Shown: in pieces, positions 1 through 64,000 of the stretch
How positions within the stretch are numbered: position 1 is the first letter of the stretch
Layout of the letters: each line of letters opens with the position of its first letter
Source: an uncultured Nitrososphaerota archaeon
GTDB taxonomy: Archaea; Thermoproteota; Nitrososphaeria; Nitrososphaerales; Nitrosopumilaceae
Assembly: GCA_963701075.1 (NCBI GenBank)
Contig: OY969559.1
Location: forward strand, 832,001-896,000
Direction of reading: 5' to 3'
DNA: 64,000 nucleotides
Program-made: the position numbers and the translations under genes
The notes under the pieces: generated by a model
Database searches by the model: none
What the model was told of the DNA's origin: nothing
What the model saw: the letters and a program-made list of their open reading frames with translations, nothing else

Positions 1-258
1 ATGTATTGCTGTTGTAGCGGCAGTGTGTAAATATGCAATAAACAGAAGTTATATTTTGATTAACAAAGTTATGCCTCACTAATATGGTATGATGATGTAT
101 ACCGCACATGGTAGTCGAAATATCCAGCAAAAGTACAAAGATGCATGCAATTTTTGTGATGGTGTGCGTGACTGGTCGGTTGTCATAGCGGTAGTAGATA
201 ATTGACTCGACATGAAGAAATCTCCACTCGACCTTTTCAAGTCCGGATTAAAGCAGTA

Positions 259-873
259 ATGAAAGACATGAGATACTTACTGGTCATTGCCTTAATTGCA
301 ATTCTTTTTGAGCCAACAGCATATGGCCAATTATATCCCATTCAAACAAATACAGCTGATACAAACTCGAAGAATCTGACATTTCCTCAAATAGCATATA
401 CGCAAGATAATAGATACGAAGTGGACCTGACATGGGAACCACATGATATATTGACTGATAAAAAAATCATATTCATTTTTCAATTCTACGACCATGAAAC
501 CGGTGCCATCATACCAAACGTAGATTACCAATTTGTCATATCGCAAAACGGTAAGGAACTTGTAAGAATTCCTGGAACAACTCTGGAAAGCGGGGATTAC
601 AAATATTTTGCTTTTGACAATCCAGGACCTGTAACCATAAGCCTTGAAAAAATAGCAGACAAGGATCTGTCTGTGTCTTATACTCCCACTGTTTATTTAA
701 ATCCACATACTACAGAGCCTGTCATTATAGTACAGCCTCCTCCAAACATGTCCGATAAAGAGAGAACGATATTTCCCATATTAGAAGATGCATTCGTAGG
801 TGTAATCATAATGTCTTTAGCATGGATAGCAAGAGATAGGATAAAGAGCATGTTAGCAAAGATTGATCTTTAA
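259..873 (+). CDS. Exported, C-terminally anchored hypothetical protein
   Basis: ORF 202..873; ATG at 259 gives a signal peptide (MKDMRYLLVIALIAILFEPTAYG); beta-rich domain; Pro-rich linker; C-terminal TM helix plus basic tail. Confidence 0.65.
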   Translation: MKDMRYLLVIALIAILFEPTAYGQLYPIQTNTADTNSKNLTFPQIAYTQDNRYEVDLTWEPHDILTDKKIIFIFQFYDHETGAIIPNVDYQFVISQNGKELVRIPGTTLESGDYKYFAFDNPGPVTISLEKIADKDLSVSYTPTVYLNPHTTEPVIIVQPPPNMSDKERTIFPILEDAFVGVIIMSLAWIARDRIKSMLAKIDL

Positions 874-934
874 AAATAATAGGCTTTTCATGTGTGGCCT
901 AAAACTAGTCAGATGTACTTGAGGTCTGCAAACT

Positions 935-1483
935 ATGAAGTCTAGACCGATCATTATTTTGCTAGTTGCAATAGCGATAGCAACTGGACCATTTGGGGTA
1001 AAACATGTGTCTGCTCATCTTCATGGATTGAACTTTCAAGAGGTACAAAACAACATGCATGGTATCAAGATGGAGTTTGGTCAAACTCCGATTACTGTAC
1101 AAACCGGAAAAAATGCTACATTAGCATTTAGTGTACAGAATCTTACTGGAAGTCACATAAGAAATTTTCTTGCAATTGTTACCATTACATCAGCAGATCC
1201 AAATCAGCACATTCCAATCTACAGGTTTAAAGGTAAGGTGAGCGACGGCGATTTTTCATTTGTTTATAAATTTCCAAAAGGTGGGCATTATCTGATAGCA
1301 TTGAGAGTAGATACAACAAGATACATCACGGTAGCGCCTTTTCATCTGTTTGTCTGGTCAGAAAGATACGACATATTGGAAATATTGTCAAGTGTGGCAT
1401 CATTTTTAGAATATGTTGCTCCACTTGGTGGGGGATGCGTAATATTTGGCTATCTCATATTCAAAAAGGGGAAGAAAAAATAA
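935..1483 (+). CDS. Exported, membrane-anchored hypothetical protein with His-rich mature N-terminus
   Basis: Signal peptide followed by AHLHG; Ig-like beta-rich region; C-terminal TM helix plus KKGKKK. Confidence 0.65.
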   Translation: MKSRPIIILLVAIAIATGPFGVKHVSAHLHGLNFQEVQNNMHGIKMEFGQTPITVQTGKNATLAFSVQNLTGSHIRNFLAIVTITSADPNQHIPIYRFKGKVSDGDFSFVYKFPKGGHYLIALRVDTTRYITVAPFHLFVWSERYDILEILSSVASFLEYVAPLGGGCVIFGYLIFKKGKKK

Positions 1484-1637
1484 TCACATTTGATCATAGT
1501 CTGACTATGTTTTTATCAAATATTGAGCCAATCATGAATTCAAATCATGCAATGCGGCGGAGAAAAACTAAATGCTTTTCTTGGGCACTTCATACAGTTG
1601 CAAGTTGTAAGTGTTTTACCAAGTCAGAAGAAAGAGA

Positions 1638-4077
1638 TTACAATCGTATAATCCTGATCAACTGTGTCTTGAGAAAATCGTTAACTACTAAAGAGAATAG
1701 AAAGCAATATACAAGTACTACGAATATGTCCTCAACTGGGATTATGGCAAAGCCAGGCATTCCTAATATAGATATGACAACACAAACCATCACATCTGCA
1801 ATTATCGATACAAGTAATGTTCTACTAGGCTTTGACTTCCAAAAGGCATTACGCTCTCTTGCAATCAGTATAGCAAAGATTCCTGAAAGTAACAGTATGT
1901 CAAAGGAAAAGGTATGTAATTTTGACAACTGTTGTGATAACCCAAGATACTGGATTCCAAAATAAAGCAGAGCAAGTGACTCCAAGACTGTTGCAATGCC
2001 TATTATCCCGGCGATTTTTATAAGAGATTTTACATTCCAAGAGTTTGGACATTTGGACCACCTAACGTTATCCGTTGATATTGACAGCGTGACAAAATCA
2101 ACTAGAAAAATCAACAATACCATATCAAATGTACTTACTATCTGAATTCCAGTCAACAAGAAAGCAGAGACTACAAAAATGACAATTTGAAACGTCTTAA
2201 TTATTTTGTTAAGTGTCCATGTAATGATTCTCTGGTAAATCATTCTGCCAGCTTTTACGATCTCAACAATGCCTGTCAATCCCTCGTTTGTCAGTACTAC
2301 GCTTGCAGCCCCCTTTGCAACATCAGTTGCGTTGCTTACAGCTATTCCCACCTCCGCCTGCCTTAGGGCTGGAGCATCATTGATTCCATCCCCAGTCATG
2401 CCAACCACATGTCTTTGTGACTGGAGATTACTGACTATCTGATACTTGTCTTCAGGATATATTTCGGCAAACCCATCGCTTTCTTCTACTAACTTGGACG
2501 CTTTTTCCGGGTTTGATTTGAATAATTGGTTCAGAGATGACATATTCGTAATTGCCTCACCCAATCCTATCTGTTGAGCAGTTTCTCTAGCAATGGGCAA
2601 TGCATCTCCAGTTAACATCTTTGTAGAAATGCCAAGGTCCTTTAGGTCAGAGATCAATCTAGGTGAATCCTCTCTTGGTTTGTCATAAAGTGCTGCTATA
2701 CCAACGAATCTCATCTCAGAGATATCTCCGTCTGTCATAGCAATGGCAAGTGTACGATATCCCTTTTGAGAAAACTCGTTTACTCTAGCTTGAACCAATT
2801 CCAAATCGTCTGGCTTTATTTTGCAAAGAGACGTTATTATAGAAACAGAACCTTTTGACGCTATAAAGCTCTTGCCATTTTTTTCAAGCATAGCTTCGGT
2901 TCTTCTTGTACTTGGATTGAAAGGGATAAACTTTTTCTGGATATAATCTGATATTATCCCCAGTTTCTTGGCAGCAGCGATAAAGGAGATATCTATCGGA
3001 TCTTGGTTTGCTTCATTTGAAGATAATGCACCGTAAAGAATGACATCATTTTTTGTAAAATCGCCTATTGCAAAAGAATCAGCTGAAGAAGAGACGATTC
3101 GTTGTCAGGGTTCCAGTCTTATCAACACAGAGAACAGACATCATGGCAGCATCATCCGAAGCGCTAAGCCTAGTTACCAGAACCCCCTTCTTTGCAAGTT
3201 CTAGCGACTCTAACGCCATAGTTATTGAGAACATGACAGGCAAGGCAACTGGCACTGCGGAAACAAGAAGGGTTATGGATAATGGTAGTATCGAGATGAA
3301 CGTGCCTTTAAAGGCTGAAGAAACAAACAGGACGGCAATCAGCGAGCCCGCCATGACCAAAAGAAGTTTAACAATCTTGGACGTAAATTCTTCCGAATGA
3401 ATTTTTGGTTTTGCTATCTGAACCAACTGTACCGTTTTTCCAAAATATGTTCTCAGGCCAGTTGAAACTACAACACAACTTGATTCTCCTTTTCTGATAA
3501 CTGATCCTGAGTACAGTAAACTGCCAGTACTTTCGGTGACAGGCAAAGACTCGCCAGTCAGTGCAGATTTGTCAACTTCCACGTCACCTTGAATAATCTT
3601 GGCATCGGCTGGAACAAAATCTCCTGACCTCATCCTGATAATGTCGCCAGGAACCAGATCCCTTGCAGGCATAACCTGCCACTTGCCATCACGTAATACT
3701 CTGGCACTTATCTGTAGTCTCTTTCTGAGAGACTCGACAGCCACATTTGCCTTTTCTTCTTGAGCAAATCCCAAAACTGCATTAAAAACAAGGAGTGCAG
3801 ATATTATGTATAGGTTAAGGAACTTTCCAAGATACCAGCTAAGTACAATGATTAATTCAAGCATCCATGCAGTAACACCCCAAAATTTTTTGAAGAATTT
3901 AATCAATGAGTTTTGGTGTTTCTCTTCAATTTCATTATGCCCGTATCTTGAAATTCGTCTCTGTGCTTCTTCTGATGATAGACCAGAAGAGATATTGGTG
4001 TCTAATTGTTTAATCGTATCTTCGACTGACAATTGTTCGAACTGTTCTGTTGTCAGTTCTTTGTTTTTACTGCACAT
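1638..4077 (-). CDS. P-type IIIA plasma-membrane proton-efflux ATPase (one gene, split by a 1-nt indel near 3085)
   Basis: LTGES, VPVALP, DKTGTLT, MLTGD and GDGINDAPAL motifs; removing one base near 3085 continues the frame as ...SADSFAIGDFTKNDVILYGALSSNEANQDPID into ORF 1638..2891. Confidence 0.88.
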
Positions 4078-4216
4078 TTCTTCTGACTATTGTCAGTTTA
4101 TGATTGTACATAAAATCTCATTGGAAAGATGAGAAATGTAACTAACCAATCATGAGTACTGAGAATGATCACGAGACTTAATAGTTGGAAGAAGATCGCA
4201 GAGATGAGGAATAAGA

Positions 4217-4804
4217 ATGCGAAGACATGGATTTGTTGAAAAAGATATTGATCCCAAGGACGTTTATTCTCATGTTAAAGATCTCTTACAGTCCCAAGGA
4301 TTCAAGATTGTGGCAGAGGACTCAAAGGATGGGCTACTGGATCTGCATGCAAGAAAGTCAAGTACTGAAAGAATAATCATGGGAAGAGTTAGAGACGTTG
4401 ATGTTATCATTGCTGGCACCAAAGGAAAGTTTGAGGTTCAGCTGCACGCAGGTATCTGGGGAAGAGATATTGCCATCCCTGCCATTGAGGGACTTGCAAC
4501 ACTTGGCATAGCCACAGCAGCTGACTTGCATTCTGCACACAAGTTTGAAGAGAAGATGTGGGAGCAGATAGTTAACAAGATAGATTCTTCATTAAAAATT
4601 TGTAACTTGGATGGATTACTCTTCAAATCAGATGAGGAGCTAAATCAACATAATCAACAAATGCATCAACCGCAGGCCCAAGGTTCTATGATGAATTCTA
4701 TGCTTATGATGGGAATGCTGGGAGGAGGCGGAATGGGAATGTATGGGATGGGAATGGGTTACGGTGGCTTTGGTTCTGGTGGCTTGGGCGGCCTATGGAT
4801 CTAG
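4217..4804 (+). CDS. Hypothetical protein with degenerate C2H2-like motif and Gly/Met-rich tail
   Basis: 195-aa ORF with GAGGA upstream; CNLD-x12-H-x4-H; tail GGGGMGMYGMGMGYGGFGSGGLGGLWI. Confidence 0.75.
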   Translation: MRRHGFVEKDIDPKDVYSHVKDLLQSQGFKIVAEDSKDGLLDLHARKSSTERIIMGRVRDVDVIIAGTKGKFEVQLHAGIWGRDIAIPAIEGLATLGIATAADLHSAHKFEEKMWEQIVNKIDSSLKICNLDGLLFKSDEELNQHNQQMHQPQAQGSMMNSMLMMGMLGGGGMGMYGMGMGYGGFGSGGLGGLWI

Positions 4805-5536
4805 TCACGTATTGCACATGGCCCACATGCGTGATGCAAGTACTATGATTCAAAAGAACAAAATGTCATAATTCGAATGTGTTTCTTGGAAAAGATAACA
4901 AATGTCAGCATAGAGTGAATCCTCTTTCCAAAAGAAGGCGTTCACGTAAAACGGCTCAAAGATCCGATTATTGGTGTAAAGGATATACTAGTTTCCGCGC
5001 ATGGAGATACAACCATTCTTGAGATTCAGACGAACTGTACGCTATCTGGTACGGTGGACCTATTTTCAAAAAATATTAACCTTGCAGGTCATCTCTATTG
5101 TAGAGATCTAATCTTTATGATCCACCTCCCAAGTCGACCTGTACTTGGAAGGTTAGATTATACATTTCAATTAGTATTAGTTTTAAATTTTGTTGCATCT
5201 TTTTGTCTGCACTCGGTACAAGCATTATTGATAGTGAAGACTAGTTGCTTGCCAGAATATTTTCCATTTCTATTGATAGATTATGTCAAGAAACTTGAGC
5301 GAGTCTTTATTAATAAAACAAGATTAACTTTGTTCATCAGTCAATAAATAGAAAATAAAATACGATTCCATATGAAAGGAAATCCTGCCATACTGGATGT
5401 CCGTGCAGTGTTTTTTACTGTCTCTCTTACTGCTGAAAATTATTTTCCTGTTCCAACTTCTGTAATGAATTTTCAAGAACCTTTCTTCAATTCGCATACC
5501 TCTCTATGTATTTGCACTATGTGATTTGAAATTCTC

Positions 5537-5722
5537 ATGCAAAAAATAAACAATTGGATTCTAGCATTTGCCTCATTTGCCATACTGTTAGTTATAACAT
5601 ATGAGGGGGCTGTAACGCACGATCCAGAACTATTCATTTCTTCCCTAACAATTTTAGTTCTGGCGTCATGGTTTATGTTGATTGGAACGTGCGTGATGGG
5701 AGTGAGCCGAATTCTAGCATGA
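5537..5722 (+). CDS. Small two-TM membrane protein
   Basis: 61-aa ORF with two hydrophobic helices. Confidence 0.5.
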   Translation: MQKINNWILAFASFAILLVITYEGAVTHDPELFISSLTILVLASWFMLIGTCVMGVSRILA

Positions 5723-5774
5723 CATGTGGTTTGGGCCAATAATGCCAGTTCAAATTTACATTATAAAATCACAG

Positions 5775-5920
5775 ACAAGAAAACAAACGTTGCAAGATTT
5801 TAATTGTTATTTTACAAATATCAAGTTTTCTTCATGATGGATTGTGTGCCAGGCCAGATTAGGCGTGTGACATCATCTGTTGTGAAACATGGAAATGAAA
5901 GATGACGATCCTGAAAAAAT
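5775..5920 (+). repeat. Left arm of perfect 146-bp inverted repeat
   Basis: Exact reverse complement of 9601-9746, checked base by base. Confidence 0.97.
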
Positions 5921-5927
5921 GAGGGTG

Positions 5928-6230
5928 CTATTGTATCAGTCTGTGTTTCAGACTTGGTTTTCGCGCTTTCCAGACTACGACCCCCAAAATAGCCAACGCT
6001 GCAACCACTGCTAATCCAGCTGACAATCCGTAAATTGCAGTTGGACCAAGATAACCTGGCATACTTGGGTTCCCATAGGGCGGACCAAGCGGTATGCCTT
6101 TTTGTTGTCCTTGCGCAAATGCTGACGTTCCTTGTTGCGCAAATGCATGCGGAGCCAAGGCTACAATAGCAACTAGAACCAATGCGCCTAACACGGCCAT
6201 TGGTTTGGCTTTGTCGCTTAAAGTTTTCAT
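5928..6230 (-). CDS. Small exported/membrane-anchored protein
   Basis: Signal peptide ending AFA, duplicated AFAQ motif, Pro/Gly linker, C-terminal TM helix plus basic tail. Confidence 0.7.
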   Translation of the reverse strand: MKTLSDKAKPMAVLGALVLVAIVALAPHAFAQQGTSAFAQGQQKGIPLGPPYGNPSMPGYLGPTAIYGLSAGLAVVAALAILGVVVWKARKPSLKHRLIQ

Positions 6231-6607
6231 TGCAATTCATAATATGTCAAGATTTTATTTCAATGCCATAGTTTGCAGTGTGTACTGGATAAATTCTGAA
6301 TTAATTTCAAAATTTTCTCTTTTTTATTTCATAGGTACAAAACACGCTTCAAATCGCACTACCAAAAGCCAAGATTCACCAAGTATATAAAAAAAGAGAA
6401 TCGAAACTAAGTTTAGAAAAATATGTTTGGCCAGTCAATGGGCGAATCTGTAGTCAGCGTCTTTGTTTATTTAGGAATAGGATCAGCTGTTCTTACATCT
6501 AGGTTGTACTATAATGATATATAATGAATTTTCTTCAAAAATAAAAAATAAATTTTGGGTAACAAGGTTAACCATTCCGTATATAGATTGAAGCTCCAAT
6601 ATGGACC

Positions 6608-6868
6608 ATGAATACATCAATCCAATCAATGTTTACTGGAGCAAAACTCTATGCAATCATTGCAGTGGTTTGTGTAGCCTCGGTGGTCGGAATTGCACTG
6701 GGTCTTGAGTCCAGCGTACACTTTGCAAAGCCTGGATACATTCCACCTGGTGTAACGGCACCTGCAAAAGGACCATGCCTGAGTTTTGAATACAACTGCC
6801 ATGATACAGTAAAGCATCCAAGCTCCTACTATGATAGCGGAGCTTACCTCGACCAGCCTGCTCCATAG
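6608..6868 (+). CDS. Small membrane-anchored protein with C-x6-CH motif
   Basis: N-terminal TM helix; CLSFEYNCH; lies directly upstream of the Rieske gene. Confidence 0.6.
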   Translation: MNTSIQSMFTGAKLYAIIAVVCVASVVGIALGLESSVHFAKPGYIPPGVTAPAKGPCLSFEYNCHDTVKHPSSYYDSGAYLDQPAP

Positions 6869-6908
6869 ACCATTCCAAATCGTGACTATAAAGAGGAGAT
6901 TATCAAGC

Positions 6909-7517
6909 ATGACTCAAACACCTGCTAAACAAGAAGGAGTTACAAGAAGAGACTTTCTCAAACTACTTGCAGCTGGAAGTGTAGCACTAGCGTTTGCTCC
7001 GTTTGTTCCATGGGGAAAGTTCATGCCAAACCCCTCAAATATAGTGCCGTCCAGAGTTCAGGTAACCTTACCTGATGGAACAGTGGCCAATGTCAAGACG
7101 TTTCCAAAGAATAGTTCCGAAGTCATAACTTATCCATCCAGCGGAGATCCAGTTCTTGACCAAGAGGCATTTAAAAAATGGCAATTTGTACGATTGCCCG
7201 AAGAACTAGGTGGAGGAGTAGATGATGTTAGTGCCTTTCGTGTTTATAGTATGGTCTGTTTACATCTCTGGTGTTTGTGGAAGTACTGGCCTCAACCTGG
7301 AAGAAAAAGGGGCGAGTGTCCCTGCCATGGCAGCATGTACAACATGCTAAACGGAAAGGCGTTTGCAGGTCCTGCCTCTCTTCAGGCTCCGCCTTCGAAT
7401 GTCTTACCTGAGCTTTGGCTTGAGGCAGACAATGATGGAAATTTGTGGATAAAGCCAGCAGTCTGGAATGTAAATGAAAACGGGATTGTGGGATATGGCC
7501 GTTTCCTTAAAACGTAG
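6909..7517 (+). CDS. Tat-exported Rieske [2Fe-2S] protein (complex III PetC-like paralog)
   Basis: TRRDFLK Tat motif; CLHLWC and CPCHGS Rieske boxes; ATG 6909 preceded by GAGGAG. Confidence 0.92.
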   Translation: MTQTPAKQEGVTRRDFLKLLAAGSVALAFAPFVPWGKFMPNPSNIVPSRVQVTLPDGTVANVKTFPKNSSEVITYPSSGDPVLDQEAFKKWQFVRLPEELGGGVDDVSAFRVYSMVCLHLWCLWKYWPQPGRKRGECPCHGSMYNMLNGKAFAGPASLQAPPSNVLPELWLEADNDGNLWIKPAVWNVNENGIVGYGRFLKT

Positions 7518-7525
7518 AAGCGGAT

Positions 7526-9061
7526 TTGTATTTGAATCAAAAAATGTGTGCTGCAATTTTAGTTATCGCCGCTGCCTCAATCATGATATCATACACAAGT
7601 TATACATTCATAGGCATTGAGGCAAAAAACAAAGAAAACGGTACAAAATTAAATCGGTTCCCCTATGAAGCAAATTCAAATTTACCAAGTGTTTTGTCTA
7701 TCGTACCAATAAGAGGAACTTATGTTACGCTTTACCCTTTGCCAAACGGCACTGCACCAAATAGCATTCTAGTTGATAAAAACGGAATAGTTTGGTGTAT
7801 TGGTTCCAAGATACATGATCTATTCAGATTCGATCCAAATACAAATTCTCTTGAGGAATATTATATTCCTGGAGAAAATGATAACAATAATTACAAGATG
7901 TCCTGGTCCATGGTACAAGACAATGAAGGAAACATTTGGTTTTCACAGTTTGGTCAATATCCCATCTGGAGGTTTAATCCAAATGATGGCATCTTCACAT
8001 CATTTCACTCTAATATACAATATACACCATTTCAGATGAAACATGACATCAAGACAGATAACATCTGGTTCACAACTCTTTCAGGAGGGTCACTTGGAGT
8101 TATTCAGAAAGTTCAAGAATTTGGATCAGTAGTTAACCAATATGAAATAAACGAGTTTTCAATTGGCAATGGTACTATGCCAAGTGGATTAGATGTCAAT
8201 GGCAACTCTATATGGGTTACTGAAATTGAGCAAGGAAAGATAATCAGGTTTGAAGCAATCCGTACAAGTAATGGTATCGTAACTGGCATAACGCAAGTGA
8301 CAGAGTTACCTAAAGGAAACAGCAAGCCGTTCTCGCTGCCAACAGATGTTCTTTTGTCTGAGAACGATCACTTCTTGTGGATTACTGAGCATGGTCCCAG
8401 TACAGTTACAAAATATGACATTAATTCACAAAAATCCATACAATTTCCAACAGCAAAAAACAAGTATGATGTGGCATCTCTGCCCTTCTGGTTACGAGAA
8501 AGCACTAACGGCAAAGGAATTTGGTTCAACGAGCACGAAGGTGGAAGCATAGGATTCTTGACAGATAATCTGACTTTGACAGAATTTCATTTACAAAACA
8601 TCCCTCAAAATTCAATTCCCTTTATGCTCAACTTGGCAACAGATCCAACCAACCCCAATAAACTGTGGTTTTCGTTATGGACAGTAGATGAGATTGGTGT
8701 TGTCGATAAATCTGTTTTATCCCCATTTGACCTCATGATTTCCAAAGATAAACTCGTACTATCCCAATCTGAGAATCATACCTTGATACATGTCACTATC
8801 ATAAAAAATCCAACCTCAGACACAAAAGATATGGTATTTCTTAACGCATCAAGTTCTATGCTTTCAGACGGATCGCTTCAGAACATGACAGCACAGTTTT
8901 CTATTCCAATGTTACCCATAACTAGGCAGACACCAAACAAGACTATGATTGAATTGACTCTAAATGACCAATCTCTAGAGAAGGGCAACTATACGATAGG
9001 ACTTTCTGCAGGCGATGCACTCCTTACAAAAACTGTCTTTGTCTATCTTACTGTGCCTTGA
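7526..9061 (+). CDS. Exported Vgb/streptogramin-lyase-like beta-propeller protein
   Basis: N-terminal TM/signal; repeated blades of the GNIWF / IWVTE / LWITEH / IWFNEH type. Confidence 0.8.
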   Translation: MYLNQKMCAAILVIAAASIMISYTSYTFIGIEAKNKENGTKLNRFPYEANSNLPSVLSIVPIRGTYVTLYPLPNGTAPNSILVDKNGIVWCIGSKIHDLFRFDPNTNSLEEYYIPGENDNNNYKMSWSMVQDNEGNIWFSQFGQYPIWRFNPNDGIFTSFHSNIQYTPFQMKHDIKTDNIWFTTLSGGSLGVIQKVQEFGSVVNQYEINEFSIGNGTMPSGLDVNGNSIWVTEIEQGKIIRFEAIRTSNGIVTGITQVTELPKGNSKPFSLPTDVLLSENDHFLWITEHGPSTVTKYDINSQKSIQFPTAKNKYDVASLPFWLRESTNGKGIWFNEHEGGSIGFLTDNLTLTEFHLQNIPQNSIPFMLNLATDPTNPNKLWFSLWTVDEIGVVDKSVLSPFDLMISKDKLVLSQSENHTLIHVTIIKNPTSDTKDMVFLNASSSMLSDGSLQNMTAQFSIPMLPITRQTPNKTMIELTLNDQSLEKGNYTIGLSAGDALLTKTVFVYLTVP

Positions 9062-9089
9062 ATCACGACCTGCTCCTAAACTCCTGATT

Positions 9090-9512
9090 TTATTGCGACA
9101 ACAGGACTTGTGATGTATTTTTCAACCTTTTCTTATATGCATCTATTAGTCGTGCAATACTTTTTGCTAAAGTCATAGAGTTTACATGCGTTCTCAAGAA
9201 AGATACTAACAACAATTGTTCATCCATTGAAAACGAAAGTAGGCCTCTCTTTGTTCTCTCTACATAAGTAAATCTTACTTGTCCCAAATCCCCATCAAAT
9301 TCCTTTCTCATCCTATGCCTTAGGGCATTTTCCATAAAAAACATCTCTTTTCTGGTACTCGGAAGTATTTCTATAATGGAGTTACGACCTTGGCTCGCAT
9401 CAACTCTTCCCTTTTCATTAATAATTGCCACGAATGTTATATGATTATTCATTGTCAGTATGGATCTGCACAATTCATTTGATAACACATCCGATTTTGA
9501 ATTGAGGAGCAA
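9090..9512 (-). CDS. Roadblock/profilin-like thaumarchaeal protein (DUF6659-like)
   Basis: ITFVAIINEKGRV...MRKEFDGDLGQVRFTYVER pattern. Confidence 0.7.
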   Translation of the reverse strand: MLLNSKSDVLSNELCRSILTMNNHITFVAIINEKGRVDASQGRNSIIEILPSTRKEMFFMENALRHRMRKEFDGDLGQVRFTYVERTKRGLLSFSMDEQLLLVSFLRTHVNSMTLAKSIARLIDAYKKRLKNTSQVLLSQ

Positions 9513-9600
9513 CTTGTCTAGTATTTCTTCATTTTACTATAAAACTTCTATAGTACACACTGCAATTTGTGTCATAAAATACTAATTATACTTGTTTTGT

Positions 9601-9746
9601 ATTTTTTCAGGATCGTCATCTTTCATTTCCATGTTTCACAACAGATGATGTCACACGCCTAATCTGGCCTGGCACACAATCCATCATGAAGAAAACTTGA
9701 TATTTGTAAAATAACAATTAAAATCTTGCAACGTTTGTTTTCTTGT
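9601..9746 (-). repeat. Right arm of perfect 146-bp inverted repeat
   Basis: Exact reverse complement of 5775-5920. Confidence 0.97.
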
Positions 9747-9816
9747 TTTTGTAATTCAATACATTAGATTGCAGTGTAAGCAGATTTTTTAAATGAGATA
9801 GTGACGTAGCTATATC

Positions 9817-10149
9817 ATGACAAAACTTGTTTGCAGCGATTATGGATTCGAATGTAGTTACCAAGTTGAGGGTGGAGATGATGAGGCAATAAGAAAATTT
9901 GCCAAACATTCTGAAGAGATACATGGAATTGAGTATTCCGAGGGTGCTTTGATGCAGATTTTGAGCAGAAAAACTCACCAAGAGTCTTACAATCCTGGAA
10001 TTATTTTAAGCAAGAACGAGATCCAAGCGGTTATTGCAATTTTGGATTTCGCCTACAGCGTCTATTCAATGGCCGTTTTTGAAGAAGACTTGAAGATAGA
10101 TCACAGAATGATCCAACAGTTGATACTGAAAATGTCAATGTATACATAG
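9817..10149 (+). CDS. DUF1059-like small metal-binding protein with C-terminal extension
   Basis: CSDYGFEC...H-x4-HG motif. Confidence 0.75.
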   Translation: MTKLVCSDYGFECSYQVEGGDDEAIRKFAKHSEEIHGIEYSEGALMQILSRKTHQESYNPGIILSKNEIQAVIAILDFAYSVYSMAVFEEDLKIDHRMIQQLILKMSMYT

Positions 10150-10468
10150 GAAACATTGACTCCAATGCTGTTACCGTGATATCTGCAGGACACCTACTAG
10201 TACATGCTAAAATATTTTTTGATAGAATTATGTAATTTGAATTGTAATCATCGTCAGTTAAAAATTTGCAATTGGTTGTTGACGATTGCTGTAAATATTT
10301 GAAATGTTTTATCCCGACGGAGTTTTGGAAGAGCCTTAACAGGCGTTCGACGTTCTCAATGCTGACTCGGTTCTTTTCCACGCTTTAGAATCTTTTAGTC
10401 AGGCAACGGATCATGTAGAATCTTCTAGAACAATTGATGGCATTTTAATATGGATTACCTTTCGATCA

Positions 10469-11146
10469 ATGTATACATGTCAATACAAGGAGGATCTTTC
10501 TTTGCAAAAGTGGCTTTTTGATGTAAGAAGTAGAACATTTTTCCTTCTGACATTATCATTTTTTGTGCTTGTATATCTAGCAAGTGCAAAAATTCTTGTC
10601 TATCAGGATACTATCTTTGAAAATTCATTGCAAAAACTAGCGGGAAACGCTACTGTGGATCTTACTATGCAGATCTTTTCTGAGATTGGTTGGGTCATGT
10701 ATCCGATATTTGTCGCCATAGTACTTTTTATAATGAAAAGGACCAGGCGCCTGGGCCTGATACTCCTTCTTTCGCTGTTGATAGGAACCATAGCTGCAGC
10801 ATACATGCGATGCTACACAGGATATGAGAAACCAGACCTTGTGTTCATGGGGGCGCATTTATCGATAGAATCTGGGGCCGATGTTGGAGTTCCATGCCAG
10901 ATAGATGGCACATTCCCAGCTGGCCACACAGTACGAACAACAATATTTGCATTCATTGTAGGATATGCATTATCAAGAAGATTTCCTAGAGGATGGCACT
11001 TGATATGGCTGTATCCGATTCTTGTCTCAATTAGTAGGTTGTATCTACTGCAGGAATATCCAACAACAGTCATTGCCGGAGCAGTACTTGGCATCTTGCT
11101 GGCAGATATAATGTCAAAAAAGTCTCAAGATCGAACTCATCTTTGA
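10469..11146 (+). CDS. PAP2-family membrane phosphatase (C-terminus probably frameshifted at 11121-11125)
   Basis: FPAGH and SRLYL motifs; multiple TM helices. Confidence 0.8.
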   Translation: MYTCQYKEDLSLQKWLFDVRSRTFFLLTLSFFVLVYLASAKILVYQDTIFENSLQKLAGNATVDLTMQIFSEIGWVMYPIFVAIVLFIMKRTRRLGLILLLSLLIGTIAAAYMRCYTGYEKPDLVFMGAHLSIESGADVGVPCQIDGTFPAGHTVRTTIFAFIVGYALSRRFPRGWHLIWLYPILVSISRLYLLQEYPTTVIAGAVLGILLADIMSKKSQDRTHL

Positions 11147-11150
11147 TAAA

Positions 11151-11462
11151 TCAGAAACCCAGGGAACTTAAGACCCGTGAGCTTATCAATACCATTGCAA
11201 AATGATCTTGATCATGACTGTAGATCCAATATCTTACGTCGCGCTCTTGTTTTGCCTTTCGTAGGTCTTGGTTAAGCTCATTCATAATTGTAAACCCGAT
11301 TTTTCTTGCTACATCTTTATCTTTGGTCATGATTACTTTGAATCCTCCTTTCTGTGCTGAAAATCCCAACTTGACCATTTCAGCTGCAATATCAGGTGCC
11401 ATGATCTCATTTTCAATCTCAAATGTTTTGGAAATAGGTATCTGTGATGGGTGAAATTCCAT
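11151..11462 (-). CDS. Conserved hypothetical protein
   Basis: 103-aa ORF with protein-like composition that fills the intergenic space. Confidence 0.7.
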   Translation of the reverse strand: MEFHPSQIPISKTFEIENEIMAPDIAAEMVKLGFSAQKGGFKVIMTKDKDVARKIGFTIMNELNQDLRKAKQERDVRYWIYSHDQDHFAMVLISSRVLSSLGF

Positions 11463-11621
11463 GCGTTTTTCCTGTTAATGCCAAATAAAATCTACTTGCT
11501 CTATTTCTGATCGTGTTTAAAATTTTACGAAAAAATCTAGAAAATATGTAAAAAATATTAACTCTTATGTCAAATCCTGATCATAACAAAAACTTAATCG
11601 ATTACAAAGGCTCTAGAACGC

Positions 11622-12512
11622 ATGGCATCCTTGGAGACACTCACTAAATCATATAAAGTAAAGAAAATTGAGGTTGCAAAATTACGAAGAAAAAGTGAGA
11701 ATAATCTAAAAGAGGTACTCTCGAAGAAAAGGAGATCATCGTCAGGACTTGCATCTTTAGTAAGAAAAAATGAATCTTTAGGCAGGCAAATTGGGCATGT
11801 GGCACAACTGCTGAATCAATACATGGCACAAAAGGAGAGCATATCTAGGCTCAAGATTGCAGCTGAAGAACGACTAAGATATGAGCAAGATGCACAAGAT
11901 AGCGCAAAACAGCAAAGCGAATATGGTGGACCAGAAGAAAAGGCATCTGCACAAGAGAGGTTAAAATTCATTGGTGAAAAGATAATTGAATTACATGCAC
12001 AATTAAAGGAACGTGAAGCGATAGAGACTCGACTTGCCAAACAAATTGAGAGTTTACAAAAGGAAAAAACAAAGCTTGATTCGCAATTAAGGAAACAGGC
12101 TCACGCTAAACCTGGATTGCTTGAACAGCTAAAATCTAGCGAAAAAGCAGAGCTGGTGCTACGACCAAGAGTTCAATCTTTGATTAAAAGAGAGGCTCAA
12201 ACAACCAAAGCATTACAATCCATGGAGAAGAGATTGGAAGAGGTCATGGCTCAGAGAAGAAAAGCGGCAAGAAATGCCAAGAGAAAATCTAGGAAATCAA
12301 AAAGAGTCAAAAAACGAAGAGTTGTCAAAACAAAGACAAAGAAATCTACAGGGAAGAAAACAAGAAGAGCAAAAACACGAACTAAAAAGGCAAAAAGAAA
12401 GGTAGCAAGAAAAGTAGTAAAGAAAAAGACAGCAAAGAGAAAAATAACAAAAAGAAAGGCAAAAGCACGCACTCAAAATCAAAACGAAGATAGTAATCCT
12501 ACGCTTCATTAA
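11622..12512 (+). CDS. Coiled-coil protein with Lys/Arg-rich histone-H1-like tail
   Basis: Long E/K/Q/L heptad region; ~70-aa KKRR/KKTAK tail. Confidence 0.85.
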   Translation: MASLETLTKSYKVKKIEVAKLRRKSENNLKEVLSKKRRSSSGLASLVRKNESLGRQIGHVAQLLNQYMAQKESISRLKIAAEERLRYEQDAQDSAKQQSEYGGPEEKASAQERLKFIGEKIIELHAQLKEREAIETRLAKQIESLQKEKTKLDSQLRKQAHAKPGLLEQLKSSEKAELVLRPRVQSLIKREAQTTKALQSMEKRLEEVMAQRRKAARNAKRKSRKSKRVKKRRVVKTKTKKSTGKKTRRAKTRTKKAKRKVARKVVKKKTAKRKITKRKAKARTQNQNEDSNPTLH

Positions 12513-12539
12513 TATTGAATAACTTTTTTTCCGTAAGTT

Positions 12540-13323
12540 ATGTCGCTTCCTAACAGAATTATTGTGGAAGTAACTGAGATTCCAAAACTCAAGAACCCTT
12601 CACTAATCTGCGGTCTGCCGGGAAGTGGATATGTTGGAAAGCTTGCCGTTGATCATCTAATTGAAGAATTGAAAGGAATTCCGTTTGCAAATATCTTTTC
12701 ATCATCATTTCCTCCACAAGTCTTGATTCAATCCGATGGAACTGCAGATCTCATGAAAAATACGCTATATTATTGCAAGAGTAAATCATGTGATCTTGTT
12801 CTTCTCAGCGGAGATGCCCAACCTGTTAGTCCAGAAAGCGAGTATGAGATGGCAGATGAGATAACCAAACTTTGTGAAAAACTTGGTGTGAAGACGATCT
12901 ATACACTTGCTGCATATATCACAGGAGCATTTACAAAAACTCAAAGGGTTTATGGAACAAGCACTTCGTCTGAAATCGTAAAAGAATTTCCAAAATATGA
13001 AATTCATCCAATGAATAGTGGAAGTATTACTGGAATGAATGGGTTGATAATTGGAGTGGGAAAGAGAAAGAACATAACCGGTGTTTGTCTGCTTGGGGAA
13101 ACTTCAGGCTATGTGGTTGATGCAAAGGCATCAAAAGTCTGTCATTGAAACTCTTGCCAAGATGCTTGGCCTCAAACTAGATCTAGTTGGCATTTCAAAA
13201 AAGGCACAGGATACAGAACAACTTGTTAAATCAATTGAGGAACAAATGGGTAGTAGATCGTCGCCGGAATCACTACCAATATCGCCACATGATAGAAGGC
13301 TAGGGTATATCAGACTAAAATGA
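12540..13323 (+). CDS. PAC2-family proteasome assembly chaperone (split by indel at 13136-13140)
   Basis: GLPGSGYVGKLA, SGDAQP, ITGMNG and GETSGY motifs; continues in the 13081..13323 frame after DAKASK. Confidence 0.88.
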
Positions 13324-13925
13324 AAAAACGTGGACCAATTGTAATGATTATCGGTGCAGCGCTGATAGCTGTCGCTTTTGTAATGTCTTATTCTGTTATG
13401 GAACGAGCAGGTCTAAATTCTGGTAAGGGTGGGTTTTTTCCGTCACCAGAAAACATGTTCGATGAAGTATCAGAAAAAGAAACAATTGATCCTGGTAATG
13501 CATATACATTTTCCCATACTACTTCATCATCTCAGGTCCCATTGATGTGGGGTCTCTACATGACAGATTACAAACCCGATGACCAAGTTGCAGTAAATGT
13601 TACCAATATCTTTGGTGACAAGTTTGGCTCTTTTGAGGAAGGAGAGCCAATATTCATCAAGTCATTTATGATACCAAAGGTGGACACATATAGCTTCAAT
13701 GTGGAAAACACGGGTAACGCCTCAGTAACAGTAGAGGCCATGTTTACGGAGGATCCCGAAAAGTCAAAGGCACTAACTGATCCAAATTCGCCATTTAATC
13801 AAAACATCGTACCTCTTGCAGCTGCAGGCTTTATGTTGATAATTGGGATAATTGCAATTATCGCTGGAATAATACTTGGCGTAATAGATTGGAAAAAGAA
13901 CAGGAATCAGTCTAGGTATATCTAG
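13320..13925 (+). CDS. Membrane-anchored hypothetical protein
   Basis: N- and C-terminal TM helices flanking a beta-rich domain. Confidence 0.75.
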   Translation: MKKRGPIVMIIGAALIAVAFVMSYSVMERAGLNSGKGGFFPSPENMFDEVSEKETIDPGNAYTFSHTTSSSQVPLMWGLYMTDYKPDDQVAVNVTNIFGDKFGSFEEGEPIFIKSFMIPKVDTYSFNVENTGNASVTVEAMFTEDPEKSKALTDPNSPFNQNIVPLAAAGFMLIIGIIAIIAGIILGVIDWKKNRNQSRYI

Positions 13926-14221
13926 AATTCTAATACTTCGAGTTTACCGTACTTGCCTACGTTAAGAGAATTCTCTCCTCTAAATGTAGAGATGTATCCA
14001 TTTTCAATTCTGATCTTTGAACCCTGTTTTACCATCTTGATCTGTGCATCCCATAAGGTAAGCTTGATCTCTCCGGTGTCATCTTTTAGCATTGCATCTG
14101 CAACTTGGGCCTGTCCGCCTGTCTTGAGGTTTACAGTTCTTGGTTCGCTTATGCTGCCTATGACTCCTTCAACAGGCTCTAACCTGTTTTGTGGTTTGTT
14201 GAGTTGACCTATGTTTGGCAT
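13922..14221 (-). CDS. ssb: Single OB-fold single-stranded DNA-binding protein
   Basis: VADAMLKDDTGEIKLTLW...IENGY...LNVGKYG, crenarchaeal-type SSB/RPA OB fold. Confidence 0.85.
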   Translation of the reverse strand: MPNIGQLNKPQNRLEPVEGVIGSISEPRTVNLKTGGQAQVADAMLKDDTGEIKLTLWDAQIKMVKQGSKIRIENGYISTFRGENSLNVGKYGKLEVLEF

Positions 14222-14306
14222 TTAGTAAAATTTTTCGGGTTCAAATAATAAGTGTTTTGATATAAAAGATCTGCCAAGGCATCAACAACCTCTCGGCATT
14301 GGTACG

Positions 14307-14699
14307 TTAGTAAATGTCCTTACTAATGATCTCCTGAATTTTAATTGAGATCTCTGTCACTTTATACGGTTCCATGTTAGGCTCACACGTTACATAAATC
14401 AGCCCATATGAAATGTAAAATATCAATAAATGAATTTTCTCCCTCACCAAGTGTATCATACTTGTTTTTCCTAGGGTTTCATCAAATACATCAAACATTT
14501 GTTTTAACAAAAACAAGTCGTAAGAGATACGTGCCTTCTGCTCTGTGTTATGCAGAGCAATCTTGTTTTCCTTCATCTTGGATAGGATTATCTTTCCTTT
14601 ATTATCTATAATTCCAACATGACGCATAGCATCGTCTATTGCTAAAATTTTATTTACAACGTCTGGAAAACTGGTGATCTTCCATCCCTGACCATCCAA
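14307..14699 (-). CDS. Roadblock/profilin-like protein (DUF6659-like)
   Basis: MRHVGIIDNKGKI...FDETLGKT...REK; resembles 9090..9512. Confidence 0.65.
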   Translation of the reverse strand: MDGQGWKITSFPDVVNKILAIDDAMRHVGIIDNKGKIILSKMKENKIALHNTEQKARISYDLFLLKQMFDVFDETLGKTSMIHLVREKIHLLIFYISYGLIYVTCEPNMEPYKVTEISIKIQEIISKDIY

Positions 14700-14750
14700 C
14701 CAATGGGTTTGTTTTTAACTATTTCTAATATCTGAATAAATGATACATAA

Positions 14751-14849
14751 TCACGAAGAATATGCGCTCCATACCATGACGATCATCGTTATTATGAAAG
14801 CCCCAAAAATAGAGCCTAACACAATTGTTAATACTTTTTTCCTACTCAT
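14751..14849 (-). CDS. 32-aa single-TM microprotein
   Basis: MSRKKVLTIVLGSIFGAFIITMIVMVWSAYSS*, read from sequence; below the ORF-track cutoff. Confidence 0.55.
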   Translation of the reverse strand: MSRKKVLTIVLGSIFGAFIITMIVMVWSAYSS

Positions 14850-14974
14850 TTTGGCTACTCTTGGTCGTGCTTTAATTAACATATTATTCATTCTATCGGA
14901 GAACACTGATACCTATTTGCAAGCCATGAATATAGTGATTAGATTTTAAATAACCATCAATAAATCAAGACGAC

Positions 14975-15646
14975 ATGAGCGAACAACCAAGAACATTCTT
15001 TAATTTCTCGTTCTTTAAGGTTGATCCAAAATGGCGCTGGATGGCAGACCTTGCAAAAGAAGAGTCTGCAAAAGAAGTGGAAATCATATTAAAAAATTCA
15101 CAAATACCTTACAGGTCATATTCTACTCTTGGACTACGCGATGACGCAGAATTCTTGTTGTGGTTTGCGTCAGAATCTGTTGAGAAGATACAAGATGTGG
15201 CCTCAAAATTATACTTGACAGTTTTTGGAAAATACATAATTCCAACACATGTTTATCTTTCATGCACAAGACCATCAGTATATACAAAAAACACAACAAC
15301 ACGCGGCTGGCTTGGTGGGGAAGAACAAAAAAAATATGTCATAGTGTATCCATTTATCAAAACTAGAGGATGGTATCTTCTTCCACTTGAAAAGAGAAAA
15401 GAGCTAATGTCAGAACACATTGCAGTTGGACAAAAATATCCCGAAGTAAATTTGAACACAACGTACTCTTTTGGAATCCACGATGAAGATTTTATGCTTG
15501 CATTTGAAACTGATAACTTGGACAAGTTTCAGGACTTGATAATGGATCTAAGAGAGACTCGAGTCAGTGAATATGTACAAGTTGATACACCCATGATAGT
15601 TTGTGTGAAAAAAGACCTTATCTCACTGATAAGGAGTCTTGGATGA
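14975..15646 (+). CDS. Chlorite dismutase / coproheme decarboxylase (ChdC/HemQ) family protein
   Basis: YPFIKTRGWYLL...MSEHIAVG...TYSFGIHDEDF; lies near the heme genes. Confidence 0.85.
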   Translation: MSEQPRTFFNFSFFKVDPKWRWMADLAKEESAKEVEIILKNSQIPYRSYSTLGLRDDAEFLLWFASESVEKIQDVASKLYLTVFGKYIIPTHVYLSCTRPSVYTKNTTTRGWLGGEEQKKYVIVYPFIKTRGWYLLPLEKRKELMSEHIAVGQKYPEVNLNTTYSFGIHDEDFMLAFETDNLDKFQDLIMDLRETRVSEYVQVDTPMIVCVKKDLISLIRSLG

Positions 15647-16191
15647 TGAAGGCACTAAAGGAATGGGCAACTGTAGTAAAAGCACTTGAGAACGGAAATC
15701 AGACTGTCTTATTGAGAAAGGGCGGAATTCTTGAGACAGATTCAGGATTTAGGGTTGAGGCAACAAAGTTTGCACTGTTTCCAACTTATGAACATCAGGA
15801 TAACGCATCACTGAAATCGCAATATTATGGATATCTTGCTGATGTAAGAGAGGGCAAACCTAAGGAAGGGTACAACAGAATTACTTCTATTGCACAAGTA
15901 GTTGAGGAGTGTGATATTTCTTCAATTGAAAAAATAGAACAACTATCACCATTTCACATTTGGAGCGACTCTTATATCGTGGAAAGAATGAACTGGATGC
16001 CGTCAAAACCCATGAAGGTCATTTTTCTTAAGGTTTTCAAGATTCCTGCAACTGAGGTGCCTGTCTTACCAGATTATCACGGATGTAAATCTTGGATAGA
16101 ATTAAATGTAAATTCGGAGACTGGAAAGTCTGTTTTGAGTGATGCAGAATTACAACAACAATTAGAAGAGTTTAGGAGAATTGTAAATTGA
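15643..16191 (+). CDS. DUF1802 family protein
   Basis: ALKEWA...LLRKGGI...LFPTYEHQ...YHGCKSW. Confidence 0.85.
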   Translation: MMKALKEWATVVKALENGNQTVLLRKGGILETDSGFRVEATKFALFPTYEHQDNASLKSQYYGYLADVREGKPKEGYNRITSIAQVVEECDISSIEKIEQLSPFHIWSDSYIVERMNWMPSKPMKVIFLKVFKIPATEVPVLPDYHGCKSWIELNVNSETGKSVLSDAELQQQLEEFRRIVN

Positions 16192-17186
16192 AGTACAGGA
16201 CACTTGGTAAGAGTGGAATAAAGGTCTCTGAGATAGGATTTGGAGCTTGGACTCTGGGTCTTGATTGGTGGGGAAAGAAGATTGAGGATGATGAGGCTAA
16301 ACGACTGTTAAAACATGCATATGATTTGGGAATTAATTATTTTGAGACTGGGGATATCTATGGAAGAGGAAAGAGTGAACAACTAATTGGCGAAGTCTTC
16401 TCTGGAATGAGAAACGAGGTTGTGATATCTACCAAATATGGATATGACATTTACAGCAATGAACAGATAGGCCACAAAGAACTTCCTCAGAAATTCACTC
16501 CAGAATTTACTGAATTTGCTTTGCAGAAGAGCCTGGAGAGGTTGCAAACTGACTATCTTGATGTCTATGGTTTGCACAATCCAAAGATCAATACTATTCG
16601 AGACAAGCAGATATTTGATTATCTAGATAAGAAAGTAAAAGAAGGCATTGTCAAAAGCTACCAAATTGCTCTAGGCCCTGCAATTGGATGGACTAGAGAG
16701 GGTCTTGAGGCAATGGATCTTACAAACACCACTGCAGTCCAGACAGTCTATAACATCTTGGAGCAAAACCCTGGAAACATACTGGTAGAACAGGGTGAAA
16801 AGCACAATGTGGGCATTCTTGTCAGAGTACCGGATGCTTCTGGAATACTAACCGGCAAGGTTACGGCAGACACAAAGATTAGTGAAAAGGATCATCGTTC
16901 TGTGAGGAGCGGTGATTGGGTAAAACAATCCCTTCAAAAGGTTGACCAACTGATGCCGATTGCAAAACGATATGGTTGGAACATAACCGAACTTGCAATC
17001 AAGTTTCTCTTATCGCATAATGGAGTTTCGTCAGTGCTTCCTACTGTTGTAAGCGAAGAAGAGATTACAATGTTCTCGCAAATGTCTGATGGAAAATATC
17101 TTAATGTGTCAGATAAGAAAGAGATAACTGAACTCTTCAACCAATGGCCTCCATACGAACTCAAGGCATCTGCACAAACTGCATGA
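16188..17186 (+). CDS. Aldo/keto reductase
   Basis: SEIGFGAW, IYG, STK and SLERLQTDYLDVYGLH motifs. Confidence 0.9.
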   Translation: MKYRTLGKSGIKVSEIGFGAWTLGLDWWGKKIEDDEAKRLLKHAYDLGINYFETGDIYGRGKSEQLIGEVFSGMRNEVVISTKYGYDIYSNEQIGHKELPQKFTPEFTEFALQKSLERLQTDYLDVYGLHNPKINTIRDKQIFDYLDKKVKEGIVKSYQIALGPAIGWTREGLEAMDLTNTTAVQTVYNILEQNPGNILVEQGEKHNVGILVRVPDASGILTGKVTADTKISEKDHRSVRSGDWVKQSLQKVDQLMPIAKRYGWNITELAIKFLLSHNGVSSVLPTVVSEEEITMFSQMSDGKYLNVSDKKEITELFNQWPPYELKASAQTA

Positions 17187-17272
17187 GGAGATCCTTTCTT
17201 TGAACCTGTCTTACCAAGTGTCTTTAACAATGTTTTTCTTCTCTGTATATACAAAAGGAGATAGAACAGGAA

Positions 17273-17803
17273 ATGGTTTTGGCTACTAAAAAGACATCAA
17301 CTATGACATTTCGAATTGATGAAGACGTTCTAAACAAACTGCGAGAAGAATCTGAACACAGGGAGACAAGTCTTAACACGTTTGTCAATCAGATCTTTAA
17401 GAGATACGTAGAGTGGGATATGTTTGAATCAAAGGTTGGGATGGTACCTATTGCCAAGCCAATAATAGTTGAACTCTTCGGTAAGATGACAAAAGATGAG
17501 ATAATAGATATGGCTAACCGTATAGGCAAGAATGTTGTTCGAGATATTGCGCTGTTCATGAAGGGAGACATTAGCCTAACCTCTTTTCTGTCATGGTTTG
17601 AGATGAGGATGAAAGCCTCTTCAATTGAGATAAATCACAACATAAAAAATGGTTATCATACATTTATTGTAAAACATGATCTTGGTGATAATTGGTCATT
17701 ATACCACAAGATTGTCCTTGATTTGATATTTGCTGATGTTCTTGATAAAAAAGTCGAGTTTGACTATAATGCCGGTATGATCTCATTCAAGTTCAGTGAC
17801 TAG
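17273..17803 (+). CDS. Ribbon-helix-helix transcriptional regulator (thaumarchaeal family)
   Basis: TMTFRID...SLNTFVNQI N-terminus; HDLGDNWS; paralog of 41991..42521. Confidence 0.75.
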   Translation: MVLATKKTSTMTFRIDEDVLNKLREESEHRETSLNTFVNQIFKRYVEWDMFESKVGMVPIAKPIIVELFGKMTKDEIIDMANRIGKNVVRDIALFMKGDISLTSFLSWFEMRMKASSIEINHNIKNGYHTFIVKHDLGDNWSLYHKIVLDLIFADVLDKKVEFDYNAGMISFKFSD

Positions 17804-17875
17804 ATGTTTGCAACTATTTGCACATGAGCACATTCTAATCTCCCTTGTTATATTGACCAGAACAAAATAGAGATT

Positions 17876-18199
17876 GTGCAGGTACTTCTTCTGGGCAAAG
17901 ATGTGGACCAAGAAAATACACGCAACGACATATTGAAGATAATCTCAAACGAGCAGGCCATCCAAGTACTTGAATGCAGCATAAATTCACCGAAATCTGC
18001 ATACGAAATCAGCACTACATGCGATATTCCTCTCACTCAGGTGTATCGATGGGTTAGAAAGTTGCACAAGATGGGGTTTGTTCGCATCTCGGGGGCAACA
18101 AATACCGCTGGTAAAAAATACTTTATGTATAAAAGCAAAGTGCGGGAAATAAAGATAGTACTAAGCGCCACTTTCAGCCCTAAAATAGAAATATCATAA
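17876..18199 (+). CDS. Winged-helix (ArsR-like) DNA-binding protein
   Basis: KSAYEISTTCDIPLTQVYRWVRKLHKMGFV...GKKYFMYKS. Confidence 0.75.
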   Translation: MQVLLLGKDVDQENTRNDILKIISNEQAIQVLECSINSPKSAYEISTTCDIPLTQVYRWVRKLHKMGFVRISGATNTAGKKYFMYKSKVREIKIVLSATFSPKIEIS

Positions 18200-18234
18200 A
18201 CAATCTCTTTTTGTATTTTATTTTTGTATTGGTC

Positions 18235-19248
18235 TTATACGGTAATTGTTTCTTCTACCTTGAACTCGTGTTCTACAAAGTATTCAACTCGGGTCTTTTT
18301 GAACTCTCTAGAGCTGAATAATATCTTGTAATCGTGTACGTCTATCTGATCTTGGATCTCACGTGCAATTTTTTGAGCATCATCATTTGATTTGCAGTGA
18401 ACCATTGAGAATACATTGTAGGGCCAGTCTGGATAAACGGGTCTCTGATAACAATGGCTTACTTGGGGAAATGCTCCTAACTGTGCTCCAACCTGCTCTA
18501 TTCTTTCTTCAGGTACCTTCCACACTATCATGCCGTTTGCCAAAAAACCTACCTCTCTGTGCCTTAGTATGGCTGCAAATCTACGCATCACGCCAATCTC
18601 TTCGTAATATTTGGCCTTTTCAAGAACCTGCTCTTCTGTTATTCCGAGATTCTGTGCAGCCTTCAAAAATGGTCTCTCAGTTATCTCAAGATCTTTTTGC
18701 AACTCGCGGATGTATCTCTTGTCCTCTTCGGTTGCAACAAATTTCACTTCACGAATCTTCTTCTTCTCTTCAACAGGCTTGACTTCTGCCTTTTTCTCAT
18801 CTACCATCTCAAGCTTTACGCCAATCTTGAAGAGCTTTATTGTTGGAAGCATTCTGACTTTGTTGATGCCCTGTAACTTTGAAAACTTGTCAATCTCGGA
18901 TTTGAGGTCTGAGCCAGGTGGAACAGCTAGGGTAAACCACAGATTGTATTCGTGATTTCTCTCATAATTGTGGCTGACGCCAGGATGCTTGTTTACTTGG
19001 TTTGCAATGTTGTCAAGTTTGTCTGCATCAATTGCCATTGCAACCAACGCACTTTTGTAACCTAGCCTTCGCGTATCAAAGATTGCGCTAAGTTGTCTGA
19101 CTATTCCAGCTTCTTTGAGTGCACGCAGCCTCTGCATCAACTCTTCGTCTGAAATTTGAAATTTCTTTGCAATATCAGAATATGGTCTTGGAACAAGAGG
19201 AAATGTCCACTGGATTTCATTTAGAATCTCTTTATCCATCTTGTCCAT
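18235..19248 (-). CDS. ahbAB: Siroheme decarboxylase, fused AhbA/AhbB (Lrp/AsnC-like, NirDL type)
   Basis: Two repeats with VSHNYER and VSHCYQR motifs; divergent from sirC-hemA-hemB. Confidence 0.88.
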   Translation of the reverse strand: MDKMDKEILNEIQWTFPLVPRPYSDIAKKFQISDEELMQRLRALKEAGIVRQLSAIFDTRRLGYKSALVAMAIDADKLDNIANQVNKHPGVSHNYERNHEYNLWFTLAVPPGSDLKSEIDKFSKLQGINKVRMLPTIKLFKIGVKLEMVDEKKAEVKPVEEKKKIREVKFVATEEDKRYIRELQKDLEITERPFLKAAQNLGITEEQVLEKAKYYEEIGVMRRFAAILRHREVGFLANGMIVWKVPEERIEQVGAQLGAFPQVSHCYQRPVYPDWPYNVFSMVHCKSNDDAQKIAREIQDQIDVHDYKILFSSREFKKTRVEYFVEHEFKVEETITV

Positions 19249-19338
19249 GAATACCACATCAAATCTTGCTTACAATTAAAAATGTTACCTAGATTTCCGT
19301 GGAATCTATAAATATCTTACAAAGACAAGCGAGAATCA

Positions 19339-19992
19339 TTGATAGTTGATCTAAACCTCAAGGGAAATCTGGTGATTGTCGTGGGCGGAGGAAACGAGGG
19401 GCTCAAAAAGGTCAACGCATTGCTAACTCAAGATTGCAAGATTCTTCTTATCAGTGATTCAACTAACAGGCAAATAGACAAGTATGTCAAACAAAAAAAG
19501 ATTGAATTTAAAAAAATAAAACTTGTAAACGCTGATTTTATAAAAAAATACAAACCGTTTGCGGTGCTTGCAACTACAGATGATAGAGATCTGAACAGGA
19601 AGATAGTAGAACAGGCAAAGAAGATGCGATGTTATGCTTACGCTGCCGATGATCCAGAGGTCAGTGACTTTGCATTTGGCTCTGTCATAAACATCCAGGA
19701 TACTGTACAGATAGCTGTATCTACAGGCGGACGAAGTCCGGCAATGGCACGCAGACTGAGAATGCAGGCAGAAAAGGTATTCAAGAAACTAATCAAAAAG
19801 GAGGACATTTATCAAATAAAACTGCAAGACTTTGCCAGAAGGGCAGCGAAGACAAAAATTACTACTTTTCCTGAGCGCAAAAAGTTCCTCTACCGTGTCA
19901 TGAATGACAATCATATCAAACAATTAATAGCTGACGGAAACCTAAAAAAAGCACAGAAACACGTGATCGAGATGTTGGGTGATCTAAACTGA
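19339..19992 (+). CDS. sirC: Precorrin-2 dehydrogenase / sirohydrochlorin ferrochelatase
   Basis: VVGGG, ATTDD, DDPEVSDF and STGGRSPAMA motifs. Confidence 0.88.
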   Translation: MIVDLNLKGNLVIVVGGGNEGLKKVNALLTQDCKILLISDSTNRQIDKYVKQKKIEFKKIKLVNADFIKKYKPFAVLATTDDRDLNRKIVEQAKKMRCYAYAADDPEVSDFAFGSVINIQDTVQIAVSTGGRSPAMARRLRMQAEKVFKKLIKKEDIYQIKLQDFARRAAKTKITTFPERKKFLYRVMNDNHIKQLIADGNLKKAQKHVIEMLGDLN

Positions 19993-21242
19993 CAAGCAAT
20001 GTAATCAACGCTAGAGTTACTTTTAGAAAGTCTCCAATACACATGCTTGAGAGATTTACATTTAGAAATATTGATTCTGCATACGAATCTTTCCTAAAAC
20101 ATTCTGGACTGCAGGAATGTGTGTTATTACAAACTTGCAATAGGGTGGAATTATTTGGGTTTGGCAGTCATGAAGATATTGAAAAGATAAAAAAGACATG
20201 GGCGTCTGTATCAGGCCTTGAAGAAAATGCCTTCAAAGAAAATTTGGAGATAAGTCAGGGAATTGAGGCATACCAACACCTTCTAAAACTTACCTCTGGA
20301 CTTGACTCGCTTGTTATTGGCGAAGAGCAGATTCTTGGACAGATAAAAGAGTCAATTAGTACAGCACGGGAGATTCGAGCATCAGGTAGTGCACTGAACA
20401 CCTTGTTTGACAAAGCAATCCGTGTGGGAACGCGAGTAAGGCACGCAACAGGAATCAGCAAGGGAAGCATCTCTATTGGTTCCATGGCAGTCAAGCTTGC
20501 TGAAGAAAACATCGATGACCTAAAATCCAAAAACATTCTTCTGATTGGTACGGGAGAAGCTGCAAGCCTTGTGGCAAAATCGCTCAAAAAACGTGGAATT
20601 AACTTTAATGTAACAAGTAGAACATTTGAACGCTCGAAATCTTTTGCAGAAACTGTGGGCGGAAACCCTCTCAAGTTTGAAGGAGCCATAGCAAATTTCA
20701 AGTCTGTTGACGTACTTTTTGTCGCAACCGTTGCTCCATACTTCTTGGTTACCCATGATAGAGTAAAGGAAGCAATGGAATCGCGCAAAAATGGCATGTT
20801 GATAATGGATCTCTCAAATCCAAGAACTGTTGACGAGAAGGTTGCTACAATAAAGAAGATAAAAATGATGAACCTTGATCAGATTGCAGAGATGGTGGAC
20901 AAGAACATGCGCACAAGAATGGGTGTAGTATCGTCAGCGGAGAAGATAATTAACGAGGAATTGCCAGTAATGGAAGCAGCAATGAAAAGAATCGAGGTAG
21001 AACCAATAGTAAAGAATGTCTTCAAGGAAATTGATCAGGCACGAGTCAAGGAACTCAAAAAAGCTTTGCAAATGCTTGGAGAAACAGATGAACAAAAAAT
21101 TAGAATTATTGACCAGCTCACGCAAGCTATAGTGGAAGACATCATCTCAGTCCCAATGAATAACCTCCGAAAGGCATCTGAGCAGGGAGATTCTGAAATT
21201 CTTAGAACTGTTACAAAACTCTTTGACTATAAGAAAGAGTAA
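19989..21242 (+). CDS. hemA: Glutamyl-tRNA reductase (probable CTG start at 19989)
   Basis: QTCNRVE, GEEQILGQ and IGTGEAA motifs; frame is open upstream of ATG 20043 back to CTG 19989. Confidence 0.93.
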   Translation: MTSNVINARVTFRKSPIHMLERFTFRNIDSAYESFLKHSGLQECVLLQTCNRVELFGFGSHEDIEKIKKTWASVSGLEENAFKENLEISQGIEAYQHLLKLTSGLDSLVIGEEQILGQIKESISTAREIRASGSALNTLFDKAIRVGTRVRHATGISKGSISIGSMAVKLAEENIDDLKSKNILLIGTGEAASLVAKSLKKRGINFNVTSRTFERSKSFAETVGGNPLKFEGAIANFKSVDVLFVATVAPYFLVTHDRVKEAMESRKNGMLIMDLSNPRTVDEKVATIKKIKMMNLDQIAEMVDKNMRTRMGVVSSAEKIINEELPVMEAAMKRIEVEPIVKNVFKEIDQARVKELKKALQMLGETDEQKIRIIDQLTQAIVEDIISVPMNNLRKASEQGDSEILRTVTKLFDYKKE

Positions 21243-21273
21243 ATTATATTGCTAGGAATTTGTGATTTTTGTA

Positions 21274-22254
21274 ATGTCTTATCCTAATGTACGGCTTCGC
21301 AGATTAAGAAAGACTAGCAAGATTCGAGAACTACTCGAAGAGGTACGACTTTCTCCAAAGGACTTGATCTGTCCAGTATTTGTGCAAGAAGATCTCAAGT
21401 CAAAACTACAGGGAGAGTCGATGCCAGGTTTTGAAAGGCTACCATTAAAAGATGTGGTAGAAGAGGCAAACTCTATTGCAGAATTGAAGATTCCAGCTAT
21501 TATGGTTTTTGGAATTCCATCACACAAAGATGACAAGGGAACATCCGCGTTTGCGTCAGATGGCATTGTACAAAAGACAATCTCTGAAATCAGAAAAAAT
21601 CTTGGCAACGAAATTGCAATAATGTCAGATGTCTGTCTATGCCAGTATACCAGCTCAGGACATTGTGGACTGGTAAAAGGTGATAAAATTGATAATGATT
21701 CTAGTCTTGATACTCTGGCAAAGGTAGCTGTGAGCCAAGCCCAGGCAGGTGCAGACGTTGTATCTCCGTCTGCCATGATGGACGGGCAAGTAAAGGCAAT
21801 AAGACATGCACTTGATGATGCCGGATTTTCAGATGTGGCAATAATGTCCCACTCTGCAAAACACAGGTCATCTCTTTATTCTCCGTTCAAAGACATGGCT
21901 CATTCTGCTCCGCAGTTTGGTGACAGAAAGACCTACCAATTACCATATACTAACCCAAAAGAAGCCATGCGGGAAGTCGAGGCCGACATTGCAGAAGGGG
22001 TAGATATCATCATGATAAAGCCTGCATTGGCATATCTTGACTTGATTGCAACGGCAAGGCAGAGGTTCAACATACCAATAGCGGCATACAGTGTGTCAGG
22101 GGAATATGCCTTGGTAAAAGCGGCTGCAATGCAGGGCTGGATAGATGAAAAAGAGGTCACACTAGAAATTCTGACTGCAATTAAGAGGGCAGGAGCAGAT
22201 ATGATAGTAACCTATTTCTCAAAGATTGCTGCAAAAGCTCTCGGCGAGAAATGA
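21274..22254 (+). CDS. hemB: Porphobilinogen synthase
   Basis: DVCLCQYTSSGHCG, SPSAMMDG, MIKPALAYLD and AYSVSGEY motifs. Confidence 0.96.
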   Translation: MSYPNVRLRRLRKTSKIRELLEEVRLSPKDLICPVFVQEDLKSKLQGESMPGFERLPLKDVVEEANSIAELKIPAIMVFGIPSHKDDKGTSAFASDGIVQKTISEIRKNLGNEIAIMSDVCLCQYTSSGHCGLVKGDKIDNDSSLDTLAKVAVSQAQAGADVVSPSAMMDGQVKAIRHALDDAGFSDVAIMSHSAKHRSSLYSPFKDMAHSAPQFGDRKTYQLPYTNPKEAMREVEADIAEGVDIIMIKPALAYLDLIATARQRFNIPIAAYSVSGEYALVKAAAMQGWIDEKEVTLEILTAIKRAGADMIVTYFSKIAAKALGEK

Positions 22255-22562
22255 GGGACGACGAAAGTTTTGAGATAGACCGGGCTTTTGACCTATTACC
22301 ACATGTTGTGGGTGCAAGCTGGGCTACTATATGGTTCAGAATAAACAGGATTAGAAGGCCAAGCATTGAAGAATTTAGAAACAAAGTTGCAGAATACTAT
22401 GTGATTCTGGATCCTCTAGTTGACATATACTCTAAAGATGAAAAGTTTGCAGACATGACAAGACACATCAAGATGCGAAACCAAAATGAAATCGAGCGAA
22501 TACTAAAAGGAAGAAATCAAGAAATAGAAAAGAGATTCAAAAGATACATCGATTATGGGTAG
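22251..22562 (+). CDS. Conserved hypothetical protein
   Basis: ATGA overlap with the hemB stop; 103 aa. Confidence 0.7.
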   Translation: MRDDESFEIDRAFDLLPHVVGASWATIWFRINRIRRPSIEEFRNKVAEYYVILDPLVDIYSKDEKFADMTRHIKMRNQNEIERILKGRNQEIEKRFKRYIDYG

Positions 22563-23191
22563 ATCTCTTCTCTGAGCACATCTAGAAACTGCTTCATTAT
22601 TTTGACTCTTTTTCGGGCTTCTAGTTTTGCACTATTTGTGTTCATTTTTTTCTCTAAGAGCAACAACTTTCTGTAAAAATGGTCCAAAGTCCATCTGGTA
22701 TCATCTGGATTGCGAGTCTTGCAAAAAGGGTCTTCATTGTTGTAAAACGGTCTTTTTTCAGCACCTCCAACAGAGAATGTCCTTGCAATACCGATTGCAC
22801 CTATTGCGTCAAGCCTGTCTGCATCCTGAAGTATTTTTCCTACAATTGTTTCTGGTACTGCACCTTTGGAGAAGCTATGGTCACGGATTGCATCTGTGAT
22901 TATTTTTATCTCTTCTCCTGTGTAACTGTACTTGGCTAGGATCTGTCTTGCCTTTGCTGCACTTTCTACAGACGAATTTTTGGATCTTGGGTCTGATTTT
23001 GGATAAGATACAATGTCATGCAAAAGGGCAGCTGCTAGCACAAGTCTTGGGTTTACCCGTTCTATCTTTGCAAGTCTTCTGGCATTATTGTAAACTCGCA
23101 TAATGTGCTCAAAATCATGGGCGGGATCGTTTTTTCCTACTTTTTTCCTTACTTGCCCTTTTAATTTTTCAATCGAGCTTGCCCTTTTCAT
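22553..23191 (-). CDS. HD-domain phosphohydrolase (YedJ-like)
   Basis: AHDFEHIMRV, LLHD and LQDADRLDAIGAIGIARTF motifs; start chosen at MKRASS. Confidence 0.88.
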   Translation of the reverse strand: MKRASSIEKLKGQVRKKVGKNDPAHDFEHIMRVYNNARRLAKIERVNPRLVLAAALLHDIVSYPKSDPRSKNSSVESAAKARQILAKYSYTGEEIKIITDAIRDHSFSKGAVPETIVGKILQDADRLDAIGAIGIARTFSVGGAEKRPFYNNEDPFCKTRNPDDTRWTLDHFYRKLLLLEKKMNTNSAKLEARKRVKIMKQFLDVLREEIYP

Positions 23192-23390
23192 TAAAACCAA
23201 ATCTACGTTGCTGTATATATGAACATAAACTGGTTTTACAAGCGATCTGAGTCGTATACGGCTGAAAATTTTAGAATTTGTCATAGTTATTTTTGTATTT
23301 CATAGAACAATCTACTGAAAGAATCCCCTTTTTGTAAAAAATGGATGAATCGTTCAATATGCTTATAAATAAAAATTGTATAATGATACT

Positions 23391-23513
23391 ATGAGCTCAA
23401 AAGCGTGGAAATGTTATAGATGCAATCTCATTTTTACTGATGCATCACACGCCGACTTGCATGTAGATCTATCAAAACATGCGGTCCGAGAGATAGATCT
23501 CGTAAAAGCCTAA
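23391..23513 (+). CDS. 40-aa C2H2-type zinc-finger microprotein
   Basis: MSSKAWKCYRCNLIFTDASHADLHVDLSKHAVREIDLVKA*; TTATAAA ~25 nt upstream. Confidence 0.75.
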   Translation: MSSKAWKCYRCNLIFTDASHADLHVDLSKHAVREIDLVKA

Positions 23514-23554
23514 GACTTCGATAATCTTATTGCCCAAGACTAGAGAGTACATCC

Positions 23555-24808
23555 ATGTCATACTCTAATATCTCAAAGATGAATTTTGAAGTATCTGAAG
23601 AGCAAAAAAATTTTCTCGAACAAGTAGACCAAGCCTGCAAGTCCATTAGAGATCATGAAACAAAATGCTATCTTGAGGAAAAATCAAATGACATGATAGT
23701 TCCAACGTTTGGGAAGATTGGAATGCTTGGATGTCCAATCTCAAAAAAATACGGTGGTCTAGGTTATGATATATTGACATATGTATTTGCACTTGAAAGG
23801 ATAGGGAGGGAAGGAAATTCATTACGTACATTTTTCTCTGCACATGTATCAATAGGCCAGATGGTTTTACAAAACTGGGGCAACGAGGAACAAAAAAAGC
23901 AGTATCTTCCTGACACTATATCAGGAAAGAGTATCATGGCGTTTGGGCTCACTGAACCTGATGCAGGCAGCGATCCTGGTGCAATGACTACAAAATTTGA
24001 GGAAAGCGGAGATAATTTTATTCTAAACGGCAAAAAACACTGGGTGGGAAATGGAACCATTGCAAAAGTAATGACTACATATGCGCGAGGACCAGATGGA
24101 AGAATTTCAGCGTTTATTGTGGATACTGACTCTAAAGGATTTCATGCGCAGGAAATGAAACACAAGATGGGCTTGCTGAGCATAAAAAATGCCAAGCTAA
24201 CATTTGAAAATTGTGTTGTTCCAAAAAAGAATCTTTTGGGAACAAAGGGAAAAGGACTAAGCATAGCTTACACTGCGCTGATAGATGGCAGGCTGAGTGT
24301 TGCTACAGGTGCTATAGGAGTGATGAAAGACTGTCTTGACGAATCCATCATATACTCTAAAAAAAGAGTACAACACGGTTCGGCGCTTGCCAAAAAGCAA
24401 CTAATCCAAGAGCATCTGTCATCGATGATACTAAATGTAGAAAGCTCACGATGGCTTGTTTATCGAGCTGCCATGGCAAGACAAAAACTTCATGAATATG
24501 TCGAGAACCTAAAGGAAAATGACCCAAATTGGCAGGAAAAACTAAACCGTGAAGACAAGGAATATTCTGCATTGCGGACAAAGGCAGATAGGCTTGCGGC
24601 AATAGCCAAACTGCATTCTACTAATGCTGCTTTTGACTCTGCAAATAGGGCAGTCCAGATCTTTGGCTCTTTTGCATACCAAAAGACAACTAGAGTAGCA
24701 AGGCACTTTTTAGACTCGCGAGCAATCATAATTTACGAGGGTGCAAACGAGGTGCTGAAACTAAAGATAGCCTCCCTTGAACTTGGTGACAAGTATCAGG
24801 CATACTAG
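23555..24808 (+). CDS. Acyl-CoA dehydrogenase
   Basis: FGLTEPDAGSD, LNGKKHWVGN and IYEGANEV motifs. Confidence 0.93.
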   Translation: MSYSNISKMNFEVSEEQKNFLEQVDQACKSIRDHETKCYLEEKSNDMIVPTFGKIGMLGCPISKKYGGLGYDILTYVFALERIGREGNSLRTFFSAHVSIGQMVLQNWGNEEQKKQYLPDTISGKSIMAFGLTEPDAGSDPGAMTTKFEESGDNFILNGKKHWVGNGTIAKVMTTYARGPDGRISAFIVDTDSKGFHAQEMKHKMGLLSIKNAKLTFENCVVPKKNLLGTKGKGLSIAYTALIDGRLSVATGAIGVMKDCLDESIIYSKKRVQHGSALAKKQLIQEHLSSMILNVESSRWLVYRAAMARQKLHEYVENLKENDPNWQEKLNREDKEYSALRTKADRLAAIAKLHSTNAAFDSANRAVQIFGSFAYQKTTRVARHFLDSRAIIIYEGANEVLKLKIASLELGDKYQAY

Positions 24809-24845
24809 ACAATTATGTTGCAAAAATGAGCTCTTGATAGCAAGG

Positions 24846-24898
24846 TCATGCCTAGAAAATGACCCGATAGGGTCAAAATCATGCCTAGAAAATGACCC
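24846..24898. repeat. 20-bp direct repeat TCATGCCTAGAAAATGACCC x2 (period 33)
   Basis: Identical copies at 24846-24865 and 24879-24898. Confidence 0.9.
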
Positions 24899-25027
24899 AT
24901 TTTTGAAAGATTGAGGCGTCAACAATTCCCTATTTACGGATAACGCAAGAAGCTAATTTCAGTACGATCCGATTCTATTTGTGTGCGTTTCCAGTGGAAA
25001 ATATGGATGATTAAAATGCGAAAAATC

Positions 25028-26266
25028 TCAGTCTCTTGACAAGACCTGATTCATTATGGACAGGCCTTGTTCTATCTGATCTTTTGTTATCACAAGGGGT
25101 GGTATTATTCTCAGGGATTTCTGGCCTGCACCAAGTGTGAGAAGGCCATTTCTGAACAATTTGGCCAACTTTTTCTCTCTGCGTGCTCTGGTGTCAAACT
25201 CTAGGCCAATCATGAGGCCCAGTCCTCTCACATCAATCACTCCTTTTTTGCCTACAAGTTCTTGCAATCCTTTTCTTAGCAGGTTGCCCATCTTGGTTGC
25301 ATTTTCTAACAACTTGTCACGTTTTATGACCTGAATAGTCCTTGTTCCTACAGCCATGTCTATTCTGCTGCCTCCTCCCCAAGTGCTAGAAAGAGCAGAC
25401 CTGTCTCTTGGTTCAAATCTCTTGTTGTATATTGTAGCTCCCACCTGCAAAGCCTTGGCTATGCTCATGATGTCAGGTGTTACTCCGTAATGCTCAAAGG
25501 CCCACCACTTGCCGGTATGGCCAATACCTGACTGTACTTCATCTAAAATCAGCGGCACACCATACAGCGTGGCGCACCTTCTCAAGTTTTTGATGAATTT
25601 TTTGCTTGCAACATAATATCCGCCCTCCCCTTGCACAACCTCGGTTAGAATGAATGCAATCTTGTTCTCTTTTAGCAAAGATTCCGCAGCATCAATTTCA
25701 GGATCATTGTCATTTGTACAGAACTTGATTCTCTTTACAGGAAACTCTGGAAAGTTGTACTTGTGAACTGGTCTGCTAGCTGTAAAGCTGAGTGCCCCAA
25801 GAGTCCTTCCATGAAATGCCCCAAAGCACGAGATTCCAGGAAGAGGGCCCATCTTTCTGTATGCAATCTTTATTGCATTCTCTACTGCTTCTGCACCACT
25901 GTTGATAAAAAATCCCTTAAAGTTTCTTGGTATTATGGTTGATATTGTCTCTGCAAGGTCTGCATGTTCTTTGGAGTAAAAGTCCTGGCCTGCAATCTTG
26001 TGAGTTCCATTTGTAGAGTATTCCGCAAGTACTTCCATGACATCTGGATGCGAATATCCTATGGGGCATGCGCCAATGTTGGAAGTAAAATCAAGAAATT
26101 TGTTGCCGTCTGGATCCTCTATGACACAGTCATGACCGTTTGCAATGACTAGAGGATACATGAAAGTAGAATCATACGCATATTTTTTCATTGTATTTAT
26201 GATGCGCCTTGAATTTGGTCCTGGTAGATTGTGGTTCATTGTACTGTTTTCCTTGGTGTTATTCAA
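25028..26266 (-). CDS. Class III PLP aminotransferase (GABA/acetylornithine type)
   Basis: NSGAEAVENA, FHGRT, EVVQGEGG, DEVQSG and SIAK motifs. Confidence 0.9.
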   Translation of the reverse strand: MNNTKENSTMNHNLPGPNSRRIINTMKKYAYDSTFMYPLVIANGHDCVIEDPDGNKFLDFTSNIGACPIGYSHPDVMEVLAEYSTNGTHKIAGQDFYSKEHADLAETISTIIPRNFKGFFINSGAEAVENAIKIAYRKMGPLPGISCFGAFHGRTLGALSFTASRPVHKYNFPEFPVKRIKFCTNDNDPEIDAAESLLKENKIAFILTEVVQGEGGYYVASKKFIKNLRRCATLYGVPLILDEVQSGIGHTGKWWAFEHYGVTPDIMSIAKALQVGATIYNKRFEPRDRSALSSTWGGGSRIDMAVGTRTIQVIKRDKLLENATKMGNLLRKGLQELVGKKGVIDVRGLGLMIGLEFDTRARREKKLAKLFRNGLLTLGAGQKSLRIIPPLVITKDQIEQGLSIMNQVLSRD

Positions 26267-26379
26267 TGGAAAAATTTTCTAATAAAGACTATCATAAGTA
26301 ACTATGGGTGAAAACCACAGAGGATTTGACGAGCCAAATCGCAAACAGAGGCAAAGAAGAGCAAAAAAAGCAAGGAAAG

Positions 26380-26479
26380 TGCAGAGGGAGGGATTTGAAC
26401 CCCCGAACCCCTAAGGGAAAGGATTTCCTATGCCATGATCTTGAGTCCTTCTCGGTTGGCCGGGCTTCGATACCTCTGC
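26380..26479 (-). tRNA. tRNA-Leu(CAA) with 15-nt intron (26425-26439)
   Basis: Acceptor GCAGAGG/CCTCTGC; anticodon stem AAGGA/TCCTT; CAA; long variable arm; TTCAAAT T-loop; intron at 37/38. Confidence 0.93.
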
Positions 26480-26552
26480 AACGAGAGATTTAAGCGCTGA
26501 ATATATAAACTGAAACTGCGGGTTTTCGAGTTTCAATAACTTGTCTTCTTTT

Positions 26553-26699
26553 TCAATTTACAAGTTTTTCTGATATTGCAGGCATTGTATAGAAAAATTC
26601 GTCCTCAAAAGCAAAGTCCTGCTTTCCCTGTTTTCTCAATGATTCGAAATATCTCATGCAATTTGAATAGAATGTGTTTGGTTGGTTCTCTTGTGACAT
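26553..26699 (-). CDS. Small hypothetical protein
   Basis: MSQENQPNTFYSNCMRYFESLRK...; 48 aa. Confidence 0.55.
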   Translation of the reverse strand: MSQENQPNTFYSNCMRYFESLRKQGKQDFAFEDEFFYTMPAISEKLVN

Positions 26700-26909
26700 G
26701 TGCAATATTGTTAAGGAAGGTGTTTCTTTTGATGTGTAAGAAATTTTAGACACCGTTATTGTCTTTTTTTAATTATCTTTGCTTGAGAAGGCCTTGTATG
26801 AATTCGAATGGTTAGAACTCAACTCTTGCAGGGTATTTGTCTGTAATCCAGTCTAGATGACATTTGCCGACTTGAATCTCTTTTTGGAGAGATAAATTTG
26901 ATAAATTTT

Positions 26910-27698
26910 CTAGGAAGCGGGTTGTTCAGAAGCGTCTTGGATTCCTAACCATGCGTATCCTTTTTGCTCCAGCTCGTCTGCAAGTTCTTTTGGACCTTCT
27001 TTTATCATCTTTCCCTGTGCCATGACATGTACATAATCAAGCTTGTCCAAGAACTTGAGAATTCTTGCATAGTGGGTAATCACTATCACAGTGGCGTCTT
27101 TTCTTGAGACCTGGCTTATTGCCTTTGCAACTGCTTGAACTGCATCAATATCCAATCCTGAATCAGGTTCATCTAGAATTGATATCTTTGGCTGCAATAC
27201 TGCCATCTGCAAAACTTCAGACCTTTTCTTTTCACCGCCGGAGAATCCCTCGTTGAGATATCTTGACAAGAAATCATGTCTGAGTCCTACCTGATCAAGA
27301 TTCTTTTTTAGATAATTTTGAAATTCTCTTACTGTCAAGAAGACTTCGCGGTTCTGGTCTCCAAGTGATTTGCTCAATGCATTGTAAGCGGTTCTTAGAA
27401 AATGTGAGTATCCGACACCTGCTACCTCTGTTGGGTATTGGAATGCCAAGAACAATCCTTTCTTTGCTCTTTCATCAGCAGACATGCCAAGGATGCTTTC
27501 TCCATCCAAGAGAATGTCGCCACTTGTCACCTCGTATTTTGGATGACCTAAAATTGTATAAGCTAGAGTGCTTTTTCCTGATCCGTTTGGACCCATTATT
27601 GCATGGACCTCGCCAGGACCTGTCTTGAGATTTACTCCTTTGAGGATCTCCTTGCCTTCTCTTCTAGCATGAAGATCTTTGATTTCAAGTACTGTCAT
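26910..27698 (-). CDS. sufC: Fe-S assembly ATPase SufC
   Basis: MGPNGSGKST, LNEGFSGGEKKR and LDEPDSGLDIDA motifs. Confidence 0.95.
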   Translation of the reverse strand: MTVLEIKDLHARREGKEILKGVNLKTGPGEVHAIMGPNGSGKSTLAYTILGHPKYEVTSGDILLDGESILGMSADERAKKGLFLAFQYPTEVAGVGYSHFLRTAYNALSKSLGDQNREVFLTVREFQNYLKKNLDQVGLRHDFLSRYLNEGFSGGEKKRSEVLQMAVLQPKISILDEPDSGLDIDAVQAVAKAISQVSRKDATVIVITHYARILKFLDKLDYVHVMAQGKMIKEGPKELADELEQKGYAWLGIQDASEQPAS

Positions 27699-27863
27699 CT
27701 TGTATCTACTAACTTGATTTCGATATATAATCCAACAAGAAATTAGATCAAGCTAATCCACCAGCAATCTGTCATGATTCTAGATTGTAATTCTATAGAT
27801 TTGTAACAACCAAGGTTTGTAAGAGTGCATGAGAAGATCGTTCTTTGGGGATGCAATTGGGTG

Positions 27864-28862
27864 CTATTCTAGATTGTCTAGAAATTCCCTTGTTTCAAAA
27901 AAGCCGGAGAGTTCCTTTGAGATTTGGTCTGAGAAGATGCCCAAAATCTCAAAATCTACAGGCGAGAATACTTTTTCACTGAACATGGCAAGCACAGCTA
28001 CCACCTCTCCTTTGTGAGTCAAGGGGTATCCTGCAAATGATCTGAGTTTTTCTTTTTTTGCCCATTCAGGATATTTTATTCTAGGATCGTGTACTATGTC
28101 ATTTGAAACAACTGGTTTTTTTGTTTGGGCAATATGGCCAATCTTCACAGAATCAAATGGAATTCTTGAAAATTCTCCATGTGTATTTTTATACTTGCCT
28201 GCGCTGTATTTTAGAACCAAAGATCTTGTTTTCTTATCTACAAACCAGATTCTTGCAAATTTTGCATCAAAATATTTTGTGAGACTTTCAACGATGGCTT
28301 GTAGGCGATCGTTTAGGTTGTCATGTTTTTTTATTGAATTTAAAACTGTATACACTTCAAGTTTTCTTTCATGAATGAGATGTTCATCATACAACACATA
28401 AGGTGATGATTTTATAGTTTTTGATTCATATGACCTAAAATCTACAATCAAATCTGAAAACCTATTTAGAAAATTATTAGTTTCAAGATCATATTGTTCC
28501 ACCGATGAAAAAACAAAATGGCATGACCAGTCAAAATCTCCACTAAGTCTTGCAGCATAAATGCAAAAAGGTGATTCATTTACGTAACTTGACAACCTCT
28601 CAATAGACTCTGACATATCTTTTGAAAACTTGAACTTGATGAGTATAGTCCGATTTATCTTCTCTGAGACCACAACGGGGTTCAAAATGACCGAATATCC
28701 AAGAACTATATTCTTTTTTTCAAGTCTTGACAAGCGTTGCCTGACTGCTCTGTCAGTAATAGTGACTCCAATCTCTTGAAGCGCCTTGGATATCTCCTGT
28801 GATGATATTCTGGCATTTCTTCCTAGGTGTGATAGTATTACCCTGTCAATCTCATCGAGCAT
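27864..28862 (-). CDS. Lrp/AsnC regulator fused to C-terminal GAF domain
   Basis: N-terminal LDEIDRVIL...NARISS HTH; C-terminal LRSFAGYPL...VLAMFS...F GAF signature. Confidence 0.85.
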   Translation of the reverse strand: MLDEIDRVILSHLGRNARISSQEISKALQEIGVTITDRAVRQRLSRLEKKNIVLGYSVILNPVVVSEKINRTILIKFKFSKDMSESIERLSSYVNESPFCIYAARLSGDFDWSCHFVFSSVEQYDLETNNFLNRFSDLIVDFRSYESKTIKSSPYVLYDEHLIHERKLEVYTVLNSIKKHDNLNDRLQAIVESLTKYFDAKFARIWFVDKKTRSLVLKYSAGKYKNTHGEFSRIPFDSVKIGHIAQTKKPVVSNDIVHDPRIKYPEWAKKEKLRSFAGYPLTHKGEVVAVLAMFSEKVFSPVDFEILGIFSDQISKELSGFFETREFLDNLE

Positions 28863-29027
28863 GTATGTATTGATGAATTGTTAGTATTATTGATTTCCGA
28901 ATCGGAAATTGTTTCAAATATTTTGTTACCTAATAGACAGTTATGCTTCCAAATTGGAATCTTTACTGCCAAAATCATTTCCGCTGACAATATCTTGTCT
29001 AGTGTTACACTATACAACAGGATATAG

Positions 29028-29291
29028 TTGAACAAAAAAACAATCAACAAATTTGCAATACTTGTCATTTTAATGATAGTGGTACCTGAAGTTATAGGGC
29101 ATACTCTCTTTGACAAGTCCCATTCTGCAGACTCTTCTGTAGCCGCAGACATATCGTTGACCAATGGCCTTCATGACAACACTGGGAAAAGTGGAATATG
29201 TCATCTGTATATCCAGAGTGACTCTTCTGGTTCCAATATAGCAAGAGCGGCAGGACTTGAGGGAAAGTATGGTAACTATACCTGTGTCTGA
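29028..29291 (+). CDS. Small exported hypothetical protein
   Basis: N-terminal hydrophobic helix; two Cys. Confidence 0.5.
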   Translation: MNKKTINKFAILVILMIVVPEVIGHTLFDKSHSADSSVAADISLTNGLHDNTGKSGICHLYIQSDSSGSNIARAAGLEGKYGNYTCV

Positions 29292-29337
29292 TCCATGAAT
29301 AGTCATATAGTAAAAGACAAAAACAAAAAGGAAGGGG

Positions 29338-30297
29338 TTAGTTTTTGGCTAACGCTGGTTTTAGGATAACCTTGATCTTGTATGCAGTCAGAATCTCCTT
29401 GCACCTGTTTCGTATAGTAACCTCGGTAATTCCTGCAACGCTTGAAACATCTCTTTGGAGGACACTTTGTCCGAGCAGTGTTGAGGCGATGTAGAGATAG
29501 GCAGCAGCAAGGCCATTTGGCGCCTTTCCGTCTGCCAGGTTGTGGTCTTCTGTCTTTTCTGCAATCTCAGCAGCAAGTCTTTCTACACGTACATCAAGTT
29601 TTGCGAGATTTGCAATCTTTGATATGTATTTTTCAAGGGTTACTACTGGTGCTGTCTTTGATCCAAGCTCCATCACGAGCATTCTGTAATATTTTGCAGT
29701 CAGTTTTACGTTCATTTTTTCGTCTTTTGTACTTCCAGTTGCAGAGCAAATCTCATCTAGTGATCTTACAACATCGCACTGCTTGCATGCCATGTAAATG
29801 GTTGCAGCTGACATGCAGGCAACAGATTTTCCTTTTGCCTCTGTTTGACCATCAAAGTTTCTGTATATTATTGATGCAGTCTCAATTACGTTTCTTGATA
29901 GTGCCAGTGACTGGCAAGTCTCTCCTATCTTTGAGAGTATGTTTGCAAGTCGTCTCTCTCTTGGAGAGGCAACTCTGATTCTTGTCTGCCACTTTCTTAG
30001 GTTGTACATCTGAAGTGCCATGTCGCTTGAAATTGTTTTTCCGCTAAAGTCTTTGGTTCCTAGTGCTATCTCTGTTCTGATTCCAAGGTCATGTTGTGCA
30101 TAAGTTGTCTGACCGGTTGCTCTTGCAGTTTTCATTTTTTCTTCTGGATTCGTTGATCTTGATTCTGGACCGTAATCTGACATTTGCTCCATTGCTACCA
30201 GTCCGCAGCCAGAACAAATTTTTTCTCCACTATGAATGTCATCAACTAAGGATGATCGACATTCTGGACAATTTGTCTGTAGTTCTGTCATGTTCAT
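29338..30297 (-). CDS. tfb: Transcription initiation factor IIB
   Basis: CPEC...CSGCG zinc ribbon; cyclin repeats; EVTIRNR. Confidence 0.95.
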   Translation of the reverse strand: MNMTELQTNCPECRSSLVDDIHSGEKICSGCGLVAMEQMSDYGPESRSTNPEEKMKTARATGQTTYAQHDLGIRTEIALGTKDFSGKTISSDMALQMYNLRKWQTRIRVASPRERRLANILSKIGETCQSLALSRNVIETASIIYRNFDGQTEAKGKSVACMSAATIYMACKQCDVVRSLDEICSATGSTKDEKMNVKLTAKYYRMLVMELGSKTAPVVTLEKYISKIANLAKLDVRVERLAAEIAEKTEDHNLADGKAPNGLAAAYLYIASTLLGQSVLQRDVSSVAGITEVTIRNRCKEILTAYKIKVILKPALAKN

Positions 30298-30563
30298 CTT
30301 CTATTTCCTCTGAATCTTTTCGGTTTCATCACAGGAGATTCTTCGACGACGTAAACATGCTGTCCGATGTGTCTTTTGATATTGTTGGTAAGCGGAATCG
30401 CGGATGCATACGGCGCATCAACCGGACCTATCATTTCCGAAACTTTGGCTACTTTGGTCCCAGACTTGTCTACTACGATCTGGCCATCATGTAGCGGTTT
30501 AGAAAGTCTAATCAAGACTCTACCGCTATTTGCTAAATGCAATACTTCGCCTACCTCCTGCAA
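30294..30563 (-). CDS. gar1: H/ACA RNP protein Gar1/Naf1
   Basis: VGEVLHLANSGR...IGPVDAPYA. Confidence 0.85.
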   Translation of the reverse strand: MQEVGEVLHLANSGRVLIRLSKPLHDGQIVVDKSGTKVAKVSEMIGPVDAPYASAIPLTNNIKRHIGQHVYVVEESPVMKPKRFRGNRR

Positions 30564-30608
30564 TTAGTCAATCAACCTAATACTGTTATCAATAGAGTTC
30601 TGTCAAAA

Positions 30609-30938
30609 TTACTTTAGCTCTAAGCTAGAATAACTGTTTACTTGGTCTGTTTCAGCTCTTCGTGATACCATCTTGTCTGAAATTGCAGAAATTATTTTGG
30701 CTTTTGGTTGTACCTTTGCAAGTACAATGTAGCCTGACCTGACATATGGTCTTCTTGGGAATCTTACTTGCTCGTTAGTCTCTGTTGGCTCAAACCCAGC
30801 TGCCTTGGATGCATCTATCAATTCTTTGAGCGAGGGATCGAAAATACTTTTTTCACGTGATACACGTCGGCCCATTTTTTTTGGAAGTGTCTTGTTGAAA
30901 TAATCCAACCAGATTACGACATGTTCGTAATCTTTCAT
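30609..30938 (-). CDS. srp19: Signal recognition particle 19-kDa protein (C-terminus probably frameshifted; true stop ~30638)
   Basis: IWLDYFN...GRRV...FPRRP motifs. Confidence 0.9.
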   Translation of the reverse strand: MKDYEHVVIWLDYFNKTLPKKMGRRVSREKSIFDPSLKELIDASKAAGFEPTETNEQVRFPRRPYVRSGYIVLAKVQPKAKIISAISDKMVSRRAETDQVNSYSSLELK

Positions 30939-30945
30939 TTTGTAA

Positions 30946-31326
30946 TCACTTTATCAAAATTGCGTTTACTGCACCGTCTTGACCTGGTCTTGAAACTACT
31001 CTGCACTGTCCATCCTCTGTTTCCAAAATTGCGCCCTTTGAAATTACACCACGTCTTTCATAATCAGTGCTTGTTGGGTTTTTTAGAACTTTGAGTATCT
31101 TTACTCTCTTTACCTTTCCATCTTGAACAGCTAGATTTACAAAATCTGTGGTCTTAAGTGAAGTCTTTCTGTTGTAGCCTCGAACTTTTCTTGTAATGGT
31201 AACATGAGGACCTAGAATTGCCTCAACTGAATATCTGTCAATTTCATACTTTCTCCTAGTTCTAAGAGGATATCGTCTGCCTCCAGTTATCTTACTAGTT
31301 GCAAGATTCTCCACAGATTTCTTCAT
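30946..31326 (-). CDS. rps8e: 30S ribosomal protein S8e
   Basis: KITGGR...RRGVISKGAI...SRPGQDGAVNA. Confidence 0.95.
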   Translation of the reverse strand: MKKSVENLATSKITGGRRYPLRTRRKYEIDRYSVEAILGPHVTITRKVRGYNRKTSLKTTDFVNLAVQDGKVKRVKILKVLKNPTSTDYERRGVISKGAILETEDGQCRVVSRPGQDGAVNAILIK

Positions 31327-31388
31327 AAGCAGACGATAAAGTGACTCTAATTTATACCATTTAGAACAAAATGTCACAGCCAGTGTCT

Positions 31389-31982
31389 TTACTGGCTTTG
31401 CTGCGTCATGGATTCTACATCTTCAGCCTGTGGCGGGGATTGGCTTGGAGAACTTTGGTTTGAAGATCTGACTTTTGTGAAAAGTTTCTGTTTTAGCAAA
31501 TCTTTGTCACCTTGGATTCCAAAGTATTTCTGGAATTTTTCTGTCGTGTTGTATATCTTGAGTCTTCCAACATTTTGGTGTTCAATGTATGCTAACTGCT
31601 CAAGCAGCTTGAGATGCAAGTATACACCGGAACCGCGGACCTCGACCAATCTTTTTGATGAAATTGGCTGCATGTATGCAACATATGATAATGTCTTCAA
31701 TGTCGCAGTTGGAAGCAAGGGCTTTGATGCATACTTTCTGATAACAGTATTGTACTCGGGTTTTAGCTGAAATACGTACGAGCCATCGGGCAGAGACGCT
31801 ATCTCTAGTGCCCTAAAGGCAGACTTGGTCTTTTTCACAATTCCTGTCATGAGGGAAAGCGTCTTGGTTCTTGATTCGGTACCAGACGCCTTTATCAGCT
31901 CCTCTATTGTCAGCGGCCTTCCTGCAGAATACAGGGCTGCCTCTAGTCTGGCAATTGCCTCGTCATCTTCTACCTTACCCAT
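31389..31982 (-). CDS. scpB: SMC-Scp complex subunit ScpB
   Basis: LEAALYSAG, TLSYVAYMQPIS, VRG and TTEKFQKYFG motifs. Confidence 0.92.
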   Translation of the reverse strand: MGKVEDDEAIARLEAALYSAGRPLTIEELIKASGTESRTKTLSLMTGIVKKTKSAFRALEIASLPDGSYVFQLKPEYNTVIRKYASKPLLPTATLKTLSYVAYMQPISSKRLVEVRGSGVYLHLKLLEQLAYIEHQNVGRLKIYNTTEKFQKYFGIQGDKDLLKQKLFTKVRSSNQSSPSQSPPQAEDVESMTQQSQ

Positions 31983-32052
31983 TTATACAAAAAAGGAGGT
32001 CAGAAGATACTTAAATGAAATTCCTATTGACAGTTGATTCACTTGTAAATTT

Positions 32053-32712
32053 CTATTTTGTAAAAGAGACAACTATGTCGTCTTCTGTCTGCTCCAAGTC
32101 TACCTTCATATCCCTTGCCAAAAATAGTATTGCAAAGAAGCACCTGATCACGTCTACCAACTCAAGGCCTGAGGTGATGTTCTTAAATGAGCCTGACCCT
32201 GTTGGCCTTATCTTGTTCATTATGAGCTCCTCATACTGGCCAATTATCTTCTCAAGCGAGATGAAATAATCGTCAAAGTTTGGTACCTGAACGGGTTCGA
32301 AATCCATCTGTCTGCGGCTTGAACGCGGGTTTGCAATAGTTCCAATCAGGTTCTCAAGCACGGAGAGCAACTCATCCAAGGTAACAGGATATGTGGACTC
32401 GTGTCGGTAAGGCATGTTTATTATTTCAATATCGACATTTTCTCTCTGGTTGAGGGGCCTTTTCTCCATGGCTGCCTTTTGTAAGGCAAATATGCTTTCC
32501 ACCTTCATTCTATGAATCATTGCTGACGAGAGGGCGGCAATTCCTGCTACACGGAGGTCTTTCTTGTCTGTCTGATTTAGAATTGTAATTAACATGCTCA
32601 GTATGCGAGTGATATCTATGCTCCAGACATCTTTTTTGGATATGTCAAGAGGTGTAAAGAGAATGTTAACTGGAGGTTGTGCAAGACCAGTGCTAGTATT
32701 TTCCTCAGTCAC
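32053..32712 (-). CDS. scpA: SMC-Scp complex subunit ScpA (kleisin)
   Basis: DVWSIDI...FFAILFLA...LEQ; adjacent to scpB. Confidence 0.85.
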   Translation of the reverse strand: MTEENTSTGLAQPPVNILFTPLDISKKDVWSIDITRILSMLITILNQTDKKDLRVAGIAALSSAMIHRMKVESIFALQKAAMEKRPLNQRENVDIEIINMPYRHESTYPVTLDELLSVLENLIGTIANPRSSRRQMDFEPVQVPNFDDYFISLEKIIGQYEELIMNKIRPTGSGSFKNITSGLELVDVIRCFFAILFLARDMKVDLEQTEDDIVVSFTK

Positions 32713-32830
32713 TAGATGTCATGTCTCCTATCTTTATAATATCTGTTTGATTTGCTCTTTTGACCGCCCAAGTCAAGAATTTTACCATTTTTGCAACTCA
32801 AAAAATATAATCTTGTACTGTATTAGCAAA

Positions 32831-33551
32831 GTGTTGGATAAAGACCTTGAAAAGTTTGACTTGGCATGTACCTACTTGAAAAATGATCAGAACATCTCAG
32901 CACACAATCTGTTCATATCTCTTGCCCAAGATGCAATGAAAAAGGAGAACTTCAAGGCAGGAGTATATCTCATTCTTGCCTCAGAATGCAAGGCAAGGCA
33001 AGGCAAGGATAACAAGGAAGAGCTTGGCATGGCTGCAAAATACTATCTCAAGATTGCAAAAAAAGACAACTTTAGCTCGTCCTATGCATACCAATGTGCA
33101 GCAAGATGCTTTCTCAAGTCAGGCCAGGTAGACATGGCAATGAAAGTGTCAGAAGAGGCAAAAAAACACGTACCAACAATTGTTGAAGAGAAAAGGCCAA
33201 TTGTCATAATAGATGACAGCCCTGCAATTACGTTACGACTCAAGAGTCTATCTTGAGCAACTTGGATATGATGACATCAAGACCACAAATGACGGAAATG
33301 ACGCCATCAAACTTGTTACAAAATTAATCAATGACTCGCAAAATCCCCTCATACTACTTGACATGCAGATGCCCAACATGACAGGTGATACTGTTGCAAA
33401 GAAATTACTGGAGAAAAAACCAGATCTTTCCATCATATTGATAACTGCAGATGAAAAAAGTAATCCGCGAGTTCGCAAGACAATTGGACTTGGCTCTACG
33501 GCATTTATTCAAAAGCCATTTACAATAAATGAGCTGAAAAAATGCACTTGA
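32831..33551 (+). CDS. Response regulator with helical (TPR/SNAP-like) N-terminus (split by indel at 33245-33249)
   Basis: IIDDSP in one frame; LLDMQMPNMTG...ITA...IQKPF in the next. Confidence 0.82.
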
Positions 33552-33571
33552 TACCACGGAACAGAACCGTA

Positions 33572-34078
33572 TTAGGTAAGAAGCAAGAGAGACATATTCA
33601 AGAGATTGACATCTTTTACCTGAAGGCCGCTTATTCTATAATCTGAAACCTGATCAGAAAACTTTTCAATTACTTTTGACGTGGGGTTTTTCTCGGCATT
33701 CTCAAGTCTCATCACTATCAACATGTTCCAATCGCCATCAAGTGTTGCAACAAAAAGATAATTTGGAAACGTCTTTGCAAAATCCTTTATCGATTCGACC
33801 TGACTGTTAATTGAACGGGCAATCTTTAATTTCAAAAACAATGCCTCAAACTCACCTGTGGCAGAGACTCCACTCAAGACTGCCTTGTACCCCTTTATGA
33901 TACCGCTCTTCTCTAACCGCTCAATTCTCTTTCGGATGGTTCTATCAGAAACATCCACTCCTGCATTTCTAAGCTCAGACGCAATCTCTTTGGAAGGGGT
34001 TCTTGCATTCTTGTTTAAAATTGCGATAATCTTTTGGTCTATTTCATCTAAAGAGGACCAGCCTGAATCTTCTGACAT
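33572..34078 (-). CDS. Lrp/AsnC family regulator
   Basis: LDEIDQKII...NARTPS...RIERLEKSGIIKGY. Confidence 0.9.
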   Translation of the reverse strand: MSEDSGWSSLDEIDQKIIAILNKNARTPSKEIASELRNAGVDVSDRTIRKRIERLEKSGIIKGYKAVLSGVSATGEFEALFLKLKIARSINSQVESIKDFAKTFPNYLFVATLDGDWNMLIVMRLENAEKNPTSKVIEKFSDQVSDYRISGLQVKDVNLLNMSLLLLT

Positions 34079-34116
34079 TATTAGTATAGTAAATCATGTG
34101 TTTTTGAATTTTATGA

Positions 34117-34239
34117 TGGTCCCACGCGCAGGATTCGAACTTGCGACTCTCCGGTTTCTGTAAGCCTGATAGGCTGATGACGGTCAGCCGAGAGCCAACC
34201 ACTACAGCCGGATGCTCTACCAGGCTGAGCTAGCGTGGG
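34117..34239 (-). tRNA. tRNA-Tyr(GTA) with 46-nt intron (34156-34201), encoded CCA
   Basis: C1-G72 acceptor CCCACGC/GCGTGGG; anticodon stem TCCGG/CCGGA; GTA; TTCGAAT; intron at 37/38. Confidence 0.93.
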
Positions 34240-34382
34240 ACATCGATTCTCATCCAGTTTGTTCGTATTAAATAATTATCGGATAGGAAAAACAATTGCA
34301 TATTTCCCAAAATCTGAAATAGATCTAGAAAACTTTGGGCCCTACCACACTACATATAAGAAGGTAGTTTGATCCCGATCAC

Positions 34383-34994
34383 GTGTCTGGTTCCGGGGTT
34401 ACCGAGGGAGGATATGTATGTGCACCATATTTGCACAACGAATCATCATCCAAACTCAAAGAATCATTGGAAAACTCTGCTTACATTGATGACATGTACT
34501 TTGTTACTGCCACTTTTTCAGAAGATGGCAATGCATACTTTCCGTCACACAACAATACGTATCTTCTTGCAAGATTTCGAGACCAACAACCTATACTGGA
34601 AGAAGTTAACAAGTACAAGCAAGAGAGACCAACATTTGTCTTCTCAAGATATACAGAGTTCTTTGAAAGATTCAGCGACCAAAAACTCAATCTTGTTTCT
34701 GTTTATTATCTTGATTATGGACACTCAGAATCCGATCTCTCAGACTTGGCATTGATTGTGGCAAAGCGCAACAGAGTAAGACGGGCAGAGTGTGGAACTT
34801 TGCACATGTCCTCAACCGAGTCCCCCAAGTTTACTTTTCCATATGTGGATAATTTGGTTGTCTTTGAAGTCTCAAGTGGAAACACACATCAGAGCGACAA
34901 CAAGTATTGCGAAAAGACAAGAAAGGAAGTTGCAAGAAAAGGAATCAGACTGACCAATTTGTTGAACCTTTCTGTGATAGAAAAAATAAAATAA
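34383..34994 (+). CDS. Conserved hypothetical protein
   Basis: 203-aa ORF with GTG start. Confidence 0.7.
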   Translation: MSGSGVTEGGYVCAPYLHNESSSKLKESLENSAYIDDMYFVTATFSEDGNAYFPSHNNTYLLARFRDQQPILEEVNKYKQERPTFVFSRYTEFFERFSDQKLNLVSVYYLDYGHSESDLSDLALIVAKRNRVRRAECGTLHMSSTESPKFTFPYVDNLVVFEVSSGNTHQSDNKYCEKTRKEVARKGIRLTNLLNLSVIEKIK

Positions 34995-35029
34995 AAAAGT
35001 TATATACTCTGCCAAATTCTGTTTGTGTG

Positions 35030-35437
35030 ATGAGCAAGCCTTCTGAACTTGGTTCACTTAAAATTGGATCTTACATCTTGCTACCTGTTGACGCTTCAAG
35101 TCAAGAGCCATGCAAGATAGTAGAATATGATACCAGTAAACCGGGAAAGCACGGAGTTGCAAAGGCAAGAATTGTAGCTGTTGGAATATTTGACAAGAAA
35201 AAATATCCACACGTATCTCCTGTGAGTGCACAGGTACAGGTACCGCTAATTGACAAGAGGGTGGGCTCTGTGATATCAAAAACCGATGCAATTGTACAGG
35301 TAATGGACTCGGAGAGCTTTGAGGTCTTCGATGTGTCACAGATAGAAGATGAAGTGGTAGACAAGGTAGCCCAGGGACAAGATGTTGAATACTGGAAGGT
35401 AATGGATAGAACTATTATAGTCCGAATCAAGAACTAG
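35030..35437 (+). CDS. eif5a: Translation factor aIF-5A
   Basis: SKPGKHG hypusination loop; start at MSKPSELG. Confidence 0.95.
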   Translation: MSKPSELGSLKIGSYILLPVDASSQEPCKIVEYDTSKPGKHGVAKARIVAVGIFDKKKYPHVSPVSAQVQVPLIDKRVGSVISKTDAIVQVMDSESFEVFDVSQIEDEVVDKVAQGQDVEYWKVMDRTIIVRIKN

Positions 35438-35441
35438 GTTC

Positions 35442-35509
35442 GGATGCTGATGATGACGAGAAAAGCCAACTGATATCATTGTGATGAAGATTATGAGTGT
35501 GAAGCATCC
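35442..35509 (+). ncRNA. C/D box guide sRNA
   Basis: Terminal stem GGATGCT/AGCATCC; box C ATGATGA 35450-56; D' CTGA 35470-73; C' GTGATGA 35481-87; D GTGA 35499-502. Confidence 0.82.
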
Positions 35510-35562
35510 AAGGCTTTCTCTTTCTCGAATGAGTTATACGCAGTGACATGCATACATAGCAC

Positions 35563-35676
35563 ATGAAAGGCCTATGTCACGTATGTCTTGCATCAAACGT
35601 CGAGGTTACGCTAAAGGGCCCCTTGGCCCTGTGTGAGGGCTGCCTCAAAAAAGTAACCGAGTTAGAAAAAAATTAA
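35563..35676 (+). CDS. 37-aa CxxC...CxxC zinc-binding microprotein
   Basis: MKGLCHVCLASNVEVTLKGPLALCEGCLKKVTELEKN*. Confidence 0.65.
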   Translation: MKGLCHVCLASNVEVTLKGPLALCEGCLKKVTELEKN

Positions 35677-35702
35677 TTGAATAGATACATCCAGAGTGCA
35701 AA

Positions 35703-36392
35703 TTGAAACTTGGATCACTTTTCTCAGGCGGAAAGGACAGTACCTTTGCCATTTACAAGGCAAAATCTGAAGGCCATGACATATCATGTCTTGTTACCAT
35801 ATTTCCAAAATCTGAAGAAAGTCATCTACTACACCATCCAAACATTGGGCTTACTGTACTCCAGGCAAAAGCTATGAACATTCCGCAAATTACTGTCGGT
35901 CTTGATTCTGATGATACCAAAATAGAGGTTGATAATCTAAAAAAAGCGTTAAAGACCGCAAAAGAGCAGTTTGGAATAGAGGGAGTAGTTCATGGGGGAA
36001 TCCGTAGTGAATTTCAGAAAAACCACTTTGAAACAATTTGTCGCAGTATGAATCTTGACGTGATCGCTCCGCTTTGGAATGTAAACGAGGCAAGCTATCT
36101 GCGTGAGCTGATACAATCTGGGTTTCAGTTTATTGTTACAAGTGTTACTGCACAGGGACTTGACGATTCTTGGCTTGGAAAAGAAATAACTGCACCAGAT
36201 GTTGAAAAATTAATTGCCATGTCATCCAAGTTTGGGTTCAACGCATCGTTTGAGGGAGGAGAGGCGGAGACATTTGTGGTATCATGTCCTTTGTTTTCTG
36301 GACGCATCAAGATTGTAAAATCAAACCAAATATGGGATGGGTACAGAGGAAGGTTTGAAATAACCGAAGCTGTTTTGGAAGAGCAATGCTAG
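35703..36392 (+). CDS. dph6: Diphthine-ammonia ligase (PP-loop ATPase)
   Basis: LFSGGKDS, APLW and FEGGEAETFV motifs. Confidence 0.88.
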   Translation: MKLGSLFSGGKDSTFAIYKAKSEGHDISCLVTIFPKSEESHLLHHPNIGLTVLQAKAMNIPQITVGLDSDDTKIEVDNLKKALKTAKEQFGIEGVVHGGIRSEFQKNHFETICRSMNLDVIAPLWNVNEASYLRELIQSGFQFIVTSVTAQGLDDSWLGKEITAPDVEKLIAMSSKFGFNASFEGGEAETFVVSCPLFSGRIKIVKSNQIWDGYRGRFEITEAVLEEQC

Positions 36393-37712
36393 ACAGCCTC
36401 AAGACAGGCCTCCGGGCTGCACTGAAAAAAATAGTCAACTCGTCTGCCATAGATGAGGCACTAATCAAGGAATTATCTAAAGACATCCAGAGGGCACTGC
36501 TACAGTCTGATGTCAATGTAAAACTTGTCTTTCAAATTACAAAAAATCTGGAGGAGCGCTCTCTCAACGAGACTCCACCTCCGGGGCTATCAAGAAAGGA
36601 TCACATTGTAAAGATCTTGTATGACGAACTTTCAAAATTGCTGGGAACAGAGAACGAGTACATTTTCCAGCCAGGTAAGATGAACCGCGTACTAATGCTT
36701 GGAATCCAGGGTAGCGGCAAGACAACAATAACATCAAAACTTGCAAAATATCTGACAAAGCAGGGATATAGGGTCTGTGTAGTTGGAGCAGACACGTACA
36801 GGCCTGGAGCCTTGACTCAACTCAAGACAATGTGTGAAAAGGCAAATGTTGAAGTCTATGGCGAGGAAGGCAACAAGGACTCGCCTGAGATTGTAAAAAA
36901 TGGCCTGAAACATTTTGAGGGAAAGAATTTTGATATTGCACTGATAGATACTGCTGGACGACACAAGGAAGAAAAAGATCTACTCGACGAAATGGTTCGA
37001 ATAGGTCAGGTAGCAAACCCTGACTTGGCATTGCTCATCATTGATGGTACAATAGGCCAGCAGTGTTACAACCAGGCAGAAGCGTTTCACAAAACAGTTC
37101 CAGTTGGCGGTATCATCATAACAAAATTAGATTCTAGTGCAAAGGGTGGTGGGGCTCTTGCTGCAGCGGCCGCTACCGGTGCTAAAATAATGTACATTGG
37201 AACAGGTGAGCGAATTGACGATTTGGAAAAGTTTTCGCCAACTAGATTTGTCGGAAGGATGCTTGGAATGGGAGACATTCAGGCCCTGCTTGACATGGCA
37301 GCAAGACTGGAGACTGAGGGAAACGAAGAGAGGCTCAAGCGCATATCGCATGGCAAGATGAACATGGAAGATTTCTATTTCCAGATAGAAGAAGCTTACA
37401 AAGGCAGGAGGCCTGCGAAGCATAATGGAGAACATGCCTGGAATTTCTGGAATGGTAAAAGAAGACCAGCTAGACCAACAGGAAGAGAGGATGGAAAGAT
37501 GGAGGTATGCAATACAGTCCATGACAAAAGAGGAAAAGGCTGATCCAGATCTAATCAATGCATCTCGCGTAAAGAGAATCGCGCGTGGCTCTGGCTGGCC
37601 TGAACATGAGATAAAAGAGTTACTCAAAGCATACAAGAACTCTAAGACCATGATGAAAGCATCAAAGGGCAGGCAATTACAGGGAATGCTGCGCAAGATG
37701 GGTCTTGGATAA
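36386..37712 (+). CDS. srp54: Signal recognition particle protein Srp54 (split by indel at ~37393)
   Basis: GIQGSGKTT, DTAGRH, TKLD..AKGGG and LGMGD motifs; M-domain SMTKEE...RIARGSG in the next frame. Confidence 0.95.
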
Positions 37713-37915
37713 ATTTCGACATATTTTGATTCTTTTAGCAAAATTTGAGATCGCCAAAATACTGTTCTTTGCAAGTTGTTTATAGAATTGTCAGATTCAA
37801 ACTCCTTTTCCATAATTTTTTATTTTCATTAGATGGTTCTCTCTTATCTGTACTGGCTAGTGAAATTCACGGGTAGAGATTTATGCACCTGTTCATCCTA
37901 CCCCGATAGATTCAG

Positions 37916-40246
37916 ATGCCATTAGAGCAAAACACCGGACTTGTTCGTAGTCTATCTCTATTAGACATAACTATGATTGGTATTGCCGCAATGATAGGTG
38001 GCGCCATCTTTAATCTAGTAGGTCCTGCAATGAATCAAACAGGACCATCTCTTATCATTGTCTTTCTTGTCAGCGGAATAATCAGCCTTTTTACTGCTTT
38101 GACTTATGCTGAACTTGGTTCTGCATTTCCAGAAGCCGGTGGTGGCTATAGATGGGTAAGAGAAGGACTCCCAAGACCAAATGCCTTCATCAGCGGTTGG
38201 ATAGCTTGGTTTGCTCACATGATAGCAGGCAGTCTCTACGCTGTTTCGATCGGGGATTTTTTTGGAGGTTTTCTTACAAGTGTTGGCGTTGCATCTGAAT
38301 ATGGAGGAGTGCCACTAGGAAAAATTATTGCAATAATTTCGATAATAATATTTACATACGTAAATTACAGAGGAGTTTCACTCACCGGTAAAGTAGGAAA
38401 CATACTTACAATTACACAGCTAGGAATAATAGTAATTCTAATAGTTGCTGGCTTGTTTGCAATGGCTTTTTTCAATCCTCACTGGGCAGTAAACTTTCAA
38501 CATCTTGCTCCAAATGGAATAACTGGTTTTATTTTGGCGATGGGAATTACATACATTGCTTTTGAGGGTTATGAGATAATCGTACAAGCCGGAGAAGAGG
38601 TAAAAAATCCAAAGAAAAATATTCCAAGAGCAATTTTTATTGCGTTGGGAGTAGTGACCGCTCTCTACATAGTTTTTACTTTCTCATTTCTTGGAGGATT
38701 GAGTAGTTCTGTTCTTGGAAAGGAAGTCTGGCAATACATTGGTGGTTATCAGGATCTTGGAATTGCACAGGCTGCTCAACACCTTGTACCATATGGAACA
38801 ATTGTAGTTTTTGCAGGAGGAATGATCTCAAGTGTGGCAGCCCTTAGTGCCACCACTTTCTCATCAAGTAGAGTTTCATATGCAATGGGCAGACAATACA
38901 ATCTGCCATACATTTTCAGCTCTATTCATGCCAAATATCACACGCCTCATTTTGCAGTGATCGCTTCAGGGTTCATCATGTTGATAATGGCAACATGGCT
39001 CCCATTGGAACAAATCGCAATTGTCGCCGGTGTGATGTTTCTATTTCTCTTTACTCAGGTTAACTGGGCAGGAATTAATATTCGAAGACTCTACGGCCAC
39101 AAGCTAGACTATGGGTTTAAAATTCCTCTATTTCCACTCATGCCAATAATTGGCATAATTTGTAAGGCAGGACTTGCCATTTTCCTGCTGATATACGATC
39201 CACTGAGCTGGGCAATCGCCATTGTGTGGATTATTATAGGATTTTCAATCTACAAATTGTACATCTCAAAAAAAGAGATAGAGCATTATGCTCCCCTAGT
39301 CGCAAACATGGGTCCTTCCAATAGAAAAGATTACCGCATAATGGTTGTTTTTAACAAAAAAACTGTTGAAAAACTTGTAAAGATTGCATCTGCCATAGCA
39401 AAAGACAAGGACGGTGAAATCTCGCTTCTAAATGTGGCAACAATACCTCTCCAGATTCCACTCTCGATGGCACATGGTTTTGCCGATCCTGTTATGAAAT
39501 CATTTGATGAATTAAAAAAGAATCCCAGTTTTTTAGAATATCGATATCTTGTCAGACTGTCACATGATACAACGGAGGCAATTCTTGCTACTGTGGAGGA
39601 ACAGGGAATAAATCTTCTTATAATGGATTTCTTTGATCTTCGAAATAATAGAAAATTGATGACTCTTACTACGTGCGATATTCTTGGGGTAAGTATTAGG
39701 AAGGAATTTGAAAAAGAACTTTCGCATATCGTAATTGCATATGACAAAGGAAGGCACTCAGATTTCGGGCTCGAAATTGCAAATTCATTTTCTAAATCCT
39801 TGGACAGCAAGATAAGAATTTTGAGAGGAGTTGTAGAATCGCCTGAAGAGGAACGGGACATCCTGAGTAAAATAAACGAAAAAATGTTTGATCTTGATCT
39901 TAAAAAAATACCAGTTGAAAGAATTTATCCCACAAGTATTGATGTAACGAAAGATCTGCTAGAAAACCTAAACAAAGACCCCGAGGTAGTAATAATTGGA
40001 GCAGGAAATCAACCAGAACAAGCTTTCAGTCCTAAAACATTGGAAATAGTAGAAAAATCTCGTTTCAGTGTATTTGTAGTACGTAATTCAAGACTTTCTG
40101 AGATCAAAGCAAGATACTTTTGGCACATGATTGCTCCAAGACTAAAAGAGAACAGATTTGTTTACAAAATATACAGTACATCTCTTCGATTAATAAAATC
40201 AAGGAAAAGAATATCCGATGAAGAATACTTTTCTCCAAAAATCTAA
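37916..40246 (+). CDS. APC amino-acid permease with C-terminal universal-stress-protein-like domains
   Basis: MIGGAIF, YAELGSAFPEAGGGY and AFEGYE motifs; ~12 TM; soluble USP-like tail. Confidence 0.9.
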   Translation: MPLEQNTGLVRSLSLLDITMIGIAAMIGGAIFNLVGPAMNQTGPSLIIVFLVSGIISLFTALTYAELGSAFPEAGGGYRWVREGLPRPNAFISGWIAWFAHMIAGSLYAVSIGDFFGGFLTSVGVASEYGGVPLGKIIAIISIIIFTYVNYRGVSLTGKVGNILTITQLGIIVILIVAGLFAMAFFNPHWAVNFQHLAPNGITGFILAMGITYIAFEGYEIIVQAGEEVKNPKKNIPRAIFIALGVVTALYIVFTFSFLGGLSSSVLGKEVWQYIGGYQDLGIAQAAQHLVPYGTIVVFAGGMISSVAALSATTFSSSRVSYAMGRQYNLPYIFSSIHAKYHTPHFAVIASGFIMLIMATWLPLEQIAIVAGVMFLFLFTQVNWAGINIRRLYGHKLDYGFKIPLFPLMPIIGIICKAGLAIFLLIYDPLSWAIAIVWIIIGFSIYKLYISKKEIEHYAPLVANMGPSNRKDYRIMVVFNKKTVEKLVKIASAIAKDKDGEISLLNVATIPLQIPLSMAHGFADPVMKSFDELKKNPSFLEYRYLVRLSHDTTEAILATVEEQGINLLIMDFFDLRNNRKLMTLTTCDILGVSIRKEFEKELSHIVIAYDKGRHSDFGLEIANSFSKSLDSKIRILRGVVESPEEERDILSKINEKMFDLDLKKIPVERIYPTSIDVTKDLLENLNKDPEVVIIGAGNQPEQAFSPKTLEIVEKSRFSVFVVRNSRLSEIKARYFWHMIAPRLKENRFVYKIYSTSLRLIKSRKRISDEEYFSPKI

Positions 40247-40317
40247 TTTTATGCTGCAGATTTACTAATTCTAGTCTTACAGGATTCAAACTTTCAGTGA
40301 GTTCAGGTTGTAGAGAT

Positions 40318-40533
40318 CTAACTATAATATTTTTTCAAGAAGTGTTCTTTGTTTTCATAGTATAGACGTAAAACATAATCATCAAGTGATTTTAGTAGAT
40401 AAAGAATTCCACCTTTTCTGATTTTTTTGATCTCTTTTATCGTGTAGATTTTATCAAAGTCTCCCTCGTAATCTGTTATTCGTACCATGTCTCCACGATG
40501 AAACGTGTTCATAGTCATCATCCGAGACATCAA
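40318..40533 (-). CDS. Small hypothetical protein (KOW/SH3-like)
   Basis: FHRGDMVRI...YTIKEI...YLLKS; start uncertain. Confidence 0.55.
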   Translation of the reverse strand: MMSRMMTMNTFHRGDMVRITDYEGDFDKIYTIKEIKKIRKGGILYLLKSLDDYVLRLYYENKEHFLKKYYS

Positions 40534-40611
40534 GATGCATGAATATAGATATTATTGTTATTTGATAACATTTTCAAATAGTTAATATGTTACTAGATAA
40601 CGCAATTACAA

Positions 40612-40670
40612 CGATGAAGGAACCATCGTTTGTTCTTGATGAGACAGACCTTTTGATATTGGAACGCATG
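40612..40670 (+). repeat. Left arm (59-bp perfect core) of inverted repeat, covering the Lrp 5' end
   Basis: Exact reverse complement of 42882-42940; diverged homology extends to ~40540 and ~40694. Confidence 0.95.
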
Positions 40671-41129
40671 GCACAGGATGCAAATGTGTCATTTAAGCAG
40701 TTGGCGCAGTCGCTAAAAGTTGATCAGCGTACAATAGCAAAAAGGATAAGCGAAATGAAACAAAATGGAGTTCTTAAGACAAAGATTGAGATCGACTGGC
40801 CTCGACTAGGGCTTGGAATTGCAACCTATGTTGGAGCCGAGACAGGCCTTGGAGAAAAAGATGTTGCCAAACTACAGGAATACATTAGAAAGGAACCGCG
40901 CATTACAGAGGCCTATTCAACAATAGGCGGTCAGGAATATTTTTTCAAAGTGGTGGAGACAGACCTGCAAAGCTTAAGAGATGTTCTCTTACCTCTTGAG
41001 CCAATTACTTCAAAGCTCACAAGCTCCATAATATCTTCGAACATAAAAGATCATGATGATGTAACTCTTTTGCATTTTTTAAGACAGAGAGGATTTTCAC
41101 GTAAGAAGAAAAAGACTACACCTGGGTGA
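40614..41129 (+). CDS. Lrp/AsnC family regulator
   Basis: LDETDLLIL...DANVSFKQLA HTH; AYSTIGGQEYFFKV; ATG 40614 is shared with the duplicated copy. Confidence 0.88.
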   Translation: MKEPSFVLDETDLLILERMAQDANVSFKQLAQSLKVDQRTIAKRISEMKQNGVLKTKIEIDWPRLGLGIATYVGAETGLGEKDVAKLQEYIRKEPRITEAYSTIGGQEYFFKVVETDLQSLRDVLLPLEPITSKLTSSIISSNIKDHDDVTLLHFLRQRGFSRKKKKTTPG

Positions 41130-41150
41130 CTAGAAGCATTGACCGTCTAA

Positions 41151-41714
41151 CTATTTTTTAATGTTATCTCTGTAAAGTGTAGGCTCGTATGTTTGATTAG
41201 CATTTAGCAAATCAAGGTACGAGTCTACATTTAGACAATATCCTGCTAGGATATTTAGCTGTTTTACCCCTGAATCAGAATTAATTTCAAACCATATGTT
41301 GGTTATGAACTTGTTATTATTTGGATTATGTATAGACCAAGGTGAATTCGAATCTTCAATAAGCATTGTTTCCCCCACTATGAAAGATTTTCTTGTACCG
41401 CCAATTATTAATTCAAGACCATGTGAATCTATGAATTTTTCTAAAGTAAGCAAAGGATTTTTATTGTATATCTGTTCTGCTAGCTGTTTTGGAATTTTAA
41501 GAGGCATCGATACGCCATGTTTGCCTCCTTTAGATCTTGTACAAACTAAAATATGAAAATCTTCAAATTTTTTCAGATAAATGGAAAAAGTTTGTATTTT
41601 GCCGTTTAATGTTTTTATCGCATCATAATTTGTTATTACATCATTAATCTGCGATTCATTAATCTGTGATTCATTCATTAATTTTATGATTTTGTCATTG
41701 ATTTCTAAATTCAT
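41151..41714 (-). CDS. AT-rich hypothetical protein
   Basis: 187-aa ORF; 15-bp tandem duplication (NESQI x2) at 41641-41670. Confidence 0.6.
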   Translation of the reverse strand: MNLEINDKIIKLMNESQINESQINDVITNYDAIKTLNGKIQTFSIYLKKFEDFHILVCTRSKGGKHGVSMPLKIPKQLAEQIYNKNPLLTLEKFIDSHGLELIIGGTRKSFIVGETMLIEDSNSPWSIHNPNNNKFITNIWFEINSDSGVKQLNILAGYCLNVDSYLDLLNANQTYEPTLYRDNIKK

Positions 41715-41990
41715 GACTGATTTTTATTTACCATTTTTCAATTAAGGTTTTCCATTTGTTATAGCCTTGAGTGACTATTTTACAAACTTGAGCGTGTGTT
41801 GACCATTCAAATCTGTGTGTAGTCTAAGGTATCTTTGACCGTCCGACCCTCTCATCGTCTATAGATTCCACTCACAACTCGATGACCGTCTCATGATGAT
41901 CACGTAATGATTTGTTGTAATTTCCTGTGTCTCATTTTTATGGGATCGCATTTTTATTCCGGTACGACTTTCTCTTAGTAGATAAGTTGT

Positions 41991-42521
41991 ATGGTTGTTG
42001 TAGAGAAGGTTACAAAAACTAAAAGTATGTCATTTAGATTGCCAGAGGAGATGGCGGATTTGCTAGAAACAGAATCGTCAGTCAAAAACATAAACACAAG
42101 CACTCTTCTGACTCAGATATGCAATCACCATTTCGGATATGAAGGCAATGTCGGCAAGGCAGGGCTGATTGCATTTCCAAGACCGTTATTGATCCGATTA
42201 ATGGAGGGACAGCCGGAAAAACAAGTAATCGCATTGGCAGAACATATCTCACAAGATGTCATGATAGATATCATGTCAGTCTTGGAAACGGAATACACTG
42301 TAGATAGTTTCTTGCATTTCATGCAATCATGGGCGCATTCATCCAAGATTGCATTCAGACGCGAAATTAAAGGACAGTTGAATACGGTGGTCATCCAGCC
42401 TGAATTGGGCAAAAATTGGTCGCTATACTTGGGACATTTATTTAAAAATGTAATTGAAGAGTTAGCACAGAAACGGGTTGCAATAAACGTAACCGACAAA
42501 AGTGTAATGTTTAGGTTCTAG
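41991..42521 (+). CDS. Ribbon-helix-helix transcriptional regulator
   Basis: KSMSFRLP...NTSTLLTQI; ELGKNWS; paralog of 17273..17803. Confidence 0.75.
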   Translation: MVVVEKVTKTKSMSFRLPEEMADLLETESSVKNINTSTLLTQICNHHFGYEGNVGKAGLIAFPRPLLIRLMEGQPEKQVIALAEHISQDVMIDIMSVLETEYTVDSFLHFMQSWAHSSKIAFRREIKGQLNTVVIQPELGKNWSLYLGHLFKNVIEELAQKRVAINVTDKSVMFRF

Positions 42522-42848
42522 GTTACATCTTTTTCAAAGTAATTTAATAAAATACGTATAACCCATTCATAACTTAATCCATACTTTCCATTTCAGTTTA
42601 AATTCTCACAACTCTTAACCAAAAAATTAACATTCAAATGATAAGTATTTTGAAATATGTTGTGAACATTGTAATGTAAAAATATGTTCAAATGTTGATA
42701 GCTAAAAATACAAACTCAAAACATAGGACAACTGGGAAAATCATTAGAGCATTGAAGAAGCAAAAATCAAAATGTTCTCAAACCATGAAGTTACACGCAA
42801 ACAGTTTCTGAATACTTGCTCCATTTTTTACACAGATCTTGAAACATT

Positions 42849-42938
42849 CTATTCAGAAAATGGTATGTTTACATCATATGTCATGCGTTCCAATATCAAA
42901 AGGTCTGTCTCATCAAGAACAAACGATGGTTCCTTCAT
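42849..42938 (-). pseudogene. Truncated Lrp stub MKEPSFVLDETDLLILERMTYDVNIPFSE*
   Basis: First 19 codons identical to the Lrp at 40614, then diverged, with a stop after 29 aa. Confidence 0.85.
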
Positions 42939-42940
42939 CG
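42882..42940 (-). repeat. Right arm (59-bp perfect core) of inverted repeat
   Basis: Exact reverse complement of 40612-40670. Confidence 0.95.
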
Positions 42941-43110
42941 CTATAATTATGTCATTGAATTACATATTAATTGCGAAAAAATGTTATTTGATCACCGAAA
43001 TATCTATATTAGCGTAATTTGGTGAGGGAGCTGATTGTCTCATGATCACAAAGATTGAACGGATTAAACACATTGTGAAACCCGATCTTCAGTGGGTTAA
43101 AAAGGCGTAA

Positions 43111-44727
43111 GTGACCTATGTGGACATAATAATACTGGCAGTAGTACTGGCAGGTTCTCTTGGCCTTGCAGTTATTTTTGGACGATATATGGCAAGGATG
43201 ATTGTTTACGAGAAACGACCTCTTGAGAAGACATTGGGTAGGGTAGAGGACGGCTTCTATCGTATAATTGGTGTAGACAAGTACGAACAGATGACATGGA
43301 AGCAGTATTTTCTTGCCCTGATTGTAACAAATGTCATTGCAGCAGGATTTCTAATGGCCGTACTTCTTTACCAGAACAGTCTTCCCCTATCGCCAAAACC
43401 AGGCCTATCGTTTGATCTCGCATTCAATACAGCTGCTTCATTTGTTACAAATACTAATCTCCAACACTACGCCGGTGATCAACAACTTTCAATCTTTTCT
43501 CAGATGGTTGGGCTGATATTTCTGATGTTCGTAGCACCTGCCTCTGGAATAACTTCATGTTTTGCATTTGTCCGAGCTTTCATCAGAAAAGAGTTTGGAT
43601 TAGGAAATTTCTATGTTGATTTTACTCGAATAATACTAACACTTTTGCTGCCGATTGCCTTTATCTCGGCCCTTTTATTGCTGCTCCTTGGAGTCCCACA
43701 GACGCTAGACTCATCAATAACAGTAGGTAATCTTCAGGGCGGTAATCAAACAATCACGATAGGACCTGTTGCCTCTCTTGAATCCATAAAGCAACTTGGA
43801 AGCAATGGTGGAGGATTCTTTGGTGCAAATTCAGCACATCCATATGAGAATCCAAATGGTCTTTCAAATGTTTTTGAGACCATCTTGATGCTAGTCATTC
43901 CATTTTCATTGCCCATAGCATATGCTCATCTACTGGGTAGAGGTAGAGGGTTATCAATTCTTGCAGCCATGCTAATTGGCTTTGGAGTAATGCTTGCGCT
44001 GGGATTATCAGAGCATAGCGGACCAACAGGTCTTGAGACAAGATTTGGAAACTTTAGTACCACTTTATTCGTGGAATCATCTCTTTCAACAAACACTGGC
44101 GCAGCAAATGCTGCTCTGTCAGGACTCTCACCAAACGCAATCATTGGAGGATACTTGGGCATGTTTATACAAGCAATTCCGGGAGCTGATGGTACCGGTA
44201 TGATGACAATGATAATCTTTGTCATATTGACTCTATTTATTGTCGGTCTCATGGTTGGCAAGACACCAGAATTTATGAGCATGAAGATAACTCCTAGAGA
44301 TGTAAGGCTAGCGGCATTTGTATTTTTGATTCACCCCTTATTCATACTAGTCCCAACAGCAATAGCATATACATCAGAAAATGCACAGAGCGTTCTTGGA
44401 ACACCGACTACAGCTGCGACATATAATCAAGTCTTATACGAATTTACATCTGCCTCTGCAAACAACGGCTCAGATTATCTTGGAACTTCGGCAAACACCC
44501 CATTTTTCAATTGGTCCACAGCATTGGTCATGTTGATCGGGCGTTACGCTCCTATAGGATTGATGCTTGCAATAGCAGGTTCGTTTACAACTAGGGATAG
44601 AAAGGAAGTGGTCGAACCAATCAAAACCTCTGGTCCACTCTTTATTGGTGTTTTATCAGTTATGGTATTCATATTAACAGCTCTGACATTTTTTCCATTC
44701 TTGGTTATGGGACCATTTTCAATGTAG
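43111..44727 (+). CDS. kdpA: K+-transporting ATPase subunit A
   Basis: FNTAASFVTNTNLQHY, GSNGGGFFGANSAHPYENP, GLMVGKTPE and ANNGS motifs. Confidence 0.96.
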   Translation: MTYVDIIILAVVLAGSLGLAVIFGRYMARMIVYEKRPLEKTLGRVEDGFYRIIGVDKYEQMTWKQYFLALIVTNVIAAGFLMAVLLYQNSLPLSPKPGLSFDLAFNTAASFVTNTNLQHYAGDQQLSIFSQMVGLIFLMFVAPASGITSCFAFVRAFIRKEFGLGNFYVDFTRIILTLLLPIAFISALLLLLLGVPQTLDSSITVGNLQGGNQTITIGPVASLESIKQLGSNGGGFFGANSAHPYENPNGLSNVFETILMLVIPFSLPIAYAHLLGRGRGLSILAAMLIGFGVMLALGLSEHSGPTGLETRFGNFSTTLFVESSLSTNTGAANAALSGLSPNAIIGGYLGMFIQAIPGADGTGMMTMIIFVILTLFIVGLMVGKTPEFMSMKITPRDVRLAAFVFLIHPLFILVPTAIAYTSENAQSVLGTPTTAATYNQVLYEFTSASANNGSDYLGTSANTPFFNWSTALVMLIGRYAPIGLMLAIAGSFTTRDRKEVVEPIKTSGPLFIGVLSVMVFILTALTFFPFLVMGPFSM

Positions 44728-44737
44728 GAGACGGGTC

Positions 44738-46864
44738 ATGGCAAAGACAACAATCACACAATCAATATTTGATGCAAGGATGCTAAGGGATTCAGTAATA
44801 AAGCTCAGCCCCATTTATCTTTCCAAAAAAAGTCCCGTAATGTTTGCAGTAGAGATGGGATTCTTCTTGGTTTTAGGAATTGGTCTTTTGCACAATCCAT
44901 CTTCGTATTTTGTAAATGAAAAAAGCATGTTCTACTTTGAATCAGCAATAATTCTAATACTTACAGTCTGGTTTGCAACATTTTCAGAGTCTCTCTCAGA
45001 AGCTCAGGCAAGGGCAAAAGTTGATTCCCTTAGAAGTCTTGAAAAAGAAGTTCAAGCAAAAAAACTAGTTGATGGGCAGGAGGTCATAGTTCCTTCTAAA
45101 AGCCTCAAAATGGGAGATAGAGTACGGGTCTACGCAGGCGATATAATACCAAGAGATGGTATCATTACAGAAGGGAAGGCATTCATAGACGAGTCCATGA
45201 TGACTGGAGAATCAAATCCGGCCTTCAAGGAAAAAGACAATCCAGTACTTGGGGGAACCAAGGTTGCAAGTGACAAGATAGTAGTTGAGATCACTGCAGA
45301 GGCTGGCAAGAGCTTTCTTGATGAGATGGTCAGCTTAATTGAGAGTGCCACAAGACCCAAGACAAAAAATGAGATAGCTCTTACTATATTACTTGCTGGT
45401 CTTTCGTTAATTTTCATAATAGTGGTTGGAACAATGCTGTTCTTTGGTTATTATCTTGGTTACCATATGGATATCTCGGTACTCTTAGCATTGCTTGTGG
45501 CCTTGATGCCAACTACAATAGGGGCATTAATGCCTGCGATAGGCGTTGCTGGAATTAACAGGCTAGCAAGAGACAACATTGTAGTAAAATCCGGAAAAGG
45601 AGTAGAGGCTGCAGGAGACTGCGATGTTTTGATATTGGACAAGACAGGTACAATTACAGAAGGAGCACGTAGAGTTATTGCATTTGTTCCCATGGAAAAA
45701 TTCACCGAAGAAGATGTCATCGAAGCAGCCTACGCTTCATCATTCAACGACTCCACACATGAAGGAAAATCCATAATCGAGCTTGCAAATGAGAAAAAAA
45801 TTGAACCATCATTTATGATGGAAGTTCTGGCATCCAAGCCAATTGACTTTAGCTCGGAGACTCGTTATAGTGGGATTGAACTATCTCCAAAGAAAAAATC
45901 ATACGCAAAACAAGATTTGGCTTCAAAAACATCTGCAGTCCAGACAAAAACTAGAGTCTCTTCTAGGGTAGAAGAACTAGAAGAGTCCAACACGCAAGTA
46001 AGAATTCTGAAAGGAGCAATAGAGGCCATGCTGAAGATTGCCCCAAAAGTCAATGAACCTGAATTGCGATGGAAAGCACAAGAAATATCAAAAAATGGTG
46101 GAACTCCACTTGCGGTTGCCATAAATGATGAGATAATAGGACTAATTTCACTAAAAGACAATCTCAAAAAAGACATTCGAGAAAAGCTTGAGGAAGTTCA
46201 CGTATCTGGTATTAACACTGTGATGATTACAGGTGATAACTTGCTTACGGCTCAGATTATAGCAAAAGAGGCAAATATTGACCAGGTCATAGCTGAGGCC
46301 AAACCAACTGACAAGCTAAACCGGGTTGTAGAGGAACAGGTAAAGGGCCATGTTGTAGGCATGATTGGCGATGGCACCAATGATGCGCCTGCACTTGCCA
46401 AAGCGGATGTAGGACTTGCAATGAATCGTGGCACTGCTGCTGCAAGGGAGGCTGCAAACATGGTAGACCTAGACTCTGATCCTTCAAAGATACTCAACGT
46501 AGTAAAGCTTGGAAAGCAGTTACTCATGACACGTGGTGCAATTACAACATTTTCAATTGCAAATGATGTTGCAAAATATTTTGCAATTCTTCCAGCAATA
46601 TTCTCTAGGATAAATCCAAAAGTCGAAGTTCTCAATTTAATGCAGCTCCACAGTCCTGAAAGTGCTGTCCTATCTACATTGATATTCAATGCAATAATAA
46701 TTCCTGTACTAATTCCGTTATCACTACGGGGTGTCAAGTACAAGCCAGAATCACCCCAGAGGACATTTATCAAAAATATGATGATATACGGAGTAGGAGG
46801 AGTAGCCCTTCCATTTGCTGGCATAAAGGCAATCGACTTGTTGGTGTCACTCTTTTGGAGATGA
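44738..46864 (+). CDS. kdpB: K+-transporting ATPase subunit B
   Basis: TGES, PTTIGAL, DKTGTIT, GDGTNDAPALA and TFSIANDVAKYF motifs. Confidence 0.97.
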   Translation: MAKTTITQSIFDARMLRDSVIKLSPIYLSKKSPVMFAVEMGFFLVLGIGLLHNPSSYFVNEKSMFYFESAIILILTVWFATFSESLSEAQARAKVDSLRSLEKEVQAKKLVDGQEVIVPSKSLKMGDRVRVYAGDIIPRDGIITEGKAFIDESMMTGESNPAFKEKDNPVLGGTKVASDKIVVEITAEAGKSFLDEMVSLIESATRPKTKNEIALTILLAGLSLIFIIVVGTMLFFGYYLGYHMDISVLLALLVALMPTTIGALMPAIGVAGINRLARDNIVVKSGKGVEAAGDCDVLILDKTGTITEGARRVIAFVPMEKFTEEDVIEAAYASSFNDSTHEGKSIIELANEKKIEPSFMMEVLASKPIDFSSETRYSGIELSPKKKSYAKQDLASKTSAVQTKTRVSSRVEELEESNTQVRILKGAIEAMLKIAPKVNEPELRWKAQEISKNGGTPLAVAINDEIIGLISLKDNLKKDIREKLEEVHVSGINTVMITGDNLLTAQIIAKEANIDQVIAEAKPTDKLNRVVEEQVKGHVVGMIGDGTNDAPALAKADVGLAMNRGTAAAREAANMVDLDSDPSKILNVVKLGKQLLMTRGAITTFSIANDVAKYFAILPAIFSRINPKVEVLNLMQLHSPESAVLSTLIFNAIIIPVLIPLSLRGVKYKPESPQRTFIKNMMIYGVGGVALPFAGIKAIDLLVSLFWR

Positions 46865-46872
46865 TATAGAAG

Positions 46873-47349
46873 ATGAGGACATTAAAGAGCAAAGTATTTT
46901 CACCCTCAATTAGGATCGTCGTATTGATGATTGTTACAACAGGTGTTGCATATCCGCTTCTTGTAACTGCAATAGGGCAAACTACACTACCATACCAATC
47001 AAATGGCAGTCAAGTTGTACTCAATGGTACAGTTGTTGGCTCCGAACTAATAGCTGAAAACTTTAACTCGACTAAATTCTTCCAGCCAAGAAATTCGACT
47101 GACTCGGGCTCAGGTGTGGATCCAGACATCACTCCAGATGAGGCCTATTCGCAGATACCTGCAATAAGTAATGCCACCGGGATACCAGCTAATGCTTTGA
47201 AAACACTAGTTGAGCTTGACATTGAGAGAAACAAGGATGCAAATGGCTTGCTTTTTGCACCAGATTACGTGAGAGTATTAAATCTCAATGTAGAATTGGT
47301 AACGCAGTATCCAGAAATTTATCAAGTCCCTGCGAACGGAGGACCTTGA
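46873..47349 (+). CDS. kdpC: K+-transporting ATPase subunit C
   Basis: YPLLVT...NGS...GSELIA...SGSGVDPDIT...VLNLN. Confidence 0.93.
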   Translation: MRTLKSKVFSPSIRIVVLMIVTTGVAYPLLVTAIGQTTLPYQSNGSQVVLNGTVVGSELIAENFNSTKFFQPRNSTDSGSGVDPDITPDEAYSQIPAISNATGIPANALKTLVELDIERNKDANGLLFAPDYVRVLNLNVELVTQYPEIYQVPANGGP

Positions 47350-47351
47350 TT

Positions 47352-47438
47352 ATGGATGGCATATTGGCAGCATTTGTAGGGGCACTTCTAATTTCTGCAG
47401 GGGTATTAACGTACTCACTACTAAGGGCCGAAAAGTGA
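47352..47438 (+). CDS. kdpF: KdpF-like 28-aa membrane peptide
   Basis: MDGILAAFVGALLISAGVLTYSLLRAEK*; starts 2 nt after the kdpC stop; YxLLRxEK end resembles KdpF. Confidence 0.72.
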   Translation: MDGILAAFVGALLISAGVLTYSLLRAEK

Positions 47439-47506
47439 ATTTCAGACAAGTGGGGTTACAATCATCCGAATTATTTGTTTTTTAAAAGTCCATATCTTAC
47501 AGTTCT

Positions 47507-50048
47507 TCAATTATGCAATGCTTGCAATAGATTGTTCTCAATTTCAAAGAACCACTGCTGGACAGAAGTGCCTGCAACAAACTGGTTCAATGAATAAAGA
47601 ATACCTGCAAATACAAGATAACCCAAGACAATAAACAATATTCCTGAAAACAATGTGTTTGTATGCATGGCAAATTGCTTGTTGCCTAAAACCAACTTGA
47701 TCTCTTTTCCGCGAATTATTCTCCATGCAATAGAGTCCCTGTCAACCCTACCAAGATATGCCGAGACTAGAATCAATGGGATTGCAAGGCCTGTGGCATA
47801 TGAGAATAAGAGCAGGCTTCCAGTTGGTAGCGAGACTGTAGTTGCTGCAAGAAGCAAGATTCCAACTAGTATTGGTCCAACACACGGAGTCCATGACATT
47901 CCAAGTATGCAGCCAAATGTGAATGAACCAAAGTAAGTGACAGGACTCTTGGGCGTAATCTTGAGACCGGGTATTCCCCTGCCAGACAAAGTGTATAGTC
48001 CAAAGAGGATCATTGCAATACCTGCAATCTCTGAAAATACTCCAATGTTTGATTTGAGGTATGTGCCAACAAACGCTGCAGACATTCCCAAAAGCACAAA
48101 GACGATGACAAGTCCAAGAAAGAATGAAACTGACATGCCAAACACATTCATTTTTGATGTTCGAAATGTGTATGCCATGTATGCAGGCAAGATTGGAAGA
48201 GTACATGGAGATGCAAATGATATGAATCCTGAAAGCACAGCTATTGGTACAAGCAAAAATATGGGACCTTGAAGACTTTGTTAGTCCGACATCTGATGGG
48301 ACAAAGTTCTGGCCTGTCTGACCAGTGCCGTTTATCAAATTATTTAACCAAAAATCTTCTTGCTTTTGTTTCTCAATGGTGTCAATTCTGGTTTTGGCAT
48401 TTGTAAAATCTGACATCAGGTTGTTGTCAACTATGAACTGTGATGCCTTGACGTAATAGTAGCCTTCATCAGCAGGACTGATATTATCTGCTTGGTTGCC
48501 TATCGTCTTTATCGCAGCATCAAGGTACTCGATATTATTTGTGTCCATGTATAGTCTCAATAAAGCATATGAGATTATCCCATTTTCTTCAGAGGGTTTT
48601 ACTAGACTGATCTGTTCTCCTGGCTTGTAGATGTTGGTGTCAGGACTGTTTCGTTCAAAGAATCCTCCGCTGTACCAGTCATAGAGATTATCAAGAGAAT
48701 AATTGGCAAGCCCTTGCGCCGTTTTCAGATAACTCTGATCTCCAAGTGTATCATATCCGTCAACAAAAGCAAGAAGCAAGTATGCATTGTCCAAAAGATT
48801 CCCGCTGACTCCCCTGGTACCGTTTACATCTTGGTAGTGATATGCACCATTGTCTGACACTAGGTTGTTCTCAAAAAAATCAAGGGAACATGCTGCCATA
48901 TCGTTATACTTTGTATCTTTTGTGACATTGTACATGTAGAGATAGGTAATGATGGCCTCAGAGTTCCAGTCGGAAAACTTGGTCTTGTCTATTGCTGGTT
49001 TTTCATCAGGTCTTGGGTTTTTCCAATAGTATGCCTCTTCTGGACTAGCGTCGGTGTCTCCGTAAAAGCCACCATCTTGCTTGTCATACCAGTTAGTCTC
49101 AATATAGTTTTGCGTCTTGTTTACAACATCTTTTACCATGGCATCGTCCGGGGTTATCAATAGAAGATGCTCGTATGTCTTGAGAAGTTTTGCATTATCG
49201 TATAGCATTTTTTCATAATGTGGCGGGCTCCATGTTCTGGTTGTGCCGTACCTGTGAAATCCACCGTCTATTGGATCAAACAACTTGTAATCTGTGAGGT
49301 TTTGGATGTCAGTGTATTGGTTTTTCAGAGTATTCTGAACTAGACCAAGATATGTCGTGTTTCCTGTTTCTTGATACATGTCAAGAAAGAAATCAAGCGT
49401 TCTAGCTTCTGGAAACTTTTGTCCAGTTCCAAAACCCCCGTAAATTGTGTCATATAACTTTAGGTTGTAATTGGCATATGCGTCTGGGAGCGCAGCAAGT
49501 TGATTTTCTGTCAGAATTACTTGAGGTTGCTTTTGGTAACTGTACGAGATTTCAGATGAAAATTTATGTGAGTTGACATAGTCTACCGCCTTCTGAAAGT
49601 TTGCTAACATATTTTGTACAGGTCTTGGCCCAGAATATCCAAAGAGTATCTGTCCATCAGGTGTCAGTATTGTAGTGGATGGCCACCCGCCTTCCAAGTA
49701 CTGCCTTGTCAAATCTTCTCGTTTGTCAGAGTCGATGTATACTGGAATAAAGCCTTGATTTACCATCTTGACTACATCTTGGTTGTATAGGTAATCCTCG
49801 CTTTCATACACTTGACAGTAATAGCACCAAGAAGGTGCAGTCAACAACAACATTATGGGCTTATTTTCTTCCTGCGCTTGCCTGAAAACCTGTGGGCCGT
49901 AGTCCTGCCAATTGATCAAGTGCTTTAGTTCCTCGGCATTCTGGAAAGAATATTGAGTTGCGGATGCAAGTTGTTCTGTCGTTTCTACGATGACAAGAAA
50001 AATCACACTCAGGGTTACAAGGATAATATATGATAAATTACCTGCCAA
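47507..50048 (-). CDS. Exported thioredoxin-domain YyaL/DUF255 protein probably fused to a CcdA/DsbD TM domain (indel at 48273-48277)
   Basis: INWQDY...WCYYC...GGWPST...GGFHRY...HYEKMLYDNA; then ASPCTLP and WTPCVGP in the shifted frame. Confidence 0.82.
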
Positions 50049-50244
50049 CTTTTTTCAGTCACCATAACTTGATGGCATCGATACATAAATCTAGACAGTC
50101 AACAAGCAAGTTTATTTCAGATTTGTTTGATATTGTGTGCTTTTGCAAGTGACAGGATACGTTTCGAATAAAAATTAAAAAATTTCAAAATTGTAAGTTT
50201 GAAAAAGGTTATAAAAGCCACACTAGATTCATCCTCCATGATAG

Positions 50245-51291
50245 GTGAATGTCTTCCAGCAGGATACATTGCTACTCGAAGAGTCAGATATCATTCATCT
50301 AATTAAAAAAACAGGACTAGAAAATTTTCTAAATCAACTGCGAGACGAGCTAGAGTCTGGCTTTAAGGACTTTTTCTTGCAAAAAATACAGGTTCCACCT
50401 AGAGCAGAATTCTTTTTCCCACAGGGTACAATGGAATCAATGCCTGCAAAGGACGAAAATTATTTTGCATGTAAGATAGTAAACACACACCTACAAAACC
50501 CACTAACATACAATCTGCCTACAATAATTGCATGTGGTGTTCTAGTTGAAGGAAAGACCGGATTTCCTTTAATGTTAACTGAATCTACCATTCTTACTGC
50601 GTTAAGAACTGGAACTGCATCTGCCATTGCAACAAAATATCTTGCAAGGAAGGATAGCGGTGTAGTTGGTATTATTGGCAACGGCGCACAATCTATCCCA
50701 CAACTTCATGCAATATCCCTTGTGCGTGATATCAAAAAGGTATATGCATATGATATTGACATTGAGGCAAGCCACTCGTTTAAAAAAACAGTAGAAAAGA
50801 TGTTTGGAATATCAGTTATGCTTGCAGACGAAGAGGTTACCACGAGGGAATCAGATATTGTGGTAACTGTAACATGTAAGGAAAAAAATATGCCACCAGT
50901 AGTATACAACAAGTGGGTCAAAACTGGCACTCACATAAACGCGGTAGGAGGGGATTCTCCAAACAAGGTAGAGCTTGAAAAATCGCTCATAGAAAGGGCA
51001 AAACTTGTAGTTGATTTTAAGGATCAGGCAGTATACGAAGGTGAGGCGCAACAGGTTGGAAAGGACAAGATCTATTCTGATCTGGCTCATGTTATAGCCA
51101 ACCAGATCCAAAGAGATGACAATGATGTTACGATCTTTGATTCTGTTGGGTTTGCAATGGAAGATCTTGTCACATACAAGATGGTCTATGATCTTGCAGT
51201 ACGGGAAAAAATTGGAAAACGAGTCAATATAGCGTCAAGACCTAAATTTATAAAAAACCTGTACGAGTCATATTTTGCAGAAACACAATGA
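50245..51291 (+). CDS. Ornithine cyclodeaminase / alanine dehydrogenase (mu-crystallin) family
   Basis: LTALRTG, IGNGAQS, HINAVGGD and FDSVGFAMED motifs. Confidence 0.9.
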   Translation: MNVFQQDTLLLEESDIIHLIKKTGLENFLNQLRDELESGFKDFFLQKIQVPPRAEFFFPQGTMESMPAKDENYFACKIVNTHLQNPLTYNLPTIIACGVLVEGKTGFPLMLTESTILTALRTGTASAIATKYLARKDSGVVGIIGNGAQSIPQLHAISLVRDIKKVYAYDIDIEASHSFKKTVEKMFGISVMLADEEVTTRESDIVVTVTCKEKNMPPVVYNKWVKTGTHINAVGGDSPNKVELEKSLIERAKLVVDFKDQAVYEGEAQQVGKDKIYSDLAHVIANQIQRDDNDVTIFDSVGFAMEDLVTYKMVYDLAVREKIGKRVNIASRPKFIKNLYESYFAETQ

Positions 51292-52346
51292 CTAACTCAA
51301 ATTTTTCCAAAAAAGATCTTCTCAAAGAAACCATAAATCACATTGACATTACAAAACATGATCCAAGACCATTCGTAGATGAAATGAAGAACATGGCATT
51401 TCAAGCACGAAACCTCAATCGTGCTTGTACAATTTATGACAAGATGCTTGCAGACAAGGATTGTGCAGTGATTCTATGCCTGGCAGGCTCGCTCATTAGC
51501 GCTGGGCTAAAAAAAGTAATTGTTGACATGATATCACATAACATGGTTGACGCCATAGTATCAACTGGTGCCAACATGGTAGACCAGGACTTTTTTGAGG
51601 GGCTTGGCTTCAAACATTACGTAGGAACACAGTTCATCGATGATGCAATTCTTCGTGATTTGCACATTGATAGAATATATGATACATTTATCGATGAAGA
51701 CGAACTGCGCGTATGTGATAATACAGTAACAGAGATTGCAAACTCTCTACAACACAGGCCTTATTCGTCACGTGAATTCATGGTTGAGATGGGCAGGTAC
51801 CTTGATGATAAAGTCCATGCAAAGCCGTCTGATTCCATAGTGCTTTCTGCCTACCAAAAAGATGTACCGATATTTGTTCCAGCATTTTCTGATTGTAGTG
51901 CCGGTTTTGGTCTTGTCCTTCATCAATATCATAACAAACAAAGTTCTGTCTCAATAGATTCTGCAAAGGACTTTCTTGAGCTAACTCAGGTAAAACTTGC
52001 AAACAAGGAGACTGGAATCTTGATGATCGGTGGAGGTGTACCTAAAAACTTTACACAAGACATTGTGGTATCTGCCGAAGTTCTGGGATTTGATGTTCCG
52101 ATGCACAAGTATGCAGTTCAGCTTACAGTAGCTGATGAAAGAGATGGTGCATTGTCAGGTTCTACACTAAAAGAAGCAAGCAGCTGGGGGAAGGTGGATA
52201 CAACCTATGAACAAATGGTATTTGGAGAGGCTACCATTACATTTCCACTCGTTGCAGGATATGCATATCATGCAGCAAACTGGAAACAAAGAACGGAAAA
52301 ACGCTTCAACAGATTATTTGCTCAGACAGTAAAAACAAGAATTTAA
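51288..52346 (+). CDS. Deoxyhypusine-synthase-like protein (bacterial SpeY/homospermidine-synthesis type)
   Basis: DRIYDT, PAFSDCSAG, GGGVPKNF and LKEASSWGKV motifs; ATGA-coupled to the OCD gene. Confidence 0.85.
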   Translation: MTNSNFSKKDLLKETINHIDITKHDPRPFVDEMKNMAFQARNLNRACTIYDKMLADKDCAVILCLAGSLISAGLKKVIVDMISHNMVDAIVSTGANMVDQDFFEGLGFKHYVGTQFIDDAILRDLHIDRIYDTFIDEDELRVCDNTVTEIANSLQHRPYSSREFMVEMGRYLDDKVHAKPSDSIVLSAYQKDVPIFVPAFSDCSAGFGLVLHQYHNKQSSVSIDSAKDFLELTQVKLANKETGILMIGGGVPKNFTQDIVVSAEVLGFDVPMHKYAVQLTVADERDGALSGSTLKEASSWGKVDTTYEQMVFGEATITFPLVAGYAYHAANWKQRTEKRFNRLFAQTVKTRI

Positions 52347-52400
52347 TTCGAATAATTTTTTTGCATTTTTGATTCAAAAGCACTATCTATAATTTTTTTA

Positions 52401-52428
52401 TTGGATAAACTGTCCAACAGTTTAAATA
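52401..52428. promoter_or_regulatory. Palindromic operator overlapping the TATA box of the NiCoT gene
   Basis: TAAACTGT-cca-ACAGTTTA (52406-52424, perfect 8-bp arms); TTGGATA-aac-TGTCCAA (52401-17); TTTAAATA at 52421-28. Confidence 0.5.
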
Positions 52429-52501
52429 ATAATATGGCGAGATTACAGATCGTGAATTTCAACGCTTGCGGTCAAGATAATTTAGAGAATGAAAACAAAG
52501 T

Positions 52502-53296
52502 ATGACATACGAGTGGGCATTTTTAGCAACTGGATTGACGCTGATTGCAATGGGATTGCGTCATGCGCTTGATGTTGATCACATCACAGCAATAGACAAC
52601 CTCATTCGATTCAATAATGCGTCAAAACAAGCAAGATGGGTAGGCACTGGATTTAGTGCAGGCCACATGGTATCCGTTCTTGGAGAAATGATTCTCATTG
52701 TGTTTGTAGCCGCAAGCGTGATCGATAAAGGCGGAACATTTTCCATATCGACTGGGATAATGGGAGCTGTAGCATTAGGGTTTATTGGCATAATCAACTT
52801 CTATGCCATGAGAAAATATGGCAAAACTTCTGCAAGCATACTGGTAGGCAGGATTCTGCCAAGAACTAAAGTTATGGGCACAATGGGTTCATCTTTTGTT
52901 GTAGGCATAATCTTTGGCTTGGGATTTGACACTGCGACGCAACTTTCTGCCATTGCTCTATCTGCCGCTGCCACTGTTATAGGAGGAATAGAAACTGCAC
53001 TTGAGATGATAGCGGTATTTGGAGTTGGCATGGTGGCAATGGATACTTTAGACAGTGTATTGTTCAGGGCCGCATTTATCAAAACATTGGGCACTACAGG
53101 CTATAGATACCTGTCGTACGCATTGAGCGCAACTGCACTGATAATAGCTGGTTCATCAATGTATGAGAGCATAAGCCATTCTAGCGTAGTCCCTGAATAT
53201 ACGGGACCTGTTCTGGCAGTAGGCGTATTGGTCTGTACATTTACCTACGCACGTGCAAAGAGAAAGAACAGACAGCCAGAAAGCGTGAAGAATTAA
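52502..53296 (+). CDS. HoxN/HupN/NixA (NiCoT) nickel/cobalt permease
   Basis: GLRHALDVDHITAID signature; FSAGH; FGLGFDTAT. Confidence 0.9.
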   Translation: MTYEWAFLATGLTLIAMGLRHALDVDHITAIDNLIRFNNASKQARWVGTGFSAGHMVSVLGEMILIVFVAASVIDKGGTFSISTGIMGAVALGFIGIINFYAMRKYGKTSASILVGRILPRTKVMGTMGSSFVVGIIFGLGFDTATQLSAIALSAAATVIGGIETALEMIAVFGVGMVAMDTLDSVLFRAAFIKTLGTTGYRYLSYALSATALIIAGSSMYESISHSSVVPEYTGPVLAVGVLVCTFTYARAKRKNRQPESVKN

Positions 53297-53318
53297 TATT
53301 AAATAAAAACCACTTATC

Positions 53319-53972
53319 ATGGAACTACACATGCATAATGTTGTCAAGCTACTTGAAAAAGTGGCACAACGATACTACCCAAGCAGAGTGTTGTCATTTG
53401 AGCCTGCACATATCTTCAAGGTACTTCAGGTAATACACGTGAATATACGAGCAAGTAGAGCCATTTTAATTGAAGAAGTAGGTCTTGGAGAGGGCTCAAT
53501 CAAGACGCTTGTGAAACATCTGAAGATGAATGAACTCATTACTACATCAAAAGCTGGCATGACATTGACAAACAAAGGCAGGGCCTTGTTTTCAAAACTA
53601 AATGAAGCCATGCCTGCAGAAAATGATATCAAAGAATGCTCAATCACCATGGGAAAGTTCAATCACGCAATACTTGTCAAGGGACTGGCAAAAGATGTGG
53701 GAAGCGGTATTGAACAGAGAGATGCTGCAATAAAGATAGGTGCACTTGGGGCAACCACGCTTGTATTTCGAGACGACAAACTCTTCACGTCTGACAAAAG
53801 TTATGACATGCCAATTAAAGATCAAAAACTAACTTTTGCACTAGTTGAAAAGCTGCAGCCTGAAAATGGAGACGTTGTAATAATAGCAAGTGCGGAGAAT
53901 AAAAAAATTGCCGACCTGGCTGCAAAAAGGGCAGCCCTAGAAACCATATCAAATCATGAAAAACACTCCTGA
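53319..53972 (+). CDS. Winged-helix regulator (DUF4443/DUF2111-like)
   Basis: LGEGSIKTLVKHL HTH; SGIEQRDAAIKIGALGATT. Confidence 0.78.
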   Translation: MELHMHNVVKLLEKVAQRYYPSRVLSFEPAHIFKVLQVIHVNIRASRAILIEEVGLGEGSIKTLVKHLKMNELITTSKAGMTLTNKGRALFSKLNEAMPAENDIKECSITMGKFNHAILVKGLAKDVGSGIEQRDAAIKIGALGATTLVFRDDKLFTSDKSYDMPIKDQKLTFALVEKLQPENGDVVIIASAENKKIADLAAKRAALETISNHEKHS

Positions 53973-54015
53973 TGGCCGTAAAAAGCATTTAAAACAGTTT
54001 GACGGATAACAGATA

Positions 54016-54696
54016 TTGAATAACTACCAATGCTATCAGGTTTTAGGGGTAAAAGACGGTTCTTCAATGAAAGAGGTAAAGGCAGCATATCGAAAATTGG
54101 TACTAAAGCATCATCCAGACAAGAACAGTACGGATCAGAATGGGATGAAATTCAAGATTATATCAGAAGCCTACCAGACCCTTCGAACTGATTACAAGAA
54201 AAACATCGGTACAAATTCAAATCACGAAAAACATGAAGACAAAAATTCAAACAAGAAACATGATTTTGGCTCAAAAAGACGCTCATGGGGTGCAAAAGAC
54301 TCGGACAAGACTCCGCAAGAAGACTGGACTAGGTATACCAAATATGCAGAAAATGCCTATCAAGACTTTTGGAAACAATACGAAGATACATTCTGGGATT
54401 ATTATGAAAGGGTAAAGGCAGAGGTAAAGACAGATACTGAACCTATCCAAGTAGAACAAGAAGTACCAATTTCAGTAAGAGTGGACCCAGAAAGATGCAT
54501 AGCTTGTTGTAGCTGTGAGACCATAGCCCCCAAAGTATTTCATGTGGAAAAAAACGTGCATGTCAATCCAAAATCCAAAGTCATAAACGAGGAGGGTGCA
54601 AAATCAGAGAAAATTCTTGACGCAGCTCACACATGTCCTACAAAAGCAATCAGCGTAACTCACAAAGAAACACAACAAAGACTATACCCTTACTAG
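54016..54696 (+). CDS. DnaJ-ferredoxin fusion
   Basis: J domain HHPDKN; CIACCSC...CP ferredoxin. Confidence 0.92.
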
Positions 54697-54821
54697 AAAA
54701 ATAAGGCCACACGTTTGTCCCTCCTAGGGCTAGTCTTTAGAAGTGTTATGAGGCTAAACAGGATGGCAGAACACATATTTTTCTGATTAGGAATAATACA
54801 TGCCACATTTACGATAATCTA

Positions 54822-55985
54822 GTGGACAAGAAAAAACTAGCCGCAGTTATCGAGAATACCAAGGGAATTCTGAAAGAACATCCTCTATGTGATCACTGTC
54901 TTGGTAGGATGTTTGCAGAAAAGCTGGGGGTAGTATCACACAAAAGACTTGGAAATAAGATTAGAAACACGATAAAGCAGCGTCCAACAAAAACGTGCTA
55001 CATTTGCAAAAACATGATGTCAAATCTTGATCTCCATCTGAAAAAAATGCTTGATATGACAAAAGAGTATCAGTTTTCTACGTTTCTAATTGGTGCAATA
55101 TTGCAACCATCAATTCATGACCGAGATGACTCAATTCGTTCCAAGTTTAAGCTTCGTGGAATACCGAGCATCAAAAACGACGTAACCAGAGAGATGGGAA
55201 AATCGTTTTCACGAAAGACAAGATCCAAGGTAGACTATCAGAATCCAGATGTGGTGTTTACAATTGATTTCAAAAAGGAATACTATGAGATAAAGCCAAA
55301 AGCTGTATTGCTACAAGCAAGATATACAAAAAATATCAGGGGTTTACAGCAAAAACAAAAACCATGTGACCAGTGTGAAGGAAAAGGATGTTTTGTCTGC
55401 GACTTTCACGGAATTCGAGAATTTAACAGCGTTGAAGGAAAGATAGCAAAGTTTCTGATTGACAAGTTTGGTGCACAACAGGCAAAGATTACCTGGATTG
55501 GAAGCGAGGATGAATCAAGCCTTGTAATGGGCAACGGAAGGCCGTTTTTTGTAAAACTGCTAAACCCACACAAGAGGGATGTCTCTCTTCCAAAAAAGCT
55601 TGACTTGGATGGAGTTTCAATTCATAGGGTACATGCCATATCGAAAATCCCCTCAGATCCTGTAAGGTTTAGGACAGAGGTTGTTATGGAGATAGAAGCA
55701 GAAAATGAGATTGCATCTAATGCACTGGAAGAACTGGGAAGACTAGAGGGACAACCTGTAGTTTTGTATGAAAATTCGGGCCGTAAGCACAAGAAAATTA
55801 TCTACGACATCAAATTCAAAAAAGAATCTGAAAAGTCATTTAGGATTATGATGGAATCTGACGGCGGAATACCGCTGAAAAGATTTGTTGCAGGACAAGA
55901 GGTAGAGCCAAGCATATCTAGTATACTTGAAACAAATTGCAAATGCAAGTTGTTTGATTTTCACAAAATAATTATTACTAAATGA
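54822..55985 (+). CDS. pus10: tRNA pseudouridine(54/55) synthase Pus10 family
   Basis: LCDHCLGR, CYIC, THUMP-like region, GNGRPF, DGGIPLKRFV...PS. Confidence 0.85.
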   Translation: MDKKKLAAVIENTKGILKEHPLCDHCLGRMFAEKLGVVSHKRLGNKIRNTIKQRPTKTCYICKNMMSNLDLHLKKMLDMTKEYQFSTFLIGAILQPSIHDRDDSIRSKFKLRGIPSIKNDVTREMGKSFSRKTRSKVDYQNPDVVFTIDFKKEYYEIKPKAVLLQARYTKNIRGLQQKQKPCDQCEGKGCFVCDFHGIREFNSVEGKIAKFLIDKFGAQQAKITWIGSEDESSLVMGNGRPFFVKLLNPHKRDVSLPKKLDLDGVSIHRVHAISKIPSDPVRFRTEVVMEIEAENEIASNALEELGRLEGQPVVLYENSGRKHKKIIYDIKFKKESEKSFRIMMESDGGIPLKRFVAGQEVEPSISSILETNCKCKLFDFHKIIITK

Positions 55986-56140
55986 ATGTTTGACCAACTA
56001 GAAGTCTGGAATAGTTGGAATGAACGTGTTTATCTAGTCCACATCTTATGGCGTTTTGCTCGTTGTATTGCTGTCAATGCTTCTAACATCCATAAATCAA
56101 AAAAACAACATTAAAGTAAATCTTACAAAAACCAACAATA

Positions 56141-56530
56141 TTGAATTCTGTTACAGAAACTTGTGTTGTATCGGTGCCAAAAGACAAAGTTTTCACATTC
56201 CTGTCTAATCTTGAAAACCTACCAAAGTGGAGTACACAGTTTGTAAAAGAAATATCTGTTGTTGATGGCAAGTACAAAGCAGTAACACCAATAGGAGAAG
56301 TCTTCATACGGTTTGAAACCGATCCCAAGGCAGGTCTCATTGACATCTATGCCGGACCAACTGAACAACATATGACACCAGCGTATATGAGGATCATCCC
56401 TTTTTCAGAGAATTCCACTGGAATAATGTTCACATTTTTCCAGTGGACTGATACCGACAACATGACTTGGCAAATCTTTTGTAAATGGATAAAAATTGAA
56501 GTTGAAAATATCAAAAAACATTTTTCCTAG
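56141..56530 (+). CDS. SRPBCC/polyketide-cyclase-like protein
   Basis: VPKDKVFTFLSNLENLPKWS. Confidence 0.75.
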   Translation: MNSVTETCVVSVPKDKVFTFLSNLENLPKWSTQFVKEISVVDGKYKAVTPIGEVFIRFETDPKAGLIDIYAGPTEQHMTPAYMRIIPFSENSTGIMFTFFQWTDTDNMTWQIFCKWIKIEVENIKKHFS

Positions 56531-56603
56531 ATGCTTTAGACTTGAAGACGGTCATCATACATAAATAAATGTCTGATACAAGTCCGGTACGAGGTAATAT
56601 TTG

Positions 56604-57069
56604 ATGGTGATGTATTGTCCAGATTGTAAAAAGCCATTGATCGAATTTGATCTAGGCTCAGGAAACTATCACTGCTCCAATCCTCAGCTGCCTCTTTCAA
56701 TATTTAGAATTAATGACAGGAAAACAGCACCGAAAAAATGTCGAAACTGAGGAAATAGAAAACCGACCTCAAGTCAGTAACCTAGATAAAAAACCAAAGC
56801 GGATTCTCGTTGGACTGGCAATAGAAAATACATTGCTTAGCATGGGTCCTTCCATATTTGATAAAGTAACCGCCAGGTTGCGAGAAGTTTACAATGCTAA
56901 TGTCTTTGATTGTCTTGATAATCCACAATACCTAAAAAAAATCCTAGAGGAGAATTTCGACAACAGTATTAGCACTGTGATGACAAAGTCACTTAAAACC
57001 GTCCTGGGAGAATTTGCCTATTATGATTCCATACGAGAATTTTTGGATAAATTAAGTGACAAGAATTAG
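56604..57069 (+). CDS. Zn-ribbon plus Nitrosopumilus output-domain (NitrOD5-like) protein, split by extra base at 56685
   Basis: MVMYCPDC...YHCSNP joins SCLFQYLELMTGK (ORF 56713) if one base is removed; C-terminal DCLDNPQYLKKIL motif. Confidence 0.68.
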
Positions 57070-57160
57070 TATCCGAAATTGGAAAACAAGATCATAAATT
57101 ATCATTTGTATGGTACGGGACAAATTATTTTATACTGATTCTTTCTGATTCAACCAAGAA

Positions 57161-57424
57161 ATGATAATTGGAGATGAATTCGTTGACCGTGCAAACTCTT
57201 CGCTAGTACGCAACAGTAGACTCGTTCTTAAATCAAGAGATGGTGTCTCTGTTACCGATTTGATGCCAACTCTCTATGATATGGCAAAAATAATGATGAA
57301 AATACAATGCAACCTTGACAGAACAAGCGCAGATGACAAGTTGCTTGAGGATCTCTCCAAAATAGAGTCTGCAATAATGAAAATGACTCTTGACATTGAA
57401 TACTTGAGAAGAAAAGGTCATTGA
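57161..57424 (+). CDS. Hypothetical protein
   Basis: 87-aa helical ORF. Confidence 0.55.
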   Translation: MIIGDEFVDRANSSLVRNSRLVLKSRDGVSVTDLMPTLYDMAKIMMKIQCNLDRTSADDKLLEDLSKIESAIMKMTLDIEYLRRKGH

Positions 57425-57530
57425 TCTGCACTAATTTTTGCTCTTGTTTCCACCCAATAGCCAACTTTGTAACAAATTTCTATAAAATTTCTACCAATAA
57501 TTTATCAAAAACCCATGTATCATTATCTTA

Positions 57531-57683
57531 TTGCCTCGCAAAGAATACAAGACAATTACTGTAAAAGAAGCAACGTTTGTAAGGTTTCTTAAGGTAATCC
57601 ATGATGCAAAAAAAGCAAATCCTGAACTTGATAATAGCATCTTTGTTGACAAGCTTTTGGATTCATACAAAAAGAAAGGATGA
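57531..57683 (+). CDS. 50-aa RHH-like microprotein
   Basis: TTG start; MPRKEYKTITVKEATFVRFLKVIHDAKKANPELDNSIFVDKLLDSYKKKG*. Confidence 0.6.
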   Translation: MPRKEYKTITVKEATFVRFLKVIHDAKKANPELDNSIFVDKLLDSYKKKG

Positions 57684-57795
57684 GTAAAGATACTGTTTTT
57701 CTACCCTTTAATGGATTTTTCTAGGCTCAATTATCGAATGATCTGAATGGAATGGATATCAAGGTTTTATTATAGTCGGATTCAAGCTTTTTTGA

Positions 57796-58500
57796 TTGGA
57801 TCCGCTGTTAAAAGTACATGAAGCTCACAAAGATGGCGTTCTATCAGACAAAATTCACTCACTAATAGTCAAGAGATTTGAGATTGTACTTGAGGGTGTA
57901 AGCAGGGTAGAGAAAGCATCTGGAATTAATTTTCCATTGGCATACGTAGAACCCTCGATTGTAATCTCGCAGCCTACTGGTTCATTTGACTATGGAATCT
58001 TGTTTGCAAGAACGCTTCCTGTAATTGCAAACGGGAAGGTTGAGATCATTATTCAAATCACTGCCCCGCTTGTTGCCTATGGACTAAAAGGTACAATACA
58101 TGCCATACTTGCCCATGAGTTTCTGCATTATCTTGAATTAATTAAAAGAATGTCCAAGATGGAGATGGTCTCAGATGAGCTCTCGGGCAATCTCTTTGAG
58201 AGTATGTATGCTGATACTACTAGATTGTTCGAACCTCGTTCGGTATTTGATGACAAGACTCTCTTGTTACACATAACGAAGAAATTTCCAGAGGGGTTTA
58301 GGGATTACAAACTAGAAGATAAGGTATTAAAAAATTGGATTCAAAAGAAATTACCTACAATAAACGTTGCACTTGATAGAAACATAGTCAAGATTCCTGC
58401 CGATGTGCTTGCAAAGACCAAAGTTGATCCATCTCTGGTTCAAAAATTAGAGCAAATAGAACAAAAATCTTTAAAACTGAGAAAGAAGAAACTCTATTGA
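57796..58500 (+). CDS. Conserved hypothetical protein with HExxH motif
   Basis: AILAHEFLHY. Confidence 0.75.
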   Translation: MDPLLKVHEAHKDGVLSDKIHSLIVKRFEIVLEGVSRVEKASGINFPLAYVEPSIVISQPTGSFDYGILFARTLPVIANGKVEIIIQITAPLVAYGLKGTIHAILAHEFLHYLELIKRMSKMEMVSDELSGNLFESMYADTTRLFEPRSVFDDKTLLLHITKKFPEGFRDYKLEDKVLKNWIQKKLPTINVALDRNIVKIPADVLAKTKVDPSLVQKLEQIEQKSLKLRKKKLY

Positions 58501-58674
58501 TTATTTGGTGAACTCTGTATAGCCGCATTTGCCACAGGTTCGTCTGTCCTTGTGATCTGACATGAAAACCCCCTTGCCACATCTTGAACATTCTTTTTTT
58601 GTCTTCTCCGCTTTGTCGTCTTTTACCTTGTAGTACTTGTAAACAGAGGGGCTTGAGCCTTTCTTGCCTGCCAT
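58501..58674 (-). CDS. rps27ae: 30S ribosomal protein S27ae
   Basis: MAGKKGSSPSVYKYYKV...CSRCGKGVFMSDHKDRRTCGKCGYTEFTK*; missed by the ORF track. Confidence 0.95.
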   Translation of the reverse strand: MAGKKGSSPSVYKYYKVKDDKAEKTKKECSRCGKGVFMSDHKDRRTCGKCGYTEFTK

Positions 58675-59036
58675 TACTTTTTCTCTTCCTTCTTCTCTTC
58701 AGCAGGCTTGGCCTCTGCTGCTTGTGCAGGTTCTGCTTCTTTTGCAGGTGCTGCCTTGGCTTTTTCTAACCTTTTGAATATCGCTGCTTTGAGATGTTCC
58801 TTTGCCAACTTTTCGTCTTCATAGACATAAAATGTTCCTGAAAGTGTTGGCCTGCCAGTCTCATTTTTGAGATTTATCGGAATCACAATCTTGCCTTCAA
58901 GATTGAATTGTTTTGATATCATATCAACAGCTTCTAATCTCTTGAGTCTGCCTGCAAGTCCTTTGAACGTACACGTAATCTCTCTTCTTGAAAGTAGAGG
59001 GTTCTTTACATCGCGTGTAACTTCAATCATGGACAT
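58674..59036 (-). CDS. rps24e: 30S ribosomal protein S24e
   Basis: NPLLSRREI; immediately upstream of rps27ae. Confidence 0.9.
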   Translation of the reverse strand: MSMIEVTRDVKNPLLSRREITCTFKGLAGRLKRLEAVDMISKQFNLEGKIVIPINLKNETGRPTLSGTFYVYEDEKLAKEHLKAAIFKRLEKAKAAPAKEAEPAQAAEAKPAEEKKEEKK

Positions 59037-59120
59037 GTATTGTGAGTCCTTTTAATAGTTCATATAAATCTTAACGAGTAAATAGTGAACAATTTTAAGA
59101 AATTAGAACATCGGTACAAC

Positions 59121-59681
59121 ATGGATCGTTTCATGATTCATCTCAAGAATACAGGTTATCTGCCACATGATGCACCAGTGCTATTGAAAAAAGCAGATCA
59201 GCTGACTTCGGAATTGGATGCTATCATTAGAGATACACGAGTTTCAAAAAGATACTTGGAATTTGATGTATCCATTGCAAAAGAACATCTTGATCTGTTA
59301 GTTGAAAAGTTAGGATCAATTGGAGACCTTGATCATGCTAGACATCTTGTCGAGGAAGAAATAGAAAAAGACGAAGCGGTAGAAAGCGGAAAATTTTATT
59401 TCAATAGTGAAAGATTTTGGGAGTGTCACGAGGTTCTTGAAGGAGTCTGGAAAAAAACATATGAAGGTGAAAAAGACCTTGTACAAGGAATAATTCTTGC
59501 CGCTGCCGCATTTGTCCATTATCAAAAGTATGAAAATGAGATTTGTCTTTCTATCATGAATCGTGCAATGCAAAAACTTGCTAGTTCCACAGGAAAGTAC
59601 CACGACGTAGATGTCGATGAATTCAAGAAAAAAATCTCTGATATGATAAAAACTGGAAAGATTGATACTTTTGCTATCTGA
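59121..59681 (+). CDS. DUF309 domain protein
   Basis: FWECHEVLEGVW...QGII..AAAFVH. Confidence 0.85.
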   Translation: MDRFMIHLKNTGYLPHDAPVLLKKADQLTSELDAIIRDTRVSKRYLEFDVSIAKEHLDLLVEKLGSIGDLDHARHLVEEEIEKDEAVESGKFYFNSERFWECHEVLEGVWKKTYEGEKDLVQGIILAAAAFVHYQKYENEICLSIMNRAMQKLASSTGKYHDVDVDEFKKKISDMIKTGKIDTFAI

Positions 59682-60930
59682 TAAGGCTGATTGCAGTCTT
59701 GATTACATCTGCACCTGCAAGCAAACCTATCTTTCCTTTTTTTGCCTGCTCTTCAGTAAATCTTGTAGTTCCATCCTTTTTGACTGAATCGCCAGAGACC
59801 AAAATTGGAACAGGATCGTCGCTATGTCCTTTGTTTATGCATGGGGTAGAGTGATCTCCTGATATCACGACTGAAACCTTTGAGGTGTCTATGATATCTA
59901 ACAGAGTGCCAAAAAACCTAGTATCAATCTCCTCTATGTTTTTCATCTTTCCGATGGCGTCTCCATCATGGCCAAACTCGTCTGGGCCCTTGATGTGTAC
60001 ATAAATGGCATTCTGTGTTTCCATTGCCTTTGCTGCAACTCTTGCCTTTTCCTCATAATCAGTCAGTCCTCCGGCGTTAAATGTCTGCATCTTTAGCACA
60101 TTTGCTATGCCGATTTCAACTGGCATATCAACTATGCATGAAAATTTCATCTCATGTAACTGGTTTATTGGAATGACATTTGGAAAACTGTTTCCCGCGT
60201 CGCGCAACAGTATTGAATTTAGAAGTTTCTTGCCCTGTGCACTGCGCCTCTTGTTTATCTCACTATTTTTCATAATGGCAAGTGACTGATCTGTGAATTC
60301 ATTTACAAGTAAGGCAGAGAGTTTTGCTCCTGCTGATTCATTTAATGGAAGTGATCTTTCTATCTTCAAGTAATCACCAACAGCTTTTGCAACGCCCATG
60401 CCATCAATTCTTGCATATGCTGGGTCTGTGTTACTGATATCTGGTGACAGGAACTCTCCATCACATCTTATCCTTATTATGACTCTGTGCCCTATGGTTG
60501 GTGATACCACTACAGATGCTTTTGGATTTGAAAACTTGATCTTTTGTTCTAATTCGTGAGAAATGGCAATTGCGTCTTCTCTTTCAATCTTTCTGCCAGC
60601 TCTTCTATCAGTTATGACTCGCTCGTCGTTTACAGTAGAAAAGTTTCCACGCAATGCAAGGTCTCCATTTTTGAAATCGATTCCAATCCCTATTGATTCT
60701 ATGACTCCTCTTCCTACATACACCGAATTCTCAAATCTATAGCCTAGCATGTTAAAGACAGCAATGTCTGATTGAGGGGCTATTCCCTTTCCTACCGAAA
60801 TGACTTCACCTATTGCTCCATTACTTGCAAGTCTGTCCATGTTTGGGGTCTTGGCATATCCTAGCGGAGTCATTCCTTTCAAGTCTGGATGTGGCAAGTC
60901 TCCTATTCCGTCAAGTAAGACGTAGATCAT
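59674..60930 (-). CDS. apgM: 2,3-BPG-independent phosphoglycerate mutase (archaeal type)
   Basis: LDGIGD, PQSD, HIKGPDEFGHDG, GDHSTP and HSDDPVP motifs. Confidence 0.92.
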   Translation of the reverse strand: MIYVLLDGIGDLPHPDLKGMTPLGYAKTPNMDRLASNGAIGEVISVGKGIAPQSDIAVFNMLGYRFENSVYVGRGVIESIGIGIDFKNGDLALRGNFSTVNDERVITDRRAGRKIEREDAIAISHELEQKIKFSNPKASVVVSPTIGHRVIIRIRCDGEFLSPDISNTDPAYARIDGMGVAKAVGDYLKIERSLPLNESAGAKLSALLVNEFTDQSLAIMKNSEINKRRSAQGKKLLNSILLRDAGNSFPNVIPINQLHEMKFSCIVDMPVEIGIANVLKMQTFNAGGLTDYEEKARVAAKAMETQNAIYVHIKGPDEFGHDGDAIGKMKNIEEIDTRFFGTLLDIIDTSKVSVVISGDHSTPCINKGHSDDPVPILVSGDSVKKDGTTRFTEEQAKKGKIGLLAGADVIKTAISLIR

Positions 60931-61087
60931 GTGAACATTGGAATTGTTCGTAATTCTTATTCAGCCTCATCTTCCAAGTTTTTCATATATTACATAAACC
61001 TTGATTTTTTCAAGTCGATCACAATTATTTGCCAACTTGAATATATTAAAAAATGCTAGATGCTCTAACTGATTTGTAATAAGAAAA

Positions 61088-61522
61088 TCAAATAGATATC
61101 TCTTTGAGTTTTATCTTAAAGTTCAGTGTCTTTCCTGCCAGAGGATGATTCAGGTCTACTGTAACTATTCCTTCATCCACTGCAGTAATCATTGCAGGTA
61201 CCTTCTCGCCTGTTGGTAGACCTGCCTCAAAGAGCAGTCCGGCTGTAAGATCCGCTTCTTGTGGGAATACTTCTCTTGGAACCTTTTGTACCAGGGTTGG
61301 ATCGTGTTGCCCATAGGCTTCAGCAGGCTGTATGGTGAACTCTTTCTCATCTCCTTCATTCATTCCTAAGATCGCGTCATCAAATCCTTTTATCACGTGA
61401 CCTGAACCCACTTCAAACTCTAATGGTTTTCCGTGGTCTTCTGAGCTATCAAAAACTGATCCATCGTCGAGTTTTCCAACATATTCTACTTTTACCTTAT
61501 TTCCAGTCTTTACTGCCACCAA
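61088..61522 (-). CDS. FKBP-type peptidyl-prolyl isomerase (SlyD-like)
   Basis: VFDSS...VIKGFD...AYG...VDLNHPLAGKTLNF. Confidence 0.93.
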   Translation of the reverse strand: MVAVKTGNKVKVEYVGKLDDGSVFDSSEDHGKPLEFEVGSGHVIKGFDDAILGMNEGDEKEFTIQPAEAYGQHDPTLVQKVPREVFPQEADLTAGLLFEAGLPTGEKVPAMITAVDEGIVTVDLNHPLAGKTLNFKIKLKEISI

Positions 61523-61625
61523 TCTAAACCCATCCTATTTTATCTGTAAAAAATTTTCTACCATATGTAGATATGGATTTCATATCTCCTTAGGAATGGT
61601 ATAGTAGAAAAATCCTTTGGTTGTT

Positions 61626-62198
61626 CTATGCTTTTGACATCTTATCGTCTTGCAATGGAAATTGCTTTGCAAGATCTTCGGCAAGTTTTTCATAAGACTC
61701 TCTTGTTTTGCCAATCTCCTTGAGTTTTTCTGATTCTACATTTGAAAGCTCTGTGCTTATTCGTTCCACATCATTTCGAAGAGCCATCTCTGCCATCTCA
61801 AACAAGCGGTTGTTTTCTTTCCAAATGTGCTGGACCAGGTGATTGATGTATTCTTGCATATCTGTGATCAATTGGGTGGCATTGCCTGTGGTCATGTATG
61901 TCTTGGAAGATTCTTCCATCCTTGCAGCCAATTTTCGGGTTAATGCATGTTCCATAAGCATGATTGCAATAGGCCCACTCTCTTTTGACATGCCCTTTTT
62001 TTCAAGTTCTGGAAAAAGTGAGTTTTCCTCCTTGCCGTGATGACACAAATCAGTAAAATTTTTTGTAAAATCAATGACTTGTAAAATTATAGGTTCAGGT
62101 ATGGTAGTTCCATTCTGCAAAAGCGGAATTGTTGCCCACATTGCTTTTAGCACTTTCTCGATTAGCGCATGGTCTTGTCTTAGCGATTCAGTAGACAT
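61626..62198 (-). CDS. Hemerythrin/HHE cation-binding protein
   Basis: DH...HHGKEE..LFP...EH...HIWKEN..LF. Confidence 0.88.
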   Translation of the reverse strand: MSTESLRQDHALIEKVLKAMWATIPLLQNGTTIPEPIILQVIDFTKNFTDLCHHGKEENSLFPELEKKGMSKESGPIAIMLMEHALTRKLAARMEESSKTYMTTGNATQLITDMQEYINHLVQHIWKENNRLFEMAEMALRNDVERISTELSNVESEKLKEIGKTRESYEKLAEDLAKQFPLQDDKMSKA

Positions 62199-62414
62199 TT
62201 TGATGTTTGTGCACATATTTTGTTCTAATTTAAGCGTAATTTTTGGTAAATCCAATAATTTGGGGTGTTCGTAGTGCGTTTGTTTGTACCGGATAAACAG
62301 GATGATATCTGCGATCAGTGTGATGTGATATGTAATGTATCAAACTAGTCCATTCGGAAATGTATCAAATACAGGGCTGCCTGTATCCAGGTTTTTCATA
62401 AACCGGCGTGATAT

Positions 62415-62708
62415 ATGTCCATGACCTGTGACGATCTTGATATGAAGAAAAATCTTGTTATTCTAGCAGTTGGAAAAACACTCATAGATATTGACTCTAG
62501 AAGATATACCGAAGTTTCAAAACTTCTTGATGAAAAATATGGTATCGCTCTTTCTGATTGCTATGAAAACCCGAAATACCTGCGGGAAGTGCTAAAAGAT
62601 CTCTACGGAAATTCATACAAGTTTTTAGTAGATTCAATTAAAGAAAAACTCTTAGACTTTCCTGATCATCTAACGATTACAAATTTCTTAGATGTGTTAA
62701 CAAAATAA
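62415..62708 (+). CDS. Nitrosopumilus output-domain (NitrOD5-like) protein
   Basis: SDCYENPKYLREVLKDLYG; similar to the C-terminus of 56713..57069. Confidence 0.7.
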   Translation: MSMTCDDLDMKKNLVILAVGKTLIDIDSRRYTEVSKLLDEKYGIALSDCYENPKYLREVLKDLYGNSYKFLVDSIKEKLLDFPDHLTITNFLDVLTK

Positions 62709-62849
62709 TCTAATTCAATATTCTGATTTCATCACTTTTTTAGATAAAAAGATCCATTCCAGTGTCTTTGGGGTAGATCTCCCGGCATTGAATCATATGT
62801 TCCGATCATTGAAAAGGTTTTAACTTAGCAGATCGGGAATTTAGCAGAT

Positions 62850-63866
62850 ATGGGAGATCTTCGCAAGGATTATGTTATTGATAAATTCGTAATTGTTTCT
62901 CAAGATAATCACAACGCCGGTGACTCAAAGAAATGTCCTTATTGTCCTGGAAATGAATCTATGACAAACCCATCATCGCTCTCCCTTGTTGCAAAGGATG
63001 GTATGTTGCAAAGACTTCAGGATACAGAAGACCACTATGTGGAAAATTGGTCTGTTAGAGTATTTGAAAGCAAGAATCCAGTGGTTGCCACTACATCCGA
63101 GAATTCTTACAGTGACAGGCCGCTTTATAGCGAACCAGCTTACGGTTACCACTATATCGTAGTTGCATCTGAAAAACACAAGGACTCACTTGCTAGTATA
63201 CCGATTGAACAGTGGTCTAACGTTCTAGTTGTAATTCAGGATAGGCTTAGGTGGTTATACACACAAAGAGGGGTGACCTATGTCTCAATCTATGTAAATC
63301 ATGGTAAGGAGGCTGGCGGTCCTGTTATTCACCCGCATATCAACATAGTTACATTTTCTACAATTCCTCCTGTAATAGAACAGGAAGCAGAGGCTGCGCA
63401 CAAGATTCTAAATGAAAAAGGTATATGCCCAATGTGTCAGACTGTAAGTACTGAGACAGGCGGACCAAGGCAGATCCTGCAAACTGAAGGATTCTTGGCA
63501 TTCTGTCCATGGGCTCCCTCACATCCGTACGAATTTTGGATATATCCAAAAAAGCACACGACAAGCTTTTCGAAAATAACTCAAAAGGAGATAAATGATC
63601 TGTCTCTGATCTTGAGGGCTACACTTGGCGGACTTGCCAGTACAATGAAAAATACCGCATACAACATGGTGTTTCATCTCTCACCAGAAAAGAAAAACAA
63701 CCGACAGATTCACTGGCATATAGAAGTATATCCGCAGTCTGATTCTTGGTCTGGTCTTGAAAGGGGATATGGAGTTTTCTTGAACAAGGTAACTCCGGAA
63801 AAGGCAGCAGAAGAGCTTGGCGCATCTTGCAGAAAAGAACTAGCAGGTCTAGTTGGCATAGTATAA
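62850..63866 (+). CDS. galT: Galactose-1-phosphate uridylyltransferase (GalT/HIT) family
   Basis: CPYCPGNE, NHGKEAG..HPH, CPMC and HWHIEVYP motifs. Confidence 0.85.
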   Translation: MGDLRKDYVIDKFVIVSQDNHNAGDSKKCPYCPGNESMTNPSSLSLVAKDGMLQRLQDTEDHYVENWSVRVFESKNPVVATTSENSYSDRPLYSEPAYGYHYIVVASEKHKDSLASIPIEQWSNVLVVIQDRLRWLYTQRGVTYVSIYVNHGKEAGGPVIHPHINIVTFSTIPPVIEQEAEAAHKILNEKGICPMCQTVSTETGGPRQILQTEGFLAFCPWAPSHPYEFWIYPKKHTTSFSKITQKEINDLSLILRATLGGLASTMKNTAYNMVFHLSPEKKNNRQIHWHIEVYPQSDSWSGLERGYGVFLNKVTPEKAAEELGASCRKELAGLVGIV

Positions 63867-63908
63867 CCAATCATTTGGTTTATTTATTGAAGTAAATCAA
63901 GAATAACT

Positions 63909-64000
63909 GTGGCAGTTGAAAAGTGGGTAGCTGCAGCAAGCTTCGCAATGTTTGCACTGTTTGTAGCTGAATTGATATCGGTATCGCATTTTCTAAAAAA
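63909..64000 (+). CDS. Partial membrane protein (runs off the window)
   Basis: GTG start; MAVEKWVAAASFAMFALFVAELISVSHFLK. Confidence 0.55.
   Translation, partial: MAVEKWVAAASFAMFALFVAELISVSHFLK

Follow-up and report, generated by a model that had tools for sequence, protein, structure and literature searches.

The window analysed here, a stretch of 64,000 nt from the genome of an ammonia-oxidising archaeon, carries the kdpABC operon (43111–47349, +), which encodes a K+-transporting P-type ATPase. The three genes, kdpA (43111–44727), kdpB (44738–46864) and kdpC (46873–47349), are consecutive and 81–94% identical at the amino acid level to those of relatives; KdpA and KdpC match their Pfam families (1e-174 and 1e-34, respectively), and kdpB is assigned by this identity to the relatives' genes. 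The operon is preceded by a bidirectional control region, hereafter P (42941–43110, +), which contains a leader ORF of 22 aa (43043–43111, +) ending at the kdpA start. A leader ORF precedes kdpA in 11 of the 11 loci examined. Its identification as KdpF was not adopted, since the leader ORF is not hydrophobic, a property generally ascribed to KdpF.

On the other side of P lies a 29-aa ORF (42849–42938, -) that we call the Lrp stub, as its first 19 codons are those of the Lrp gene described below, while its tail derives from a divergent allele. The length of this ORF is not conserved: it is 29 aa here, and 37 aa and 20 aa in L048 and L049, two metagenome contigs of a second lineage. It is followed by a non-coding spacer of 336 nt (42522–42857), which has no Rfam family at gathering level and whose identity to L049 and L048 (81–83%) is the lowest of the block. 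Next come two divergent genes, orf176 (41991–42521, +) and orf187 (41151–41714, -), with their own promoter region inside the segment that an inversion would turn round. The gene orf176 belongs to a multi-copy family, with paralogues in the same genome and homologues elsewhere in the relatives' genomes, two of which adjoin Lrp in G002 C158; its N-terminus weakly resembles Arc/ribbon-helix-helix proteins (PHROG match to an Arc-like repressor, E = 0.0097, residues 4–51), and its L049 counterpart is 86% identical (aa). On the other hand, orf187 is an orphan gene, without a family in Pfam or NCBIfam, with just one match at E = 0.05 in PHROGs and with no match of its protein in the 62 other genomes of the genus; it is intact in L049 (86% aa).

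Convergent with orf187 is an intact gene for a transcription regulator of the Lrp/AsnC family (40614–41129, +; 171 aa). Indeed, the protein possesses both the N-terminal winged HTH and the C-terminal AsnC-type ligand-binding (RAM) domain of this family, with Pfam matches to HTH_24 (1.2e-9; residues 8–55, 38 bits for a cut-off of 21.9), HTH_AsnC-type (8e-8) and AsnC_trans_reg (3e-6; residues 83–138, 27.5 bits for a cut-off of 25). No NCBIfam equivalog reaches its cut-off, and the amino acid identity is 97% to G006 and 97.6% to L049. Together with a leader-ORF start and a bidirectional promoter region, P', the whole Lrp gene forms what we call the native Lrp unit (40505–41136, +). The kdp-side promoter of this left copy serves orf71 (40318–40512, -), a small conserved gene of 64 aa counted from the ATG at 40512, which occupies the place expected for the kdp leader ORF. 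Homologues of orf71 in relatives have 63–64 aa and are found at other genomic places; the L049 protein is 90% identical, and neither Pfam nor NCBIfam gives a family match. Around the locus, the sole Rfam match is a sub-threshold, snoRNA-like one (40212–40286), and a tRNA scan of positions 30000–52000 found none.

The two copies of the Lrp promoter and 5' end form the arms of an inverted repeat, 40542–40694 (+) and 42858–43010 (-), of 153 nt each, which a repeat search found to be 80% complementary with 2163 nt between them. The longest exact match is a single run of 59 nt, in which the left core (40612–40670, +) is the reverse complement of the right core (42882–42940, -). The left core begins 2 nt 5' of the Lrp ATG (40614) and spans the ATG and 19 codons of Lrp; the right core is the corresponding tract of the stub. 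A search of the whole 1.9-Mb genome returned exactly these two copies. Without the core, arm identity is 64/96, made up of 48/72 upstream, where shorter blocks of 12 nt (40542–40553), 10 nt (40565–40574) and 9 nt (40582–40590) match, and 16/24 downstream, over the ~24 nt of weaker homology that continue into the gene. At the identity of the flanks, the chance of 59 consecutive matches is about 0.67^59, that is 5e-11. A preliminary description of this DNA had reported the exact reverse-complement core, the diverged homology with three kept promoter blocks and ~24 nt of the gene, and a second copy reduced to a 29-aa stub directed away from kdpA. Base-by-base comparison confirmed the core, the other homologous parts were all located in the arms, and the stub ORF does run from 42938 to 42849 (-), away from kdpA at 43111 (+).

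Ancestral arrangement of Lrp and kdp

We searched 63 genomes of the genus (G000 included), 35 of which gave any match. A full Lrp gene stands back-to-back with kdpA at 24 loci in 23 genomes, and this divergent arrangement was confirmed at the protein level (tblastn) in 9 of the 9 loci fetched, which answers the question, raised in the preliminary description, of whether relatives possess a full Lrp divergent from kdpA. By sequence comparison, these loci show the ancestral state of the genus to be Lrp back-to-back with the leader ORF and kdpABC. No second, inverted copy turned up in the 62 other genomes. The Lrp and kdp genes of relatives have in common a bidirectional region of ~190 nt with conserved TATA-like blocks and dyads, and in this they resemble other pairs of a divergent Lrp/AsnC regulator and an adjacent target operon. 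In the present genome, unlike in such pairs, regulator and operon are physically uncoupled, and the native promoter of the regulator also serves another gene.

Indeed, the native Lrp unit, which is 91–92% identical (nt) to G064, G068 and G006 and colinear with relatives, lies here on the other strand when kdpA and the amino-acid permease gene are taken as reference. It is placed 2.2 kb upstream of kdp, reversed, and its kdp-side promoter is fused to orf71 at the start codon; orf71 homology and kdp-leader-ORF homology meet at this start codon, where they have the word ATGAA in common. The kdp operon, for its part, retains a divergent allele of the control region (P) and the first ~27 codons of that allele's own Lrp, i.e., the stub. 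When the right copy is compared with G064 in bins of 50 nt, the tail, P and the leader ORF are 35–71% identical and the core 94%, and kdpA past ~43150 is again 82–98% identical. Leaving the L048 lineage aside, P is matched at best at 74% over 88 nt, and our searches found no donor for this allele. Both Lrp-side promoters, P and P', retain the same conserved elements. Gene order is what suggests that Lrp controls kdp; the operator-like dyads kept in both copies would allow the Lrp protein to regulate kdp in trans, which it probably still does.

Several origins of this layout were considered and rejected. An inversion by staggered breaks, which duplicates the ends, predicts arms that were identical at birth; P and P' are only ~67% alike, and the repeat is absent from G064, whose Lrp is ~93% identical. 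Nor does a single inversion between the start codons of orf71 and of the leader ORF fit, as the region upstream of kdp is an Lrp/kdp control region, unlike the one found upstream of orf71 in relatives. A native paralogous pair, Lrp2-orf71, was rejected because no such cassette is located upstream of orf71 in G013, G014, G005 and G022, and a single core crossover from the state with Lrp next to kdp because the linkage of the flanks is parental. A candidate origin that fits the data would start from two inverted homeologous Lrp-kdp loci and involve a crossover in the 5' end of kdpA, followed by the loss of redundant parts. Two Lrp-kdp loci are present in G002.

Probable arm-to-arm conversion in two lineages

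The contigs of the second lineage are 7–19% diverged from the window and display the same layout and orientation: L049 is colinear with positions 40239–42952 and L048 with positions 42643–46521. In this lineage too, the arms are nearly identical in the core (58/59, with an exact run of 60 nt) and diverged in the flanks (only 51/72 and 14–16/24). The right core of L048 is the native allele of G064 at 59/59 sites, and in both lineages the stub has a core of native type that nearly equals that of the live gene. The core varies among relatives, with differences at many of the 59 sites in G001 and others, at 3 in G006 and at 2 in G064. At core position 23 (GTC to GTT, synonymous) and position 55 (CAC to CGC, His to Arg), both arms of the present genome carry a derived state, which is absent from G064, from both arms of L049 and from the right arm of L048; neither derived state occurs in the outgroups G064, G068 and G006 or in 8 further loci.

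Identity in the core is higher within a genome (59/59 here, 58/59 in L049) than between the lineages, which differ at 2–3 sites per 59; in the flanks, within-genome identity is ~67%. Inside the tract, the stub has also escaped decay. Between the lineages, the right core differs at 2 of 59 sites, against 6 of 24 in the adjoining tail (Fisher p = 0.006) and 72 of 371 (~19%) in tail plus spacer (Fisher p = 0.001). The locus thus displays three hallmarks of concerted evolution: greater identity within than between genomes, derived sites particular to a lineage and common to its copies, and escape from decay inside the tract. Both arms here agree at two core sites that distinguish the lineages, from which we conclude that the arms evolve in concert by occasional arm-to-arm gene conversion. 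The earlier proposal that a perfect core in diverged flanks reflects recombination between the copies is thus upheld by the variability of the core in relatives and by the two derived substitutions common to both arms. The exchange leaves the flank markers in their parental linkage in both lineages, i.e., the stub tail with P and the Lrp body with P'. Moreover, new differences stand uncorrected in this genome (positions -2 and 0) and in L049 (position 53); as they are located at the edges of the identical tract or inside it, exchange must be rare.

We therefore consider it likely that the repeat consists of inverted homeologous copies of the ancestral Lrp/kdp unit, left by an old rearrangement, of which ~59–67 nt are kept identical by short-patch conversion of the non-crossover type. 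General homologous recombination, presumably of the RadA type, would occasionally pair the copies in the sole stretch that is alike enough, and the stub would be repaired from the live Lrp gene. We infer that the latest conversion tract in this genome covers 33–59 nt and that the rate of exchange may be of the order of single-substitution fixation within the tract.

The inverted tufA/tufB pair of Salmonella is a further case of such arm-to-arm conversion. The process is described for the palindromes of primate Y chromosomes (PMC4772468). As in these two systems, inverted copies on one chromosome are kept identical by non-reciprocal exchange, identity within a genome exceeds identity between lineages, and crossing-over would invert the spacer. 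In contrast to them, the tract is very short here (59–67 nt) and embedded in arms that are ~67% homeologous, one of the partners combines a dead regulator-gene stub with a live promoter, and the host is an ammonia-oxidising archaeon. Our literature search found no report of recombination tracts in ammonia-oxidising archaea, and we know of no genetic system for these organisms. The locus would be a clean case, and one that can be dated, of short-patch conversion between arms in an ammonia oxidiser from soil. It also points to the control region of kdp as a hot spot of recombination, with exchange between lineages, a split, and the partial rewiring of the region to another gene.

One point speaks against this reading: the stub and the 336-nt spacer have persisted while the lineages diverged, whereas a small genome does not usually keep useless DNA for so long. 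Their survival could reflect an additional function.

Inversion, selection and assembly as alternatives

The preliminary description went beyond recombination and saw in the locus a candidate switch, in which inversion would swap the promoter of Lrp. Our results support recombination between the copies; they do not support a programmed promoter-swap switch, in view of the parental linkage of the flanks, the single orientation found in both lineages, the rarity of exchange and the lack of a nearby recombinase. On the other hand, gene conversion and crossing-over arise from the same intermediates, so that some inversion is to be expected. Under the conversion reading, inversion may be a rare by-product and not a function.

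A reversible inversion that needs no dedicated recombinase and occurs at a low but relevant rate, with Lrp read either from P' or from P near kdp, is possible, if unlikely. The arms demonstrably recombine, and a crossover in the core would, as previously predicted, flip ~2.2 kb (the segment between the cores measures 2211 nt) and keep Lrp in frame. The flipped state would moreover restore the ancestral Lrp-kdpA adjacency of the 24 loci. However, both lineages present the same orientation with parental flank linkage, and the uncorrected differences speak for rare exchange. Its phenotypic effect should also be small: the same conserved blocks are present in both Lrp-side promoters and orf187 and orf176 have their own intergenic region, so that a flip would change little.

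One contig of the short-read data carries the flipped junction. Four of the 11 runs listed (X1, X2, X3 and X5) were examined as Logan contigs, which are assembled from 31-mers; in this form, the two orientations are indistinguishable, the 59-nt core being longer than the contig word. In X3, a contig of 1885 nt runs from P' across the core into the stub tail, the spacer and orf176, as would a contig from a flipped subpopulation; as both orientations have all their 31-nt words in common, this junction is non-diagnostic. The same run has no cover at 40612–40797, and its P contig begins only at 42933.

It is unlikely that the cores act as a recombinase-free toggle, flipped by RadA-type recombination at a measurable rate, with a population always mixed for the Lrp promoter (kdp-linked or orf71-linked). 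Such a toggle, if real, would amount to bet-hedging for potassium and pH homeostasis in an ammonia oxidiser of acid soil, and gene conversion would keep it from decaying. The kdp operon has been discussed as a possible acid-adaptation trait of Nitrosotalea (PMC4836417, PMC5767755). The main text of PMC4836417 contains neither "Lrp" nor "AsnC", and the text of PMC5767755 that we searched does not contain "Lrp"; their supplements may list the neighbouring regulator. In the literature searched, we found neither an Lrp-kdp pair nor a repeat of this kind described for ammonia-oxidising archaea.

Purifying selection alone, acting on the first 59 nt of Lrp as a cis element (e.g., Lrp binding sites), would explain why exactly the promoter and ~83 nt of Lrp are kept beside kdp, and why the right core changes no faster than the live gene. 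We find it quite improbable, since the same tract is free to vary among relatives and since selection would not introduce one synonymous substitution (GTC to GTT) and one His-to-Arg replacement alike into both arms of a single lineage.

Invertons and intragenic invertons, as surveyed by Chanin et al. (bioRxiv 10.1101/2023.03.11.532203), are called where reads show both orientations, and an invertase is predicted to mediate the flip. That survey included 42 archaeal long-read sets (36 from Euryarchaeota and 6 from Crenarchaeota) and lists 12 putative archaeal invertons. As in invertons, inverted repeats bound the 2.2-kb segment, one of them within a coding sequence; a flip would give a gene another promoter, and the repeat is conserved in the second lineage. 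Unlike invertons, the locus is known from contigs and has no invertase, serine or tyrosine, that is located nearby or could be assigned to it. Indeed, there is no PF00239 (Resolvase) match, hence no serine recombinase, in the genome (94.96% complete). The 4 matches to PF00589 (Phage_integrase) are more than 100 kb away, the nearest being at 980 kb for a locus at 872–875 kb, and no recombinase domain was found among the 27 ORFs with 90 aa or more located between positions 25028 and 58500 of the window. Furthermore, the identical tract is part of the coding sequence of the native allele and stops where homeology stops, which is expected of homology-limited conversion rather than of a recombinase site, and a comparison with five further local exact inverted repeats revealed no sequence in common with this one. 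A site-specific invertase acting on the core as a phase-variation switch is thus very improbable. For genome scans, the locus calls for caution: a perfect core in diverged inverted arms signals exchange between copies and is not, by itself, a sign of a switch.

That an assembler or polisher created the perfect core or the orientation, an alternative named in the preliminary description, is hardly credible in spite of likely residual errors in the assembly, since the short-read contig graphs of X1 (which may be the source sample) and X2 break precisely where the core begins and ends and show it as a separate 59-nt node whose four flanks show no difference from the window, and since the independent contigs L048 and L049 reproduce both repeat and orientation in another lineage. 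An artefact is thereby refuted for the repeat; the orientation in this strain rests on the assembly. The probable residual errors are a 1-nt insertion that breaks SRP54 and position 43552, where the window has A and all four runs have G. Lastly, record 21 of X5 joins in sequence a kdpA-like 5' end (79% likeness), 281 unaligned nt, and the Lrp body with the 3' end of orf187, both without differences. This record may have arisen by natural recombination, with the ancestral adjacency, or be a chimera of the graph, formed where Lrp is most conserved.

Gene order at the locus and in related genomes

The genome, a single contig of 1.9 Mb (G+C 38.6%), carries archaeal amoA. At the locus, the order is SRP54; an amino-acid permease/Usp fusion (37916-40246, + strand); orf71 (40318-40512, -); the control region P'; the Lrp/AsnC regulator (40614-41129, +); orf187 (41151-41714, -); orf176 (41991-42521, +); a spacer of 336 nt; a 29-aa Lrp fragment, the stub (42938-42849, -); the control region P, which contains a leader ORF of 22 aa; and kdpA, kdpB and kdpC (from 43111, +).

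The preliminary description raised the question of whether relatives have a full Lrp divergent from kdpA, and indeed they do. A search of 63 genus genomes, with the present one among them (the unpublished G012 being counted in denominators only), gave a match in 35, and the search table places a full Lrp directly back-to-back with kdpA at 24 loci in 23 genomes, an arrangement confirmed at the protein level in 9 out of 9 fetched loci. The control region between the two genes usually measures about 190 nt, the gap being nearer 600 nt in G056. Neither the second inverted copy nor orf187 was found in any of the 62 other genus genomes searched. In the closest relative, G064 (permease gene 94.5% identical, kdp around 91%), the permease is followed by a different island of 3.5 kb, then by Lrp (-), the control region and kdpA (+). 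This adjacency across relatives, G064 included, shows that the back-to-back Lrp/kdp pair is ancestral and the layout of the present genome derived.

The two copies of the control region represent two different alleles. The left unit (40505-41136), i.e., the beginning of the leader ORF, P' and the entire Lrp, is 91-92% identical to and colinear with G064, G068 and G006, yet reversed relative to both of its flanks. At its outer end, orf71 homology joins leader-ORF homology at the start codon, at a common ATGAA, and orf71, whose homologues (63-64 aa) lie at other places in relatives, would now be read from the native kdp-side promoter. On the right, the 24-nt stub tail, P and the leader ORF show only 35-71% identity to G064 per 50-nt bin, the core between them is 94% identical, and kdpA past about 43150 is at 82-98%. 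The stub tail has Asp, Asn, Ile, Pro and Phe at positions where the Lrp of relatives has them and seems to read as a real but different Lrp; the nearest match to the P allele among sampled relatives is 74% over 88 nt. Low identity around a native-like core thus marks the right copy as a fragment of this control unit in a divergent allelic form, its core overwritten by native-type sequence.

Three further points concern single positions or short elements. A 1-nt insertion (T) at 37397, by comparison with G064, interrupts the reading frame of the essential gene SRP54 (ORFs 36386-37543 and 37425-37712; one 450-aa ORF in G064), and is probably a residual assembly indel. At 43552, inside kdpA, the window has A where contigs of four out of four sequencing runs (X1, X2, X3, X5) have G, likely an assembly base error or a strain difference. 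Directly upstream of orf187 (41711-41770), an element of about 50 nt has counterparts, 81-93% identical, at another place in this genome (contig C1, 1198369-1198418) and in G003, G009, G010 and G021; it might be a small repeat or a promoter used in common.

Concerted evolution of the repeat arms

The inverted repeat of the preliminary description is confirmed, with the three short blocks named there all present. Its arms measure 153 nt (40542-40694 and 42858-43010), are 80% complementary and match without a break over 59 nt (40612-40670 and 42882-42940). Outside this core the arms agree at 48/72 and 16/24 positions, and given that identity a perfect 59-mer would arise by chance with a probability of about 5e-11. 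There is no third copy of the core in the whole genome. That the repeat is an assembly product is excluded by two independent contigs from metagenomes, of a different lineage and with the same repeat structure, and by the contig graphs of X1 (which may be the source sample of the assembly) and X2, which fork exactly at the core edges, the core forming its own 59-nt node between four flanks without any difference.

The two contigs, L048 and L049, were returned by a scan of metagenome contigs with one 31-mer from the core. L049 is colinear with 40239-42952 (87.4%; orf71, P', Lrp, orf187, orf176, spacer, stub tail, core) and L048 with 42643-46521 (89.6%; spacer, stub, core, P, leader ORF, kdpA, kdpB). 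They overlap over 320 nt at 97.8% and were thus treated as one lineage. All its genes are intact (amino-acid identity of 97.6% for Lrp, 86% for orf187, 86% for orf176 and 90% for orf71), and between lineages non-coding sub-regions are 81-84% and genes 86-93% identical. The layout, shared in its present orientation at 81-93% identity, is thus older than a substantial lineage split.

In the second lineage, the cores agree at 58/59 positions, with an exact run of 60 nt, and the flanks at 51/72 and 14-16/24; the right core of L048 equals the native G064 core (59/59). Two core positions separate the lineages, 23 (GTC to GTT, synonymous) and 55 (CAC to CGC, a change of His to Arg), and at each of them the two arms of the present genome have one and the same base, unlike that in G064, in either arm of L049 and in L048. 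This requires one or more arm-to-arm transfers since the split. Between lineages the right core, which belongs to a dead stub (its ORF is not conserved, with lengths of 29, 37 and 20 aa in three sequences), has 2/59 differences, as against 6/24 in the adjoining tail (Fisher p = 0.006) and 72/371 in tail plus spacer (p = 0.001). The recombination between copies suspected in the preliminary description is thus borne out by near-identical cores in both lineages and the shared changes at positions 23 and 55, and the core pair evolves in concert by gene conversion. Concerted evolution of inverted copies is a kind already known, to which the present locus adds a case from an ammonia-oxidising archaeon. 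A literature search with supplements outside its scope found no report of this inverted Lrp structure.

Two features of the core were noted separately. Its node has a depth of 8.5 in X1 (42882-42940), about that of each single-copy flank (7.6-9.8) and not double, and of 14.8 in X2 against flanks of 5.5-11.6. Its first bases (40610-40630 and 42942-42922) can pair as a 7-bp hairpin that takes in the Lrp start codon and is followed by a T-rich run; by eye, this pairing is not kept in G001.

Evidence on inversion

The preliminary description proposed a promoter-swap inversion switch, a reading that our results do not support. In both lineages, the orientation is identical and the markers on either side of the core are in parental linkage, the Lrp body with P' and the divergent tail with the divergent P, whereas one crossover would have swapped them. 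This genome has new differences still uncorrected at positions -2 and 0, and L049 has one at position 53, so that exchange must be about as rare as single substitutions becoming fixed in the tract. There is no Resolvase-family gene in the genome, and the four of the Phage_integrase family are found at 565, 980, 1238 and 1773 kb, the locus being at 872-875 kb; no recombinase domain was found among 27 ORFs of at least 90 aa in 25028-58500. Moreover, the blocks common to P and P', in our reading TATA-like and dyad elements, are those kept in all relatives, so that both Lrp-side promoters look equivalent, and since orf187 and orf176 carry their own divergent intergenic region within the segment, a flip would change little.

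Rare inversion is nevertheless expected because conversion and crossing-over share intermediates. The 11 listed runs are all stored as Logan contigs, which are assembled from 31-mers; these being shorter than the 59-nt core, both orientations yield the same words. One X3 contig (1885 nt) runs from 40005 to 40611 and then from 42940 to 41663 on the opposite strand, i.e., a flipped junction. The contig is accounted for equally well by a path forced through the repeat node, since 40612-40797 is without cover in X3 and the contig of P in that run begins at 42933. In X5, a run of patchy cover from a different study, a contig joins a 79%-like kdpA 5' end, 281 unmatched nt and then 40713-41281 without difference; it is either a recombinant of natural origin that has the ancestral adjacency or a chimera whose join falls where Lrp is most conserved. 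Across 42 archaeal long-read sets, Chanin et al. (bioRxiv 10.1101/2023.03.11.532203) found 12 putative invertons, with no datasets of this phylum among their sources, and they term archaeal invertons minimally investigated.

The kdp operon and other repeats of the genome

Compared with 42868-48500, kdp is mosaic in close relatives: its identity is 78-83% in G006 (flanks 96%), 78-87% in G068 and 91% in G064, with flanks at 94-96% across the comparison, and G068 and G006 have a separate kdpA allele (around 79%). G002 has two separate Lrp-kdp loci (C158, C161). Together, these suggest frequent allele exchange or transfer at the locus. In 11/11 loci examined (43043-43111 in the window, L010, L024-L031 and L044), a non-hydrophobic leader ORF of 22-33 aa stops at most 14 nt from the kdpA start. 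It ends in K/E/Q-R-T in 8/11 and in KRA in G064; that of the present genome is quite different in sequence from the others. It may serve the kdp operon as a regulatory leader peptide and does not look like KdpF. The main text of PMC4836417 describes kdpABCD in N. devanaterra and contains neither 'Lrp' nor 'AsnC'; that of PMC5767755, where kdp is given for 2/4 Nitrosotalea genomes, has no occurrence of 'Lrp'.

The genome has further exact inverted repeats that are local (within 20 kb). Five of these, measuring 49-285 nt and including one in the window, were compared, two further 40-nt pairs being also listed; unlike the Lrp repeat, all five end abruptly, without diverged flanks. The one in the window (146 nt, 5775-5920 and 9601-9746) surrounds a 3.7-kb segment whose content includes two proteins of 228 and 511 aa, the shorter with a twin-arginine-like signal. 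The other four, on C1 at 208727-212588, 801644-803947, 1547404-1548853 and 638088-638873, measure 285, 78, 59 and 49 nt, 0.7-3.3 kb apart; the 78-nt pair sits among orf176-like (ribbon-helix-helix-like) genes, each partnered by a gene of about 158 aa. Near the contig end (C1, 1906835-1915938), two opposite-oriented arrays of 37-40-nt repeats at a spacing of about 73 nt look like CRISPR arrays.
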